A stretch of DNA of 64,000 nt from an uncultured Treponema sp. (GTDB taxonomy: Bacteria; Spirochaetota; Spirochaetia; Treponematales; Treponemataceae): positions 4,459 through 68,458 of the forward strand of contig CALGHP010000065.1 of assembly GCA_937916055.1 (NCBI GenBank). The letters run 5' to 3'. The notes beneath the pieces are model-generated. The model saw nothing but the letters and a program-made list of their open reading frames with translations, made no database searches and was not told the origin of the DNA. A program made the position numbers and the translations under genes. Of this stretch, positions 1 to 64,000 are shown in pieces. The first letter of the stretch is position 1. The number at the start of each line of letters is the position of its first letter.

Positions 1-1824
1 ACACCTGAAGCCGCAATGTCGGCGAAAATTCCGGTTGTCACTCCGCGCGAGACATCGACTGTCTCAATGATGTCTTACGGATTCGATCCGCGCGTCGGCG
101 AATGGTCTCCGTGGCACGGGGCGAAAATTTCGGTTCTGTCATCGCTCGCGAAGATCGCCTGCGTCGGCGGAAAAGCGCGCACTGCGCGTCTGAGCTTTCA
201 GGAATTCTTCGGGCGCGCCGTCTCCGAAAAACGCTGGGGCTATCCGGCCGCCGCGCTTCTCGGTTCTGTCGATGCGCAGATCGAGTCAGGCTGCGCATCA
301 ATCGGCGGAAAGGACTCAATGTCCGGAACTTTCGAGAATCTTGATGTTCCGCATACGCTTGTGAGTTTTGCGGTTGCCCATGACGAGGCGGAGAATGTCG
401 TCAGCGGCTCGTTCAAATCCGCAGGAAATTCCATCTACATGATTTCAGTTCCATATTCCGACATTCTTGCTCCTGACTACGATACTTTCCTTGCGAATTC
501 GGACGTCATTTACGGGCTGAACAGGAAAGGAAAAATCTCCGCGATGTATCCTGTAGGCGCCGGGGGAATCGCCGAGGCTGTATCGAAGATGGCGTTGGGA
601 AACATGACCGGAGCCGAGATTGAGGGCGGCAATGTCAGAAGTCTTTTTGTTCCGGCTTACGGAAACATAATAATAGAAACTGATGAGGATCTTGAGAAAT
701 CCGGATTCGCCGCCGGAACGGTCGTGAAGCTTGGAAAGACAGTCGCAGACAGGGAAATCAGAATCCTGAATGCGAAGATTGACGGTGTCACGGCCGGCTG
801 CGTCACGCTCGGCCTGGAGGAGATTCTTGGCGTCTGGGAAGGCCGGCTCAAGGAGGTGTTTCCTCCTGTCAGCGGAGCGCCTGTTCAGCTGGAGCTTCCG
901 GAATGGGCGGTTTCTGTGCATAAGTCGCTCAGCGAGGTCAGAAAATCCCCTTCCTTTGCCGAGCCAAAGACTCATCCTAAGGTTCTTATTCCGGTCTTTC
1001 CGGGAACGAACTGCGAATATGACATGGCGCGCGCATTCAACATTGCCGGCGCGGACACGAAGATTCTCGTCCTCCGCAACAAGAATCCGGAGATGCTTGC
1101 GGATTCACTGCGGGAATTTGCGGCGGAGCTCAGGAGCACGCAGATTCTTGCCCTTGCCGGAGGCTTCTCCGCCGGAGACGAGCCTGACGGATCTGCGAAA
1201 TTCATAGCGAACGTCCTGAGGGCAGGAGCCGTGAGCGAGGAGATCATGAGCCTGCTGAAAAAGCGCGGCGGACTTGTGCTCGGCATCTGCAACGGATTCC
1301 AGGCTCTTGTAAAGACCGGCCTTGCTGTCTGCGGAGAAATCCGTGACATGGCTCCCGATATGCCGACGCTCACGTACAACAGAATAGGAAGGCATGTCTC
1401 GCGCATCGTCCGCACAAGAATCGTGTCCGCGGCAAGCCCCTGGGCGCTTCATCCGAGCGTCGTGGACGGGCGCAACCATCTTGTCGCCGTCTCGCACGGA
1501 GAGGGAAGGTTCGTTGTTGATCCGGTGACGGCGGAGAGGCTTTTCCAGAACGGCCAGGTTTTCAGCCAGTATGTCGATGAATTCGGCCGGCCTGCGGTCT
1601 TTGAGCCGGACAATCCGAACGGCTCCGCCTTTGCGATAGAAGGAATCACTTCTCCGGACGGCCACGTTCTTGGAAAGATGGGACACAACGAGCGCGGAAT
1701 CGGGACTGACGGAGACGGCGCAAGCCTTGACCTGTTCAGAAATGTGGCCGGAAATCCGCTCACCAACCAGAACGAGACAACCTGCGAGAACATTTTTGCG
1801 GCCGGAGTCGCATATTTCAGATGA
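1..1824 (+). CDS. purL: phosphoribosylformylglycinamidine (FGAM) synthase, C-terminal part including glutamine amidotransferase domain; 5' end lies outside window
   Basis: Reading frame is open from base 1 (listed ORF 16..1824). C-terminal class-I amidotransferase signatures are present (LVLGICNGFQAL Cys elbow, VSHGEGRF), preceded by an FGAM-synthase-like region. Confidence 0.88.
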   Translation, partial: TPEAAMSAKIPVVTPRETSTVSMMSYGFDPRVGEWSPWHGAKISVLSSLAKIACVGGKARTARLSFQEFFGRAVSEKRWGYPAAALLGSVDAQIESGCASIGGKDSMSGTFENLDVPHTLVSFAVAHDEAENVVSGSFKSAGNSIYMISVPYSDILAPDYDTFLANSDVIYGLNRKGKISAMYPVGAGGIAEAVSKMALGNMTGAEIEGGNVRSLFVPAYGNIIIETDEDLEKSGFAAGTVVKLGKTVADREIRILNAKIDGVTAGCVTLGLEEILGVWEGRLKEVFPPVSGAPVQLELPEWAVSVHKSLSEVRKSPSFAEPKTHPKVLIPVFPGTNCEYDMARAFNIAGADTKILVLRNKNPEMLADSLREFAAELRSTQILALAGGFSAGDEPDGSAKFIANVLRAGAVSEEIMSLLKKRGGLVLGICNGFQALVKTGLAVCGEIRDMAPDMPTLTYNRIGRHVSRIVRTRIVSAASPWALHPSVVDGRNHLVAVSHGEGRFVVDPVTAERLFQNGQVFSQYVDEFGRPAVFEPDNPNGSAFAIEGITSPDGHVLGKMGHNERGIGTDGDGASLDLFRNVAGNPLTNQNETTCENIFAAGVAYFR

Positions 1825-1906
1825 TGACGGATTCATTCTCCGGGCTTTCATGGCATGGGATGTCCGGAGATGGATTGGCCGCTTGAATTTTAAAAAGGAT
1901 TAGAAA

Positions 1907-2896
1907 ATGAACAGAAATGTGTTTTTTGCCGTCTTTGCCGTTTCGGCGCTTATGTTCTCCTCATGCGGTAAAGCCGCCGGGAGAGACAGCTGCGGCTGCC
2001 TTTATGATATTGACGATGCGAAGAGAATTGCTTCCGAAAGAAACCAGAGCATAGTCCTTGCGGTCACTATGGAAGGTGATGATTCGATGAGCGGAACTTT
2101 TCTTGACAATGTTGTACGCTCCGGAAAATTCTCCGAGGTGACAGACAGCTACGTTTTTGTCCATTTTGATTTTTCAGATGATTCCTACGGAAATATGATT
2201 CAGTCCTCGGACGGAGCGGCTGCCGACCAGCGGGATGCCGAGGCGTACGGACTTCAGATGAGGAAGAATTCCCGATATGCTGGGCTGCTCAATGTGAGCT
2301 ATACGCCGGCTTTCTACCTCATATCAAAGGAAGGCTATGTAGTTACGGAGCTCTACGGCGCCGGCTCGGCTGAGAATGCGGGGCAGTTTCTTGAGATGCT
2401 TTCCGGATATGATGTGACGGTATCTGAATTCCGGAGCATGGTGGACAGCACGGAAACCGGCGATGTCGTCGGGAGGGTGAATGCAATCGACCGGCTTTAT
2501 GAGGATACGGACGACATCTACAAGGTGTTTCTTGCTCCGATGTATTCAAAGGTTCCGGAAATTGACAAGAAGAACCAGTCCGGTCTTGTGAGCAAGTACA
2601 TACTTGCGGCCGCCGGAGCGAGGGCGCTTGAATATTACACCTCCGATGATGTCACCCATGCCGTGCAGTCATATATATCAATATGCGATGACTCCCGTCT
2701 TTCTCCGGAGGACAAGCAGCAAGCTTATTATATGGCGGCGTATACTCTTGCTTCTGACAGCGCCGCTGACTATGACGTGATAGAGAAGTATCTCCAGATG
2801 GCTGTGGATGTCTACCCTGAGGGACGTTATGTGCGGCGCATAAACAGTACTCTGGACCGGATAAGGGCAGCCAGAGCGCCGGGAGGAGAGGACTGA
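1907..2896 (+). CDS. lipoprotein with thioredoxin-fold-like middle region (no CxxC) and helical C-terminus; function unknown
   Basis: Signal peptide plus lipobox (ALMFSSCGK). SD AAGGA lies 7 nt upstream of the ATG. Fold assignment is by eye only. Confidence 0.6.
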   Translation: MNRNVFFAVFAVSALMFSSCGKAAGRDSCGCLYDIDDAKRIASERNQSIVLAVTMEGDDSMSGTFLDNVVRSGKFSEVTDSYVFVHFDFSDDSYGNMIQSSDGAAADQRDAEAYGLQMRKNSRYAGLLNVSYTPAFYLISKEGYVVTELYGAGSAENAGQFLEMLSGYDVTVSEFRSMVDSTETGDVVGRVNAIDRLYEDTDDIYKVFLAPMYSKVPEIDKKNQSGLVSKYILAAAGARALEYYTSDDVTHAVQSYISICDDSRLSPEDKQQAYYMAAYTLASDSAADYDVIEKYLQMAVDVYPEGRYVRRINSTLDRIRAARAPGGED

Positions 2897-2977
2897 ACGC
2901 AGCCCCCTGACGCTCCGCACCGGGCGTGCTTGTTTCCGCCACCATGACGGAGGCCGGAATTTTTCTGCCGGACCGGA

Positions 2978-3727
2978 TCAGTCATCAACCGGATCCACAC
3001 CGAAAATTTTCGCGGTCTGCCTTCTTGCCGCCTCCATGTCCTTCTGGTACGGCGCCGTGAAGCTCATCTTTTCTCCGCTTGAGGGATGCGTTATTCCTAT
3101 TCTGTACGCATGGAGCGCAAGCCTGTTCACCAGAGGACGCTCCTCGCCGTCGTCTCCGCGCCAGTTCCTCTTTATCTCGCTCAGACGCAGCGGCTTCTGG
3201 TTTCCTCCGTAGAGCGGATCGCATAGGATTGAAAGCCCCTCCGCTGCAAGGTGCGCACGAATCTGATGGGTTCTTCCTGTTTTCGGTCTCGCCTCTATCC
3301 ATGAATAAAGTCCGAAGCTGCCTTTCAGCGTGAAGTCCGTCACGGACGGTTTCCCTCTTTTCCTGTCGGCGACGGTCCTGTGGCGGCTGTCGCCGTCCGG
3401 AAGAAGCGGCGCGGTCTCGCGCTTTGTCTCCCATGACGGGCGTCCGTAGATTATCGCATGGTATATTTTTTCGACTCTGCGTTCCTCGAACTGCCGGGAA
3501 AGATTCCTGTGCGACTCCTGGGTCCGCGCATATATGATTATTCCCGAAGTGTCCTTGTCGATGCGGTGCACGGCATAGAGCCTGCCGAATTCCTGTTCCG
3601 CAATCAGGTCGAGTCTCGGCGCGTCCGGATTGTATCTGTCCGCGGCAATAAGAAGTCCGGAGCGTTTGTTCAGCACGGCAATTTCATCATCACTGTAAAC
3701 GACACTGTAGTCAATCTGTTTCTGCAT
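2978..3727 (-). CDS. RluA-family pseudouridine synthase
   Basis: Catalytic motif HRIDKDTSGIIIYA, plus conserved C-terminal KTGRTHQIRAHL and LHA motifs. Confidence 0.85.
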   Translation of the reverse strand: MQKQIDYSVVYSDDEIAVLNKRSGLLIAADRYNPDAPRLDLIAEQEFGRLYAVHRIDKDTSGIIIYARTQESHRNLSRQFEERRVEKIYHAIIYGRPSWETKRETAPLLPDGDSRHRTVADRKRGKPSVTDFTLKGSFGLYSWIEARPKTGRTHQIRAHLAAEGLSILCDPLYGGNQKPLRLSEIKRNWRGDDGEERPLVNRLALHAYRIGITHPSSGEKMSFTAPYQKDMEAARRQTAKIFGVDPVDD

Positions 3728-3732
3728 GGCTT

Positions 3733-3741
3733 ATTCTACCA
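3733..3741 (-). promoter_or_regulatory. extended -10 box TGGTAGAAT, 5 nt upstream of the ATG at 3727 (candidate leaderless promoter)
   Basis: Minus strand reads TGGTAGAAT-AAGCC-ATG. No SD is present. Confidence 0.4.
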
Positions 3742-3895
3742 TAAACACGGAATCAGTTCCACAAATGAACGGAGATGATTCGTCCGGGGGACATTCATTC
3801 CGGTTTGGCAGATGAGGCGTAGGGAACAGGCGCCGCTGTCCTGTTTGCGGCGCGCCGCATGAATCATGTTTCTGATATAAATCAGTTCGAAATGA

Positions 3896-3924
3896 TTGAC
3901 TATAGTTATGTATGAAAATATAAT
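3896..3924 (+). promoter_or_regulatory. sigma70-type promoter TTGACT-17-TATAAT, 7 nt upstream of the ATG at 3932
   Basis: Near-consensus -35 and -10 hexamers with 17-nt spacing. No SD before the ATG. Confidence 0.6.
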
Positions 3925-3931
3925 TCGTGCG

Positions 3932-4297
3932 ATGGAAAAGAACGGACTGCGGAAAATTGCATTGATATTCCTCTCCATGATGTTTCTGGCCGCAAGGGCT
4001 GCCGCCTCCGGTATGCTCGCCTCTTATGCGGCTGATGCGCTTTCGCCGTCATCGTGTTACGGGGAATGCGGAGACGGGCCGCTGTCGGATCCGGTTCTGA
4101 ATCTGGCTTCGGCTGTAATGTGCGTCCCGCTCTCCGCTGACCGGACGTTTTTTTCAGATGATGTGTGCGTGTTCTCCCGTGTTTTCCTGGCTCCCGCCGT
4201 CGCCGAGCCGAAGCTGTCGTTCCTGTCCGGAATCCCGTGGTTTCTTCATTCCGACAAATTCACGAAATCCGTCGTTCTCATAACATCCGTATTCTGA
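3932..4297 (+). CDS. hypothetical secreted protein
   Basis: Internal ATG of ORF 3896..4297, placed 7 nt after a consensus -10. N-terminal signal-peptide-like segment (IALIFLSMMFLAARAAASG). No family recognised. Confidence 0.4.
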   Translation: MEKNGLRKIALIFLSMMFLAARAAASGMLASYAADALSPSSCYGECGDGPLSDPVLNLASAVMCVPLSADRTFFSDDVCVFSRVFLAPAVAEPKLSFLSGIPWFLHSDKFTKSVVLITSVF

Positions 4298-4360
4298 GCC
4301 TGAATCCCGAAATTCATGCATTGCGGAGACTGTTTTTAAAGTGTTTTCTGAGGATTTTTT

Positions 4361-4858
4361 ATGGATATTACGGATGCAAGTTGGATTGTCACCGAGGTGT
4401 CTGCTGATGTGTGCGGTCTGCGGACTGATAACGGCTCCTGCTGCCCTAAGGCTATGGTGGAGAGGCTGCTGTCGCTTATAGAAAGGTCCGGCGCGGTTGT
4501 CGACCCGGCCACCCTGAGGGCGGATATTCTTGCGCGCGAGATGTTTGTGCCGTCAAAGATAAACGACAGTTTTTTTATGCCTCATGTCTGTACGGCCGGT
4601 GTGTCTTCTCTGTGCGCGGCTGCGGTCGCCGTCCCGGGACGCGGAATTTTTGTTCTTGCCGCATGGCCGAGGAATTCCAATTTCTGCCTTAAGAGAATTT
4701 CCGCGCTGATGGACGTTTTTCTGGACGGAAATCTTGTGGAGCGCTTCTGTCAGATGGAAAACGGTGATGATTTTCTGTATAATCTTGACAGCGCGCTTTC
4801 AAGAAGCGGTGTCTCCTGCTATGACACGGAGAATACCGTGGAAGTTGAAGGCTGCTGA
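4361..4858 (+). CDS. PTS EIIA type-2 (PtsN/EIIA-Ntr-like) domain protein
   Basis: By-eye alignment to PtsN around the phospho-His region (ILAREMFVPSKINDSFFMPHVCT versus ILTREKMGSTGIGNGIAIPHGKL). SD GAGGA upstream. Sits 24 nt upstream of pyk. Confidence 0.5.
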   Translation: MDITDASWIVTEVSADVCGLRTDNGSCCPKAMVERLLSLIERSGAVVDPATLRADILAREMFVPSKINDSFFMPHVCTAGVSSLCAAAVAVPGRGIFVLAAWPRNSNFCLKRISALMDVFLDGNLVERFCQMENGDDFLYNLDSALSRSGVSCYDTENTVEVEGC

Positions 4859-4882
4859 TATAATTCGGAATCAGGAAAATAT

Positions 4883-6679
4883 ATGTGCTCGATAAAGACG
4901 AAGATTGTTTGCTCGATGGGCCCCACCACGGAGGATGATGTTGTCGTGGAGAATATGATTCTTGCGGGAATGAACGTGGCAAGATTCAACTTCTCGCACG
5001 GAACCCATGAATACCACAGGTCGCTTATGGAACGGGTCCGGCGCGCCTCGGAGAAGACCGGCCATCCGGTCGCTCTGATGATGGACACCAAGGGGCCGGA
5101 GATAAGGACAGGGCTTGTCGCCGGAGGCGGAACCGTAACCGTAAATTCCGGAGATGCGGTCGCAGTGACGGTCGACGGCTCGCAGGTCACCGCGGCGGAC
5201 GGAGACGCGCCGGCCAGAATTTCCATTTCATGGAAGGAGCTTCCCGCCAAGGTGCGTCCCGGCGTCAAGATTCTTGTCGCGGACGGTCTTCTGGAGCTTG
5301 ACGTGAATTCAACCGACGGAAAGACGGTGATGTGCACGGCGATGAATACCGCGTCAATAGGCAGCCGCAAGAATGTCAATCTCATAGGAATTCATGCCGG
5401 ACTTCCGATAATGAGCGGGCAGGATAAGGATGACATCGCGTTCTGCGTGAAGATGAAGTGTGATTTTGTCGCGGCCAGTTTCGTCAGTTTCGCCTCGGAG
5501 GTGCATGAGATACGGCGCTATCTTGAGTCGCTCGGCTCTAACATGAAGATAATCGCGAAAATCGAGAACGAGGAGGGGCTGGACAATATCGCGGAGATTG
5601 CGGAGGCGGCTGACGGCATTATGGTCGCGCGCGGAGATCTCGGCGTGCAGCTTCCCACGGAGCGCATTCCCCTTGCCCAGAAGCATATAATAACGGAATG
5701 CCGCAATGCCGGAAAGCCGGTGATAACGGCTACGCAGATGCTGGACTCCATGATTGTGAATCCGCGTCCCACGAGAGCCGAGCTTACGGATGTGGCGAAT
5801 GCGATTTTTGACGGAACGGATGCCGTAATGCTTTCGGGAGAGACGGCAAACGGAGCATGGCCCGTCCAGGCGGTGGAGACGATGGCGAGAATCGCCCAGA
5901 CTGTGGAGGACAGCGCCGAATACTGCGCCAGAATCAAGGAGGCCGTGCCGGAGCCGGAAGGCGGAATAACGATGGGAAAGGTCATGTCCCGCATGGCGTA
6001 TATGACGGCAGACCAGATAAAGGCCATGGTGATTCTTGTGCCTACGCTCAGCGGACATACCGCAAGGATGATAAGCACGTTCCGTCCGGAGCAGGCTGTA
6101 ATCGCCGTGACTCCGAATCCTTCCGTCCAGAGGCAGCTTCTCCTTAACTGGGGCGTGATTCCGCTTCTTGTTCCGAAAATCGCGGATGACAGCGAGGAGA
6201 TGATTCAGAACGCCGTGAAATCCACGCTTGAGGCCGGATATGTCCACCGCAGCGACCGGATTGTACTGTGCGCCGGAATTCCCCTCGCAAGTCCGATTCC
6301 CGTAAATACAATAAGAATTCTGCTTGTAGGAAATGTCCTTGCACGCGGCAGAACCGGAGGATACGGCGACGGAGGCACCAGAATTTCGGGCCGGATTGTC
6401 AAGGCTGCATCTCCCGATGATGCGATAAACGGTCTCAGGCACAAGCGCGGGGAAATTCTTCTGTGCCCCGCTGTCGACGAGAACTGGATTCCGATTCTGA
6501 GGCTTGTTGACGGCATGATAGTCACCGGCTCGAATGAGCTCCACGCTGATACGATAAAGCTGATAAATCCGAATCTTGTCTGGATCGCGGATACAGGCTC
6601 ATCGTCACGCACGATTGAGGCCGGGCTTACTGTTTCGATTGACGGAAAGGATCTGCTTGTCTACGAAGGCGAGATATGA
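4883..6679 (+). CDS. pyk: pyruvate kinase with C-terminal PEP-utilizer (swivel) type extra domain
   Basis: N-terminus KTKIVCSMGPTT, plus MVARGDLGV and other PK motifs. About 90 extra C-terminal residues resemble the PEP-utilising-enzyme mobile domain (GMIVTGSNELHADTI). Confidence 0.92.
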   Translation: MCSIKTKIVCSMGPTTEDDVVVENMILAGMNVARFNFSHGTHEYHRSLMERVRRASEKTGHPVALMMDTKGPEIRTGLVAGGGTVTVNSGDAVAVTVDGSQVTAADGDAPARISISWKELPAKVRPGVKILVADGLLELDVNSTDGKTVMCTAMNTASIGSRKNVNLIGIHAGLPIMSGQDKDDIAFCVKMKCDFVAASFVSFASEVHEIRRYLESLGSNMKIIAKIENEEGLDNIAEIAEAADGIMVARGDLGVQLPTERIPLAQKHIITECRNAGKPVITATQMLDSMIVNPRPTRAELTDVANAIFDGTDAVMLSGETANGAWPVQAVETMARIAQTVEDSAEYCARIKEAVPEPEGGITMGKVMSRMAYMTADQIKAMVILVPTLSGHTARMISTFRPEQAVIAVTPNPSVQRQLLLNWGVIPLLVPKIADDSEEMIQNAVKSTLEAGYVHRSDRIVLCAGIPLASPIPVNTIRILLVGNVLARGRTGGYGDGGTRISGRIVKAASPDDAINGLRHKRGEILLCPAVDENWIPILRLVDGMIVTGSNELHADTIKLINPNLVWIADTGSSSRTIEAGLTVSIDGKDLLVYEGEI

Positions 6680-6685
6680 CGGGTA

Positions 6686-6718
6686 CGGCCGCCGCCGGAC
6701 ACAGTCCCGCGGCGGCCG
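6686..6718. terminator. GC-rich hairpin between convergent pyk and serS (possible bidirectional terminator, no U-tract)
   Basis: 10-bp perfect stem, CGGCCGCCGC (6686-6695) with GCGGCGGCCG (6709-6718). Confidence 0.45.
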
Positions 6719-6740
6719 CTTCGTCTGAGGAGAGGAAATT

Positions 6741-8024
6741 CTATTTTCTGTCCTTCGGAAGAATTCTGTCGAATCCGCAGTAGGGGACAAGAACCTCAGG
6801 AATTGAGACGGAGCCGTCCGCATTCTGGTAGTTCTCAAGGATAGCCAGCATCGCGCGTCCCACGGCAATCGCCGTTCCGTTCAGGGTGTGGACATACTTG
6901 TTCTTTCCGTCGTCATCCCTGAATTTTATGTTCAGCCTGCGGGCCTGGTAGTCTGTGCAGTTCGAGGTTGATGTCACCTCGCCGTATTCTCCGCCGTTTC
7001 TTCCCGGCATCCATGCCTCAAGATCCCATTTTCTGTATGCAGGCGCGCCGAGGTCTCCGGTGCAGGTGTCCACCACGTGGAACGGAAGTCCGAGTCCGGT
7101 GAAAATCTCCTCCTCAATCAGCCTCAGCTTCTCATGTATCACGTCGGACTGCTCCGGTGTGGAGTATACAAACATCTCCACCTTGTCAAACTGGTGCACA
7201 CGGTAGAGTCCCTTGCTGAACTGTCCGGCGGCTCCTGCCTCTCTGCGGAAACAGTGGGAGAGCCCGCCGTAGAAAAGGGGAAGGCTGGCCTTGTCAAGAA
7301 TCTCGTCTGAATGGTAGCCTCCGAGAGTGATTTCCGCCGTGGCGACCAGACAGGTTCCCTCATCCTCGATTGTGTAGACGTTCGACTCGTTGCCGCGCGG
7401 ATTGAATCCTATGCCCTTCAGCACGTCCTCCTTCGCCACATCCGGTGTTATGAACATCTTGAAGTCATGTTTCCTGAGCGTGTTCAGAGCATACATGATG
7501 AGCGCCTGCTCAAGAAATACGGCCTCGTTCTTTAGATAGTAGAATTTCGGTCCGGATACTTTCGTTCCGCGGTCAAAGTCGATGATGTCGAGCTCCTCAC
7601 CGAGCTGCACGTGGTCTTTCGGCTCAAAGTCGAATTTTCTGGGAGTTCCGACTTTCTTCACCTCAAGGTTCTCCGTGTCCAGCTTTCCGACCGGCGCATC
7701 CGGATGCACCATGTTCGGAATCTGGCGGGCCGCCTCCTCAAGCTTTCTCTCGGTCTCTGAGCTTTCCTTCTCGACCTCGGCGATTTTCTCCTTCAGCGCC
7801 TTTCCTGCCTCGATCAGCGCCCCGCGCTGTTCTGCGTCAAGCTTCTGCTTCATCGCTCTGGCGTTCTCGTTCCTTTTCTGCTGGAGCTGCTGGAGCTCCG
7901 TGACGAGCGCGGTTCTCCTGTCATACAGCTGCACCACAAGATCGGCATCCGCCGTCATGTTCCTGTTCCTGATGTTCGCCTTGACCGCGTCAAGGTTGTC
8001 TTTTATGAATTTATAGTCAAGCAT
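6741..8024 (-). CDS. serS: seryl-tRNA synthetase
   Basis: N-terminal coiled-coil arm (MLDYKFIKDNLD...) and class II core motifs. SD GGAG lies 6 nt upstream. Confidence 0.95.
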   Translation of the reverse strand: MLDYKFIKDNLDAVKANIRNRNMTADADLVVQLYDRRTALVTELQQLQQKRNENARAMKQKLDAEQRGALIEAGKALKEKIAEVEKESSETERKLEEAARQIPNMVHPDAPVGKLDTENLEVKKVGTPRKFDFEPKDHVQLGEELDIIDFDRGTKVSGPKFYYLKNEAVFLEQALIMYALNTLRKHDFKMFITPDVAKEDVLKGIGFNPRGNESNVYTIEDEGTCLVATAEITLGGYHSDEILDKASLPLFYGGLSHCFRREAGAAGQFSKGLYRVHQFDKVEMFVYSTPEQSDVIHEKLRLIEEEIFTGLGLPFHVVDTCTGDLGAPAYRKWDLEAWMPGRNGGEYGEVTSTSNCTDYQARRLNIKFRDDDGKNKYVHTLNGTAIAVGRAMLAILENYQNADGSVSIPEVLVPYCGFDRILPKDRK

Positions 8025-8087
8025 TTTATCTCCAAATAAAAATCAGCTGGAAAACATTGATTTTCCCTGTCGCTGTAGAATACTCCG

Positions 8088-8795
8088 CTATTGGAGCGAA
8101 TATGTCACCGTCACGTATGAGGATACGGATACAGTTCCGGCCTCGATCGGCGTGACCGGCGAGTTGGTGTACGCCGCTGATTTGTAGACTCTGGCGTCGG
8201 CTGCGGATGAGGTTCCGTTTTCCCTTATGTCCATGACGGTTCCGATCTTGCAGCCGCTTGCGCCCGCGATAAGGGCGGCCGCATCCTGCGCGTTCTGAAC
8301 CGCAAGCGTCCGGGCCTGCCTCATTACGCTTGTAGTGTCCGAAAGTGAGTAGTCGAATGACGACAGCGTGAGGCAGTTAGCTCCGTTCTTGACCGCCACG
8401 TCTATCACCTTTCCCGTTATCTCCGGATTCCTTATCAGCACCGAGACGGAATTCGCGACTGTATAGCGGCCCGGCCAGTCACGTCCGTTCTCGCGGTAAG
8501 TGTCCTGTGTGATTCTGTAGTCGTAGGTGGCAAGATCCGAAGCATCGATTCCTTCTTCCTTTACCGCGGCAAGAACCTTTTCCGTTATGGACGCGTTCCT
8601 TTCCGCGGCGGTGTTCACGTTCCATTCCGTAGTCCTGACGGAGAACATCAGCGAGGTCTGGTCCGGTTTTACGGAGACGCTTCCGGTACCTGACACGGTG
8701 ATTGTCCTTTCAGGCTCGGCCGGCTTGTTCACCGTACATGATGCGAGAACTGCGGCGGACAGCATGGCAGCCGCAATCTTTCCAAAATATCCCAT
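8088..8795 (-). CDS. SIMPL/DUF541-family lipoprotein
   Basis: ATG at 8795 is preceded by GGAGG (the listed start 8807 is TTG). Lipobox VLASC. SIMPL-like sequence (VSVKPDQTSLMFSV...). Confidence 0.8.
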   Translation of the reverse strand: MGYFGKIAAAMLSAAVLASCTVNKPAEPERTITVSGTGSVSVKPDQTSLMFSVRTTEWNVNTAAERNASITEKVLAAVKEEGIDASDLATYDYRITQDTYRENGRDWPGRYTVANSVSVLIRNPEITGKVIDVAVKNGANCLTLSSFDYSLSDTTSVMRQARTLAVQNAQDAAALIAGASGCKIGTVMDIRENGTSSAADARVYKSAAYTNSPVTPIEAGTVSVSSYVTVTYSLQ

Positions 8796-8833
8796 AAAAT
8801 CCTCCAAAATTATCTTTTGTCCGATAGAATTTC

Positions 8834-10381
8834 CTAACGTGCCTCAAGGTAGAACCTTGAAAGGTAGACAAGCCTTCTTGAGGCCTCGGTTCTGAGGCTG
8901 CTTGACGGAAAGCCCTCCGCAAGTGTCCTGTATGCGTCCACTGCGCCCTTTATGTCCTGAATCCCGGATTTCGCCTCAAGCGTCTGCCCCAGCAGGAACA
9001 GGGCCTCGTCCCGTCTTTCGGTCGAGGACGCAAGGAAACGGCTGACTTCATTTTTCGCTCCGGCATAGTCACCGGCCGCGTAAAGTTTTTTTGCGTTTTC
9101 AAGCATGTCAAGGCCGGATTCCGAGTCCGATGGATTGTCCGTGGGAACGTCATTCCGGAATTCCGGCTGTCCGGCGGCTTCCGCGGAGATTTCCTCACCG
9201 TTCCGGCTGGTCTCCGGTTCGGTAATGTCCTCATGTCCGGATTCTGTATCAGGCCGTGCTGTCTCCACTGCATCAGCCGCGGCGGGAGAGGGGGCATCCG
9301 CGCCTTTTCCGCCGGCGGCTTTGTCCTGTGCCGGAGATATGGTCTCCACGATGACCGGCGGATTTTCTCCGGCGCTCCGCGGCTGTTCCTCCGGTATTGA
9401 ATCAGTGCCGGAGGACGTGGCCATATCCGGCTTTTCCGGTACGGCATCCGCATAGGAAGGAGCCTTTATCCTGCTGCCGGGCTTTTTTGTCCGCTCCTTG
9501 CCCACCGACACTTCGATGTAATCGTCTATGTATCTGCCGGTGATGACGTCGGTTCTGTAGAAATGCAGCAGACTGGTTCCCTCTTTCGCGGCAAGCAGGG
9601 TGAATGTAGTTCCCGATGTTCCGAGCTTTCTTCCGAAGTACGTCAGTCCTTTTGAGCCGTCCGTGCTTCCGAGATAAACCCATCCGCTGCCCGGATACTC
9701 GATGTCAAGATATTCGCCGGGATTTATGCTCACGCTGCGGGACGGCGCGGGCTGCTCATCCGCGGAATTTCCGGTAATCATGTCAGGCATCTCATCGGGA
9801 GTCTCCCCGGCCGGAACCGGTTCCTGCGCATCGGCTGATTCCTCGTCGTCATCCACCGATATGACATCCTCCTCGTCAGTTCCGTTCCGGGACTCGTCAT
9901 CCTGCCGTGTGATTTCCGTGCCTGAGTCCGTGTCCGGAGGCTGAATGTCATCCTCCGTAACCGGGTACACCTCCGCCTGCGCCTGGGGATTTGTCTCTTC
10001 CTGCGGCAGCTCAGGAAGCTCCGGCTCTTCCACCGGCTCTGTGCGTATTTCCTGCTCCGGCGTGCTCTCTTCCGGCGGCGCGGGGAGTTTCTCGTCTGGC
10101 GGCGGCAGGTCAGTCACCTGAGGCTCTGTGATTTTGTCCGGTTCGGGTATGGGTACGCTTTCATCCGCGGGAACGGTTTCTTCGGACGCCGGCTGTTCAG
10201 GCGGGGCTGCATTCTCCGGAGCTTCCGTCGCAACAGAATTCTCCGTTTCCGGCGGTACCGGAGCTGTCTGTTCATTCCGCTGCTCCTGCGGAATCCGGGG
10301 CGAATCCGCTTCCGGTGATGATGCGCAGGAGAACAGAATCGCGGTCAGCGCGAATATAGGAAATATGACGTTCTTTCTCAC
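8834..10381 (-). CDS. Pro/Glu-rich lipoprotein with C-terminal TPR-like region
   Basis: GTG start overlaps the upstream stop (GTGA). Lipobox ILFSCAS. About 200 aa of P/E/T-rich low complexity. C-terminus reads KKLYAAGDYAGAKNE...LGQTLEA. Confidence 0.7.
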   Translation of the reverse strand: MRKNVIFPIFALTAILFSCASSPEADSPRIPQEQRNEQTAPVPPETENSVATEAPENAAPPEQPASEETVPADESVPIPEPDKITEPQVTDLPPPDEKLPAPPEESTPEQEIRTEPVEEPELPELPQEETNPQAQAEVYPVTEDDIQPPDTDSGTEITRQDDESRNGTDEEDVISVDDDEESADAQEPVPAGETPDEMPDMITGNSADEQPAPSRSVSINPGEYLDIEYPGSGWVYLGSTDGSKGLTYFGRKLGTSGTTFTLLAAKEGTSLLHFYRTDVITGRYIDDYIEVSVGKERTKKPGSRIKAPSYADAVPEKPDMATSSGTDSIPEEQPRSAGENPPVIVETISPAQDKAAGGKGADAPSPAAADAVETARPDTESGHEDITEPETSRNGEEISAEAAGQPEFRNDVPTDNPSDSESGLDMLENAKKLYAAGDYAGAKNEVSRFLASSTERRDEALFLLGQTLEAKSGIQDIKGAVDAYRTLAEGFPSSSLRTEASRRLVYLSRFYLEAR

Positions 10382-10767
10382 GGTGCGGCTCCTGTTATTC
10401 CTGATATGATGTTGTCATTTGTCCTGCCGAGCGAATCGATTTCCTTTTCGGACGGAGACGTGAACCATGATGAGGTCTCCTCTTCCGTCCAGCTGTCCTT
10501 TTTCTGCCGGATTATTGTGTAGCCTCCGGGAATTTCCGGGCCGTCGGGCGGAACCAGCTGCTCCGTAACGACCGGCGGCCTGTGTTCCGGCTCCGTTTTG
10601 GAGGAGGGCCTGTCCGACAGGATTATGATAAGCACAAGCACCGCTACGCAGAGCGCGGCTGCGGCAAGGGAGAGCTTCATGTGTTCCTGCACGAATGTTA
10701 CTGCGGCCTCAAAAACGGAATCCGCCTTTTTCGCCGCTTTGTTCCTGAATTCATTGAAATCCATCAT
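10378..10767 (-). CDS. small single-pass membrane protein, unknown function
   Basis: One hydrophobic helix (LSLAAAALCVAVLVLIIIL). Starts 2 nt after the smc stop and overlaps the next gene by 4 nt. Confidence 0.55.
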   Translation of the reverse strand: MMDFNEFRNKAAKKADSVFEAAVTFVQEHMKLSLAAAALCVAVLVLIIILSDRPSSKTEPEHRPPVVTEQLVPPDGPEIPGGYTIIRQKKDSWTEEETSSWFTSPSEKEIDSLGRTNDNIISGITGAAP

Positions 10768-10769
10768 TT

Positions 10770-13712
10770 TCAGCTGTTACCGCCGTTCTCCGCCACGGGA
10801 TCCGTAACTGTTCCGTCGGGATTGTGAATCCTCTTGGGCGGCCGCGGCGGCACATACACGCCTTCCTCAGGCGGTACGTCCTCCTCCTTGAATTCATCGG
10901 TTCCGCGGTCAACCGCAGCTCCAAGCTTTATGTCCCTGTCCAGTCTGAGCGCGATTATCTTGCTGACTCCGGATTCTTCCATGGTAACTCCGAGCATTGT
11001 TCCAGCGCCCATTACGGTCTTCTTGTTGTGGGTTATCACAATATACTGACTGACATTTGCGAACGATTCCAGCGTAGTCACAAAACTTGAGACGTTCTTG
11101 TCGTCAAGAGCCGCGTCTATCTCGTCAAGCAGGCAGAACGGGGACGGACGCACCTGATATGTCGCGAACAGAAGCGCCACAGCAGTCATGGTCTTTTCTC
11201 CGCCCGAAAGCAGCGCGATGCTCTCAAGCTTCTTTCCCGGAGGCTGCGCCAGAATGTCGATTCCGCTTGTCAGAATGTTCTTGGGATCCACAAGCTTCAG
11301 CTCGGCCCGTCCGCCGTTGAAAAGCCTTCTGAACATATTGTGGAAATTCTTCTTTATCTGGTTGTATGTCTCAAGGAACATATCGGATGACTTCGCCTTG
11401 ATCTCTTCGGATACCCGCAGCAGATTCTGGAGGCTCTTCTCCGTATCCTCATAGTTCACCTTCTGGCGCTCGTAGCGTTCCTTCACTTCCTGGAATTCCT
11501 CAGGAGCCATAAGGTTCACCGAGCCAAGCTGCCTGAAATTCTCTTTAGCGGCGGCCAGCTCCTCCCTAAGATCCGCGGCCTGCCGGGTGATTTTATACAT
11601 CCGCTCCTCGAATTCCATCAGATCCCTGGAGTACTGGTCCTGGAAATTCTGCTTTATGTTCTTTATGTCGTTGTCCGCGGAATTGAGCGAGAGCGTGAGC
11701 CTTTCGTACTGTTCCTGGTATCTGCGCTGTTCATCCTGTCTGCGTGAAAGGGCATCGCTTTTTCCCGACACGCTCTTGTTGCATTCCGCAATCTCCCCGT
11801 CGAGCCTGTTCAGCTCGTCGGCAAGCTTCTTTCCGCGGTATTCTATTTCGGCGAGCTCATCCTGGACGGCGATTATGCTGTCATTCAGCTCGTCCGCACG
11901 TTTTGATTCGCTATAAAGCTCGTCCTCAATGTCGCGGAGGGAATTCTGTTCGGATGTGAGTGTCCGCTCAAGCGTCACGGTCTGCTGCCTTGCCGCCGAG
12001 ATCTGCTCCTGCATCTTGACCTGATTTATCTTCAGCCGGCCGAGCGTCTCCCTGTATTCGGAGATTTTCTCCGTCAGTCCGGAATTTTCGGAGGCCAGCC
12101 TCTCTATTTCTGAATTTATTCCGTCAACCGTTTTCCTGTTTTCCTCAAGCTTGGCGTCAATCGCCCTCTTTCGGGTCATGATTCCTTCGGGCGAGAGGAA
12201 TTCCGTCAGAAACGAGGGTGATGATTCTATGTATGAGGAGATGTCGCTTTCGAGCTTTTCTATATATTCAGCTGTCCTTGCGAATGCCTCGGAAGCCTCC
12301 TTTACGGCCGCAACCGCATCCTGCAGCGAGGGGGATGTTTTTCCGGCAAAGTCGGAGAATATGTTCCTGCGTCCGTCCACAAAGACCCGGAGCTTTCCTA
12401 TAGTCGTGTCCAGACTCTCCTTTGCTGTCCTCATCGCGCTTTCGGAGAATCCCGCGTCCCTCAGGCGGCTGTCAAGTTTCGCCGCTATGTCCTCGGTTAT
12501 TTCCGCAAGCTCCTTCTGCATCCGCTCGTAGCTTTCTGACAGCTCCGATATTCTGCTCCTGTATTCAGCCGCGTTCCTCTCGTTGTCGGTTATTCTGGAG
12601 CCTGCTGTCCTGATGTTCTCCTCGAATGAGGCGATGTTGGCCGTCACGTCGTCAAGCTGCTTCGTCTTCGCATGAAGAGCCGCCTTCTGCTCGTCAATCT
12701 CCTCCTGAAGCGTGTCCATCCGTTCCTGAACCGCGGTCTTTCTGATTTCGAGGCTGCTGATTTTTTCCTTCAGCTCGGCCGCGCGCGTGTTGAACTGCTT
12801 GACGAGGTCAAGCTTTCCGTTTTTCTCCTTTCCGATTCCGAGAAGCTCCGCCTGTTTGGAATAAAGCTCATCCTGCATGGACTTGACCTTGTCCATGTTC
12901 TCCGAAATCGTGTTGTTGATCTCCTCGATCTCACGGCGGACCCTGTCGCGTTTCTCCTGCACGTTCTTCAGCTCCTCCTCGTGCCGCGATTTGTCCTGCA
13001 CAAAGGATTTCAGCCTGAGCAGTGTCAGGTCCAGCTCACATTCGTATATTTCGTCCTTGAATTTCCTGTATTTTATCGTCTTTTCCGACTGGATTTTGAG
13101 CGTGTCATACTGCCGCTTTATTTCGGTGAGCGCGATCTCTATCTGCTGCATGTTTATGCGTGTCCGCTCAAGCTCGCGTTCCGCCTCCGCGCATTCCGCC
13201 TTGCTCCGGCTTATGCCCGCCGCCTCCTCGAACAGATAACGGCGCTCCTCCGGCTTGTTCGACAGAATCAGGTCTATTTTTCCCTGTTCCATTATCGAGT
13301 AGGCCGCCTTTCCGACTCCGGTGTCAAGGAAGAGCCTCCGGATTTCGGACGGTCCGGCATGGCGGTTGTTGATGAAGTATTCCTGATCGCCTGAACGGTA
13401 GAGCCTTCTTTTTATCGCGATTTCCGACTCGTCAAGAGGAAGAAGCCCGTTGTCGTTGCTGAGGGTAAGCGTGACTTCCGCGGTATTCATCGCCGGACGC
13501 CGTTCCGTTCCTCCGAATATGACGTCCTCCATTTTTGCGGCGCGCAGATTCTTTGACTTGTTCTCTGCAAGAACCCATTTTATCGCGTCGACTACATTGC
13601 TTTTTCCGCAGCCGTTCGGACCGAGAAGCGCGGTGATTCCTTCTGAAAAATCAATATGGGTACGGTCTGCGAATGATTTGAAACCGTAGATGTCAAGACA
13701 TTTTAAGAACAC
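10770..13712 (-). CDS. smc: chromosome segregation protein SMC
   Basis: Walker A GPNGCGKSN, long coiled coils, a hinge, C-terminal LSGGEK signature and Walker B LLDEIDAALD. GTG start. Confidence 0.95.
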   Translation of the reverse strand: MFLKCLDIYGFKSFADRTHIDFSEGITALLGPNGCGKSNVVDAIKWVLAENKSKNLRAAKMEDVIFGGTERRPAMNTAEVTLTLSNDNGLLPLDESEIAIKRRLYRSGDQEYFINNRHAGPSEIRRLFLDTGVGKAAYSIMEQGKIDLILSNKPEERRYLFEEAAGISRSKAECAEAERELERTRINMQQIEIALTEIKRQYDTLKIQSEKTIKYRKFKDEIYECELDLTLLRLKSFVQDKSRHEEELKNVQEKRDRVRREIEEINNTISENMDKVKSMQDELYSKQAELLGIGKEKNGKLDLVKQFNTRAAELKEKISSLEIRKTAVQERMDTLQEEIDEQKAALHAKTKQLDDVTANIASFEENIRTAGSRITDNERNAAEYRSRISELSESYERMQKELAEITEDIAAKLDSRLRDAGFSESAMRTAKESLDTTIGKLRVFVDGRRNIFSDFAGKTSPSLQDAVAAVKEASEAFARTAEYIEKLESDISSYIESSPSFLTEFLSPEGIMTRKRAIDAKLEENRKTVDGINSEIERLASENSGLTEKISEYRETLGRLKINQVKMQEQISAARQQTVTLERTLTSEQNSLRDIEDELYSESKRADELNDSIIAVQDELAEIEYRGKKLADELNRLDGEIAECNKSVSGKSDALSRRQDEQRRYQEQYERLTLSLNSADNDIKNIKQNFQDQYSRDLMEFEERMYKITRQAADLREELAAAKENFRQLGSVNLMAPEEFQEVKERYERQKVNYEDTEKSLQNLLRVSEEIKAKSSDMFLETYNQIKKNFHNMFRRLFNGGRAELKLVDPKNILTSGIDILAQPPGKKLESIALLSGGEKTMTAVALLFATYQVRPSPFCLLDEIDAALDDKNVSSFVTTLESFANVSQYIVITHNKKTVMGAGTMLGVTMEESGVSKIIALRLDRDIKLGAAVDRGTDEFKEEDVPPEEGVYVPPRPPKRIHNPDGTVTDPVAENGGNS

Positions 13713-13808
13713 AGAACCCTCGTTTAATCAAATAAATAATCTGTACTATTATAGTGATTTGCCCCTGTCATATCAATGTCAAAATGAATCCGCGTCAGGC
13801 GACGGCCG

Positions 13809-14939
13809 TCAGTCATCGCCCTGCTGCGGCGCCGTGACTTCTCCATGAAAAATCTGCTTGGGGTATATTTTTATTCCGAGCCTTTTCTCAAGGGCGGCCA
13901 GTCTTCTCAGCTCGAATTCATCTCCGATTACGGCGTTTATGCCCGTCGCTCCCGCTCTTGCCGTCCGTCCGCTTCTGTGGACAAAAAAATCCTCGTCGTC
14001 GGGAAGATCCATCTGCACGATGTGCGTTATGCCGGGAATATCAAGCCCGCGGGCCGCAAGATCGCTTGTTATCAGTATTGCCGTCTTTCCGCTGCGGAAT
14101 CTATCCATGGAGGTCTTCCTTTCCTGGCTTCCTGATTTTGAGTGGAGCGCGTCGCACCGGATTTTTCTGAATGCGAGCTTTGATCTTATGTTCTCGACCT
14201 GATCGGGGCGTGAGGTGAACACGAGGAGCTTCGCCGGATTTTCCGCCGCGATGAACCTGCGGAGCGTGTCGATTTTATCCCTGCGCTCCGAATAGAATGC
14301 CCAGTGCGTTATGTTTCCTGCAAGCACATTCTCCGGCGGCATTATCACCGTCTCCGCTCCGGGAAAGAATTTTCTTGTCTGCGCGGTTATCGTGGCTGAA
14401 CAGGCTATCTTCTGCGCGTTTCCGGCCAGCCGCAGAAGCTCCCTTGTGTCGTCCGCGGATTCACGGCGCACGAGCCTGTCCGCCTCATCAAGCACGACGG
14501 CGGTCAGCTCAGGCAGCTTGAGTTTTTTCAGGTGGGCAAGCTCCACGAGCCTTGCCGGTGTTCCGATGACAATCTGCGGTTTCTCCTTGAGAGCCTCTAT
14601 CTGCCGGCGTATCGGCGCTCCTCCTATGAAAAGCGCTGTCCTGCGTCCGGAAATCTGCTTCGCCGCGGAATTTATCTGGGATGCAAGCTCGAATGTCGGC
14701 GCGGCTATCAGAATTTTTACGGATGTCTTGTCGCCGTTCCTCTCAAGTTTTCCGGCGAGCGGAAGCATATATGCGAACGTTTTCCCCGTTCCCGTCTCGG
14801 ACTGGAACAGGATATCCGCGCCTCCGTCTATCAGCGGAAAAACCCTGCGCTGCACTGCCGTGGGTTCCTTTATTCCGAGCGCCGCGATTTTTGCCTGTGT
14901 CTGCTCCGGAAGAAGTGAGAAAATGTCAGTCTGTTCCAT
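13809..14939 (-). CDS. DEAD-box ATP-dependent RNA helicase
   Basis: Motifs ETGTGKT, DEAD (VLDEADRL), SAT and HRSGRTARAG. Start trimmed to the ATG at 14939, because the listed 5' extension overlaps the divergent gene. Confidence 0.9.
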   Translation of the reverse strand: MEQTDIFSLLPEQTQAKIAALGIKEPTAVQRRVFPLIDGGADILFQSETGTGKTFAYMLPLAGKLERNGDKTSVKILIAAPTFELASQINSAAKQISGRRTALFIGGAPIRRQIEALKEKPQIVIGTPARLVELAHLKKLKLPELTAVVLDEADRLVRRESADDTRELLRLAGNAQKIACSATITAQTRKFFPGAETVIMPPENVLAGNITHWAFYSERRDKIDTLRRFIAAENPAKLLVFTSRPDQVENIRSKLAFRKIRCDALHSKSGSQERKTSMDRFRSGKTAILITSDLAARGLDIPGITHIVQMDLPDDEDFFVHRSGRTARAGATGINAVIGDEFELRRLAALEKRLGIKIYPKQIFHGEVTAPQQGDD

Positions 14940-14948
14940 AATCGGCTC

Positions 14949-14957
14949 AGTATAGCA
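14949..14957 (-). promoter_or_regulatory. extended -10 box TGCTATACT, 9 nt upstream of the helicase ATG
   Basis: Minus strand reads TGCTATACT-GAGCCGATT-ATG. No SD. Confidence 0.4.
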
Positions 14958-14972
14958 CACGGCGCATAAATC

Positions 14973-14981
14973 TGCTATAAT
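14973..14981 (+). promoter_or_regulatory. extended -10 box TGCTATAAT, 7 nt upstream of the ATG at 14989
   Basis: TGCTATAAT-TTTGCGC-ATG. No SD. Confidence 0.5.
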
Positions 14982-14988
14982 TTTGCGC

Positions 14989-16110
14989 ATGAAAATCGGA
15001 ATCGACACATTCGGCTGCGACCATGCGCGGTCCGGACTGGGCGCATATATATTGAATTTTATCGCCAACATTCCGGATGACGGTGAATTCTCGTTCGGTC
15101 TGTTCGGATCAGAGATTGACAGATACACTTATTCCGGAGACAGGGATATTCCCTTTGTCTCCGCGAATGTTCCAGACAGCCTTGAGGCGGAGCGCCTGTG
15201 GCATCTTTTCGGAGCGGGAAAGTTTACGGCCAGGAGCGGCTATGACGCAGTGCTCTATCCGGCGGCGGAGAAAGTCGTGCCCGTGTCGTTCAGGCGTCCG
15301 GGAATCGTAATCGCGAATAGCATAATATCCTCGTCTCCGGCATGGCATGACAGGATGTACCGCTTTCAGCTTAGAAGGGGACTCGTGAAGGCGGAGAAGA
15401 TAATAGCCGCCTCGGAATTCATAAAGAACGACCTTGTCTCCCTTGGGATCGACGGAAACAGGATTTCGGTGATTCACAACGGAATAGATCACAAGCTGTT
15501 CTATCCCTCCATGGAGGCGGATACGGATGTCGTGGAGATAAAGCCGTTCGCCATAAAGCGGCCGTATTTCATATACGGCTCAAGGCTTGCCGGTCCTGAG
15601 AAGAAACATCTTGAGCTGATAAGGGCATTCTCCCTGTTCAAGAGCAGGACCGGACTTCCGCACAGGCTTGTGCTGTCGGGGAGCGGCGGCGCGTATACGG
15701 AGTCCGTGCACCGCGCGGCGTTCGAGTCTCCTGCCGCGAGCGATATTTTCCTTACAGGCTATTTTCCGCATGAGAGCTTTCCGCAGCTGTATGCGGGGGC
15801 GGATGCGTGCGTTTTTCCGTCCGTCAATGAAGGCGTGGGGCTTCCTGTCCTGGAGTCTATGGCCTGCGGAATTCCTGTCATCTGTTCATCTTCCGGCGCG
15901 CTTCCGGAAATCGGAGGCGATGTGCCGCTTTATTTTGATTCGGACAATGTTGATGAGATGGCGGAGTGCATGGAGAAGGTGGTGACGGATCCCGTGCTGC
16001 GGGAGCGCATGGTCTCGGCGGGGCTTGAGCGCGCCGCGGAATTCAGCTGGGAGAAAACAGTCCGGACCACCCTGGATGCTGTCGCGGAGACTGTCTCCGC
16101 CGCAAGATGA
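14989..16110 (+). CDS. glycosyltransferase, GT4 (GT-B fold) family
   Basis: C-terminal E-x7-E region (PSVNEGVGLPVLESMACGIPVI). The ATG at 14989 is preferred over the TTG at 14983. Confidence 0.85.
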   Translation: MKIGIDTFGCDHARSGLGAYILNFIANIPDDGEFSFGLFGSEIDRYTYSGDRDIPFVSANVPDSLEAERLWHLFGAGKFTARSGYDAVLYPAAEKVVPVSFRRPGIVIANSIISSSPAWHDRMYRFQLRRGLVKAEKIIAASEFIKNDLVSLGIDGNRISVIHNGIDHKLFYPSMEADTDVVEIKPFAIKRPYFIYGSRLAGPEKKHLELIRAFSLFKSRTGLPHRLVLSGSGGAYTESVHRAAFESPAASDIFLTGYFPHESFPQLYAGADACVFPSVNEGVGLPVLESMACGIPVICSSSGALPEIGGDVPLYFDSDNVDEMAECMEKVVTDPVLRERMVSAGLERAAEFSWEKTVRTTLDAVAETVSAAR

Positions 16111-16136
16111 CGTGACCGGCAATATCTGAAGGCATT

Positions 16137-16199
16137 AAAAAGGCTGCCCCGGAGGTTTCAGTCGAACTTCCTGGAGCAGCCTTTTTTTTCCGCAGAGAG
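16137..16199. terminator. rho-independent terminator (hairpin + T8), A-run on the other side
   Basis: AGGCTGC (16141-16147) pairs with GCAGCCT (16186-16192), with further inner pairing. It is followed by TTTTTTTT and sits between convergent genes. Confidence 0.8.
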
Positions 16200-16201
16200 C
16201 G

Positions 16202-18076
16202 TCAGAATTTGAACTGGCTCATCTCGTCGTGGAGTTTTCCGACGTTTGAGCTGTTGTCCTCGACGTGCACGGTCGTGGTCGTCATCAGGTCAGCTATCTG
16301 GTTCACCACCTGCTTTATCGAATTCATGTTGTCGTTCGTTGTCTGCGTGGTCTTGCTCAGAATCTGCATCTCCTCGACAATCTGCTCGCCGCCCTGCATC
16401 ATCTCCTGCGCTCCGTCGCGGACGGTCGTGGTTGAGCTGTTTATTGAGCGGATTCCGTCAAGAACCTGCTGGTTTCCGGATGTCTGCTCCGCCATCGCGT
16501 TGGAGATGACCAGCTCCTGCTCCTTGACCTTTTCAGAGAGGTCGTAGATGACGTTGAACTGCTGCTGCACTTCCTTCGTGTTCTGCGATACGGTCGAGAT
16601 CGCCTCGGAAAGCGATTTCAGGCTTACCTCTATTGATTTTGACTGCTTGTCGGACTGCTCCGCGAGCTTTCTGATCTCGTCGGCGACTACGGCGAATCCT
16701 TTTCCGGCCTCTCCGGCATGTGCGGACTCAATCGCCGCATTCATGGCGAGAAGGCTTGTCTGGCTTGCGATTGTCTGGATCGACTTGCTGGCCTCAAGCA
16801 GGCTCGCCGACTGCGAGAGAACGCGCTCCGCCATGTCGACGGCATTCTGAACGCGGTTGCGGCCCTCATCGGATGCGGTCTTGAGGTCCTTCACCGTGCT
16901 CGTGTTCTTCTCAAGGATCGACGATACGCTGGCCACGTTCGCGACCATCTCCTCGATCGCCGCGGATGATTCGGTGATGGCGGCCGACTGGTTCTCGATC
17001 TCCTGGTTCAGGTTTCTGATCCTGTCGATTATCTGCGCTGCGGTGGCGTTCGCCTCCTCGACTCCGGCGGACTGGTTGTTCATCTCGTCCTTGACCGTGC
17101 TTATCGTCTGCTTTATGTCCTTGAGCGAGCCTGTGGACTCATGGATGTTGTTCACAAGGTTGTTGGAGACTGTCAGCGTGCTTTCCACTCCGCCCGCCAG
17201 CTCCGAGAACATGGTCTTCATCAGGTTGAACGAGCGGTTTATGTTGTTCGTGAGAAGTCCCAGCTCGTTGCGCGTTATGATTTTGAGCGGCTCGGACGTG
17301 TAGTCCCTGTGCGCCAGCCCGTAGATCACGTCATTTATCGGGTCTATGTTCTTCTTGAGGTCGAGCGTGTTCGTGATTGTCGTTATGGCGATCGCCGCAA
17401 TCGCTATGACCATTATTATGAGGAGCGTAGGCAGGAAGTTGTGGTAGGTGTCGCCAGATGAAATTCCGGGAACGGAGAGTGTGCCGAGCGTCAGCGTTCC
17501 GTTTCCGATTACGTTGACCGTGGTCATGATGATGAAGCGCTCCGTGTTCGATGACGTCGTGTTCCTCTTGTCGAACGGAAGCCACCACAGCATGTGCTCA
17601 AGCGATGAGATGTAGAGCGTGTAGAAGCTTATCGAAAAGAGCATTATCAGTCCGGCGTAAATCATGGTGAGCGAGAAAATAGGCGAATTTCCGTTGAACA
17701 TGGCGAATTCCATGTTGTTCGACTTGATTCCCTGCGCTATGCTGAGCGGAATCACGAATGCGAGGACGATGTTGTACAGCAGGAGAATTCTGTTTGACTT
17801 TGTGACGAAGTCGTTCAGCGACCTGATGCTCTCCTCGCTGCCGTCATAGGAATTCAGCCTGCCCTTGATCATGATCATGAATGCCGTCGGCGCGATTACC
17901 GCCATCAGGTGCGCCACGATGCTCAGCGGCGCCGACAAGGATGCCGCCACCTCAGCGCCGGACAGTATTCCTCCGGCCATCATGAGAACCGGACCGAGCA
18001 CGAACGGGAAGATAGATGTCGCATAGAGTGAGAACACTGTTACTGCGGGTAGATTTTTGTCAATCTGACTGTCCAT
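16202..18076 (-). CDS. methyl-accepting chemotaxis protein with multi-pass (about 6 TM) N-terminal region
   Basis: MCP signalling hairpin [38 protein letters not shown]-like segment. Several N-terminal hydrophobic helices. Confidence 0.9.
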
Positions 18077-18358
18077 TCTGTTTTTACGCTGACAGCTCCC
18101 TGGATGAGGCTGTCAGAGCTCCATTTATTATAAAGATTAGATAAACAGTTTCCGCATCCGCACTTTTTAAAATACAGTACAGATAATAGAGAAAATATTT
18201 TTTTTGTTCAAGACAACATCCGGCCGCTCTGATTTCCGGAGGCTGCGCCGTCCGTGTTGAATTCAGGCATGATTTTCTATAAAATGTCCGGAATCAACAG
18301 TCCCGATGGTGATGGTATTGTTGGAATTTCCGGCCGTAGAAGGCCCAAGGACGGTAAA

Positions 18359-20851
18359 ATGCTTACATTGAAATTTGGCGGAACATCCATGCAGAATGCC
18401 CGCCGTATTCTTTCCTCCGCGGATATAATAATCGGACGCGCGGAGCAGGACAGGCTTAGTGTTGTGGTTTCAGCTGTCGCCGGAGTCTCCAACAGTCTTC
18501 AGGATGCGGTGGACGCGTGCGTCGCCGGTTCGGATCCGGAAAGGATTGTCAGCGGATTGCGTTCCGTGCACAATGAGATCTGCCTTGAGATTCAGTCGAA
18601 GCTCCCCGGATTCAACGCGGAGAAGGTGATGGAGCAGATTCTTCCGAATTTCCAGGAGCTTGAGAAGCTGCTCGCAGGCTGCGTGTCGTTCGGCGAGTGC
18701 CCGGACACAGTCTACTGCCGCATAATGGGAATGGGAGAGCTGATGTCGGCTCCGATCATGGAGGCCGTGCTCCGGGCGAAGAACCAGAGCGTAATCATGC
18801 TGGACTCAAGGAAATTCATCTTTACGACAGGAAATCATCTTGAGGGGGATCCCGACTACGCCAAATGCGCCGAGGCCTGTCTTCCGTTCCGTGACGGCGA
18901 GAACCGGAACCAGACGCGCATTCTTGTTTTTCCCGGATTCATCTGCTCCTGGAGCGGCGGAACCGGCTGCCGCCCGGTCATGGGTCTTCTCGGACGCAAC
19001 GGATCCGATTTTTCGGCCGCGATAATAGGCGCCTCGCTCGGAGTCAGGCGCGTTGAATTCTGGACGGATGTGGACGGGGTCTTCACCGCCGATCCGCGTG
19101 TGGTCAAGGATGCCATTCTTGTGGACGACATGAGCTACGAGGAGGCGATGGAGCTTTCGTTTTTCGGCTCCAAGGTTCTGCATCCCAAGACGCTCGCCCC
19201 TCTTCAGGCGAAGGGAATCGAGGCATGGAGCCTGAATTCCCACAATCCGTCGGCCAGAGGCTCCCGTATAGGAAAGGGGCCGTTCGCGGGCGGGCGGAAG
19301 AGCTCGATCTGCGGAATCTCATGCCTGAAGGATGTGGCGCTCGTGAGCGTCAGCGGCACCGGAATGCGCGGACGTACGGGAATGGCCAGCCGGATTTTCT
19401 CAGCCGTCACCGCGGCCGGAATTTCAGTTCTCCTGATAACGCAGTCATCGTCCGAATTCACGGTGTCGTTCTGTGTTCGCGACGTCGAGGCGGACAGGGT
19501 CAGGGACGCGCTTTCCGCGGAATTCGAGCTTGAGATAAGGGAGAGCCTTATAAATCCCGTCGAGGTGTGCAATAACTGCGCCGCCGTCTCTGTCGTGGGC
19601 GACGGCATGATAAGAAACCGCGGAATCGCCGGAAAATTCTTTGACGCGCTGGCCTCGCAGGACATAAACATCCTTGCGATAGCGCAGGGCTCCTCCGAAC
19701 GCTGCATATCAAGCGTCATAAGCGGTGAGTACGGAGACACGGCAGTCCGGGCGGTCCACAGGTTCTTCTTCAACACCGCGCAGACCGTCGAAGTGTTCGC
19801 GTTCGGAGCCGGAACAATCGGCGGAACGATGCTCGACCAGATAAGGGATCAGCATGACAAGCTCCTGAAGGAAAACATAGACATAAAGGTCATGGCGATT
19901 TCGACCATAGACGGAATGATAATGGATGCGAACGGTCTGGATCTGTCCGACTGGAGGAACGCCGTCAAGAATGCGAAGATGCGCACGAGCGTCGACGACA
20001 TCCTCGCATTTGTCAGGGATACAAAGCCGCTGAATCCTGTTTTCGTGGACTGCACGGCCTCCTATGACCTTCCGGAGCGTTATATTGACATCCTGAATGC
20101 CGGAATGTCGATCGCGACCCCGAACAAGCGCGCCAACTCGATGAGCATGGAATTCTACCACGAGCTGAGACGCACGGCCAACCGTATGCACAGGCGTTTC
20201 CTCTACGAGACGAATGTCGGCGCCGGACTTCCGATCATCGACACGCTTCAGAATCTGTTCAAGTCGGGTGACAGGCTGACCGGATTCAGCGGAATAATGT
20301 CCGGCTCGCTTTCCTATATTTTCGGAAAGCTTGACGAGGGGGTTCCTTTCAGCAGGGCCGTGCTTGAGGCGAAGGAGCTCAGATATACGGAGCCGGATCC
20401 GAGGGATGACCTGAACGGAATGGACGTGGCGCGAAAGGCTCTTATCATCGCTAGGGAGGCCGGTTATCAGCTGGAGCTTGAGGACATAACGATGTACAAG
20501 GTTTTCCCGGACGGATTCGACAGCTCCGGAACAGTAGACGAATTCCTTGCCAAGCTTCCTCAGGTTGACGCGTATTTCGCGGAAAAAATAGAGAAGCTCA
20601 AGGCCGAGGACAAGGTTCTCAGAATGGGCGCGTCGATAAAGGACGGAAAGGTCAGCGTGGGAATGCTTGAGGTTACGAAATCGGATCCCCTCTATGCCGT
20701 TAAGGGCGGAGAGAATGCGTTCGTGTTCCACACCGAGCGCTACACGCCGATTCCTCTCACCGTCCGCGGTTACGGCGCCGGAGCCGGAGTTACAGCGGCG
20801 GGAGTTTTCGGGGATGTTTTGAGAACTGTAAGTTTCAACATGGAGCGTTAG
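18359..20851 (+). CDS. thrA: bifunctional aspartokinase / homoserine dehydrogenase
   Basis: KFGGTS aspartokinase N-terminus, ACT region, C-terminal homoserine dehydrogenase. The ATG at 18359 is preceded by AAGGA. Confidence 0.9.
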   Translation: MLTLKFGGTSMQNARRILSSADIIIGRAEQDRLSVVVSAVAGVSNSLQDAVDACVAGSDPERIVSGLRSVHNEICLEIQSKLPGFNAEKVMEQILPNFQELEKLLAGCVSFGECPDTVYCRIMGMGELMSAPIMEAVLRAKNQSVIMLDSRKFIFTTGNHLEGDPDYAKCAEACLPFRDGENRNQTRILVFPGFICSWSGGTGCRPVMGLLGRNGSDFSAAIIGASLGVRRVEFWTDVDGVFTADPRVVKDAILVDDMSYEEAMELSFFGSKVLHPKTLAPLQAKGIEAWSLNSHNPSARGSRIGKGPFAGGRKSSICGISCLKDVALVSVSGTGMRGRTGMASRIFSAVTAAGISVLLITQSSSEFTVSFCVRDVEADRVRDALSAEFELEIRESLINPVEVCNNCAAVSVVGDGMIRNRGIAGKFFDALASQDINILAIAQGSSERCISSVISGEYGDTAVRAVHRFFFNTAQTVEVFAFGAGTIGGTMLDQIRDQHDKLLKENIDIKVMAISTIDGMIMDANGLDLSDWRNAVKNAKMRTSVDDILAFVRDTKPLNPVFVDCTASYDLPERYIDILNAGMSIATPNKRANSMSMEFYHELRRTANRMHRRFLYETNVGAGLPIIDTLQNLFKSGDRLTGFSGIMSGSLSYIFGKLDEGVPFSRAVLEAKELRYTEPDPRDDLNGMDVARKALIIAREAGYQLELEDITMYKVFPDGFDSSGTVDEFLAKLPQVDAYFAEKIEKLKAEDKVLRMGASIKDGKVSVGMLEVTKSDPLYAVKGGENAFVFHTERYTPIPLTVRGYGAGAGVTAAGVFGDVLRTVSFNMER

Positions 20852-20855
20852 TTTT

Positions 20856-22817
20856 ATGATAGTCGTGCTCAGAAGCGATGCGACGGATGAGGAGAAAAAA
20901 CAGCTTGCGGATTATCTCGGACAGCGGGATTTCAGGACGAATGTTATAAACGGCGAGGAAAAGACCATAATCGCGGCCGTGGGCCGACTCCGGATGGATC
21001 CGCTTGACGTGCGGGCGCTTCCCGGAGTCGCGGAGGTAATTCCAATAAGCAAGCCCTACAAGATGGCCAGCCGCGAATTCCGTCCTGAGGATACGGTTGT
21101 CGGAATTCCGAACAGCCGCGGCCAGATTCTGCGTGTCGGCGGAAAAAGGATTGTGTCCATCGCAGGCCCGTGCGCGGTGGAGAGCCGTGAGCAGATGATG
21201 AGCATAGCGGAAAGCGTGGCTGCGGCCGGCGCATGTATGCTGCGCGGCGGTGCGTATAAGCCGAGGACATCGCCGTATTCGTTCCAGGGACTCGGCGAGG
21301 AGGGGCTTGTCCTTCTGAAGGAGGCCGGGGATAAATTCGGGCTTCCTGTCGTGACCGAGGTTGTGGCCGCGGAGCATCTTCCCGTGATGGAGAATCATGG
21401 TGTTGATGTCTATCAGGTCGGGGCGCGCAATATGCAGAATTTCGAGCTTCTGAAGAGACTGGGAAAACTGAACAAGCCCGTCATCCTGAAGCGCGGACTC
21501 AGCGCGACGATCGAGGAGTGGCTTATGTCGGCGGAGTATCTGCTTTCGTCCGGAACCGACAAGGTCATACTCTGCGAGCGCGGAATCAGAACCTACGAGA
21601 AGGCCACCAGGAACACGCTTGATCTTTCCGCCGTACCTGTGCTGAGGGGAATGACGCATCTTCCGGTAATCGTCGATCCGAGCCATGCTCTCGGAATAAG
21701 GGACAAGATTCCCCCGATGGCGCTTGCGGCTGTCGCGGCCGGGGCGGACGGAATCATAGTGGAGGTGCACAACTGTCCTGAAAAGGCGCTTTCTGACGGT
21801 CCGCAGGCGCTGCTGCCGGAGCAGTTCGACAAGCTGATGATGGATATATGCGCGCTTGCGCCGGTTCTTGACAAGTCGGTCGTCCATGTCAGGAACAATG
21901 ACATTCCGGTTCTGAATTCAGGAGACAAATCCGCAGGCAGGAAGATTGTATGCGCATACAGCGGAAAGCGCGGCGCGTATGCCGAGCAGGCCGTCACGAG
22001 GTGCTTCGACACGGATGCCGAGGCTCTTTCCGTTGACTCGTTCCGCGGAATCTTTCAGGCTGTGGCTGACGGCCGCGCCGATTTCGGGATGGTCCCGATT
22101 GAGAACACCCTTGCCGGTTCAGTCTACGAGAACTACGACAACCTTGCTGATTTTGCCGACATAAGGATAGCGGCGGCGGTCAGGCTGAGAATCCAGCATT
22201 CCCTTCTCGGTGTGCGGGGCGCGGGAATTTCCGACATAAAGTGCGTGTATTCACATCCGCAGGGATTTGCCCAGTGCTCGCGTTTTCTTTCGGAGCACGC
22301 GGACTGGTCAAAGATAGAGGCTGTGTCAACGGCCTCCGCAGCCGAGACGGTCGCATCCGCCGGTTCCGCCTCCAATGCCGCAATCGCATCAAGCGTAAAT
22401 GCCGGATACTACAACCTTGAGGTCCTGAGGGACGATGTTGAGGACAATCCTCAGAACTGCACGCGTTTTCTGGTGATAGCGTCGGAGCAGTCGATGCGGG
22501 GCGCAGAGTCCCTCTTCTCAAGCGCGAACGGCGTGAACATGGCGTCATTCGTTTTCTCCGTCAGGAACGAGCCGGGCGCGCTGTACAACTGTCTCGGCGT
22601 GTTCCAGAAGAACGGGATGAACCTGACCAGGCTTGAGTCAAGGCCGATTGAGGGAAAACCGTGGAGATACTGGTTCTATGCCGACGCGGGACTTTCCAGG
22701 GCCGAGCAGAAATCTGAGGAATATGTGCGCGGAGTTCTTGACGGGCTGAAATCTTATGCCGAGGACGTGCGTCTGCTCGGTGTCTATGCAGAGGCGGAGC
22801 ACACAATAAAAAGCTAG
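20856..22817 (+). CDS. fusion protein: type I-beta DAHP synthase (with N-terminal ferredoxin-like domain) + prephenate dehydratase + ACT domain
   Basis: DAHPS motifs [19 protein letters not shown] and VDPSH. PDT motifs TRF (NCTRFLVI) and ESRP ([11 protein letters not shown]). Starts 4 nt after the thrA stop. Confidence 0.85.
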
Positions 22818-22836
22818 TTTTAGGGGGATTTGCAGA

Positions 22837-23325
22837 ATGGACAGATTCATACTTTCAGTCCTTGTCGAAAACCACGCGGGAGTCCTGAGCCGCGTTTCGG
22901 GGCTGTTCAGCCGCCGCGGATACAACATCGACTCGCTCACCGTATGCGAGACACATGATCCGGGGCGTTCGCGCATGACGATTGTCGTCCGGGGCGACGA
23001 GTACATACTCGACCAGATTCAGAAGCAGCTCTCAAAGCTGGTCGAGGTGATTGCGATCAAGAAATGCGAGCCTGAGACTACATGCCGGCGCGAGACGGCG
23101 CTTATAAAGGTGAGGGCGGAAGGCGTGAACCGCGGGACGATAATCGAGACCTGCGATATTTTCCGTGCGCACATAGTCGATGTTGGAATAGATTCGGTCA
23201 TAGTCGAGGCGACAGGCAGCGAGGACAAGATCGAGAGCCTGATACGTCTGCTTGAGCCTTACGGAATTCTTGAGTACGTCAAGACCGGACTTACGGCGAT
23301 GGACCGCGGCTCCACCGTGATGTGA
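22837..23325 (+). CDS. ilvN: acetolactate synthase small (regulatory, ACT) subunit
   Basis: N-terminus ILSVLVENHAGVLSRVSGLFSRRGYNIDSLTV is typical of IlvH/IlvN. Confidence 0.85.
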   Translation: MDRFILSVLVENHAGVLSRVSGLFSRRGYNIDSLTVCETHDPGRSRMTIVVRGDEYILDQIQKQLSKLVEVIAIKKCEPETTCRRETALIKVRAEGVNRGTIIETCDIFRAHIVDVGIDSVIVEATGSEDKIESLIRLLEPYGILEYVKTGLTAMDRGSTVM

Positions 23326-23353
23326 GCCGTGGGTGGTTCCGTGCGTTTCGCCG

Positions 23354-23830
23354 TCACGAATGCGGCTTGCCGCTTTTTCTCCAGACGGAGCCGGACAGCG
23401 CGCGCGCATTCTCTGCCGGAAGAGGAATTTCCTCCGCAAGCCTGAATATTCTTATCACCGCCGGAAAACATGGTGTTTCCGGCGGTTCTTTTTTCTCCGC
23501 ATTTTCTCCGAGCGCGCGCATGAGCCTTTTCTCCGCGTCATCGGGAACGGACTCCATCCTGCACAGCACAAGCTCCGCGCCGTACGTTCCGCTCTCCGTC
23601 CATATCTCCGCCGGACAGCGGATTGTGGCCTTGCTGCGGTCGGTCTCAGGCGCTCCGATTTCGAGCCGCGCTTTTCCGGCCGCCAGCTTTTCCGCGGCTT
23701 TGTCCGGAACGGCGGTCCACAGCGGAATTTCCGGATAGACGCGGAAGCCGTCGGCATTGAATGAGGCAGTTATTTTTTTCTGAAGCCTGATGAATTTAAG
23801 CTCATCGGACGGATGGAGAATCAGCACCAT
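23354..23830 (-). CDS. hypothetical protein
   Basis: Start trimmed to the ATG at 23830, which removes the overlap with the divergent gene. TATACT lies 6 nt upstream. No family recognised. Confidence 0.45.
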   Translation of the reverse strand: MVLILHPSDELKFIRLQKKITASFNADGFRVYPEIPLWTAVPDKAAEKLAAGKARLEIGAPETDRSKATIRCPAEIWTESGTYGAELVLCRMESVPDDAEKRLMRALGENAEKKEPPETPCFPAVIRIFRLAEEIPLPAENARALSGSVWRKSGKPHS

Positions 23831-23877
23831 GCGCAGAGTATAGTCTTTCGGCGCGAAATAGTATAGAATGTCCGGAT

Positions 23878-25701
23878 ATGAAAAACAGGCTGGTCTCATT
23901 CATCAACGGAAAATTCAGTGTCCTTTCAAAAGTCCAGAAGACGGTTATAATCGCGCTGCTGTGCCTTCTCGCGGCCGAGATTGTCATATCGTTCGCCGTC
24001 ATGATGACTAGGGGACGTGTCCGTCTGGAGATGGAATTCGCCGGAGCCGGTACGGAGGAGACATCATCGCCTGTCGCGCTGAATTCGGCCGCCGCGGATG
24101 CCCGTCTGAAGAAGGGCGGCGAGATTTTCTACCGGTTCACCGAAAGTCAGAGAAGTCTCTTCGCGGAGGTCGCGGAACGGAATTCCTCGGCCGCGCTTGT
24201 CCTTCGCATGGAGATTCCGTCCGCAGGCACATCGTTTGAATTCGGTTTCCTTGACGGACGCGATTTTTCCGGCAGGGGAAAATTCCGTTTCTCTGGCGGA
24301 GAGAGAACCGCCGTGTCCGGAACTACAGTCTCGGACACTCCGGTGTTCGACGTGTCTTTCGCGCTCGGAAGGACGGAGAAATTCTCCGCCGGCAGTGTTC
24401 CCTCCGGTTTCTATGTGCGTTCCTCCTCCGCGCTCTCTCTTATCTCAATGTGCGCCGCGCCCGCGGTTCTGGGTTTTGACCGGAGCGGCGACATTCCTTT
24501 CTTCGGGTGTCCCGCGTCCGGCGGCACGGTGGATTTCACCGCCTCCTCCGCCGATTTTTCAGGCGCTCCGTCTGTCTTTCCTGTGCAGAATACAGTCTCG
24601 GCCGTCATGCCGGATATACAGATAAAATTCTCCGCCTCTAGGGAAAATTCCTCCGCGGAGAAGACCGTGCTTACAAAAATTTCTGCCGGAGGCGAGCTCC
24701 TCTCGTTCAGGAACACGGCGGGCGTGGACTGCATCACGGTTCCGTCATCCGCCCTGTCATCTCCGTTCTCAAGAATTTCCGCCGAGCCGTCCTCCTCCTC
24801 AGTGTCCGCGGTCCTGATGTCCGGAGGTGATTCCCGGCTTGCGGTTCCTGCGTCCGGCGGCGCCGTGTTTCCCGTAAAGGCGGATCCCGGACTCATCCTG
24901 AAATGGAGGCAGGAGAACTGGCGCGCCGCCGACTATGAGGTTTTTGAATGGGACCGTTTTCCCGGAATAATATTCTTCGACACAAGGAACTATCAGGTTC
25001 AGGACAGGTTTTTTATAAGGCTTGCGTATTTCATAGAAAAGGACGGATTCCGCGGACGGCTTCTCACGAACAGCGAGCTTGCCGGACGGCACGGATACAA
25101 TGCCCACGACTACAGCGCCGGCTCTCTCGCCCTTTTCTTTTCCGCGGCGGAAAGGCAGACATTCACCCTGAATCCGGAGGAGGAGACGCTCCGGAAAATT
25201 CTTCTGGACAACGGAATAATAGTCGCCGACGGTGACGGTTTCCGGGAGGGGAACGGCGGAATTGTGTCCATATCTCGCTCGTCGGAGCCGTGGCTCAGGA
25301 GCAGGCTTCTTGCGCACGAGGGATTCCATGCCCTTTTCTTTACGGACGCGGAATTCCGGAACTTCACGGCGGCCGCGTATTATACGATGGATCAGACGTC
25401 GCTCTCGTTCCTCATCCGCTATTTTGTCTCGCAGCCGTCGCTCGGATATGACATAAACGACACGTATCTCATGCACAATGAATTCATGGCCTATATAATG
25501 CAGCAGCCGTCATCCGAGGCCGCCGCATATTTCGTTCATCTTGCGGGCCGCGGATCGGTGATGCGGGCTGAGCCGGAACTGTCCGCGTACATAAGGCGCA
25601 CGGGCGGGCTCGCGTTTGAGGATGTGGCGGTCATGTTCGATGATTTTGCGGGCGGAAAGTGGGGGCTTTCATGCGGAAATATCTCGCTGGTCACGCGGTG
25701 A
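23878..25701 (+). CDS. membrane-anchored hypothetical protein with HExxH motif (possible metallopeptidase)
   Basis: N-terminal TM helix (VIIALLCLLAAEIVISFAVMM). LLAHEGFHALFF sits near the C-terminus, with NEFMAY downstream. Confidence 0.6.
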   Translation: MKNRLVSFINGKFSVLSKVQKTVIIALLCLLAAEIVISFAVMMTRGRVRLEMEFAGAGTEETSSPVALNSAAADARLKKGGEIFYRFTESQRSLFAEVAERNSSAALVLRMEIPSAGTSFEFGFLDGRDFSGRGKFRFSGGERTAVSGTTVSDTPVFDVSFALGRTEKFSAGSVPSGFYVRSSSALSLISMCAAPAVLGFDRSGDIPFFGCPASGGTVDFTASSADFSGAPSVFPVQNTVSAVMPDIQIKFSASRENSSAEKTVLTKISAGGELLSFRNTAGVDCITVPSSALSSPFSRISAEPSSSSVSAVLMSGGDSRLAVPASGGAVFPVKADPGLILKWRQENWRAADYEVFEWDRFPGIIFFDTRNYQVQDRFFIRLAYFIEKDGFRGRLLTNSELAGRHGYNAHDYSAGSLALFFSAAERQTFTLNPEEETLRKILLDNGIIVADGDGFREGNGGIVSISRSSEPWLRSRLLAHEGFHALFFTDAEFRNFTAAAYYTMDQTSLSFLIRYFVSQPSLGYDINDTYLMHNEFMAYIMQQPSSEAAAYFVHLAGRGSVMRAEPELSAYIRRTGGLAFEDVAVMFDDFAGGKWGLSCGNISLVTR

Positions 25702-25705
25702 TTTG

Positions 25706-25734
25706 TTGTAATTAGTAAAATTTTGCAATAATAT
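25706..25734 (+). promoter_or_regulatory. sigma70-type promoter TTGTAA-17-TAATAT upstream of the DtxR-family gene
   Basis: Hexamers at 25706-25711 and 25729-25734. SD GAGGA follows. Confidence 0.5.
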
Positions 25735-25757
25735 AGAAAGAATTTCGTGAGGAAAAA

Positions 25758-26132
25758 ATGCAGATCAGAGAATCAGCCGAAATGTATCTTGAGACAATAC
25801 TTGTTCTTCAGCAGCAGAACGGATATGTGAGAGCTGTGGATATAGCCAGAAAGATGGGGTTCTCAAAGCCTTCGGTGAGCGTCACTGTCCATGCCCTGGA
25901 GGAGGAGCATTACATCGCCATCGCGGAGGACGGAAACATCACCCTGGAGCGGAAGGGCAGGGAGATAGCCGAGCGCATATACGAGCGGCATACTGTCCTG
26001 TCATTCATCCTGGAGTCGATAGGCGTGTCTCCGCAGACCGCTGAATCTGACGCCTGCAGGATTGAGCATGTCATAAGCGCGGAGACTTTCAGCAGGCTCA
26101 AGGAAAAATTCTACGACGGCCGCAGGCCGTAG
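25758..26132 (+). CDS. DtxR/MntR-family metal-dependent transcriptional regulator (short form, no SH3-like domain)
   Basis: Winged-helix N-terminus (EMYLETILVL...VDIARKMGFSKPSVS). Metal-site-like DACRIEHVIS resembles the DtxR C102/E105/H106 region. Confidence 0.85.
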   Translation: MQIRESAEMYLETILVLQQQNGYVRAVDIARKMGFSKPSVSVTVHALEEEHYIAIAEDGNITLERKGREIAERIYERHTVLSFILESIGVSPQTAESDACRIEHVISAETFSRLKEKFYDGRRP

Positions 26133-26148
26133 GAACGGAGCTTCTTCA

Positions 26149-27237
26149 GTGGACAACAAAAACACGCTTCAGACAATATTCATATTCGGAATTTTCGTCC
26201 TGTTCTTCGTCCTTCTTGTGGCGATGCTGTATCCTTTCTCGACGGTGATATTGTGGACCGTGCTGCTCTACATTCTGATCCGTCCCCTTTACATGAAGTG
26301 CACGGCAAGGCTTGACAGGACAAGCAGGCTGTATGAGTTCAGGCGTCATGTCTGCGCCGCCGCCTTTTCCCTGGGAACACTGATACTGATAATAGGCCCT
26401 CTGTTCCTGCTGTGCACGCTGCTGATACAGCAGTGCGTCTCGTTTCTGCAGACGGCGGAGAGATACATCGCCGACAATCCGGAGCTTTTCGCGAAGAACG
26501 AGCTGTGGTCAAAGCTGGAGCGCCTGTTCGGTTCAATCGGAATCGACCTGCCCGACGTTGACTTCTCCGATGCCAAGCAGGGAATTCTTTCCTTTCTGAG
26601 CGGTTACAGCGCAAGGATTTTCTCCGCCGGAAAAATTCTTGTAAGCAAGACCGGCTCTTTCCTTGTCGCGATTCTTTTCGTCGTGTTCGGACTTTTCTTC
26701 TGCTTTCTTGACGGGCCGTATCTCGGCTCGCTGATGAAAAAGGCCGTTCCGATAAGTCCGGAATACATGAGCGTTCTCACCCGCAAATTTTCGGACACGA
26801 CGAAGAACCTCTTCTCCGGATATATACTTGTCGCCCTTTATCAGGGTGTCGTCGCATTTCTGATAATGCTCTGCTTCAGGGTTCCCGGCTCGCTTCTGTT
26901 TTCCGTCGTGCTGATGTTCGCGTCGTTCATCCCGATTTTCGGCGCGTCGATAGTCTGGTTCCCGATCGGAATCGTTATATGTGTGACCCGATCCGTCGTC
27001 AGGGGAATCCTTTTTCTTGTCCTGTGCGGTTTCTGCGTGAGCTTTCTTGACAATTTCCTCAGGCCGCTGTTCCTCAGGGACAGGATAAACGTGCATCCGC
27101 TGGTGATTTTCTTTGCGATTCTGGGAGGGCTTCAGGTGTTCGGAATGAACGGTCTTATACTTGGACCTCTTGTGGTGATACTGTTCTTTACCGTGCTGGA
27201 TCTGCTTGTCGAGGCCAACGACAGGAAAAATCCGTAG
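26149..27237 (+). CDS. AI-2E family (PerM/UPF0118) transporter
   Basis: Multi-pass membrane protein with the typical C-terminal region (GASIVWFPIGIV...FLRPLFL...HPLVIFFAILGG). GTG start, with GGAG upstream. Confidence 0.8.
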   Translation: MDNKNTLQTIFIFGIFVLFFVLLVAMLYPFSTVILWTVLLYILIRPLYMKCTARLDRTSRLYEFRRHVCAAAFSLGTLILIIGPLFLLCTLLIQQCVSFLQTAERYIADNPELFAKNELWSKLERLFGSIGIDLPDVDFSDAKQGILSFLSGYSARIFSAGKILVSKTGSFLVAILFVVFGLFFCFLDGPYLGSLMKKAVPISPEYMSVLTRKFSDTTKNLFSGYILVALYQGVVAFLIMLCFRVPGSLLFSVVLMFASFIPIFGASIVWFPIGIVICVTRSVVRGILFLVLCGFCVSFLDNFLRPLFLRDRINVHPLVIFFAILGGLQVFGMNGLILGPLVVILFFTVLDLLVEANDRKNP

Positions 27238-27316
27238 ATCCGCTGCCGGGGATATGCCGCCGTCCGCAGGACTGTGCGGCGCGGCGAAATTCATTCCCTG
27301 CTGGAGGTTATGTCTT

Positions 27317-28159
27317 ATGAGGACACATGTTGTTGCGGCCGCGGCCGTTTTTCTGACAGCCGCATATATTTTTCCGTCGGAGAATTCCGTAAGTCCGGGA
27401 TCGCGGGCTGATGAGGCCGGGCGGATTTTTGTCCTTTCACCAGTCACCGACGGAATTCTGCTTGGCGCCGGAGCGTCGCTTGTCTCGGCGGATATTCTTT
27501 TCGGAAACATACTCAAGGTGAAGGACACCTCGTTCGGCGGCCGTATGCCCGATGTCTCCGAGGTGAACGGCTTTGACCGCATATTCATGAACAGATATTC
27601 AAGGCCGCTTGATGTGGCGGCGACGGTCCTTGAGGCCACGTCGCTTGCCCTTCCGGCCGTGATGCTTGCGGCCCCGTCATCGGAATGGCTCTCCGTCGGC
27701 GTCATGTATGCGGAATCGCTCATGATGGCGTACGGACTCAAGGAGCTTGGGAAGCTGCTTGTTTCCAGGGCGCGCCCGTATATGTATTATGACGGTTATC
27801 CGGCCGGTCTGGTCGAATCCGGGGACTGGAACAGCTCCTTTCCGTCGGGGCACACCACGATGACGTTCATGTCCGCCGCATTCACGACCTACGTGTTCGG
27901 AAAATTCTTTCCCGGCTCGGCATGGCGGATTCCGGTTACGGCCGCCGCATGGTCTCTGGCCGCCGCGACAGGAATTCTCAGGATGGCCAGCGGAAACCAT
28001 TTTGCGACTGATGTCCTGGCAGGCGCCGCCATAGGAGCCCTTTCAGGCCTTGCCGTTCCGCTTCTCCACTCACTGACAGCACGTCCCCTCTCCGGCGGCG
28101 GGGACAAGGTAAGCGTATCCGCCGCTCCCGGAGGAGTGTCGGTCACCGTAAGGCTCTGA
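27317..28159 (+). CDS. PAP2-family phosphatase (membrane)
   Basis: Motifs KxxxxxxRP (KLLVSRARPY), PSGH (SFPSGHTT) and SRxxxxxHxxxD (GNHFATDV). ATG at 27317, with GGAGG upstream. Confidence 0.85.
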   Translation: MRTHVVAAAAVFLTAAYIFPSENSVSPGSRADEAGRIFVLSPVTDGILLGAGASLVSADILFGNILKVKDTSFGGRMPDVSEVNGFDRIFMNRYSRPLDVAATVLEATSLALPAVMLAAPSSEWLSVGVMYAESLMMAYGLKELGKLLVSRARPYMYYDGYPAGLVESGDWNSSFPSGHTTMTFMSAAFTTYVFGKFFPGSAWRIPVTAAAWSLAAATGILRMASGNHFATDVLAGAAIGALSGLAVPLLHSLTARPLSGGGDKVSVSAAPGGVSVTVRL

Positions 28160-28168
28160 GATCCGCCG

Positions 28169-28813
28169 TCACAGGAATTCCCTGAGTCCGTTCAGGGAGC
28201 CGCAGATTCTCCAGGCGAGTCTCCTCATCTCTTCTGACGGAGCGATTCTGTCCGGAATCATGACGGTCCGTATTCCGGCTGCGGCCGCGCTTCTGACTCC
28301 GTTCGGGCTGTCCTCCACGGCGGCGCAGAATTCCGGACCGAGATTCAGGGACCCGCAGGCCATCCTGTAGATTTCCGGATCCGGCTTGCTGTGGAGCACC
28401 GACTCTCCTGTAGTGAGCGTCTCGAAGAAGTCCAGGACGCCGGCGTTTCTGAGCTGCCGTCTTACGGTCTCTCCTTTTGTCGATGATGCGAGCGCAAGCC
28501 TGAATTTCGGCTTCAGGTATCCGAGGATTTCCAAGGCTCCCGGCTTGAGCGGAATTCCGTTTTTGTCCTCCTCTTCGTGGAACAGCGCGGATGTCCTTGT
28601 GACGAACCCGTCTGCGTCGAAATTCCTTCCGTAGATCTTGAACAGAATTTCCCTTGTGTCATGGAGATTCGTTCCCAGGCATGCCGCGGCGGTCTCCCTT
28701 ATCCTTGCCATTCCGAATTCGGCGCCGGCCTGCAGCCATGCCTTTTCGCATATTGTCTCCGAGTCAAGAATCACTCCGTCCATGTCGAAAATAACAGCCT
28801 TTGTTTCTTCCAT
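28169..28813 (-). CDS. HAD-superfamily hydrolase (beta-phosphoglucomutase-like subfamily)
   Basis: Motif I VIFDMDGVILDS and C-terminal EDSPNGVRSA. Start trimmed to the ATG at 28813. Confidence 0.85.
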   Translation of the reverse strand: MEETKAVIFDMDGVILDSETICEKAWLQAGAEFGMARIRETAAACLGTNLHDTREILFKIYGRNFDADGFVTRTSALFHEEEDKNGIPLKPGALEILGYLKPKFRLALASSTKGETVRRQLRNAGVLDFFETLTTGESVLHSKPDPEIYRMACGSLNLGPEFCAAVEDSPNGVRSAAAAGIRTVMIPDRIAPSEEMRRLAWRICGSLNGLREFL

Positions 28814-28878
28814 AATGGGATGGATTCTACACCAAGTCCGGGAGCGGAGACAACACCCGCTTCCTGTTCTGTTTTCTA

Positions 28879-28907
28879 TTGACAAAAAAGTTAGCTGTGA
28901 CTAATAT
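28879..28907 (+). promoter_or_regulatory. sigma70-type promoter TTGACA-17-TAATAT of the feo operon
   Basis: Consensus -35 at 28879-28884; -10 at 28902-28907. Confidence 0.6.
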
Positions 28908-28913
28908 ATGTAA

Positions 28914-28937
28914 AGGTTAGTTAAAAACAACTAACCT
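28914..28937. promoter_or_regulatory. perfect inverted repeat AGGTTAGTT-N6-AACTAACCT; candidate DtxR-family operator
   Basis: The half-site core AGGTTAG/CTAACCT equals the DtxR/IdeR box half-site. The repeat begins 7 nt after the -10, so it covers the expected transcription start. Confidence 0.55.
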
Positions 28938-28948
28938 GGGAGCTGACA

Positions 28949-29158
28949 ATGCCTTTGAATATGGTTGGTACGGGGGAGATGAATCTGATAAAGCGGATCG
29001 GCGGAAAGGAGGAGACCAGGCGTTTCCTTGAGAGCCTCGGCTTTGTTCCGGGCGCGCAGGTTTCCGTCGTGTCGTCGAATGCAGGAAACCTGATTGTCCA
29101 GATAAAGGAATCCAGGGTCGCCGTCAGTTCCGAGCTGGCGCAGAAAATTTACGTGTAG
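28949..29158 (+). CDS. feoA: FeoA-domain protein
   Basis: 69-aa SH3-like FeoA sequence (IKRIGGKEETRRFLESLGFVPGAQVSVV). Confidence 0.85.
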   Translation: MPLNMVGTGEMNLIKRIGGKEETRRFLESLGFVPGAQVSVVSSNAGNLIVQIKESRVAVSSELAQKIYV

Positions 29159-29187
29159 GCAAAATTATAGGAATTTTTGGAGGATTT

Positions 29188-29409
29188 ATGACATTACGAG
29201 AGGTCAAGACGGGACAGACCGTGAAGGTCCTGAGACTGAACGGCGAGGGTGCGGTGAAACGCCGCATCATGGACATGGGAATCACAAAAGGCATAGAGAT
29301 TTATGTTAGAAAAGTGGCTCCGCTCGGTGATCCGGTGGAAGTTACCGTCCGCGGATATGAGCTTTCAATCAGAAAGTCGGATGCGGAGCTTATAGAAGTA
29401 GGAGTGTGA
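29188..29409 (+). CDS. feoA: FeoA-domain protein (second copy)
   Basis: LREVKTGQTVKVLRL...RRIMDMGITKGIEIYV. Confidence 0.85.
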   Translation: MTLREVKTGQTVKVLRLNGEGAVKRRIMDMGITKGIEIYVRKVAPLGDPVEVTVRGYELSIRKSDAELIEVGV

Positions 29410-29413
29410 TGAG

Positions 29414-31552
29414 ATGATAAAGATTGCATTGGCCGGAAACCCGAATGCCGGCAAGACGACGCTTTTCAATGCGCTTACAGGCTCAAATCAGTTTGTGGGA
29501 AACTGGCCTGGAGTCACGGTGGAAAAGAAGGAAGGAAAGCTGAAGGGTCACACGGCCAAGGATGACGAGGTCGTGATAATGGATCTTCCGGGAATCTACT
29601 CGCTTTCTCCGTATACGCTTGAGGAGGTTGTGTCCCGTGAGTATCTGGTGAACGAGCGTCCGGACGCCATACTGAACATAATCGACGGAACGAACCTTGA
29701 GAGGAACCTCTATCTCACGACGCAGCTTGCCGAGCTGGGAATTCCGATGGTCGTCGCCGTGAATATGATGGATGTGGTCAGAAAGAACGGCGACAAGATT
29801 CATATTCAGGCGATGGAGAAGGCGCTCGGCTGTCCTGTGGTGGAGATTTCGGCGCTCAAGGGAACCGGATGCATCGAGGCTGCCGAGCTGGCCGTGAACT
29901 GTGCGAAGAGCGGAAGACCGATGCTGTATCAGCACCGTTTCGAGGGATGCGTCGAGCACGCCCTTGCCCATATAGAGGAGGCTACCGTCCATAACCTGCC
30001 GGAAGAGCAGCACAGGTGGTATTCAGTGAAGCTGTTTGAGCGTGACTCAAAGGTCATGGACAAGCTTAATCTGCCTGCCGATGTGCGCGGACATATCGAA
30101 AAGGATATCCAGTCCTGCGAGAAGGAGCTTGACGATGACAGCGAGAGCATCATAACGTCAGAGCGCTACAAATACATCGAGTCTATAATCAGAAGCTGCC
30201 TTACAAAGGCGAACAAGGAGAAGCTGTCCGTCTCCGACAAAATTGACCGTATCGTGACGAACCGCTGGCTCGCGCTTCCGATTTTCGCGCTTGTCATGTT
30301 CGTAGTCTACTATGTCTCCGTGACAACCGTCGGCTCGATTCTGACCGACTGGACGAACGACACCCTGTTCGGTGAGTGGATAATTCCCGCCGCCGCGTCT
30401 GGACTTGAGGCTGTCGGCTGCGCGCCGTGGCTTGAGGGGCTTCTTGTTGACGGCATAATAAGCGGTGTCGGCGCGGTTCTGGGATTCGTCCCTCAGATGC
30501 TTGTGCTCTTCATCTTCCTTGCATTCCTTGAGGCCTGCGGCTATATGGCCCGAATCGCGTTCATCATGGACCGCATTTTCAGGAAATTCGGACTTTCGGG
30601 TAAGTCGTTCATACCGATGCTGATAGGAACCGGCTGCGGTGTTCCGGGCATCATGGCGAGCCGCACGATTGAGAATGAGCGTGACCGCCGTATGACAATC
30701 ATGACGACCACGTTTATCCCCTGCGGCGCGAAGCTTCCTATAATCGCGCTTATAGCCGGCGCGCTTTTTGACGGCGCCTGGTGGGTTTCTCCGAGCGCGT
30801 ATTTTGTCGGAATAGCCGCGATAATCACTTCCGGAATCATACTCAAGAAGACGAAGATTTTCGAGGGAGAGGCGGCTCCTTTTGTCATGGAGCTTCCCGC
30901 ATACCACTGGCCGACAGTCGGGAATGTCCTCCGCTCAATGTGGGAGCGCGGCTGGTCGTTCATAAAGAAGGCCGGAACGATAATCCTTCTTTCTACAATA
31001 CTTGTGTGGTTCCTTCAGGGCTTCGGCGTTGAGAACGGAAGTTTCGGAATGGTCGAGGACATGAACAACAGCCTTCTTGCCAAATTCGGCTCGCTCATCG
31101 CCTGGATATTCGCTCCGCTCGGATGGGGCGACTGGAAGGCTGCGGTCGCGGCTCTGACAGGTCTTGTCGCCAAGGAGAACGTCGTCGGAACATTCGGAAT
31201 TCTCTACGGATTCGCCGAGGTCGCCGAGGACGGAGCCGAGATGTGGTCGCTGCTTGCGGGCAGCTTCACCTCATATTCCGCATATTCATTCCTGGTGTTC
31301 AATCTTCTGTGCGCGCCATGCTTCGCTGCGATCGGAGCCATCAAGCGCGAGATGAACAACGGAAAGTGGACGGCATTCGCAATCACATACCAGTGCGTGT
31401 TCGCTTATGTCGTGTCGCTCTGCATCTACCAGTACGGCAAGCTTTTCGCCGGCGGCGGATTCGGAGTCGGAACGGTTTTCGCGCTTATCCTTACGGCCGG
31501 ATTCCTTTATCTGCTGTTCCGCCCGGCAAAATCAAAGGCGGCCCTGCTTTAG
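29414..31552 (+). CDS. feoB: ferrous iron transporter FeoB
   Basis: N-terminal G-domain GNPNAGKTTLFNALTG, followed by a polytopic membrane domain. Confidence 0.95.
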   Translation: MIKIALAGNPNAGKTTLFNALTGSNQFVGNWPGVTVEKKEGKLKGHTAKDDEVVIMDLPGIYSLSPYTLEEVVSREYLVNERPDAILNIIDGTNLERNLYLTTQLAELGIPMVVAVNMMDVVRKNGDKIHIQAMEKALGCPVVEISALKGTGCIEAAELAVNCAKSGRPMLYQHRFEGCVEHALAHIEEATVHNLPEEQHRWYSVKLFERDSKVMDKLNLPADVRGHIEKDIQSCEKELDDDSESIITSERYKYIESIIRSCLTKANKEKLSVSDKIDRIVTNRWLALPIFALVMFVVYYVSVTTVGSILTDWTNDTLFGEWIIPAAASGLEAVGCAPWLEGLLVDGIISGVGAVLGFVPQMLVLFIFLAFLEACGYMARIAFIMDRIFRKFGLSGKSFIPMLIGTGCGVPGIMASRTIENERDRRMTIMTTTFIPCGAKLPIIALIAGALFDGAWWVSPSAYFVGIAAIITSGIILKKTKIFEGEAAPFVMELPAYHWPTVGNVLRSMWERGWSFIKKAGTIILLSTILVWFLQGFGVENGSFGMVEDMNNSLLAKFGSLIAWIFAPLGWGDWKAAVAALTGLVAKENVVGTFGILYGFAEVAEDGAEMWSLLAGSFTSYSAYSFLVFNLLCAPCFAAIGAIKREMNNGKWTAFAITYQCVFAYVVSLCIYQYGKLFAGGGFGVGTVFALILTAGFLYLLFRPAKSKAALL

Positions 31553-31602
31553 GCGCTGCGCTCACGGAACGCCGCGTACACTGGCTTTTTACGGAGGAAA
31601 AA

Positions 31603-31773
31603 ATGGCTACATTTGTAATATCAGCTGTACTGCTTGCTGTCGTTGTCCTTATAATCCGTTCGATGGTCAGGCAGAGGAGACGCCCTGGTGCGGCCGGAGG
31701 ATGTGCCGGCTGCTGCGCCTCCTGCGCCGGGCATTGTCCGTCATGCGGTTCCGGCGGAGTCAGGCGGAAATAG
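31603..31773 (+). CDS. FeoB-associated Cys-rich small membrane protein (56 aa; below the ORF-track size cut-off)
   Basis: MATFVISAVLLAVVVLIIRSMV...GGCAGCCASCAGHCPSCGSGG. GGAGGA lies 4 nt upstream of the ATG. This is the 3' part of the artefactual ORF 31123..31773. Confidence 0.75.
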   Translation: MATFVISAVLLAVVVLIIRSMVRQRRRPGAAGGCAGCCASCAGHCPSCGSGGVRRK

Positions 31774-31811
31774 GGATATTTCCTGCTGGAGAATTTAATT
31801 TGCTGTAATAT

Positions 31812-31847
31812 ACGGATGTGCCCCTGAAGGCGCATCCGTTTTTTTTC
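31812..31847. terminator. rho-independent terminator after the feo operon
   Basis: ACGGATG(31812-31818)...CATCCGT(31833-31839), followed by a T-run to 31847. Abuts the stop of the convergent ABC-F gene. Confidence 0.8.
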
Positions 31848-33742
31848 TACATCCGCTCGGCAAGCTCGGCCCATCGCTCGTATTTCTGCTCAAGCTCCTG
31901 GACAAGGATCCTGTACTCCTCCGCGGCTTTTGCCGTTTTTCCGTAGTCACCGCTTTCCATCGTTTTCTCAAGCTCCGTCTTCCTTGCCTCAAGGACAGCT
32001 ATTCCGGCTTCCAGATCGGAAAATTCCTTCTGCTCGGCAAAGGAGAGCTTCCTGGACGCCGCTTTCTTCTCAGGCTCCTTCCTGTCTTCGTGTCTGCCCG
32101 CGCGCTCCGCCCTTTCTCTCTCCGCCTGAGCCTCGCGCCTGTATTCTATGTATTCCGAGCATTTGCCGGCGAATCCGCTGACCGATCCGTCGTCCTCAAG
32201 GATGAACAGCGAGTCCGCCGTCTTGTCCATAAAGTATCTGTCGTGGCTGACCACAAGAAGACAGCCCTCATACTCAGACAGGAATTTCTCAAGGATGTTC
32301 ATGGTGAAGATGTCGAAGTCGTTTGTCGGCTCGTCAAGAATCAGAAAATTCGGATTGGAAAGCAGCAGCCTCACAAGAAACAGCTTCTTGCGCTCTCCTC
32401 CGCTCAGCGTGCTTACCGGAGAATGCTGTATTTTTCCGGAGAAGCCGAATTCCTCAAGAAATTTTGACGCGCTTATGTTCTTTCCGCTGTTCATCGTCAT
32501 CTGCTCTGCGCTTTCCCTGATATATTCAAGTACGGTCAGCGATGTGTCGGCGAATACGGGATTCTGCATATAGTATCCGAACGATGTGTTCACGCCGGTC
32601 TCTATGCTGCCTGAGTCGGGAGCTGCCGTTCCCGTGATGATGTCGAGCAGCGTGGATTTTCCGGACCCGTTGCCGCCGAAAATTCCGATTTTCTGTCCTT
32701 TCGTGAAGGTGTATGAGAAATCCTTTATGACCGGAACAGCGGGGCCGTGCGCGTCCGCGGAGGCCTTGGGATAGTTCTTTGAGATTCCGTGAAGCGTCAG
32801 GACTTTTCCTCCAAGCCGCCGTCCCTTCACCTCAAATGAGAATTCCCTGTCGGCCTGGAATTTCTCCCGTCCGATGAGCTGCATGTCGCGTTGGATTCTT
32901 GACTTTGACTTGGTTCCGCGGGCGCATGGACCGCGCATAAGCCAGTCACGTTCGAACCTGAGCACGGATTCTATCCTGCGCTCGGTGTTGCGCTCTATTT
33001 CCAGCTCGGTCTCCTTTTTCTCAAGGTAGCTGCTGTAGTTTCCCTTGTAGAATCTGACGGTTCCGCGCGCCAGCTCATAGATGCTCCCGCAGACGGCATC
33101 CAGAAAATACCTGTCATGCGTCACCATAAGGACCGCCCTGTCCGTGTTCTTCAGATAGTCCTGAAGCCATGCGATTGTGGTCATGTCAAGGTGGTTTGTC
33201 GGCTCGTCAAGGAGGAGAAGCCGCGTGTCCTCGACGAGGACCTGCGCGAGCGCGACTTTCTTCGTCATTCCGCCGGAAAGCTCGCCCATCCTGCGTCCGA
33301 GATCCGTTATTCCGAGCGTCGTGAGAACTGATGCTATCTGGGACTCGTAGTTCCACAGATCCCGCCGGTCCATCTCGGCGGTCACTTTTTCGTATCTTTC
33401 GGCCTTCTCCTTGTTTCCGAGGTCTCCGCACAGATCAAGATATTCCTTTATAAGCTCAAGCTTGCCCGAGCAGCCGGAGAATATATGCTCCTTTATCGTG
33501 TCGTCAGGTTTGAATTCCGGCGTCTGGGGAAGAAATGATATTCCCGCGCTCCGGCTTGTAACTACGGTTCCTTCGTCCGGCGGCAGAATTCCCGCTATCG
33601 TCCTCAGCATCGTGGATTTTCCCGTTCCGTTCCTTCCTATCAGGGCGGCCTTTTCGCCTTCCTGCAGCCCGAACGTAACGCCGGCGAAAAGGGGTTTTTC
33701 CCTGCCGATCTTTGAGAGATTGTTTATTGAAAGGAGATTCAT
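31847..33742 (-). CDS. ABC-F family ATPase (two ABC cassettes, no membrane domain)
   Basis: Two Walker A motifs (GRNGTGKST, GGNGSGKST) and two LSGG signatures. C-terminal coiled coil. Start trimmed to MNLLSINNLSK. Confidence 0.9.
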   Translation of the reverse strand: MNLLSINNLSKIGREKPLFAGVTFGLQEGEKAALIGRNGTGKSTMLRTIAGILPPDEGTVVTSRSAGISFLPQTPEFKPDDTIKEHIFSGCSGKLELIKEYLDLCGDLGNKEKAERYEKVTAEMDRRDLWNYESQIASVLTTLGITDLGRRMGELSGGMTKKVALAQVLVEDTRLLLLDEPTNHLDMTTIAWLQDYLKNTDRAVLMVTHDRYFLDAVCGSIYELARGTVRFYKGNYSSYLEKKETELEIERNTERRIESVLRFERDWLMRGPCARGTKSKSRIQRDMQLIGREKFQADREFSFEVKGRRLGGKVLTLHGISKNYPKASADAHGPAVPVIKDFSYTFTKGQKIGIFGGNGSGKSTLLDIITGTAAPDSGSIETGVNTSFGYYMQNPVFADTSLTVLEYIRESAEQMTMNSGKNISASKFLEEFGFSGKIQHSPVSTLSGGERKKLFLVRLLLSNPNFLILDEPTNDFDIFTMNILEKFLSEYEGCLLVVSHDRYFMDKTADSLFILEDDGSVSGFAGKCSEYIEYRREAQAERERAERAGRHEDRKEPEKKAASRKLSFAEQKEFSDLEAGIAVLEARKTELEKTMESGDYGKTAKAAEEYRILVQELEQKYERWAELAERM

Positions 33743-33748
33743 GCGCGG

Positions 33749-33757
33749 ATTATAGCA
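33749..33757 (-). promoter_or_regulatory. extended -10 box TGCTATAAT, 6 nt upstream of the ABC-F ATG, lying in the loop of an 8-bp inverted repeat
   Basis: Minus strand reads GCGCGGAT-TTATGCTATA-ATCCGCGC-ATG. Confidence 0.45.
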
Positions 33758-33795
33758 TAAATCCGCGCCGTCAGCCATAAGGCGTCAGTCGAATG

Positions 33796-35076
33796 TCAGT
33801 CGAATATCTTTTTCCGCCACTCGCTCTCGAATTCCTCAATCGGCGGGCAACCGTCAGTTCCGTCCGTTCTTACCGCCGCGCCGATGTACGGCTCCACGAC
33901 CGTCGTCCTGTAGCTGTTCCATTTCGGCGGAAGCTCCTGCGGCGGCTCCAGCATCTGGGCCGGAGGAAGATTCGAGAGAAGGCGCGTGTAGTACACCGGC
34001 AGAATCTGTTCTGTGACCTCGCGCACTGCGGAGAATCCTCCTGCGATTCCGAACAGCTCCGTGTCCAGGCGCAGGGCGCTTTTCCGCTCAAGCAGCGCCT
34101 TCTGTGTCTCCGCGCTGAAAAACCATGCCAGGAATTCAGTCGCGCCCGGCTGGTTCTCCGTGTCCCTGTATATTCCCATCGTCATGAAGCTGTCCTCAAG
34201 CGGAATCGACATCCCGTCGGAAATCCATCTGTAGTCAAGCTCCGTATCCTGATCGGACATAATCTTGAAGAGCCGGTCGCTGGTTGTGTAGGCGAAGAGA
34301 GTTCTTCCCGATGTGACCTTTCTGTAGTCCGGCATGAAGAGGTATTTGAATGCGAAGTCCTCCTCCTCCTGCGCGGACGAATTCTCGCCGTTGACCCAGC
34401 TCCTTATGAACTGCACCGACGAGTCAAGCCTTTCGCCGTCCCAGACAATCCTGTTTTTTTCGCTGCGGAATGCGGCTCCCTGAATTTTCGCCGTAAAATA
34501 CAGGAAGCTGCTGTCGCTCAGCGGTGAGAATCCTATCCGCGTGAATGCGCCGTTCCTGTTTTTCCTGTTGAATTCAGAGGCCGTAAGGCGGATCTCGTCA
34601 AGCGTCATGAAATAGTCCTGGCGGACAAGCTCCCTGTTCGAGTCCGAGAATATCACGGCCGGCAGGCTGAAGCTGACAGGAAGGAGATACTGGGACATTC
34701 CGACCTTGCCGGAGTCAAGAAGGGGAGTGTAGAAGCTGGCGGAGACGATGCGCCTGCGGTCGAACATATAGTCGAGCGGCTTGAAATTCCTTGCGGTCGA
34801 GTCTGTCCTGAGCCACGAGCCTGCGATTATGTCCGGAGGCATCTCATCCTTTGCTGGAGGCAGCGAATCCGCCGGATTCTGCTTGTACACCAGAACCGCC
34901 TGGATGTCGTCGTGCGTGCTGTTGAAGAGTTCTATGTACTGCGCGAATTCTCCGCAGCTTGACCATATCACAATCCTTCTGCCGCTGTTTCCGCATGATG
35001 AAAGAAGGACAGCGGCGGTCAGAGCCGTCAGCACGGCGGAGAATTTTTTACGGATTTCAGCCACGCGCAAGCTCAT
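33796..35076 (-). CDS. lipoprotein resembling an ABC-type extracellular solute-binding protein (no cognate permease in window)
   Basis: Lipobox LLSSCGN. SBP-like N-terminus (RIVIWSS...). Overlaps the upstream aminotransferase gene by 20 nt. Confidence 0.6.
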   Translation of the reverse strand: MSLRVAEIRKKFSAVLTALTAAVLLSSCGNSGRRIVIWSSCGEFAQYIELFNSTHDDIQAVLVYKQNPADSLPPAKDEMPPDIIAGSWLRTDSTARNFKPLDYMFDRRRIVSASFYTPLLDSGKVGMSQYLLPVSFSLPAVIFSDSNRELVRQDYFMTLDEIRLTASEFNRKNRNGAFTRIGFSPLSDSSFLYFTAKIQGAAFRSEKNRIVWDGERLDSSVQFIRSWVNGENSSAQEEEDFAFKYLFMPDYRKVTSGRTLFAYTTSDRLFKIMSDQDTELDYRWISDGMSIPLEDSFMTMGIYRDTENQPGATEFLAWFFSAETQKALLERKSALRLDTELFGIAGGFSAVREVTEQILPVYYTRLLSNLPPAQMLEPPQELPPKWNSYRTTVVEPYIGAAVRTDGTDGCPPIEEFESEWRKKIFD

Positions 35077-36355
35077 CGGCCGCTTCGTATATGGCGGAAT
35101 AGACCTCGTCTATTTTGTCCTCGTCAATGCTGCTGAATGCGACGCGGAATGTCTTTGAGTCTATGGCGATGGCTCCTATTCCTTTTTCGGAGAGCAGCTT
35201 TTTTCTGAGGGCTTCCGCGTCGATTCCGTTCATCACGAAACTCATGAAATATCCCGAATTGAACGGAAGCGGCGTGAGCGCGGAGGAGCTGTGTGTCCGG
35301 ACGAAATTCTTCACCCTGTCGTAGCGTCTTTTCAGAACCGCCCGAAGTTCCGCCTTCTCGCTGTCATGGGACGGATCCCTGAACGCATGGAGGATGAGCG
35401 ACTGCGACGGCGTTGAGCTGCATGATACGGAGGACCTTATCACCGCGGCGAATTTAGTCTGCAGCGCCGCGTACTGTGCGTCTGTCATTCCTTTTGAGGC
35501 GAATGTTATGAATCCGCACCTGAATCCCCAGGCGAAGTCCTCTTTTGTGGGACCGTCAGCCTTGACCGCAAGTATGTTCTCGTGCATATCTGCAAAGTAG
35601 GCGAAAAGTGACTGCGGCTCTATGTCATCCTCGTAGTCAAGTCCGAAATATGCGTCGTCGCTGAGCACAAGAACCTTGGCGCCTTTTTCGGCGATTGTCC
35701 TGACGATGGCGCAGATTTCCTTCGCCTCGTCCTTTGTCGGGCTGTATCCGGACGGATTCTGCGGAAAATTCAGAAGGACGCGGATGGAGCCGTATCTTTC
35801 TGCGTCACGCTCAAGGGTTTTCCTGAAGTCTTCCGTGTTGAATTTTCCTCCGTCAAAGCATTTGAACTGATGGAATTCAGCTCCGCGCCTGGCGGCGGTT
35901 ATAAGCTCGTAGTTGTCCCAGCATGGGTCGGCAGTGACGAGCGGCTTGTCCGCATCCACAAAAAGATCCGCTATGTACGAAAGCGCGGCGGTAAGTCCGG
36001 GGACAAGAATCGGAAGCGAGAATTTTTTGCCTTCCAGCGCCGGATTCTTCTGCAGTATCTTGTCCTTCCAGAGCTGGCGCAGCTCCGGATTTCCTGCGGT
36101 CTTGGCATAGGCGACCGTCTCCTGCGGCGTGAAATCAGGGATGTTCTTCTTTATCGATGAGAGCTCGGCCGGAATTCCGTTCACAACGGCCATTCCAATC
36201 GTTCCGTTCGCAAGGTGGGCGTTCTTTGCGGCCTCTCCTCCCTGCGCTATTATTCCGTTCGGAAAGTACATTCTTGTTCCGAGATCGGACATGAGCTGTC
36301 CGGCCGTTGAACCCGCCAAAATTTCATTCAGTTCTTGAGCTAAGGGATTTAACAT
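35057..36355 (-). CDS. class I/II PLP-dependent aminotransferase
   Basis: NFPQNPSGYSP motif and a PLP-lysine region (GPTKEDFAWGFRCGF). Confidence 0.85.
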   Translation of the reverse strand: MLNPLAQELNEILAGSTAGQLMSDLGTRMYFPNGIIAQGGEAAKNAHLANGTIGMAVVNGIPAELSSIKKNIPDFTPQETVAYAKTAGNPELRQLWKDKILQKNPALEGKKFSLPILVPGLTAALSYIADLFVDADKPLVTADPCWDNYELITAARRGAEFHQFKCFDGGKFNTEDFRKTLERDAERYGSIRVLLNFPQNPSGYSPTKDEAKEICAIVRTIAEKGAKVLVLSDDAYFGLDYEDDIEPQSLFAYFADMHENILAVKADGPTKEDFAWGFRCGFITFASKGMTDAQYAALQTKFAAVIRSSVSCSSTPSQSLILHAFRDPSHDSEKAELRAVLKRRYDRVKNFVRTHSSSALTPLPFNSGYFMSFVMNGIDAEALRKKLLSEKGIGAIAIDSKTFRVAFSSIDEDKIDEVYSAIYEAADELARG

Positions 36356-36363
36356 GATTCGTA

Positions 36364-36392
36364 ATTATTCTAAATTGAGCCGATATTGTCAA
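36364..36392 (-). promoter_or_regulatory. sigma70-type promoter TTGACA-17-AATAAT, 8 nt upstream of the ATG at 36355
   Basis: Minus strand reads TTGACA(36392-36387)...AATAAT(36369-36364)-TACGAATC-ATG. No SD. Confidence 0.5.
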
Positions 36393-36466
36393 TATTTGGC
36401 GGAAAGCCGCGGGAACTGAAAATTCCGCGGCGGAATGTCCTCTTTTCCGTTTTCCGCCGGGTTCTT

Positions 36467-38362
36467 TCAGCTGAGCGTGTAGGTGTCGATTTCGTCCTCA
36501 AGCACCTGAATTCCGCTCAGATTCTTCTCCGAGGACTGCGCGATCGACTCCATCGATTCCTTTATCATCACAAGGCTGTCCGACATCTCCCTCATTTTTC
36601 CGTTTATCCTGCCGGATGTCTCGTTCATATTCCTCATCTTCTCGACTATCAGCCGGCCTTCCGCGAGCATTTCCTGCGAGCCTTCCTTTACGTTGTTCGT
36701 CGAGTCGCTTATGTTTTTCATCGCGTCCAGAACCTGCTGGTTCCCGGCCGACTGCTCCGTCATGGCGTTCATTATGACCTTCTCCTGGCTGCGGACGGTC
36801 TGGGCAAGCGAATATATGTTGTCGAACTGTTTCTGCACTTCCTTCGTGTTCTGCGAGACCTGCCCGATTGAGGCCGACAGGGACTTCAGGCTGTCGCTTA
36901 TGTTCCTGCTCTGCTTGCTTGACTGTTCCGCCAGTTTTCTGATTTCGTCCGCCACGACCGCGAATCCCTTTCCGGCCTCTCCCGCGTGCGCCGATTCTAT
37001 CGCGGCGTTCATCGCAAGAAGATTCGTCTTGGAGGCTATTTCCTGAATCATCGAGCTTGCCTCAAGGAGCGCGGCGGACTGGCTGATTATCTGTTCCGAC
37101 ATCGTCACCGCGTTTTCCACCGAGCGGCGGCCGTCATCGGATGCCTGTCCGAGCGAGTCAACGGATTCCGTGTTCCTCTCAAGGATTGACGTTACCTGCA
37201 TGATGTTCGCGACCATCTCCTCGACGGCGGCCGACGACTGGTTCACGCCGTCGGCCTGGGATTCTATGTCAACGTGGAGGCTCTGGATTTTCTCCATTAT
37301 CTGCTCCGCCGAGGCGTTGGCGCCGCTGATTTCCGCAGCCTGATCGTCAATCGCCGCCTGCACGTTTCCTATTCCTGACGTTATTCCGTTCAGCTTCTGC
37401 TCCGTGATTTCCATTTCTTCCGACAGGGTGTCTGCCGTCTGTTTCGTCGCACGGATTGAATTCCTGAAGTTGCTGAACAGTCCGCCCGCGACTCCGGTGA
37501 AGTGGTTTATGTCGGCCGCAAGAATTCCAAGCTCAGACCGCATTATCACCGGAATCTGAACATCGGCGTAGTTCTTGTTCGACAGCTTGTCCGTCGTGGT
37601 CATGATTTTCTCAAGCACGTACTTTATGTCGTGCGTCAGGATGTATATCGAGACAAGAGCCACGACCGCTATGAAGATTGCGGTCGGAGCGACCTTTGTC
37701 TTGAGCAGAACGGAGACTCCGAGGCGTTCATTGGCCGGAACATAGAAAATCGCCTCTATCATCATTATCACCGCGGCCAGACTGAAGAAGCACACAAGCA
37801 TGGTTCTTGCCGAAATGGTGAGGGTGAGGTTCTCCTTGTCGATGGGAAGCCACCCGAAGCTGTGCTCAAGGTCTTTCAGGAAGAGGATTCCGAATATCAG
37901 CGAGAATACGAACACAAGGCTCATCTGGAGCGAGAAGAAGAAGTACCAGTATTTTTCGGTTCCGAACGAGCTGAGCATGAAGCCGTTTCTGCCCACATTG
38001 AACGGCGTGAACGTCGATATGAGCACGTAGTATATTATTGAGGAGCCCATGGCTCCCATTTCCGCCCGCTTGACGGAGCGGTTGGTGTTGTGAAGGCTTT
38101 CCGTTGTGCCGTCGTATGCGCCGATTCTTCTCCTCAGAATTTTCCACAGTATGAACGGAGATGCCGTCACCACGCCCGCAAGCGCAAGCACCGGATAGTT
38201 GTGCCTGTACAGCAGCACAAGCTCCTGCATGGTGACTCCGTTCAGGAAAATGCAGAAGAATCCGTTCAGAAAGAACGGAACCGTATACATAAGGATTAGG
38301 TCCGCAAGACACCGCCCTGGAAGAGTTGCTCCGGCCGGCATTCTGTTTTCTTGGTCAGACAT
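36467..38362 (-). CDS. methyl-accepting chemotaxis protein, paralog of 16202..18076, multi-pass N-terminus
   Basis: Identical 34-aa signalling-tip block and the same architecture. SD GGAG lies 7 nt upstream. Confidence 0.9.
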
Positions 38363-38455
38363 TGTAGACTCCGGATAAGATGAATTCTCCGCCGCTTAGA
38401 CGGAATCAGCATACAATCTATAACTTTTCTGTAGTTATTGCAAATTCCTCTGCGA

Positions 38456-38483
38456 TTGAAAACATGATGAAAATGGCTATAAT
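38456..38483 (+). promoter_or_regulatory. sigma70-type promoter TTGAAA-16-TATAAT, 7 nt upstream of the queA ATG
   Basis: Hexamers at 38456-38461 and 38478-38483, then GTCACAC-ATG. No SD. Confidence 0.6.
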
Positions 38484-38490
38484 GTCACAC

Positions 38491-39531
38491 ATGCTTACAT
38501 CTGACTTTTATTTTGACCTGCCGCAGGAGCTTGTGGCGCAGCATCCTTCCGGAGTGCGCGGAGAGGACAGGCTGATGCTGCTCGGCCGTTCTTCTGGCGC
38601 CGTCAGTGACTATATGATGGATGATCTTCCGGATCTTGTGGACAGCGGAACACTGATGGTGTTCAACAACTCAAGGGTGAGGCGCGCGCGCGTCTACGGC
38701 ATAAAGGAGACGACCGGAAGACAGACCGAATTCATGTTCCTGAACAGGACGGATCCGCAGGGATATGTATGGAACACGATGGTCAGATCGGCGAAGAAGC
38801 AGAAGCCGGGAATGCGCTATTCGTTTCCGGACGGATCGGTCGGCGTGATAGAGGACGTGCCGGAGAATGCGGACACCGAATTCCGTTCGCTGCGTTTCGG
38901 GCGGCCCGTGGGCGAGGACTGGTTCGAGAGGAACGGACATATTCCGCTTCCGCCCTACATAAAGCGTGAGGACGGCGAGGAGGACAGCGAGCGCTATCAG
39001 AACGTCTATGCGAGGGAGACAGGAAGCGCGGCCTGTCCCACTGCCGGACTCCATTTTACGGACAGTATGCTCGCTCGTCTTGACAGGAAGGGAATCGGCA
39101 GGGCGTTCGTCACTCTCCACGTGGGGCTTGGGACATTTCTTCCCGTCAGGGAGGAGAACATAGAGAATCACCGTATGCACAGCGAGAGCTACACCGTGCC
39201 GGCGGAGACTGCCGAGGCGGTGAACCGAGCAAGGCGGGAGGGAAGGCCTGTCCTTGCGGTAGGTACCACCTCCGTAAGGACGCTTGAGTCGGCGGCTTCG
39301 GATGACGGGACCGTAAGGAGCGGAAGCTCCGACACCCATATATTCATGTATCCTGGCTATGAATTCAAGGTCGTGGATCAGATGTTCACGAATTTCCACA
39401 CGCCTGAAAGCACGCTGATAATGCTTGTCAGCGCGTTCGCCGGCAGGGAGAACATTCTCGGAGCCTACAGGTCCGCCGTAGAGAAGCGGTACCGGTTTTT
39501 CAGCTACGGCGACTGTATGCTGATAAAATAG
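38491..39531 (+). CDS. queA: S-adenosylmethionine:tRNA ribosyltransferase-isomerase
   Basis: N-terminus MLTSDFYFDLPQELVAQHP matches the QueA family N-terminus. C-terminus FFSYGDCMLI. Confidence 0.92.
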   Translation: MLTSDFYFDLPQELVAQHPSGVRGEDRLMLLGRSSGAVSDYMMDDLPDLVDSGTLMVFNNSRVRRARVYGIKETTGRQTEFMFLNRTDPQGYVWNTMVRSAKKQKPGMRYSFPDGSVGVIEDVPENADTEFRSLRFGRPVGEDWFERNGHIPLPPYIKREDGEEDSERYQNVYARETGSAACPTAGLHFTDSMLARLDRKGIGRAFVTLHVGLGTFLPVREENIENHRMHSESYTVPAETAEAVNRARREGRPVLAVGTTSVRTLESAASDDGTVRSGSSDTHIFMYPGYEFKVVDQMFTNFHTPESTLIMLVSAFAGRENILGAYRSAVEKRYRFFSYGDCMLIK

Positions 39532-39534
39532 GAT

Positions 39535-40332
39535 TCAGGTCAGCTGCTCGAACGAATATCTTGTCAGATTGAAGAACTGCTGCCGCACGACGTCGCTTAT
39601 CATCTGGTCCGCGGCGGCCTTCTGGAATTCCGCCTTTACCGCGGACTGTATATCCGATACGCTTTTCTGTGTCAGCGGAATCCTTTTTCCTATAAGGCTG
39701 TTCTCAAGCTCCCTGCTTCTGAACGTGAACGGTCCGGCGAAGGTGAGCCTCACGCTGCTGAGGCTGTTTTTTTCCATTCCGGCAAGAAACGCGAACGACG
39801 CGGACTGGGCGGTTATGCTGTGCTCAGGTCCTATTCTCTTGAATACGGATATGTCCGCATCCGGATACGGAATCCTGACGTTTGAGAGTATGAATCCGTC
39901 CGGAATCCGCATGTTTCCGGAGAAAGGCTCGTAGAGCGTGTCGGACTGGTTCCTGAATTCAAGCCGTGTGTCAAGCGCCATCAGCGGAGCGCACAGCGTC
40001 AGCTTGTGGCCTTCGGCGCAGATGTTTCCTCCGACGGTAGCCATGTTCCTTACGGCCGGATTCGCGATGCTTCTGAGCGCGTCATACAGAACCTGCGGAA
40101 GATGGTTCTGTCCAAGCTCCAGCAGCTGTGAGAGTGTCGTGCCGGCTCCCACGTCAAGATAACGCTCGTGGCGGACTATCTGGGACAGTTCCTTTATTCC
40201 GTGCGTGGAGATTGATTTTTCCGGCAGCTCATGGAGCCTGGTGCATCCTCCTACAATGCGTATGTCCTTTATCGTCTTGAGCTGGTACAGCAGTTCCGTC
40301 ATGTTCTTTGCGAAGAAAACTGATTTTCCCAT
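39535..40332 (-). CDS. FAD-binding subunit of xanthine dehydrogenase/CO dehydrogenase family (CoxM/XdhB-like)
   Basis: RIVGGCTRL...LDVGAGTTLSQL...VRNMATVGGNI pattern of the molybdopterin-dehydrogenase FAD-binding domain. Confidence 0.8.
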   Translation of the reverse strand: MGKSVFFAKNMTELLYQLKTIKDIRIVGGCTRLHELPEKSISTHGIKELSQIVRHERYLDVGAGTTLSQLLELGQNHLPQVLYDALRSIANPAVRNMATVGGNICAEGHKLTLCAPLMALDTRLEFRNQSDTLYEPFSGNMRIPDGFILSNVRIPYPDADISVFKRIGPEHSITAQSASFAFLAGMEKNSLSSVRLTFAGPFTFRSRELENSLIGKRIPLTQKSVSDIQSAVKAEFQKAAADQMISDVVRQQFFNLTRYSFEQLT

Positions 40333-40333
40333 C

Positions 40334-40858
40334 TTATCTGAAATTCTCCTGTGCGCGTGATTTCATGTCATGCCGTTCCTGGAGATGTCTTCCTGTCCTT
40401 CTGCTGTGCACGGCGAGGGCGAACAGAATTCCGGACACAAGCGTCTCCGTGTCCGTGCAGCATGGCGCAAGCTGCCTGACCTGTTCCGTGATTTCCTTTT
40501 TTGATGGAATCCTGTGCATACGGAGGATTTCGCAGGCGGTGAATATCTTGCCGGCATCACAGTAGCCGCACAGCCTTATGCCGGCCCTTGCGAATCCGTC
40601 CGCTATGTCCCTGTATTCGTCCGTTGCGGAAAACGACTCCAGCGTCTCTATCTCGGAATCCCTGACTATGGCCGTGGGAATTCTGCATGATGCGACTGGC
40701 TTTCCGTCAAGAAGAACCATGCAGGAGCCGCAGAACCCCTTGCCGCACCCGCATTTTACGGATATGCAGGAATTCCTTCTTAGGACATCCATGAGCGGCT
40801 CGTCCGGCTGGGCCTCGAAAATCATTTTCTGCCGGTTTAAGGTCACAGGAATCTTCAT
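40334..40858 (-). CDS. [2Fe-2S]-binding subunit of xanthine dehydrogenase family (CoxS-like)
   Basis: First cluster CGCGKGFCGSC...SC. Second cluster region CGYCDAG...CC. Confidence 0.85.
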   Translation of the reverse strand: MKIPVTLNRQKMIFEAQPDEPLMDVLRRNSCISVKCGCGKGFCGSCMVLLDGKPVASCRIPTAIVRDSEIETLESFSATDEYRDIADGFARAGIRLCGYCDAGKIFTACEILRMHRIPSKKEITEQVRQLAPCCTDTETLVSGILFALAVHSRRTGRHLQERHDMKSRAQENFR

Positions 40859-43116
40859 TTTGTCTTGTCTCCCGGTGCCGGATTATCGTCTCCGGTCTCC
40901 CTCTGCTTCATCAGGTTGAATATCTGGGTCTCCGTGCATGGAAGCTCTGTGAGTCTGGTAGCAAGCGCGAGCGACAGGGCCGATGCGAATGCGGCCGGAA
41001 CGGTATTGTGGACAAGGTTGTTCAGCTGTCCGGACCTGTTCTTTGACTGGACGAACATGATGGCGCAGCTGTCGCACGGTACGGTCTTGCCGCTCACAAG
41101 CGCCGTAAGTTCCTGCTGGAGCTCAAGCCTTATTGTCTTTCTCGCCGCCGCCTCGTCCAGAATTTCTCCGCAGTCTATCGTAATCCATATTCCCTTTATC
41201 CGCTCGCTGTATGTGTAGGTGTCAAGCTCTACCTCCACCGCCGCGGATGCGAAAGACATCGTCGTGTACGGTTCTCCGCAGAAATCTCCTTTTTTCCATT
41301 TGCGTGCGGCGGAAGATGAAAGTCCCTTTTTCGCCGTTATGGGAAGCGGCTGGTGGAATCGTTTCCGCTGTATTTCCGCGCAGCATCTTTTCACAAGCTG
41401 GTTCATCACTGCGATGTTGTTGTCGGAGGATTCGGGATATTCGGGCAGCTCGTCTGCGAAGAATTCCGAATCGACCGTTATGTTGTCCTTTCCGATCTGA
41501 AGAGTCTCGGCCGCCGTATTCTTCCATATCTCCTGGACATCGTCCGACGGCCTTGCAGCCTTTATAATCAGCGTCTCGTCGGCCATCAGCGTGATCTCCA
41601 TCTTTCTGTCCGGCGTGAAGACCGTGTCTCCCAGATAGCCAGAAGTGTTGAACGCGCTCGCGATTCCTATTCCTCTGAGCGGAAGCGCGAAGAACGGATT
41701 GCTGTCCTTCATCGTCCTGTTCACGGCATCCATCCTGAACGAGGTGTATTTCCTGTTGAAGTCGCTTGCCCTTATGGTCTCCGATAGCGTCTCTCCGTGC
41801 TTTCCGAGATGGAATGTGAACGGAAAATCATGGTTTCCTGTATCCGCGCTGTTGACCGCCCTGATGTCGTCCGGGAACACATTTGTTTTTCCGCACAGCT
41901 GCTTCATGTGGCTTTCCACTGCGAACAGCGTCTGCGCCTCGGTGTTCTTTACCGATATGGATGTGGGCGGATTCTTTGACTTCCGCGCCGTCGCCCTTAT
42001 GCGCATGTTCTCCGGTCTGTAGTAACCGCAGGCTGTAAGCGCCATCCTGTCCACGAGCTCCTGGGCGAACGGATTTCCGGCTCCGATGTCGATGTCAATC
42101 TTTATGTCCATCGCCCTGATTTTTCCTGACGGAAGGACAGCGGTTCTGTGCGAGATGACCGCAGGCGTGTCCGGAGACAGGTATCTGTCCTCCTCTTTAT
42201 GCGAAAGCATCAGCCGCACCGGTTTCTTTGACAGGAACGAGGCCACCGCGGTCTGAACCGCCAGCATGTCAGTCCTCCATAATCCTCCCTGAAGGTTTCC
42301 TGACGATTTTGTCTTGTGTATGAAAACATTCTCCGTGTCTATGCCTAGAATCTCCGTGATGTTTCTGTGCAGAAGTCCGGTCCATTTTGTGGGGCTGAAC
42401 ACGTGGAGCTGCTTGCCGTCCAGGTAGCAGAATGCGCCTTCGGTCTCCTTCCATTGGGGATTGCTTGTACGCTGCCTCCATTCGCCGGATACGGTCATCA
42501 TGTCTTTGCTGAAAAGCTCCTTCTCCGCCTCCGCGGTGCTTTTCTGCGCATAAAGTCCCGATCTGATTTCCCTTTCGGCCGCCGGAGTCTCCGCGCTGCT
42601 GTCATAGAATTCAGGATCCGCATCAAGCGGCGGCAGGCTGTTTATTTCCGTTATGAATTCGGAGAATTCCGTCCTCTCCTGAGGAAATTCCGGCTGCTCA
42701 GGAGCCATCAGAAGCGGCTTTTTCTGCCGTTCCATGATTCTTTTCAGGGCGGTCTCAAAATTCTCCACATCGAACGATATTTTCACCCTGTCCAGCAGCT
42801 CAAGGACAGTGGCCTTGTCGGGCCCCACGAGAATTCCCAGCGGCTCACCTGTGTATTCCGCCTGTCCGCATCCGAACACAGGCCAGAGCGAGCCTTTTAT
42901 GTCCATGCACTTCGCTCCGGGAATGTCGTCCGCCGTGAAGAGCCTGTATCCGTCCGGAAGATTCTGCGCCTGTATGCCGGTTATTTTTCCTGATGCGGCG
43001 GGACTTCTTACTAGCGCCGCGAAAAGAGTTCCGTCCCTGCCGTAGTCGCTCAGAAAATTCTCGGCGCATAGCGAGCGTTTCTGCCTTTCTCCGGTGATTT
43101 TCCTTTTTCTAGGCAT
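40855..43116 (-). CDS. xanthine dehydrogenase/aldehyde oxidase-family large subunit homolog, apparently divergent in the Moco-binding motifs
   Basis: N-terminal a/b-hammerhead-like region (LFAALVRSPAASGKI...YTGEPLGILVG). Family-like length and order. ATGA overlap with the next gene. See findings for motif divergence. Confidence 0.75.
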   Translation of the reverse strand: MPRKRKITGERQKRSLCAENFLSDYGRDGTLFAALVRSPAASGKITGIQAQNLPDGYRLFTADDIPGAKCMDIKGSLWPVFGCGQAEYTGEPLGILVGPDKATVLELLDRVKISFDVENFETALKRIMERQKKPLLMAPEQPEFPQERTEFSEFITEINSLPPLDADPEFYDSSAETPAAEREIRSGLYAQKSTAEAEKELFSKDMMTVSGEWRQRTSNPQWKETEGAFCYLDGKQLHVFSPTKWTGLLHRNITEILGIDTENVFIHKTKSSGNLQGGLWRTDMLAVQTAVASFLSKKPVRLMLSHKEEDRYLSPDTPAVISHRTAVLPSGKIRAMDIKIDIDIGAGNPFAQELVDRMALTACGYYRPENMRIRATARKSKNPPTSISVKNTEAQTLFAVESHMKQLCGKTNVFPDDIRAVNSADTGNHDFPFTFHLGKHGETLSETIRASDFNRKYTSFRMDAVNRTMKDSNPFFALPLRGIGIASAFNTSGYLGDTVFTPDRKMEITLMADETLIIKAARPSDDVQEIWKNTAAETLQIGKDNITVDSEFFADELPEYPESSDNNIAVMNQLVKRCCAEIQRKRFHQPLPITAKKGLSSSAARKWKKGDFCGEPYTTMSFASAAVEVELDTYTYSERIKGIWITIDCGEILDEAAARKTIRLELQQELTALVSGKTVPCDSCAIMFVQSKNRSGQLNNLVHNTVPAAFASALSLALATRLTELPCTETQIFNLMKQRETGDDNPAPGDKTK

Positions 43117-44353
43117 GGTTTTCCTTTCCTATGCGTGCTACCGTCTCGATCACAAGATCCGAATCGCTGTCCGTCATGTCCGGCCAGATCGGGATTGATA
43201 TTGTCCGTGAATACTGACGCTCCGCGTTCGGAAAATTCTCCGCGGTAAAGTCCGGATAAAGCGCCTTCCAGTAGCTGAAATGGAAGAGCGGAATGAAATG
43301 CACGGAAATCCCGATTCCTGCCTGCTGGAGCTTTCCGGCGAATTCCTGCCTTGAGATGCGCAGCTTTTCAGGCACGAGCCTCAGAAGATACAGATGCCAT
43401 GAATTTCCCTGTCCGTCGGGCGGCAGGCTGACAAAATCCATACCGGAGAAGGCCCTGTTGTATTTTTCGGCGGTGGCTTTTCTTCTGCTGTGGAAGCGCT
43501 CCGCACGCTCAAGCTGGCAGATTCCGATTGCCGAGAGGATGTCGGGCAGATTGAATTTGTAGCCCGGAGCCACGATGTCATATTCCCATGACGCGCGAGG
43601 AGACGTGTATCTGTCCCAGGTCGTTCTGTCCATTCCGTGCATCCGCATTGTCTCCATGCGGCGCGCCAGCTCCGGATTTCTTGTGCAGACCATTCCGCCT
43701 TCGGCAGTTGTGATTGTCTTTGTCGCGTAGAATGAGAATACCCCTGCGTCTCCGACTGTTCCCGCATATCCCAGGGAAGTCGGGGAGGGAAACGCGTGGG
43801 CGGCATCCTCAATGACCGCCGCCCCGTGTTTTTTCGCGGCGGCGCAGATTCTGTCCATCCGGCAGACGTTTCCTCCGACATGCACAGGAACTACGGCCGC
43901 GATTTTGTGTCCGGTGTCATTGCTGAGAATTCTTTCTATGCTGCCGGGATCTATGCTGTAGCTGTCCTTTTCTATGTCGGCGAAAACCACGTCCGCTCCC
44001 AGATGGCGGGCGCAGGCTGCCGTCGATACAAAGGTGTATGGTGTCGTCAGCACTGATTTTCCGGGGCCGACACCGCAGGCTTCCATCGCGAGCAGCATTC
44101 CGCTGGTGTTGCTGTTTACGGCAAGGCTTTTGACAGGCGCGTCCGTCAGACCGATGGATTTTCTTGCCGTCCTCACGGATTCTGTCGCGCCTCCGTCCTT
44201 CTCGGTCACCGCCTCGGAGAATTTCCTTTCAAATTCAAGCGTCCTCTTGCCTGTCGTGAGCCATCCTGAGCGGAGGACGTCAAGAACGGCATTCTCCTCA
44301 GCCTCTGTTATTGATGCCCTGTGGAAGGGAACTCTGATTTTATCTTCTGCCAT
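43109..44353 (-). CDS. DegT/DnrJ/EryC1/StrS-family (PglE/PseC-like) nucleotide-sugar aminotransferase
   Basis: VPFHRASITEAEENAVLDVLRSGWLTTG N-terminus and FSFYATKTITTAEGG PLP-Lys region. ATG at 44353, with GGAG 7 nt upstream. Confidence 0.88.
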   Translation of the reverse strand: MAEDKIRVPFHRASITEAEENAVLDVLRSGWLTTGKRTLEFERKFSEAVTEKDGGATESVRTARKSIGLTDAPVKSLAVNSNTSGMLLAMEACGVGPGKSVLTTPYTFVSTAACARHLGADVVFADIEKDSYSIDPGSIERILSNDTGHKIAAVVPVHVGGNVCRMDRICAAAKKHGAAVIEDAAHAFPSPTSLGYAGTVGDAGVFSFYATKTITTAEGGMVCTRNPELARRMETMRMHGMDRTTWDRYTSPRASWEYDIVAPGYKFNLPDILSAIGICQLERAERFHSRRKATAEKYNRAFSGMDFVSLPPDGQGNSWHLYLLRLVPEKLRISRQEFAGKLQQAGIGISVHFIPLFHFSYWKALYPDFTAENFPNAERQYSRTISIPIWPDMTDSDSDLVIETVARIGKENHA

Positions 44354-44382
44354 AAAATGCTCCGTAAAAACACATTTATCTG

Positions 44383-45903
44383 TCACAGCAGGTCGGTTCT
44401 CTGCTGCCCGTCATTTCCGCACAGACCGTAGAATTCCTCCAGCGAGGGAAATTCCCTACGCAGAACAGCCAGAAGATGGTTCTTGTTGCGGTAAAAGTCT
44501 TCCTTTCCTGCAACGGATCTGCATACAGGCTCAAGCTCGGAGAGAATTCCTCCGAGCTTCTCGGCCGCGACGGGATGATTCTCAAGGCGGAGAATTTTCG
44601 GATATTCGGTCGGCACGGGATGTTCTGATTCCAGCCATAGCGGTTCGGTAAGTCTTTCACCTTTTCTCGCCCCGACAATCTTTATGTCGATGTCGCGGTA
44701 AGGTTCAAGACCACTGAATTTTATAATCTGCTCGGCAAGCTCAAGAATATTCAGCGGCTCTCCCATGTCAAGAAGGTAGGATGCTCCGTTTTTCCCCATG
44801 CCCCCGGTCTGAAGCACAAGCGAGCAGGCTTCCGGAATCGTCATGAAGAAACGCTCCATCCGTCTGTCCGTCACGGTCACCGGACCTCCGTTCTTTATCT
44901 GCTCCATGAAAAGCGGCAGGATGGAGCCTCTTGAGCCGAGAACATTCCCGAACCTGACGAACATTATCGCCTGATTTCCGTGCGCTTTTGCGGCGGCATC
45001 CAGAACGAGCTTCTCGCACAGCAGCTTGGACACTCCATATACAGATACCGGGCTTACCGCCTTGTCCGTTGAGATCAGTACGAAACGCTCCGTTCCGTGC
45101 CTCACGGCCGCATCAAGCAGATTCTTTGTTCCGAACACGTTGTTCTCAACCGCCGCGACCGGATTCTCCTCCATCATCGGAACATGCTTATATGCTGCGC
45201 AGTGGAATATGACATCGCATCTTGTTTTTTCTATTATGTAGTCCGTGTAGCTGCGGTCCTTCATGTCCCCGATTATCGGGACGATGGAGGCTTTCTCGCC
45301 GACCCCCTCAGCCTGGAGAACCCGCAGCTCCCGGAATATTCCGCAGATTGAATTCTCGCCGTGCCCGAACAGATACAGCCGTTCCGCGCCGCCGGAAAGA
45401 AGCTGTCTCGCAAGCTCCGATCCGATCGAGCCTCCGGCGCCGGTTATGAGGACACGCTTTCCGCGCAGATATGACAGGCTTTCCTTTAGGGGAATCGTAA
45501 TCTGCGTGCGGCCGAGAATATCAAGCGGATCAATTTCCCTTGCCTGTACAAAATGTGCGGTTCCGTCTATGACCTGGCTTATTCCCGGAAGTATTTTTAT
45601 ATGGGAGAACCTGTTCTTCCTGAGCACGTCGTAGATTTCCCTTATGCGTTCGACCGGAGCGCTTGGTATCGCGATTATCGCCTCGTCCGTCTCGGAATTC
45701 CTCAGAATGTTGGCGATGTTGTCTATCGGTCCCAGCACCGGAATTCCGTCCGCCTCCGTGCCTATAAGCGACTTGTCGTCGTCAAGAAACGCGGCGACCC
45801 TGCCGAACACTTTCTTCCTTTTTATGTCATCGGCTATCGTCTGTCCGGCGAATCCTGCTCCTATGATGTAGACATTCTTTTCCATAATAAGGCCGTTTTC
45901 CAT
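44383..45903 (-). CDS. CapD/PglF-like nucleotide-sugar 4,6-dehydratase (soluble form, no N-terminal TM segments)
   Basis: Rossmann VLITGAGGSIGSEL. YGVSK catalytic Tyr-x3-Lys. Extra N-terminal Rossmann-like domain (VYIIGAGFAG). Confidence 0.88.
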   Translation of the reverse strand: MENGLIMEKNVYIIGAGFAGQTIADDIKRKKVFGRVAAFLDDDKSLIGTEADGIPVLGPIDNIANILRNSETDEAIIAIPSAPVERIREIYDVLRKNRFSHIKILPGISQVIDGTAHFVQAREIDPLDILGRTQITIPLKESLSYLRGKRVLITGAGGSIGSELARQLLSGGAERLYLFGHGENSICGIFRELRVLQAEGVGEKASIVPIIGDMKDRSYTDYIIEKTRCDVIFHCAAYKHVPMMEENPVAAVENNVFGTKNLLDAAVRHGTERFVLISTDKAVSPVSVYGVSKLLCEKLVLDAAAKAHGNQAIMFVRFGNVLGSRGSILPLFMEQIKNGGPVTVTDRRMERFFMTIPEACSLVLQTGGMGKNGASYLLDMGEPLNILELAEQIIKFSGLEPYRDIDIKIVGARKGERLTEPLWLESEHPVPTEYPKILRLENHPVAAEKLGGILSELEPVCRSVAGKEDFYRNKNHLLAVLRREFPSLEEFYGLCGNDGQQRTDLL

Positions 45904-45910
45904 ATTCAAG

Positions 45911-46441
45911 TTATTTTTCCGGGATTTTCTCTATTTCCTCATAGGACAGATCGACTGTCATGTCGGAGTCCTGGAACGTGAAGCGGATTTTTACGCGTCT
46001 CTTGCGCCTGTCCACTTTTATTATGTTTCCCTCAAGTCCGTGCAGCGGCCCGGACGCTATTCTTATCCTGTTGTTCTCGTCGAACGAGGCTTTTGATACA
46101 TCCATCACTGATCCGAATTCAAGAAAATGACCGAGGAGGGCAAGGTCACGTCCCGAAATCTCCTCCCGCTCCAGATTGTTCGGAAGAAAACGCTGGAAAT
46201 ATTTGAGCCGGCTTATCATTCCGCACAGACAGTCTCCCATCCTTTCCTGGAACTCAAAAAACACATATCCGGGAAACACAGGCTGAAGCTCGCACATTGT
46301 CTTTCCCTGCCTCCGGATTATCATTTTCCGCTGGAGATAGATTGTCCTTCCCGCTATGTCCTGCATCCTGACAAGCTCATCTGCAAGCTGCGAGAATTTC
46401 TGCTCGTTGCGCGAGCTTATCTGTGCGGCATAATAAAACAT
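45911..46441 (-). CDS. specialised NusG paralog (RfaH/UpxY/LoaP-like transcription antiterminator)
   Basis: NGN-like start MFYYAAQISSRNEQK and C-terminal KOW (GPLHGLEGNIIKVDRRKRRVKIRF). First gene of a polysaccharide-type operon. ATG at 46441 (the listed 46477 is TTG). Confidence 0.7.
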   Translation of the reverse strand: MFYYAAQISSRNEQKFSQLADELVRMQDIAGRTIYLQRKMIIRRQGKTMCELQPVFPGYVFFEFQERMGDCLCGMISRLKYFQRFLPNNLEREEISGRDLALLGHFLEFGSVMDVSKASFDENNRIRIASGPLHGLEGNIIKVDRRKRRVKIRFTFQDSDMTVDLSYEEIEKIPEK

Positions 46442-46545
46442 GAGAAAGACTTTACCATAGAAGCGGATTTTCTTCAATCTTGAAAAAAAATACTTCTAAA
46501 CAAGTGCATTTCAGACTCCGATTATCAAACAAAAGGTGGAAACTG

Positions 46546-47076
46546 ATGGGGAAAACAAGATTTGTGCTGCTTTTCATGCTGCTATGTGCAGTCTGTCCGG
46601 CAAGCCAGATTTCTTTTCAGGTCGTGCAGCATGACGAGTCCGCGGGCGGAAAGGTCGGCGAGCAGAGTCTTCTTGTGGAGGACGGGCTTCTGACCGGATT
46701 CTTTGACAGCGGATTCATCGTCACGAATTCTCCGGCTGCCGTGTCATCTTCGGCGGCTCAGGATGAGAGCCTGTGGAAAATCGGATTTGATGATGCCGCT
46801 GACGGCTGTTCGGATTATTTTGTCCAGGTCAGGCTTTACTTCAGACCGGATCAGGATTCCGCCGGAAAAACATCTCCGGTTCTGAATGACATAGAATATT
46901 CCGTCGTCTCGGTCGCAACGGGCAGACGGACTTCCGGAAAATCCGCCGTAGAACCGGAGTATGAGCGCCTTCTCCGCAAAAAGAACCGGAATTCCTCCGG
47001 AGACGGGCTTTTTGCCGGACTGGTGGCTGATATAAAAAAAGCGATAAAAAGAAACCCTAAGGATGGTCAGATATGA
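46546..47076 (+). CDS. secreted hypothetical protein
   Basis: ATG at 46546 with AGGTGG upstream. Signal peptide FVLLFMLLCAVCPASQ. ATGA overlap with the next gene. Confidence 0.55.
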   Translation: MGKTRFVLLFMLLCAVCPASQISFQVVQHDESAGGKVGEQSLLVEDGLLTGFFDSGFIVTNSPAAVSSSAAQDESLWKIGFDDAADGCSDYFVQVRLYFRPDQDSAGKTSPVLNDIEYSVVSVATGRRTSGKSAVEPEYERLLRKKNRNSSGDGLFAGLVADIKKAIKRNPKDGQI

Positions 47077-48983
47077 TACATAAGAGAATGAGAGAAATTT
47101 CGAGGCTTTTTGCCGTCGTCCTGTGCGGCCTTGTGTTCGCGTCTTTCAGCACTTCGCTGGACGGAAGGGCTGTTGTCGTCGAGGACGGCGTTTTTCCGCA
47201 GGGACTTTTCGCGAAGGCTGTAGGTTATCTGCCTGGAGACGTGCTCAGCGTTACAGGAATTTCCGGCAGCAGCACTGCCGATCTTCTTGTGATCGGCGCG
47301 CTTGATCCTTCCGAGGGCGTTGCGATCATGCTTTCTCCGGAAGCCGCCGCCGCGCTCGGCATGGACAGGGATTCAAATAATATTGTGAAGATAACGAAAC
47401 GCTCCAGTCAGGACGGCCGTGTGTACGGTTCGGCAATGCTTGCGAAGCCGGCTGGTACGGAGCCGGACACATCCGCGGAGCAGGACGGCGACGGACAGAA
47501 TGCGGCTGACGAGGGCGGAACGGACATAATTGACGATGACATTGAGGAGAGGGATGCTTTCGCCGGTGAAAATCTGCCTGAGGAGGCCGAGCGGTCCGCA
47601 GCAGAGGACGACTCTCCTGAGGCTGAGCCGGATTCTGCTGAAACCGACTCAGATGCGGATGACGGTGGCACGGAGACGGCGGCAAATGAAAGCCCGGAGG
47701 CGGAGGCCGGCGAGAACGGTTCTGGTGCTGAGGAATATGTTCCAGCGGAGGAGGAGCCTGTTCCTGCCGTTCCGGAGGATAGCGCGCCTTCTTACGAGGA
47801 GACGGAGCCTCCAAGCGAGGAGGAATTTGTTCCTGATGATGACCTTGCCGTGCAGCCGTCCGAAGCCGCGCCGGAATCCTGCGAAGAGGAGGAGGCTCCT
47901 GCCAACGAGGCTGTGGTTCCTGACCAGGATTTCTACAGCGGGGATTCCGCTCCCGAACAGGAGATTCCTCCGGAGGAGCAGGCCGCGGAGCCTGACGAGA
48001 GTCCGCTTGTCTCCGAGTCGGTGGAGGCGGATGTCTTTGATGACGGAGACGGCGCGGAGAATTCAGTTGAAACAGAAGCCCCGGCGGATGACGAGCCGGT
48101 CACGGAAGATGAGATTCCGGATGACGGCGAGCTGCCGGCTGAGGAACTGGTCGCTCCCGAACCTTTCGATGAGCATGATGATGCGGTTCAGGAGCCTTGC
48201 GGCGAGGAGCCTGACATGACGCCGGAGCCAGAGCCGGACACTGAGGATATTCCGGCTTCCGAGCCATACGACGAGATTGAGCCTGAGCCTGTGGATGACG
48301 AGCTTCCTGCGGCGGAACCAGAGCCGGAGGATGACATTCCGGAAGAATCCGTTCCGGAGCCTGCGGAGGAAATTCCTGCTGTCCGGGACGAGACTCCGGC
48401 CGGGGATTCCGGGGAGACAGCCGCAGAGGAGACCGGTGTCATGCCGGAGGATGAGACTGTGGCGGAGGAAGACGTTTCCGGCGGTGATGATGACGGCGTT
48501 GAGGATGCGGTTGAATTTGACGAGACTTATGATGCGATAATCCTTGTTCCTGCTGCGGACAATCCGCCTGAACCGGCTTTGAATCCGGAGGTCACAACGG
48601 ATGGCGCGGATTCGGAGGCTTCCGGGGATGTCGCTGTCACGGAGGAAAGTCTGGAGCCTGATGCGGAAGCTTCTGCCTCGGACGGTGATTCCGGCGGCGG
48701 AATTCAGGATGGACCGGCTTACGGAAAATATCTTGTTCCGTCGCTCGGTGAACTCAGCCGCGGCTCATATTATATTCAGATCGCCGTTCTGAAGGATGAG
48801 CTGAACATAATGGGCATAATAGAGAAATACAGCGGAAATTATCCGATGGCGGTCGTCCCGCTTTCGTCCGGGGCAGCCCTTCAGGTTATGGTCGGGCCGC
48901 TTTCGATGGACGAGTATGGCGCGGTTCTTGAGCGTTTCAGAAGCTACGGATTCAAGGACGCATTCCTCAGGAAAATAAAATAA
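47073..48983 (+). CDS. SPOR-domain protein with RlpA-like N-terminal region and a ~400-aa acidic (D/E/P) linker
   Basis: C-terminal SPOR (YYIQIAVLKDELN...VMVGPLSMDEYGAVLERFRSYGFKDAFLRK). The N-terminal LPGDVLSVT...AIMLSPEAAAALG resembles the RlpA double-psi barrel. Confidence 0.75.
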   Translation: MIHKRMREISRLFAVVLCGLVFASFSTSLDGRAVVVEDGVFPQGLFAKAVGYLPGDVLSVTGISGSSTADLLVIGALDPSEGVAIMLSPEAAAALGMDRDSNNIVKITKRSSQDGRVYGSAMLAKPAGTEPDTSAEQDGDGQNAADEGGTDIIDDDIEERDAFAGENLPEEAERSAAEDDSPEAEPDSAETDSDADDGGTETAANESPEAEAGENGSGAEEYVPAEEEPVPAVPEDSAPSYEETEPPSEEEFVPDDDLAVQPSEAAPESCEEEEAPANEAVVPDQDFYSGDSAPEQEIPPEEQAAEPDESPLVSESVEADVFDDGDGAENSVETEAPADDEPVTEDEIPDDGELPAEELVAPEPFDEHDDAVQEPCGEEPDMTPEPEPDTEDIPASEPYDEIEPEPVDDELPAAEPEPEDDIPEESVPEPAEEIPAVRDETPAGDSGETAAEETGVMPEDETVAEEDVSGGDDDGVEDAVEFDETYDAIILVPAADNPPEPALNPEVTTDGADSEASGDVAVTEESLEPDAEASASDGDSGGGIQDGPAYGKYLVPSLGELSRGSYYIQIAVLKDELNIMGIIEKYSGNYPMAVVPLSSGAALQVMVGPLSMDEYGAVLERFRSYGFKDAFLRKIK

Positions 48984-49006
48984 GCGTTTCTTATGCGCGC
49001 ATCAAG

Positions 49007-49040
49007 AGGCTGCTGCGGTATGTCTGCGGCGGCCTTTTTT
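49007..49040 (+). terminator. rho-independent terminator
   Basis: 12-bp stem (three G-U pairs), AGGCTGCTGCGG/CTGCGGCGGCCT, with loop TATGT, followed by TTTTTT. Confidence 0.85.
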
Positions 49041-49085
49041 AGTTTTGTTTTTAATTAAAACTTCATCTCTTTTTATGTTAAAATG

Positions 49086-49114
49086 TTGTTTTTTTACCTA
49101 AATGAATATATATT
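49086..49114 (+). promoter_or_regulatory. promoter TTGTTT-17-TATATT, 6 nt upstream of the LacI-family ATG
   Basis: Hexamers at 49086-49091 and 49109-49114, then CTAATA-ATG. No SD. Confidence 0.5.
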
Positions 49115-49120
49115 CTAATA

Positions 49121-50155
49121 ATGGCGAAGAACAGTAAAATCAGGCTTTCGGATATTGCGGAAAAACTGAACATAAGCACGGTGACTGTGTCAAAGGCGCT
49201 CTCCAACAAGGACGGAGTCGGTGATGACCTCAGGAAAAAAATCAAGGAGCTTGCCGATGAGATGGGGTATCAGGTCAGGCGCACCTCATATTCAAAAAAT
49301 TCCGGTGCGAAGATAACCGGCAATATTGGAATTCTGATTCCGTCAAGGTTTTTCTCGCCCAGCCTGTCATTCTACTGGTATCTGTTCAATTTCCTCTCCA
49401 CCGAGCTTCTTGACCATAATTACTATTCGATAATGGAGCTGCTCTCTCAGGATGACGAGGACAATCTTGTGCTGCCGCGCATGATTCAGGACGGCAAGGT
49501 TGACGGGATAATCATCCTCGGTCAGATAAGTACTGACTATCTTGATGTCATAGATTCTGTCTACAAGAATTTCATCCTTCTTGATTTCTACACCAGCCGC
49601 ACGAATCTGGACTGCGTCTCGAACGATGACTATTACTGCTCGTATATGCTGACAAGCTATGTGATTTCGCAGGGACACCGCAGGCTGCGTTTTGTCGGAA
49701 ATTTCGATGCCACCACCTCGATCCGCGACCGCTTCATGGGATTTCAGAAGGCGCTTCTTGAGAATGACCTTGAGGTCTCGAAGTCGGACATAATCAACGA
49801 CCGTGACAGCAAGGGCGGAAAAATTCCGATAGAGCTTCCTGTGAATGACATGCCGACGGCGTTTGTCTGCAACTGCGACGAGACGGCGATGACCCTGATA
49901 GAGGAGCTGCAGCAGAGCGGATATTCCGTTCCTGATGACATTTCGGTCACCGGGTTTGACAATTATATCGGACAGAACCGGCTTGACGTTAAGCTGACGA
50001 CCGTTTACATACGCCCGGAGGACACCGCAAGCATAGCGGCGGATCTCATAATAAAGAAGATAACAGGCCAGCCGTATATAAAGGGACGGCATCTTGTGGG
50101 CGGCTCCCTTGTGATAAGGGATTCCGTGCGCGACATCTCCGGTTCAGGGAACTGA
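49121..50155 (+). CDS. LacI-family transcriptional regulator
   Basis: HTH IRLSDIAEKLNISTVTVSKALSN, plus a periplasmic-binding-protein-like effector domain. Confidence 0.9.
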   Translation: MAKNSKIRLSDIAEKLNISTVTVSKALSNKDGVGDDLRKKIKELADEMGYQVRRTSYSKNSGAKITGNIGILIPSRFFSPSLSFYWYLFNFLSTELLDHNYYSIMELLSQDDEDNLVLPRMIQDGKVDGIIILGQISTDYLDVIDSVYKNFILLDFYTSRTNLDCVSNDDYYCSYMLTSYVISQGHRRLRFVGNFDATTSIRDRFMGFQKALLENDLEVSKSDIINDRDSKGGKIPIELPVNDMPTAFVCNCDETAMTLIEELQQSGYSVPDDISVTGFDNYIGQNRLDVKLTTVYIRPEDTASIAADLIIKKITGQPYIKGRHLVGGSLVIRDSVRDISGSGN

Positions 50156-50344
50156 TTCGCCCGGAGCGCGCATCCCCGGATGCTCAGCCCGAAGGTTCGT
50201 TCATTTCTCGGAATTCCGGAGACGGACGGGATAAAGCGCCCTGAATTTTCTTTAGATAAAATCATTTTTTCCCGCTTTATTGACGAAATTTGTTGAATTC
50301 CCGGATTTTTGTATTTATTTTCTTTATCTGAAAGGAAAAGTACT

Positions 50345-52933
50345 ATGGGATACGAGAATTATACTATCAAATCACAGGAAGCGCTTCAGGAGGCAAGCTC
50401 TATCGCCCTGAAAAAGGATCAGAGCGAAATCGGAGCGGAGCATGTACTGGAGGCGCTTCTTGAGCAGAAGGACGGGCTTGTGGCCCCGATTGTGGAGAGA
50501 ATAGGAGTTCCTGTCGCGGAGCTTATCAGGAAAGTCAAGGATGCGGTTGACACATATCCGCAGGTGAAGGGCAATTCGAGCGTCGTGTTCTCGAATGACA
50601 TGCAGCGGATTCTCGCGAAGTCGGAGAACGAGATGTCCGCCTTGCACGACCAGTTCCTGTCCACCGAGCATATCCTGCTGGCGATGTCCGAGGCGGACTG
50701 CCGGGCCGGAGAAATTCTCCGCGGATTCGGGATAACACATTCCGGCATAATGGATGCGCTCAAGGCGGTCCGCGGAAATCAGACCGTGGATTCCCAGGAT
50801 CCGGAGAGTTCCGTGCGCTCGCTTGAGAAATATACGCGTGATCTGACTGCGCTGGCAAGACAGGACAAGATAGATCCTGTCATCGGCCGTGACGACGAGA
50901 TCCGGCGCGTGATGCAGGTGCTGTGCCGCAGGACAAAGAACAATCCTGTGATAATAGGCGAGCCTGGAGTCGGAAAGACGGCTATAGTTGAGGGGCTCGC
51001 GCGGCGTATCGCCTCCGGTGACGTTCCGGAAAGCCTGAAGAACAAGCGTGTCCTTGCGCTTGACCTTGGTTCCCTTGTGGCAGGTGCGAAATTCCGCGGA
51101 GAATTCGAGGAGAGGCTGAAGGCGCTTATCAACGAGGTCCAGAAGTCGGACGGACAGATAATACTGTTTATCGACGAGCTGCATACGCTTGTCGGTGCAG
51201 GCGCGTCGGAAGGTTCCATGGATGCGTCCAATCTGCTCAAGCCGGCTCTTGCACGCGGCGAGCTCAGGGCGATCGGAGCGACAACACTTGACGAGTATAG
51301 AAAATACATCGAGAAGGATGCCGCCCTGGAGCGCCGTTTCCAGCAGGTGTACTGCAATGAGCCGAGCGTGGAGGATACCATAGCGATTCTCCGGGGACTG
51401 CGTGAGAAATATGAGATCCATCACGGAGTCCACATAGAGGATGATGCGCTTGTGGCCGCGGCGACACTGTCGAACCGCTACATAACCAACCGTTTTCTTC
51501 CGGACAAGGCGATAGATCTTGTTGACGAGGCTGCAAGCCGTCTGAAGATGGAGATAGAGAGCCAGCCTACGGAGCTGGATCAGGCGGAGCGTAAAATCCT
51601 GCAGCTTCAGATCGAGAGGCAGTCACTTTCAAAGGAGGATGACGAGGCTTCGAAGGAAAGGCTTGAGAAGCTGGAGAAGGAGCTTGCTGATTATACGGCC
51701 AAACGTGATGCGATGAAGCTCCAGTGGCAGAACGAGAAGCAGAGCATAGACCGGAGCCGCAGCATTAAGGAGCAGCTTGAGCAGGCGCGGTTCAATGAGG
51801 AGAAATTCACACGTGAAGGCAATCTTGAGAAGGCCGCGGAGCTGAAGTACAGCACGATTCCGGCTCTTCAGAAGCAGCTGGACGATGCGGTTATGGAAGA
51901 GGACAGCCGGAAGGACAGCGGAATGAATTCCCTGCTGAGGCAGGAGGTTACGGAGGAGGACATCGCCCGTGTGGTCAGTTCCTGGACGGGAATCCCCGTC
52001 GCGAAGATGCTCGCCGGCGAGAAGCAGAAATATCTGGATCTCGAGAATGTCCTCCACAGGCGTGTTATCGGACAGGATGAGGCTGTGCGCGTCGTATCCG
52101 ATGCGATTCGGCGCAACAGGTCGGGTCTGAGCGATCCGAACCGGCCTCTCGGCAGCTTTATGTTTATCGGACCGACAGGTGTCGGAAAGACGGAGCTCGC
52201 CAAGACTCTCGCGGATTTTCTTTTTAATGACGAGAAGGCTCTGACCCGAATAGACATGACCGAATATATGGAGAAATTCAGCGTGTCGCGTCTTATCGGA
52301 GCGCCGCCGGGATATGTCGGCTATGATGAGGGCGGCCAGCTTACCGAGGCTGTCCGCCGCAGACCGTACAGTGTCGTCCTGTTTGACGAGGTCGAGAAGG
52401 CCCATCCTGATGTGTTCAATATTCTGCTTCAGGTTTTGGATGACGGCCGGCTTACTGACGGCCAGGGCCGTGTCGTGGACTTCAAGAATACAATCATCAT
52501 AATGACCAGCAATCTGGGAAGCGATCTGATTCTTGAGGCAGACACGCAGGAGAAGCTTGACGGGCTTAAGGACAGAATAGATGCCCTGCTCAAGCAGAAA
52601 TTCAGGCCTGAGTTCCTTAACCGAATCGACGAGATCGTGACATTCCGGCAGCTGGACAGGAACTGCATCGGCAGCATCGTCCGGATTCAGCTTGATAAGG
52701 TCGCGTCAAGGCTCGCAGACAGGCGCATAAAGCTTGAATTTGACGCAGGCGCGGTGGACTTCCTGTCGGAACGCGGATACGACCCGGTGATGGGAGCGCG
52801 GCCGGTAAAGAGGGCGGTCCAGACTTATCTTGAGAATCCGCTCGCGAGGGAACTGCTCTCAGGGAAAATTCCTGACGGAGCGACGGTTTCGGTCGGCACG
52901 GATGGCGGCGCGCTGAAATTCAGCGTTGTCTGA
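50345..52933 (+). CDS. clpB: ATP-dependent chaperone ClpB
   Basis: Two AAA+ modules ([18 protein letters not shown]) with a long middle coiled-coil domain. ATG at 50345, with AAGGAAAA upstream. Confidence 0.95.
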
Positions 52934-52968
52934 TGTTCTCCTTCTGAGGATTCAGTAAAGAGATTATT

Positions 52969-53022
52969 ATCCCCCGGAAGTTCATCATGAAATTTATGGT
53001 GAGGCTCCGGGGGATTTTTTTT
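52969..53022 (+). terminator. rho-independent terminator after clpB
   Basis: 10-bp perfect stem, ATCCCCCGGA (52969-52978) with TCCGGGGGAT (53006-53015), followed by T8. Confidence 0.8.
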
Positions 53023-55490
53023 CAGAACAGGATTTCGATGTCTTCCTGTCCCGGCTTCACCACAACCGATGAATGGAAAACACATAGCCGGTCTGACGGC
53101 GCGCGTGCCGTGTCGCTTCCGCCTTTGTATATATTGAGCGTTATGCTTCTGTCCGCCGAAAGCGCATGAACCGCCGCTTTTACAGGCTTTCCGTCCTTCC
53201 ATTCAAGATCCGCTGAAAGTCCGCCGTGAATTCTTACTCCCCGCAGATGTCCGTTCCGCCATCCGTCGCTGTCGGGCAGGGCCGGAAGAAGCTGCAGGTC
53301 TATGTCCGTTCCGCACAGGCTTTCCCTTGGCCTGCTCTGTATGAGCATTCTTGTCACCGCTGCGAGCGTTCCGAAATTTCCGTCGATCTGGAACGGCGGA
53401 TGTGTGTCGAGAAGGTTCGGAAGCGTCGAGCGGTCGAAAAGGCTCATCAGGCCGGAGAGGGCTTCATTTCCCTGATGAAGCGACGCGCGGAAATTCATTA
53501 TCCAGGCCTGGCTCCATCCCGTATGTCCGCCGCCGTTCCTGAGGCGTTTTTCCAGCGTTCTTTCCGCTGCGGCCGCCAGGGCGGGGGTCTCTTCCGGCGA
53601 GATTGTGCTGCCCGGAAAAAGCCCGTACAGATGTGATATATGCCTGTGTCCCGGCTCCGTTTCCGTGACCGCCGAATTCCATTCCATTATTGTGCCGTCG
53701 GAATTGAGTTCCGGACGCTTTATGTGCGCAAGAACATTCCTGAATTCGTCGAAATCAGAACCGGGATACGGAGTTCCGTCCCTGCGCTTTGCGTCTTTTC
53801 CGAGCTCCGCGGCGCAGTCAAGGCAGCCCCTGAAAAGCTGCTCCAGAATCATGTTGTCCATCTCGCAGCCTTCGGCGAAGGCTCCTTCCTGCCCGGCTCT
53901 GGAGATATATGAATTCTCCGGCGATACGGAGGGATTCAGGACGAGATACGGTTTTCCGTCTTCCGCCGTTTCCGTGCTTCCGGTCAGAAAGTCCGTGTAG
54001 AAGAGACATGATTCATGAATAAGGTAATAGTATCTTGACAGGAGCGCCCTGTCGCGCGTATATGCGTAGTGGGAGACGATGTGTGTCGCAAGCCATGCGT
54101 TTCCGAGCGTCCAGTATGTTCCGGGAATCCAGCAGTCCTGAGGCGCGCTGTCGCCCCAGATGTCGGTGTTGTGGTGCAAGGCGAAACCGCGGCAGCCGTA
54201 CATTTCCTGCGCCGTCCGGACTCCGTTTCTGTATGTGCGCTCAAGAAGGGCGAACACCGCCTCCTCGGTCTCTTGCAGACCGCAGATGCAGGCGGGCCAG
54301 TAGTTCATCTGAAGATTGATGTTTATCGTGTATTTGCTTCCCCATGGCGGATCCATGCTTCCGTTCCACAGCCCCTGCAGCGTGGCGGGGAGAATTCCGG
54401 GCTTTCTTCCTGATGAGATAAGGAGATACCGCGAGAAGTTGCAGTACTGGAGCGCGGTGAGCGTTCTTCCGGACTTGGTGTCTGAAAGCAGTTCTGGAGT
54501 CGGCCTGTCTGATGATGACGTTCCGCAAAGGGAGAAGGACATTCTTCCATACCATTCCGAATATTCCTTTCTGTGCCTGCCGAAAAGAATCTTCGCGGCG
54601 GCGCTGACTCCGTTTTCCGATATGAATTCTCCCATCTGCCTGAGACCGGCCGTACATCTTTCCGACCAGCTGTCGTCTAGGATTTCCCTGTCGTATTCCT
54701 CCTTTGTGATTTCCGCGCTGCCCGGAGAATATGTCCTTATGTCAACGAAAAGAAGGAGCTCATCGCAGCCTTTTCCTGTAAGGCAGACTCCGCTTGCCGC
54801 TGTTTTTCCTCCGGATGTTACGGCTCCGGCTCCCGCGCAGAACGGAATTCCATGAGCATCCTTCATGAATATCATTCCGTCCTCTGACCAGAGCCTGTCG
54901 CTCCAGATTCCGCGGTCCAGAAACGCGCGGAAATTCACCTTGCCGGACTCCGAAGCCTTTACGTGCATGAAAATCATGTTGTCCGGAGCCGAGACCCACA
55001 CTCTGCGCGTGAATTCTGTTCCTCCGCAGGTGTATCTTATTTCCGCCGCCGCCTCGTCAAGCCTGAGTATGCAGCTGTAGCTGTCTAGCGTCTCCTGCGG
55101 CTCCTGATGCGACGGAAGCGGCCCCGTGATTCCGGCATTCTCCTCGGTGAAAAAATCTATGTTCAGGTCTCCGGCCGTCTGATACACGCGCTCGTTGAAC
55201 GATGTTCCGGACAGCGTCTCGAACGCCAGCTCCTGCGCCTCCTGAATTCTTCCGTCGCGGACAAGTTCCCTTATCGCCGGAAGGGATTTCCTCGCGTCCG
55301 GATTCAGCCTGTCCTGCGGTCCTCCGGACCATACCGACTCCTCGTTCAGCTGTAGCGACTCCCGGCATGGCGATGCCTTCAGCATCACTCCGAGCCTTCC
55401 GTTTCCGAGCGGAATTCTGTGCTCCCATTGTTCCGGCGGCCTGTCAAAGAAAAGCGCGTCCGGTGTGCTTCTTCCTGTAAAATCATTCAT
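53022..55490 (-). CDS. glycoside hydrolase family 95 (alpha-L-fucosidase-like), no signal peptide
   Basis: GH95 N-terminal signature PLGNGRLGVM, and size of about 820 aa. Confidence 0.8.
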   Translation of the reverse strand: MNDFTGRSTPDALFFDRPPEQWEHRIPLGNGRLGVMLKASPCRESLQLNEESVWSGGPQDRLNPDARKSLPAIRELVRDGRIQEAQELAFETLSGTSFNERVYQTAGDLNIDFFTEENAGITGPLPSHQEPQETLDSYSCILRLDEAAAEIRYTCGGTEFTRRVWVSAPDNMIFMHVKASESGKVNFRAFLDRGIWSDRLWSEDGMIFMKDAHGIPFCAGAGAVTSGGKTAASGVCLTGKGCDELLLFVDIRTYSPGSAEITKEEYDREILDDSWSERCTAGLRQMGEFISENGVSAAAKILFGRHRKEYSEWYGRMSFSLCGTSSSDRPTPELLSDTKSGRTLTALQYCNFSRYLLISSGRKPGILPATLQGLWNGSMDPPWGSKYTININLQMNYWPACICGLQETEEAVFALLERTYRNGVRTAQEMYGCRGFALHHNTDIWGDSAPQDCWIPGTYWTLGNAWLATHIVSHYAYTRDRALLSRYYYLIHESCLFYTDFLTGSTETAEDGKPYLVLNPSVSPENSYISRAGQEGAFAEGCEMDNMILEQLFRGCLDCAAELGKDAKRRDGTPYPGSDFDEFRNVLAHIKRPELNSDGTIMEWNSAVTETEPGHRHISHLYGLFPGSTISPEETPALAAAAERTLEKRLRNGGGHTGWSQAWIMNFRASLHQGNEALSGLMSLFDRSTLPNLLDTHPPFQIDGNFGTLAAVTRMLIQSRPRESLCGTDIDLQLLPALPDSDGWRNGHLRGVRIHGGLSADLEWKDGKPVKAAVHALSADRSITLNIYKGGSDTARAPSDRLCVFHSSVVVKPGQEDIEILF

Positions 55491-56365
55491 CTGTCGACTC
55501 CGTAATCATGTGCGCCGCCAAGCGGCATGTTTTTTCTTATGACCGAAAAGTATATCGGCCCCGCTCCTTCCGCAGTGTCCGGAAGAATCTGAACTCCGAA
55601 TTCCGTCGGCGTGAATTTTGGAAATTCCGCTGAAGTGAAGGCTGATACATCCGCCGGCTCCGGTCTGATAAATTCAAATTCTCCGCCTGTCCGCCTGAAT
55701 TTTTCAACGAGCCTCGCGAGAATTCCGTCATTCTCGTCGGGACACAGGGCGCAAGTGGAGTACAGGAGGATTCCTCCCGGTACGAGCATTCTGTAAGCCG
55801 AGGAAAGAAGCGCCCACTGTTCCGTCGTGACAGTCCTTATTCTTGAGCGTGACCATGAGTTGAGATATTTCGGATCAGCGGCCACGTGCCGTTCGGAGGA
55901 GCAGGGGACGTCAAGCAGAATTCTGTCGAATTCCTCGCCGAATTTTCTGCACCACAGCGCTCCGTCGCTGCATGAGACTTTCACTCTTGCCGATGTCTCC
56001 GGCGGAAGGCAGTCTCCTACCACAGCCGAAAGCCGTCTTTTCCGTTCCGCTGAACGTTCGTTAGAATAAAGCTCCGCATTTTTCGGCATGAGCGAGGCCA
56101 GAACAAGTGTTTTTCCTCCCGGAGCGGCGCACAGGTCTAGGATTTTTTCCGCCCCGTCAAGCGGCAGGCTGGCGGCCGCAAGCACGCTCGCGCTGTCCAG
56201 ATAATACGGTTTTCCGGCTCCCGGCGTCCTCCATTCCGCATAGTCAGGCTCCCCGTTGAATGACTCTTTCAGCGTTTTCCACCGTCCGCCGAACAGCTGC
56301 GAATAATAAGCCTCAAATTCTTCCGCACCGTTCCTTCTGTTTCTGCCGTTCTTTCTTGCGCCCAT
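55487..56365 (-). CDS. RsmB/NOP2/Sun-family RNA m5C methyltransferase
   Basis: SAM motif LDLCAAPGGKT; catalytic-Cys regions DVPCSS and LLYSTCAL. ATG at 56365, with AGGAAA upstream. Confidence 0.8.
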   Translation of the reverse strand: MGARKNGRNRRNGAEEFEAYYSQLFGGRWKTLKESFNGEPDYAEWRTPGAGKPYYLDSASVLAAASLPLDGAEKILDLCAAPGGKTLVLASLMPKNAELYSNERSAERKRRLSAVVGDCLPPETSARVKVSCSDGALWCRKFGEEFDRILLDVPCSSERHVAADPKYLNSWSRSRIRTVTTEQWALLSSAYRMLVPGGILLYSTCALCPDENDGILARLVEKFRRTGGEFEFIRPEPADVSAFTSAEFPKFTPTEFGVQILPDTAEGAGPIYFSVIRKNMPLGGAHDYGVDR

Positions 56366-56550
56366 TTCCTTTCCGTCTGATAAAGTGTTCCCCGCCCGTG
56401 GCTTGTTCCGTCTGGCGGAGCGGGGCCATTGTGCATGGAATTCTGTCCGCGCCGGGAATTCATGATGAGGCCCGGCGGATTCGGGTATTCTATACTCCGG
56501 CGGACAAGTTTTCAATACGGGAGAATTTATGCTCCGTAAAATGATTTCGG

Positions 56551-57834
56551 ATGGATTTCCGGTTGAAATATTTGTCCTTTTATCTTATTTTATTGGTTAT
56601 GGCTGAAGAGATGGGGTCTGACGAGAAACTGCAGAAGATAATCGAGCTTGAGAAGAAGCTCGGCGAGATTCAGGACGTGGATGTCCTGCTTGAGCGCATA
56701 CTGACGGAGATAAGGAAATTCGTCAATGCGGATGCCGGCTCGATTTATGTGGCCGAGGGGACAAGACTCAAGATAAAGTACGGACAGAATGACACGCGCC
56801 TGAAGGAGCTTGCTCCCGGCGAGAAGCTGCCGTATACGTGTTTTTCTTTTCCTATAGATGAGAAATCGATCGCAGGCTATGTCGCCTGCAGCGGAAGGCC
56901 TCTTAACATAAAGGACGCTTACCGGATTCCTGCCTCCAGACCCTATAAATTCAACAGACAGACGGATCTTACCACCGACTACAGGACTAAATCAATCTAC
57001 ACGATTCCGCTTAAAATGGCCAACGGGACTCTTCTGGGTGTCCTGCAGATAATAAATGTGAAGGACAGCAGCGGAAAGGTAGTTTGCTTTGATGATGAGG
57101 ATGAGCTCATAATTACACATTTCGCCGCGGCCGCGGTGCAGGCTCTTCAACATTCTTATCTGACAAGCAACATGGTCCGCCGTATGCTCAAGATGGCTGA
57201 ATTCCGTGATCCCAAGGAGACGTATCACCATGTGCAGCGCGTGTCGTCATATTCGCTTGAGATTTATGACAGATGGGCGTTCAACCACAATATTCCGGAG
57301 ACGGAGCAGCACAGATACCGTGACACGCTGAAAATAGCCGCCAAATTCCATGATGTCGGAAAGGTCGGCATATCCGACGTGATTCTTAAGAAGAAATTCC
57401 CGCGTTTCACGGAGGAGGAGCGCAACATAATGAAAGGGCATACCTGTATCGGAGCGCAGCTGTTTGAGCCGCCGGAATCTTTTCTTGACGAGATGTCAAG
57501 GGATGTGGCGCTTCACCATCACGACAGATGGGACGGCGGCGAGACAGGCTATCCGGGAAGAATAGATCTTTCGGAGTTCTCCATAGAGGAGGGGCTTCCG
57601 CCCGGAGCGAGGATTTCCGGAAATGAGATTCCGCTTTGCGCGAGGATTGTCGCCGTCGCCGACGTGTTCGACGCGTTGAGCCACAGGCGCTGTTATAAGG
57701 AGGCTTGGAGCATGGACGACGCATTCAACGAGATTCAGGTGAATGCCGGAACGCAGTTTGACCCCGAGGTCGTCCTTGCGTTCATGCAGGTGAGGGACAG
57801 GATATGCTCAATTCAGGTGGAATATCCGGACTGA
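56551..57834 (+). CDS. GAF-domain / HD-GYP-domain protein (probable c-di-GMP phosphodiesterase)
   Basis: HD...HDVGK...HHHDRWDGGETGYPG motifs. N-terminal GAF. Start uncertain (56551, 56599 or 56611). Confidence 0.8.
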   Translation: MDFRLKYLSFYLILLVMAEEMGSDEKLQKIIELEKKLGEIQDVDVLLERILTEIRKFVNADAGSIYVAEGTRLKIKYGQNDTRLKELAPGEKLPYTCFSFPIDEKSIAGYVACSGRPLNIKDAYRIPASRPYKFNRQTDLTTDYRTKSIYTIPLKMANGTLLGVLQIINVKDSSGKVVCFDDEDELIITHFAAAAVQALQHSYLTSNMVRRMLKMAEFRDPKETYHHVQRVSSYSLEIYDRWAFNHNIPETEQHRYRDTLKIAAKFHDVGKVGISDVILKKKFPRFTEEERNIMKGHTCIGAQLFEPPESFLDEMSRDVALHHHDRWDGGETGYPGRIDLSEFSIEEGLPPGARISGNEIPLCARIVAVADVFDALSHRRCYKEAWSMDDAFNEIQVNAGTQFDPEVVLAFMQVRDRICSIQVEYPD

Positions 57835-58289
57835 GCCGCATCCAGCAGTTTTCCTGTCATCCTGTCGAAATTCGCCCTGAATCGCTCCATGTTTCCGGGA
57901 TTGTGCTTTCTCCGTGTCTTCTTGACTATTCCAGCCTCCGCAAGCTGAAGACTCAGCTCCCGCTCCGCAAGCAGGATTTCCATGTCTTCTGCGGAGAATA
58001 CAGTACCCGAATCGTTCATAACCGCAATATGCCTTCGGACAAGCCTGTCCGCAAACAGCAGGTCCCGGGTGATTACAAGGTCATTGTCCTGGACGTTCTC
58101 ATATATGATATTGTCGGCCGAGTCCTTTCCCGGCCGTGAGACTATGAATTCTATTTTATCTGATTTTTTTACGGTGAGTCCCCTGTTCGCGACGAATTTC
58201 AGCCGGATGTCGATTTGTTCTGTCCTTCTCTCCGCATAGTTCCGGACCGGAGCCGGACAGGAGTCGGCGTCAATCCATACGGTTATCAT
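57813..58289 (-). CDS. YaiI/YqxD-family protein (DUF188)
   Basis: N-terminus ITVWIDADSCP is typical of UPF0178. Confidence 0.8.
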   Translation of the reverse strand: MITVWIDADSCPAPVRNYAERRTEQIDIRLKFVANRGLTVKKSDKIEFIVSRPGKDSADNIIYENVQDNDLVITRDLLFADRLVRRHIAVMNDSGTVFSAEDMEILLAERELSLQLAEAGIVKKTRRKHNPGNMERFRANFDRMTGKLLDAAQSGYST

Positions 58290-58290
58290 T

Positions 58291-58611
58291 TCAATCCAGG
58301 ACTCCGTCTATCCGCCTTATCATGTCCAGCGTATGCTGCTCAACTTCCTCGCTTTCCGGAGTGGATAAGGGATTCTGCTTGACATCACCGTCCTGTTCGC
58401 ATATATTTCTTGATTTTTCTTTGTACAGCTCGTCGCAAAGCATTATTCCCGCAAGAATCGAAATCTGTACGGGATTCTTCACCTTGTTTCCTTTCTGAAT
58501 GTCATCGGTTATTCTCTTGTAATAGCCGAGCAGTCTGTCGAGATATTCGGTGTCCTCATTGCCCTGAACTGTGAATGATGTTCCGAGCATATTTATTTTC
58601 AGGGTACCCAT
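58291..58611 (-). CDS. zapA: cell division protein ZapA
   Basis: Small protein with N-terminus LKINMLGTSFTVQGNEDTEYL and a helical C-terminus. ATG shares its A with the stop of the upstream gene (TGATG). Confidence 0.75.
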   Translation of the reverse strand: MGTLKINMLGTSFTVQGNEDTEYLDRLLGYYKRITDDIQKGNKVKNPVQISILAGIMLCDELYKEKSRNICEQDGDVKQNPLSTPESEEVEQHTLDMIRRIDGVLD

Positions 58612-59168
58612 CAGAATATGTCGAATCCCAGATTTTCCTGGCCGTCGTCAGTATCCTCCGGAATATCAGCTTCTCCTGGGAAATCCTGTTCCGGGCTGTC
58701 CTGCTCATAAGACTGCTGATATGCGGCGGTGCTGTATTCCTGAGCGGGAGTCTGCGTCACCTGAGATTCCGCTGACTGCCGGGGAAAATTTTCACTGTAT
58801 GCCGGTTCCGCAGGCGGCTCGCCGGAGACATCCGTATGCTCCTGCTGCGGCACCGCGGAATTCGTATCCGCAACCGGCGGCTCCTGTGCATATACGGTTG
58901 AATTCTGCGGCTGAACTGCGCTGCCGGCCGCATCAAGAACAGAATTTTCTATTGCTGCGAGCCGGTCGAGCGCTTTAAGTATTCCGTTCTCGATCCTGCT
59001 CTGATCCTGCTCAAAAGTCGAGAGTTGCTCCGACTTGCTTGAAAGCGCATTTGTGAGCTCTGAACATTTGCTGCGCAGAGCATCGTTTTCAGCCTGCAGC
59101 TGCTGAATTTTCTCAACAGCCCTCTCTACTTTTTCTTCAAGAAGTAAAACCTGATCGAGTGAAATCAT
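58611..59168 (-). CDS. coiled-coil protein (ZapB/DivIVA-like) with Q/P/E-rich tail
   Basis: Heptad-rich N-terminus (LLLEEKVERAVEKIQQLQAENDALRSK). Position directly upstream of zapA. Confidence 0.5.
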   Translation of the reverse strand: MISLDQVLLLEEKVERAVEKIQQLQAENDALRSKCSELTNALSSKSEQLSTFEQDQSRIENGILKALDRLAAIENSVLDAAGSAVQPQNSTVYAQEPPVADTNSAVPQQEHTDVSGEPPAEPAYSENFPRQSAESQVTQTPAQEYSTAAYQQSYEQDSPEQDFPGEADIPEDTDDGQENLGFDIF

Positions 59169-59171
59169 AAC

Positions 59172-59531
59172 TTATGCCTTCAGCGCGTTTTTTGCTGACT
59201 CAACGACAGCCTTGAATGCCGCCGGATCCTCAATGGCCATATTTGACAGAGCCTTGCGGTTCAGTTTTATTCCGGCCTTGTTCACACCGTCGATGAAGCG
59301 GGAATATGTAAGTCCCTCGTCTCTTACCGCCGCATTTATACGTGCAATCCAGAGTGAGCGGAATTCATGCTTCCTGTCACGGCGGTCAACATAAGCGTGG
59401 CTGAGCGCCTTTACGACAGCATCCTTCGCCGGCTTATAGTTCGATTTGCGGTCGCCTCTGAATCCTTTTGCAAGCTTAAGGATTTTTACACGGCGGTTCT
59501 TTCTTTTTGTTCCGTCTATTGCTCTTGACAT
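59172..59531 (-). CDS. rplT: 50S ribosomal protein L20
   Basis: Typical L20 sequence ([18 protein letters not shown]...). Confidence 0.97.
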
Positions 59532-59544
59532 TTTCTACACCTCA

Positions 59545-59745
59545 TTAACCGTATGGAAGCATCTGCTTGCGGATTTTCTTCGCATCAGCTTCTGCAAGAA
59601 TACCGGCAGCGCGGAGCTGTCTCTTTCTTTTCGGTGAACGCTTTGTCAGTATATGGCGAAGGTTCATCTTCTTGTGCTTTACTTTGCCGGTGCCGGTCAG
59701 CGAATAACGCTTGGCAGCGGACTTCTTTGTCTTCATCTTAGGCAT
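59545..59745 (-). CDS. rpmI: 50S ribosomal protein L35
   Basis: MPKMKTKKSAAKRY... Confidence 0.95.
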   Translation of the reverse strand: MPKMKTKKSAAKRYSLTGTGKVKHKKMNLRHILTKRSPKRKRQLRAAGILAEADAKKIRKQMLPYG

Positions 59746-59760
59746 TTTTTCAAACCTCTG

Positions 59761-60294
59761 TTATTTTTGGGCTTTTGCTGAAATTGTCATGGACATATTT
59801 CTTCCGTCCATTGCGGCCGGTTTTTCCATGACATACGCCGAAGTAAGCCTTTTCAGAACTTCATTCAGAACATCAAAACCGAGTTCCGTGTGCGCAAGCT
59901 CCCGTCCGCGGAAACGGATCGTGACCTTGACCTTGCAGCCCTCGTCAAGAAATTCCTGTATATGTTTCGCTTTCGTGTCAAGGTCGCCTGAGCCGATTTT
60001 CGGCTGCATACGAATCTCCTTGAGTTTCAATACTTTCTGGTTCTTCTTGGAGTCACGGAGCTTTTTCTCCTGTTCAAACCTGTATTTTCCGAAATCAAGT
60101 ATCTTGCACACCGGCGGATTTGCATTCGGTGAAACTTCAACAAGGTCGAGCTCCCGCTCTTTCGCCATCCTGAGCGCCTCCAGCGTGGGTACAATTCCCT
60201 GCTGGGTTCCCTCATCGTCTATAAGCCTGACCTCACGCACACGGATCTGTTCATTTATCCGCTGCCCCTTATTGTTGTTGTTACTGTATGCCAA
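59761..60294 (-). CDS. infC: translation initiation factor IF-3 (non-AUG, TTG start)
   Basis: [17 protein letters not shown]... The TTG sits directly after an in-frame TAG, with GGAGG 4 nt upstream. No in-frame ATG lies upstream of the conserved N-terminus. Confidence 0.93.
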
Positions 60295-60413
60295 CTATCC
60301 TCCTAGTGTTCTGTGACACCCTTATCATATAGCGTATCAGGCATTATATATTAAATTCCCCCGGAATGTCTATAATGAATCCGTAAAGTTTTTCCGATTT
60401 CGGCCGATACGGT

Positions 60414-60441
60414 TTGAATGTCCCCCGTTTTCTGATATATT
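60414..60441 (+). promoter_or_regulatory. promoter TTGAAT-16-(TG)TATATT, 8 nt upstream of the ATG at 60450
   Basis: Hexamers at 60414-60419 and 60436-60441, with TG at 60433-60434. No SD. Confidence 0.5.
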
Positions 60442-60449
60442 CATTGATT

Positions 60450-61460
60450 ATGGCTGAATTCATCTCGACGTTCACAACAGGTTTTTCTGACGTTGTCGCC
60501 GCGGCGCTTCCGTCGCTTCTCCGTGGAGCCGGAGTGCTGTCCGTATACGACGGTCTTGTGCACTATAAATTCAACGGCAATCCGCGTGACATAGAGAAAA
60601 TCCGATTTTTCAACAATACTTTTTTCGTAATCGCGGTTTTCCATGGAAAGAAGCGCAGTTTTCCCGCCATGGTTTCGGAGGTGGCTGCCGGAAATCACTA
60701 TTACCTCATCAGCCGCGGAAAATTCCGGATCCGTTTTGTGTCTGAAAACAGGTTCGTCCATGTGCCTCAGGATCTTGTGAGACGCGCGGAGTCTGCGGTG
60801 ACAAGAAATTCGCGTCTTTCGGTTGACCGCGTGAATCCGGGGACGGAAATATGGTATGACATAAGGAGGGAGGGATTCGCATTCTGCGGCGAGCTGATCT
60901 CGAAGCGTGTCTTTACCGAGAAGAATCTCGCGAAAGGCGAGCTGCGTCCTGAATTCGCATATCTTATGTGCCTCTATGCTGAGGTCAGGGAAGATGACGT
61001 CGCCGCAGATCCTTTCGCGGGCTCAGGTGCGATTCCTGTCCAGCTGGCGCGGAATTTCCGTTTCCGCCGCCTGTATGCCGGAGATGTCGACGGCGCCAAA
61101 ATTCCGGCGCTTGAGAAGAGGCTGGTCCGCGGAGGATGTGATTATGTGGAGGTTCTCAGATGGGACGCCATGTCGCTCGCGCAGATTCCTGACGGCGCGC
61201 TTAGCCTTGTAATAACTGATCCGCCGTGGGGTTTTTATGAGGAAGTCGGCGACATGAAGAGATTCTGCCTCGATATGTTCGCGTCTTTCCGCCGTGTGCT
61301 CCGACCTGACGGCCGGATGGTGATACTTTCCGCAAGAACGGAGGAAATCGAGGCCGCCGCCGCTGAGTCCGGAGTTTCCGTGGTCTCGTCGGTTCAGACA
61401 CTTGTGAACGGACGGAAGGCCTCCGTTTACAGAATGCGCTTTGAGCCGTTGCAGCAGTGA
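60450..61460 (+). CDS. THUMP-like / class I SAM-dependent methyltransferase with DPPW motif (probable RNA m2G/m6A methylase)
   Basis: SAM motif DPFAGSGAI and motif IV VITDPPWG. ATG at 60450 (the listed 60414 is TTG). Confidence 0.75.
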   Translation: MAEFISTFTTGFSDVVAAALPSLLRGAGVLSVYDGLVHYKFNGNPRDIEKIRFFNNTFFVIAVFHGKKRSFPAMVSEVAAGNHYYLISRGKFRIRFVSENRFVHVPQDLVRRAESAVTRNSRLSVDRVNPGTEIWYDIRREGFAFCGELISKRVFTEKNLAKGELRPEFAYLMCLYAEVREDDVAADPFAGSGAIPVQLARNFRFRRLYAGDVDGAKIPALEKRLVRGGCDYVEVLRWDAMSLAQIPDGALSLVITDPPWGFYEEVGDMKRFCLDMFASFRRVLRPDGRMVILSARTEEIEAAAAESGVSVVSSVQTLVNGRKASVYRMRFEPLQQ

Positions 61461-61471
61461 CCTGCACGTAG

Positions 61472-61500
61472 CTGTCCCCTGCTGCCGTTCCTGGGGACAG
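61472..61500. terminator. hairpin between convergent genes (weak terminator candidate)
   Basis: CTGTCCCC (61472-61479) pairs with GGGGACAG (61493-61500). A short T-run follows after 6 nt. Confidence 0.4.
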
Positions 61501-61522
61501 TCCGGCTTTTGTGAGCCGTCCG

Positions 61523-62545
61523 TCATTCCATGAGAAGATATGCGGGATAGCGGACGCCGTTTTCTCCGGATGTGAGCAGATTCAGGGGAATTCCTGTTGC
61601 GGATTCTATTTTCTGGCGCAACGCTCCCGCCGTACCCGTTACAAGGCTGTCCACAAGTGTCTGCTTTCTTTCGTAGGTGAACACTTTTGTCCTGCAGCCG
61701 GGCAGATCTAGCTCATTCTCGGCAAGATCCCTCATCATGTTGTCCTTGCTGTCTATGCTGTCGATAAGGCCGTTCTCAAGCGCCTGTGCCGCGGTGTAGA
61801 TTCTTCCGTCAGCCAGCTCCCTTACCCTGCTGAAGCTGAGTCCGCGCCTTGCGACCACAATCGATACGAACTGCTCGTAACATTCGTCGGATATTTCCTG
61901 CATGATTTCCTTCTGCTCGTCCGTGAACGGCTCGTTCCAGTTCATCATGTTCTTGTTTTTTCCGGAATGGATTGTCTCGGACTTTATTCCGAGCTTCTCA
62001 AGAAAACCGGTCATGTCGAGCGACTGTCCGGATATTACGCCGATCGAGCCGGTCAGCGTGTTCCGGTTCGCGTATATCATGTCGGCCGCGCAGGCAATGT
62101 AATATCCGCCCGAAGCGGCCATCGGCCCCATATATGCGTAAATCTTCTTTCCCGCCGTCTTGTAGTCCTGAAGTGCGAGGTAAAGCTCGTCCGCCTGGTA
62201 GACGCCGCCGCCGGGCGAATTTATGTAGAGGGCCATCGCCACGTTTTTCGGGTCATCCCTGAGCTTTTCCGTCAGGGACAGGATCCACTGCTGGTTGTAG
62301 CGGTCGCCCTTCTCCTGGATTGTGCCCTCCACGTGGACTTCCGCGATGTAGGATTTGCCGCCGCGTTTCCTTGCCGCCGCTTTTGTCCGTCCGGCGCCGG
62401 GGGTTCGGTTTTCCTGACGGAATTCCCTTATGTGTGATTCCTCCGGCCGCATCCGTCCGGCGGTCAGCTCCAGCGCCGCAGCCGCGATTGACACGGCCAC
62501 GGTCACCGCAAGGACAATCAGTCCGCTGTTGAATTTCCTGTTCAT
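61523..62545 (-). CDS. sppA: signal peptide peptidase SppA (36K type)
   Basis: N-terminal TM; INSPGGGV and MAASGGYYIA motifs. The ATG at 62545 shares one base with the stop of the upstream gene (TAATG). Confidence 0.88.
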   Translation of the reverse strand: MNRKFNSGLIVLAVTVAVSIAAAALELTAGRMRPEESHIREFRQENRTPGAGRTKAAARKRGGKSYIAEVHVEGTIQEKGDRYNQQWILSLTEKLRDDPKNVAMALYINSPGGGVYQADELYLALQDYKTAGKKIYAYMGPMAASGGYYIACAADMIYANRNTLTGSIGVISGQSLDMTGFLEKLGIKSETIHSGKNKNMMNWNEPFTDEQKEIMQEISDECYEQFVSIVVARRGLSFSRVRELADGRIYTAAQALENGLIDSIDSKDNMMRDLAENELDLPGCRTKVFTYERKQTLVDSLVTGTAGALRQKIESATGIPLNLLTSGENGVRYPAYLLME

Positions 62546-63270
62546 TATCTGGTGAGATCCTCCGCTGTTATTTTTCCGGACTCGACCGCTTCCTTCATCA
62601 GCGCATGGTATACGTTTGTCATCGTCATGTTGTAGTAGGGGGAGAGGAAGATGAATCCTATTCCGAACGTCATTCCGGCAAGAACGGCCCATCCCAGGAA
62701 GCTCAGCATCGTGACGAAAATGTCGCCCTTGTGTCCCTGCGTTATTGTCTTGCTTATGCGCACGGCCTGGGCGACGGAGACATCCTTGTATTCCGCGATG
62801 ATGAATTCTGTCTGCGAGTATGCCACAGCCTTGACTATTCCCGGAATCACAAAGAGCATGGACCAGAAGAAAATCCAGAGCCACTGCCAGAGCGCCGCCA
62901 GAACCGCGCGTCCCCAGAGGTTCAGTCCTTCTATGAAGTCGCGGAACGATACCGGCTCCGGAGACCTTGACATCTTCAGGTAGACGGTTATCGCGGCCAT
63001 GGCGAGCACGGCCTCCACAAGCCAGCTTATTGTTGATGTAAGCGTGTCTCCTGCCGGAATTGAATCCGAGAACGCCATCAGGATGTCGCTTCCTGATGCC
63101 CCTTCCGCTATGAGTCCGGCGAAATCACCGGAGTTCATGAGAGCCATGTATCCGGGAACATTGAATATTGATGATATGAGCAATGTGAGCGCCGTGAACA
63201 GAATCGGAACTGCCCATCTTCCCTTCAGCTGCTGTTTTGCGAATGATTTGTACCTTTTCCTGTCGAACAT
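62545..63270 (-). CDS. DUF975-family membrane protein
   Basis: N-terminus FAKQQLKGRWAVPILFTAL and multi-pass topology are typical of DUF975. SD AAGGAGAAGG upstream. Confidence 0.75.
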   Translation of the reverse strand: MFDRKRYKSFAKQQLKGRWAVPILFTALTLLISSIFNVPGYMALMNSGDFAGLIAEGASGSDILMAFSDSIPAGDTLTSTISWLVEAVLAMAAITVYLKMSRSPEPVSFRDFIEGLNLWGRAVLAALWQWLWIFFWSMLFVIPGIVKAVAYSQTEFIIAEYKDVSVAQAVRISKTITQGHKGDIFVTMLSFLGWAVLAGMTFGIGFIFLSPYYNMTMTNVYHALMKEAVESGKITAEDLTR

Positions 63271-63450
63271 AATGTCCTTCTCCTTATGAAACTCCGCGTT
63301 AGCGGCGAGCCACGGATGGCGAGAATCACAGTCTGTGAAAGCGACGCTTGAGCAAACTGTGATGATAAAAATTACACGGATGTAAATTTTATCATGCCTC
63401 CTTCGCTTTTTTTTCTGTCCGGCATGATTCTCCGCCGGAATATCTTTTCT

Positions 63451-63478
63451 ATTATAATCCTATTCGCGATTACTTCAA
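63451..63478 (-). promoter_or_regulatory. sigma70-type promoter TTGAAG-16-TATAAT driving a ~170-nt leader of the DUF975-sppA genes
   Basis: On the minus strand, -35 is at 63478-63473 and -10 at 63456-63451. It overlaps the 3' end of the upstream CDS. Confidence 0.55.
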
Positions 63479-64000
63479 GGCGGTGTTCCCGTGTTCCGCA
63501 AGCATGTCCCTGTAATATCTCGGCTCAAGGTCGGATTCGGGAATTCCGCAGGCGGTGAACAGTGCTTTCTCGGCCGATTTTATCTTCGCGACGGTTCCGG
63601 CGTCGTTCTCCGTGCTGATTGTCTCTATCTCAAGGAAATCACCGAGCGGAGGGACGGAGCACAGCTCTATGTGGGCGGCTCCGGCCCCGGTCTCCGCTTT
63701 CCAGTGGTATACATCCTTCTCCTTTCTGAGGCTTATCCGCGCGCCGGCATCGGCAAGCAGGGCTTCCAGCGGCGCCGCATCTGAGACCATGCATTCCTGC
63801 TCGTCGTTCACTTCTACCGCGGGGCCGCCGTCTCCCTCCAGCAGCTGCTTCCGTTTGTATGTAAGGAAGATTTCGGTTCTTCCGTCCGTCCCTGTCTCTG
63901 TTCTTATCCTCGCGGATATGAAGCCTTCCGCACCCGTGACCGAGCCTGCCGGAATTTCGTAGTAGACGTCTTTTTTGTATGTGCGTCCGCAGAATTCAGC
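63470..64000 (-). CDS. CYTH-domain protein (CyaB-like class IV adenylate cyclase/triphosphatase family); 5' end outside window
   Basis: The frame stays open to base 64000, and the listed M at 63811 is an internal GTG. Sequence reads ARIRTE...IFLTYKRK...EIE. Confidence 0.65.
   Translation of the reverse strand, partial: AEFCGRTYKKDVYYEIPAGSVTGAEGFISARIRTETGTDGRTEIFLTYKRKQLLEGDGGPAVEVNDEQECMVSDAAPLEALLADAGARISLRKEKDVYHWKAETGAGAAHIELCSVPPLGDFLEIETISTENDAGTVAKIKSAEKALFTACGIPESDLEPRYYRDMLAEHGNTALK

Follow-up and report, generated by a model that had tools for sequence, protein, structure and literature searches.

A conserved spirochete operon with CapD/DegT sugar enzymes and a xanthine dehydrogenase-like trimer that lacks the canonical molybdenum-site signature

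A 4,6-dehydratase and an aminotransferase make up the first two steps of pathways of the pseudaminic-acid or bacillosamine type. In PseB/PseC of Helicobacter pylori and Campylobacter jejuni, and in PglF/PglE of C. jejuni, these are an SDR 4,6-dehydratase and then a DegT-family aminotransferase, and the same succession is found in an operon of an uncultured Treponema sp., in the 64,000-nucleotide stretch of contig CALGHP010000065.1 analyzed here and called the window. The described pathways go on with the acetyltransferase PseH/PglD and with PseG, PseI, and PseF, whereas the window operon has none of these and carries genes for a xanthine dehydrogenase (XDH)-like trimer in their place. A mechanistic precedent, and only that, is the deoxygenation of 6-deoxyhexoses at C-3 by E1/E3 (AscC/AscD, RfbH/RfbI) and at C-4 by DesI/DesII. 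There too a 4,6-dehydratase product, a DegT-family PLP/PMP enzyme, and an FAD/[2Fe-2S] or Fe-S redox partner come together, so that there is chemical precedent for passing electrons from Fe-S and flavin centers to nucleotide-sugar intermediates, but the redox partner in the window has the XDH fold and is neither an FNR-type E3 nor a radical-SAM DesII.

The trimer itself is most like the Mo-hydroxylase heterotrimers of the XDH/AOR/CO dehydrogenase family, such as bovine XO, D. gigas AOR, T. aromatica 4-hydroxybenzoyl-CoA reductase, and E. coli PaoABC. The likeness extends to the full-length fold of the large subunit (TM ~0.71), to the three-gene L-S-M order, and to a small subunit with two [2Fe-2S] motifs and a medium subunit with FAD_binding_5. 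It stops at the active site, since the whole spirochete family is without the GGGFGGK loop and Arg912, and the clade of the window has also lost Ser-Arg and, for the most part, Gln767 and the catalytic Glu1261, both of which the window protein lacks. The second Fe-S motif is 'CC' and not 'CxC', and the genes sit in a nucleotide-sugar operon, not a catabolic one. The trio also appears in the literature on T. pallidum, where TPASS_0079 and TPASS_0081 have been listed as XDH-like (PMC4403809). The original prediction held that an XDH-type trimer is an undescribed partner for a dehydratase/aminotransferase pair, and a full-text literature search likewise found no description of one.

Operon layout and transcript control

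Six genes packed almost without gaps had been predicted, and reading the sequence alongside the ORF list finds all six on the minus strand at the coordinates given for them, with every junction in place; their domain assignments also hold in profile searches. The first encodes a LoaP-type NusG paralog (45911..46441, 176 aa), whose TAA stop at 45913-45911 is followed after 7 nt by the ATG at 45903 of the gene for a soluble CapD/PglF-like UDP-HexNAc 4,6-dehydratase (44383..45903, 506 aa). The TGA of the latter (44385-44383) is separated by a 29-nt gap containing GGAG from the ATG at 44353 of the gene for a DegT-family PLP-dependent nucleotide-sugar 4-aminotransferase of the PseC/ArnB-like kind (43109..44353, 414 aa). 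That gene overlaps by 8 nt (43109/43116) the gene for the large subunit, XdhL, of XDH/aldehyde-oxidoreductase fold (40855..43116, 753 aa). An ATGA overlap (40855/40858) joins XdhL to the small subunit with its two [2Fe-2S] cluster motifs (40334..40858, 174 aa), and a 1-nt gap (40334/40332) separates this from the FAD-binding medium subunit (39535..40332, 265 aa). Convergent queA (38380-39531, plus strand) bounds the operon on one side and a divergent gene pair (46546..48983, plus strand) on the other. Between that pair and the operon lies a divergent intergenic region of ~104 nt (46442..46545) which, judged by its position, presumably holds the promoter(s) and a short operon leader; it has no Rfam family match.

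The mechanical ORF list extends three of the genes to upstream TTG/GTG codons (46477, 45909, and 44386; that of the NusG paralog is TTG 46477), but the evidence favors the ATG starts. Alignments with the LoaP model and with the orthologs begin at residue 13 of the longer frame, which is ATG 46441, and the 506 aa and 414 aa of CapD and DegT match the 505 and 413 aa of the T. bryantii genes. Because well over 100 independent loci share the gene order and the overlaps, the packing is far beyond chance, and the operon of six genes is real and tightly packed.

LoaP has been reported in Spirochaetota, and the leaders of its targets carry a recruitment hairpin with a UNCG tetraloop and a terminator enhanced by NusA (PMC12691694). 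The window paralog scores 115.4 bits to the NCBIfam LoaP model NF033641 over model positions 1-166, against a cutoff of 125, with 50 bits to housekeeping NusG and 44 to UpxY, and the RfaH model is not reported at E ≤ 0.001. Its counterparts leading the operon in loci L089, L090, and L091 pass the cutoff at 136-150 bits and are 38-42% identical to it over the full length. By these profile scores the window protein is clearly closer to LoaP than to the other NusG subfamilies. The gene has an omega of 0.094 against its counterpart in L006.

The LoaP-controlled dfn/mln operons of B. velezensis (PMC12691694) likewise have a LoaP-type NusG paralog at a biosynthetic locus. The window differs in that its loaP opens a short operon of ~7 kb, in whose leader neither a UNCG hairpin nor a NusA-type terminator was detected, and in that many relatives have lost loaP and kept the operon. 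The L006 leader also has no UNCG hairpin; a UUCG hairpin occurs in L091 only and is not conserved. Terminator-like sites show no clear excess (17, where 9.2 ± 3.2 would be expected), with none in the leader. Most close relatives, in the T. bryantii-like clade, have the same cassette without LoaP; the gene is ancestral to the operon and was lost in that clade. The original prediction took the specialized NusG paralog at the 5' end as a sign of an antitermination-dependent transcript. With relatives that lack LoaP, no leader hairpin of the UNCG type, and no clear excess of terminator-like sites, such dependence is plausible but unproven, and it is not obligatory. LoaP, where present, would promote read-through of the operon's own transcript.

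The sugar enzymes

CapD matches Pfam Polysacc_synt_2 with 355.7 bits, and among experimental structures it comes closest to that of C. jejuni PglF/WlaL (5bju/5bjy, 231-235 bits). It has the linker and catalytic domains of PglF, as an N-terminal Rossmann-like linker domain and an SDR catalytic domain, but no membrane domain was detected, which makes it a soluble version. A set of 121 homologs conserves the motifs GAGGSIGSEL and STDK...YG.SK, and in these motifs the GxGGxIG NAD site and the Thr-Asp-Lys / Tyr-x3-Lys catalytic residues are recognizable. Identity is ~75% across rumen Treponema and ~60-70% in the deep spirochete lineages. DegT matches Pfam DegT_DnrJ_EryC1 with 332.6 bits. Its top NCBIfam model is PseC, at 328.6 bits and below the cutoff of 423.5, followed by ArnB at 277.6, and its nearest PDB entries are ArnB 1mdo (238 bits) and H. 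pylori PseC 2fn6 (124 bits). CapD likewise falls below its equivalog cutoffs (PseB 166/408, FnlA 153/730, NCBIfam), so the pair differs from PseB/PseC in missing both, and the dehydratase may be of either the retaining or the inverting kind.

In an E1-type dehydrase, His replaces the Schiff-base Lys and a [2Fe-2S] Cys motif is present, and the enzyme works with an FNR-type reductase. The window DegT is not of that type. It keeps the Lys, within 'ATKTIT.AEGG', and at least 97% of 127 homologs share this residue; it has no Fe-S Cys motif, only a single conserved Cys (C175). Going by their motifs, both enzymes appear catalytically intact, and their type predicts conversion of UDP-HexNAc to a UDP-4-keto-6-deoxy sugar and then to UDP-4-amino-4,6-dideoxy-HexNAc. 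The operon and the window at ~29-58 kb contain no PseH/PseG/PseI/PseF or Leg equivalents. A NeuB/PseI-family synthase does occur 1.4 kb from a stand-alone trio of XDH-like genes, only in L093.

The XDH-like trimer

XdhL has weak Pfam matches (MoCoBD_1 86.6 bits, MoCoBD_2 36.3, hammerhead 28.7). The AF2 model has pLDDT 83.7 and pTM 0.84, and Foldseek aligns it to 1sij, 3etr_C, 1rm6, and 1jro_B with TM 0.70-0.72 and E = 3e-41, at 14-18% identity to D. gigas AOR, bovine XO, and 4-HBCR. The model thus predicts the overall fold of an XDH large subunit, with a hammerhead and two Mo-cofactor-binding domains. The family is specific to Spirochaetia: all matches above 480 bits are from that class, and the scores then drop to 380 bits or less.

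The original prediction labeled the trimer 'molybdo', and this label is not supported by the large subunit, from which the canonical Mo-cofactor and active-site residues are missing. Of the two elements that bind the Mo cofactor, the GGGFGGK loop is absent from all 172 family members, and the equivalent of bovine R912 is found in 0 of 172 against 8 of 8 canonical sequences; at these sites the window protein reads 'SGNLQGGL' and 'SVKNTEAQ'. The position of the bovine active-site Gln767 holds K in the window and K40/R37/Q9 in the Treponema clade, and that of the catalytic Glu1261 holds N in the window and E29/G29/D8 in the clade. The clade of the window has also lost the Ser-Arg motif, and its XdhL has a deletion of ~22 residues. 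In the deep lineages Q is found in 84 of 84, E or D in 83 of 84, and Ser-Arg is kept at the Mo-site, and since these residues are retained some deep-lineage members may still bind a pterin cofactor. With the canonical residues lost, a Mo-hydroxylase reaction is unlikely in the clade of the window.

The other two subunits look different. The small one matches Pfam Fer2 and Fer2_2 (35.9/35.6 bits), with C38, C43, C46, C58, C97, C100, and C134 invariant in 90 of 90 homologs and C133 present in 84 of 90. The medium one matches FAD_binding_5 at 85.7 bits, and its 'ATVGGNI', which fits the (A/T)(I/V)GGN motif, is near-invariant in 88 homologs. The predicted XDH-fold heterotrimer keeps its FAD site and both [2Fe-2S] clusters. 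This conservation bears on whether the trimer is a catalytically inert pseudo-enzyme, a structural scaffold or redox-sensing regulatory partner by which the dehydratase and aminotransferase, or other machinery for glycans, would be organized or gated while the trimer leaves the sugar itself unchanged. Such a role would account for the loss of essentially all canonical catalytic and Mo-site residues in the clade of the window, for the deletion there, and for the much higher rate at which XdhL evolves compared with the sugar enzymes (identities of 25-50% and 60-75%, respectively). Eight conserved Fe-S cysteines and an FAD motif are, however, hard to explain without electron transfer, XdhL omega (0.03-0.17) is as low as that of queA, and where the old site was there are conserved family-specific motifs, e.g., HKTK...GLWR, SDFxRK, and KKRFxxPLPI, which argue for a remodeled rather than an empty site. 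We consider the inert role unlikely. The remodeled trimer would instead be a Mo-independent, or non-canonical, enzyme passing electrons from FAD through one [2Fe-2S] cluster to the other.

Gene order across spirochetes and the proposed role

In 73 of 77 Treponema-type loci the trio is immediately preceded by CapD-DegT. In the deep spirochete lineages the full LoaP-CapD-DegT set is present in 31 of 47 loci and at least one of the three in 9 more, and in the remaining 7 the trio is alone, with no sugar gene within 3.3-8 kb. The comparison with relatives thus bears out the predicted neighborhood in most loci, but not its constancy, because besides the 7 solitary trios L094, L155, L160, L162, and L173 are without DegT and L045 is without CapD; the partnership is frequent but not obligatory at the locus level. 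The cassette is kept despite differing flanks in L086, L088, and L089-L091. The FeS and FAD genes follow XdhL in 114 of the 115 loci with enough flank. The 8-nt overlap of DegT with XdhL recurs in 43 of 87 loci, with a spacing of 30 nt or less in 82 of 87, and the FeS gene overlaps XdhL by 4 nt in 57 of 87; on this spacing the sugar/redox junction appears to be translationally coupled. All operon genes are under purifying selection, with omega values of 0.01-0.17, comparable to queA.

The conservation could in part be plain core-genome synteny, since the housekeeping neighbors queA, RsmI-like, and RlpA-like are also syntenic. It is in this light that one might regard the trio as an independent oxidoreductase of an aldehyde, a purine, or an N-heterocycle that stays beside the sugar genes merely by conserved synteny, as the solitary trios of the deep lineages and of L093 and the public annotation 'xanthine dehydrogenase family protein' would suggest. 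We find this very improbable. The Mo and active-site signature is missing, all equivalog models score far under cutoff on XdhL (e.g., 87 bits where the Se-dependent XDH model requires 830), and coupling of XdhL to DegT is as tight as coupling inside the trimer. LoaP directly heads the trio even without CapD/DegT, in L145 and L146, and no purine, aldehyde, or Mo-cofactor genes occur in any flank annotated among the compared loci, so the trio was never seen there among the catabolic genes that would have made its place beside the sugar pair accidental. No sugar genes were found near the nearest outgroup of the large-subunit family. From these comparisons the adjacency of the trio and CapD-DegT does not appear fortuitous; the linkage is supported, and the 'molybdo' chemistry is doubtful.

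The explanation we prefer, to which we give roughly even credence as a whole, is that the six genes are an ancient operon, specific to Spirochaetia, which acts as a single functional module. CapD and then DegT would supply UDP-4-amino-4,6-dideoxy-HexNAc, and the remodeled XdhL would bind this nucleotide sugar, or a group on its 4-amino position, for a redox tailoring step by the trimer. The product would go into a core spirochete glycoconjugate, most likely a pseudaminic-acid-type O-glycan of the FlaB flagellins. The trimer probably makes an undescribed redox step toward a core surface or flagellar sugar; we infer the surface or flagellar glycan as destination, and the nonulosonic-acid and flagellar link is suggested by PseC as the top model for DegT and by the synthase near the trio in L093.

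A module whose nucleotide amino-sugar goes into something other than the flagella, such as a glycolipid of the envelope, a capsule-like polysaccharide, or a glycan associated with the cell wall, with the trimer as the redox step there, seems to us improbable. The window, surveyed at ~29-58 kb, has no glycosyltransferase, flippase, or polymerase genes, and the cassette belongs to the core in a single copy, in T. pallidum as well, consistent with a conserved and essential glycan, e.g., a FlaB modification. Set against this are the ArnB similarity of DegT, ArnB being an enzyme of a lipid-A-modifying pathway, the L094 operon, downstream of which lie genes for a UDP-sugar dehydrogenase, an epimerase, an ABC transporter, and Wzi, and the classical control of polysaccharide or secondary-metabolite operons by LoaP and other NusG paralogs (PMC12691694). 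The divergent pair speaks on the same side, being an RlpA-like SPOR-domain gene and a small signal-peptide-like gene conserved upstream, although its membership in the system is uncertain. The small gene encodes a protein of ~176 aa from ATG 46546 with a signal-peptide-like N-terminus, and the other a 636-aa acidic protein. Neither window copy has a Pfam match. Most of the Treponema-type and deep-lineage loci have homologs of the pair in divergent orientation ahead of the operon, and those of the 636-aa protein end in a SPOR domain, scoring 25.9 and 23.7 bits, with a weak DPBB match, in L091 and L089.

Operon structure and conservation of the cassette

The original prediction of six minus-strand genes at 39535-46441 is borne out by the ORF list and the sequence, with junctions that agree base for base. 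The LoaP-type gene (45911-46441) stops with TAA at 45913-45911 and is followed after 7 nt by the ATG of CapD at 45903. CapD (44383-45903) stops with TGA at 44385-44383, and 29 nt containing GGAG precede the ATG of DegT at 44353. DegT (43109-44353) overlaps XdhL (40855-43116) by 8 nt, XdhL has an ATGA overlap with the FeS gene (40334-40858), and in the ORF list a 1-nt gap separates that from the FAD gene (39535-40332). ATG 46441, residue 13 of the longer ORF, is the likely start of gene 1, because the model and ortholog alignments both begin there.

The operon is self-contained, with the end of convergent queA 3 nt from the FAD gene stop and a divergent gene pair beginning about 104 nt upstream. 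Both genes of the pair are on the plus strand. The first (46546-47076) encodes a small protein whose N-terminus resembles a signal peptide, and the second (47073-48983) a 636-aa protein whose middle is a very long, D/E/P-rich, acidic tract of low complexity; homologs of the 636-aa protein have a C-terminal SPOR domain and a weak DPBB (RlpA-like) N-terminus. This pair (46546-48983) keeps its divergent position upstream of the operon in lineages ranging from rumen Treponema to Rectinemataceae-like spirochaetes. The 30 kb around the operon has ordinary core-genome content, including FeoB, an ABC-F protein, MCP, LacI, ClpB, a GH95 hydrolase, RsmB and an HD-GYP protein, and holds no glycosyltransferase, acetyltransferase, purine-catabolic or Mo-related gene. 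A promoter and terminator scan gives consensus-level matches only and is uninformative. The downstream TP_methylase was considered as a pathway member and set aside as a diverged RsmI-like rRNA methyltransferase, probably a housekeeping neighbor.

Every window protein is mapped onto 174 homologous loci, with layout counts limited to loci having enough upstream flank. Genome scans and contig look-ups supplied 94 of the loci (one of them, L092, a non-spirochaete outgroup), and a metagenome scan supplied the other 80. The organism is a Treponema-like spirochaete. The closest relatives of XdhL are about 50% identical and come from T. bryantii and from Treponema MAGs of rumen or gut origin, the exception being one 96%-identical mis-binned contig. 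The expected linkage of the trio (XdhL, FeS and FAD) to the sugar pair holds widely: CapD-DegT, with or without LoaP, lies upstream of the trio in 73 of 77 Treponema-type loci, and the full LoaP-CapD-DegT set does so in 31 of 47 deep-lineage loci from Rectinemataceae-like, environmental and termite-gut spirochaetes. The rest of the deep-lineage loci have LoaP-CapD (5), LoaP alone (2), inverted LoaP-CapD (1), CapD-DegT with an insertion (1), or no sugar gene (7). FeS and FAD genes follow XdhL in 114 of 115 loci, and the cassette is kept despite different flanking genes in L086, L088 and L089-L091. Over 87 loci, the coupling of DegT to XdhL (8-nt overlap in 43) is as tight as that of XdhL to FeS (4-nt overlap in 57).

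Had the trio been found elsewhere with purine or aldehyde catabolic genes, the adjacency could have been fortuitous. That arrangement is not observed, since the annotated flanks contain no such genes, including those of the stand-alone trio L157, where the neighbors are signal peptidases, a HemN-like radical SAM protein, SpoIIE/STAS, AraC and sugar ABC permeases. Outside the spirochaetes, the closest relative is a deltaproteobacterial protein with L and FeS fused, and its neighborhood lacks sugar genes. On the other side, queA, the RsmI-like methyltransferase and the RlpA-like SPOR-domain gene are likewise syntenic, so the whole region belongs to the stable core genome, and functional linkage is somewhat exaggerated when judged by synteny alone. 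With the junctions and the flanks both in view, we consider it very improbable that the trio is an unrelated oxidoreductase.

Several loci deserve separate mention. L006 (CAVBEH010000007.1), L036 and L080 carry a Treponema-type cassette under the labels "Bacteroidaceae bacterium", "Anaerobutyricum sp." and "Anaerovoracaceae bacterium", L006 having 83-99% identity to the window over ten genes; all three appear to be spirochaete contigs wrongly binned into MAGs. Apparent decay in L087 is an artefact of N-run scaffold gaps. Genes for an S26 signal peptidase and a HemN-like radical-SAM protein recur beside a trio or XdhL detached from CapD (L069 6168-8047; L157 2178-5183), and in L069 XdhL is retained with DegT and is followed by neither an FeS nor a FAD gene.

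The LoaP-type NusG paralog

Gene 1 is best classed as a LoaP-type NusG paralog: it scores 115 bits against the LoaP model, slightly below its cutoff of 125, and only 50 against housekeeping NusG. The gene is missing from 80 related loci, and among the first 85 it is seen only in the window's species, a distribution that raised the idea of a recent insertion. That idea is ruled out by orthologs leading the same operon in deep lineages, with 38-42% full-length identity and 136-150 bits on the LoaP model. Given these orthologs, LoaP was part of the ancestral module, and the T. bryantii-like clade has lost it. Two loci (L145 and L146) have the trio directly after LoaP with neither CapD nor DegT.

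LoaP occurs in Bacillota, Actinomycetota and Spirochaetota, is recruited by a UNCG-tetraloop leader hairpin, and antagonises NusA at intrinsic terminators (PMC12691694). A UNCG-type hairpin is found neither in the 104-nt leader of the window nor conserved across loci, the search for an Rfam element gives nothing convincing, and a terminator scan shows no clear excess. One long transcript dependent on antitermination had been proposed for the operon. Antitermination by LoaP remains plausible, and the obligatory part of the proposal falls, the T. bryantii-like clade having lost LoaP and kept the operon.

Sugar enzymes and an XDH-fold trimer with an eroded Mo site

Gene 2 encodes a soluble PglF/CapD-like SDR 4,6-dehydratase, scoring 356 bits to Polysacc_synt_2 and 231-235 bits to C. 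jejuni PglF structures. Gene 3 encodes a DegT-family aminotransferase with top models PseC (329 bits, under the equivalog cutoff of 423) and ArnB. CapD and DegT both look competent, because the NAD site and Thr-Asp-Lys/Tyr-Lys residues of the one and the PLP lysine of the other are conserved in 121-127 homologs. CapD has a Tyr within STDKAV..VYGVSK (residues ~289-296), where wild-type PglF has Met. The top-scoring PDB entry for CapD, slightly above 5bju, is PglF (WlaL) 5bjy, which has Tyr at the same position, and CapD may be closer in mechanism to PseB/CapE-type dehydratases. In L045 (Treponema sp. JC4), CapD is absent at 1687-1815, leaving a 128-nt gap between the divergent small gene and DegT. 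The sister genome, L044 (Treponema sp. C6A8), does carry CapD, and the gap in L045 reflects either a genuine relocation or loss, or a fault of the assembly.

Genes 4-6 match the large, [2Fe-2S] and FAD subunits of the XDH family weakly, all equivalog models being 5-10-fold under cutoff. The AF2 model of XdhL, from a 64-sequence alignment, has pLDDT 83.7 and pTM 0.84 and superposes over its full length, with TM of about 0.70-0.72 and 14-18% identity, on four Mo-hydroxylase structures: D. gigas aldehyde oxidoreductase, bovine xanthine oxidase, 4-hydroxybenzoyl-CoA reductase and R. capsulatus XDH. On this modeling, the XDH fold of the large subunit is secure. The family is sharply bounded, with all matches over 480 bits from Spirochaetia and the next best at or below 380 bits; a library of 1.84 billion proteins yields 328 clusters at 50% identity with E < 1e-30. 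An acidic, length-variable insertion between the hammerhead and the first cofactor-binding domain (XdhL residues ~131-175, pLDDT < 50) is missing from the deep-lineage proteins of ~690 aa.

The Mo site is where the family departs from its relatives. Positions are set, in bovine numbering, against eight canonical XDH/CODH/PaoC-type sequences for 84 deep-lineage and 88 Treponema-type proteins. The GGGFGGK loop, found in 7 of the 8 canonical sequences and partly aligned in the other, is absent from both sets and reads SGNLQGGL in the window; Arg912, canonical in 8/8, occurs in none of either set and is V in the window. GQG (4/8 canonical, with G-x-G in 8/8) is variable in deep lineages and deleted in Treponema-type proteins, the window included. 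Gln767 (7/8 canonical) is kept in 84/84 deep-lineage proteins and is K in 40, R in 37 and Q in 9 of the Treponema type, and K in the window. The Ser-Arg at 1078-80 (SR in 5/8 canonical) has both residues in 84/84 deep-lineage proteins and is lost in the Treponema type and in the window. Glu1261 (8/8 canonical) is E in 49 and D in 34 of the deep set, E in 29, G in 29 and D in 8 of the Treponema type, and N in the window. Treponema-type XdhL also lacks a stretch of about 22 residues that both the canonical and the deep-lineage proteins have. Hence the "molybdo" chemistry first supposed for the trimer does not fit the window protein, which lacks the GGGFGGK loop, Arg912, Gln767 and Glu1261.

The other cofactor sites are kept. 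The FeS subunit has seven cysteines in 90/90 sequences and an eighth in 84/90, and the FAD subunit keeps its TVGGN motif. The second [2Fe-2S] motif is C-x2-C...C-C, with adjacent cysteines at residues 133-134, in 84/90 family members, unlike the C-x2-C...C-x-C of canonical XDH small subunits. Over 12 close pairs, dN/dS is 0.01-0.17 for every gene, the same range as for queA; the XdhL values of 0.03-0.17 rule out a decaying relic, and family-specific motifs such as HKTK..GLWR, SDFxRK and KKRFxxPLPI are conserved at the former Mo site. The simplest reading of these sequences is that the trimer is a selected, functional Fe-S flavoprotein with a large subunit that is no longer a canonical Mo hydroxylase. 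The deep-lineage members may retain a pterin. The same eroded site could belong to a non-catalytic scaffold or sensor, a role that, beside the retained FAD and Fe-S ligands, we rate as unlikely.

The components are known folds and families. What is new is that a LoaP/dehydratase/aminotransferase set is coupled to an XDH-fold trimer, in an arrangement both conserved and specific to Spirochaetia, and that the Mo signature has been lost under selection. The graded loss of Mo-site residues within a conserved operon, partial in deep lineages and near complete in Treponema, offers molybdoenzyme specialists a natural experiment in the re-purposing of a cofactor-dependent scaffold.

A proposed redox step and its possible glycan target

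The pieces in place are an intact dehydratase and transaminase, intact ligands for FAD and for 2x[2Fe-2S], a Mo site that has eroded, translationally coupled genes and purifying selection. The CapD/DegT pair would make UDP-4-amino-4,6-dideoxy-HexNAc, and the trimer would conduct electrons via FAD and two clusters to or from a re-modelled large-subunit pocket acting either on that sugar or on a group carried by its amino nitrogen. We regard this composite model, the sugar pair with a redox step of the trimer on its product, as evenly poised. The E1/E3 and DesI/DesII systems offer chemical precedent for DegT-type enzymes that work with an Fe-S or flavin partner. An E1/E3-like PMP dehydrase system was considered, and membership in these systems fails because DegT retains its Lys and has no Fe-S motif, and because their reductase fold differs from the XDH-fold trimer here.

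Pointing indirectly to a nonulosonic-acid target are the PseC top model of DegT and one Treponematales MAG, where a NeuB/PseI-family nonulosonic-acid synthase is encoded 1.4 kb from a stand-alone trio. The FlaB flagellins of Treponema are modified with an L-glycero-L-manno-nonulosonic (pseudaminic-type) acid bearing an unusual 2-methoxy-4,5,6-trihydroxyhexanoyl group, a glycan essential to both filament assembly and motility (PMC13439194, PMC9481697). The literature that we reached does not explain how the acyl-nonulosonic acid is made, and the operon is a concrete candidate, genetically testable in T. denticola, whose FlaB1-3 carry a 450.2-Da glycan; generating or installing the 2-methoxy-4,5,6-trihydroxyhexanoyl N-acyl group could be an instance of the novel redox step. 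An envelope or polysaccharide glycan is a live alternative destination of low probability, favored by the RlpA-like neighbor gene, by polysaccharide genes past the operon in L094, and by the ArnB-like affinity of DegT. The most specific version of the flagellar proposal is a still longer shot: that the trimer is a Mo-independent XDH-scaffold enzyme whose novel FAD/2x[2Fe-2S] step on UDP-4-amino-4,6-dideoxy-HexNAc would be indispensable to flagellar filament assembly in all Treponema, T. pallidum among them.

No paper was found describing the LoaP/CapD/DegT/XDH-like cassette or its function, and its genes are present in public genomes with generic annotation. The XDH matches of a sheep-faeces metaproteome paper are from Firmicutes and irrelevant to the trio. 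Should the proposal hold, the module would constitute a branch of nucleotide-sugar biosynthesis specific to Spirochaetia, and its trimer would be the first XDH-fold Fe-S flavoprotein that we know of to have given up the Mo site while remaining strongly selected. In T. pallidum, the genes TP0077, TP0078 and TP0080 are annotated as Cap5D, SpsC and quinoline 2-oxidoreductase, which would reproduce the five-gene cassette there. TPASS_0079 and TPASS_0081 are given as XDH-like "hypothetical proteins" in the minimal genome of T. pallidum SS14 (PMC4403809), and the proposed module would provide a function for both in the syphilis agent. After the FAD gene, deep lineages have a diverged RsmI-like TP_methylase gene, often with overlap, together with a PilZN3-domain gene (L089 12399-13975; L091 12359-13909; many of L097-L148), and a PilZ protein, TPASS_0086, is encoded a few genes past the XDH-like genes of T. 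pallidum (PMC4403809).
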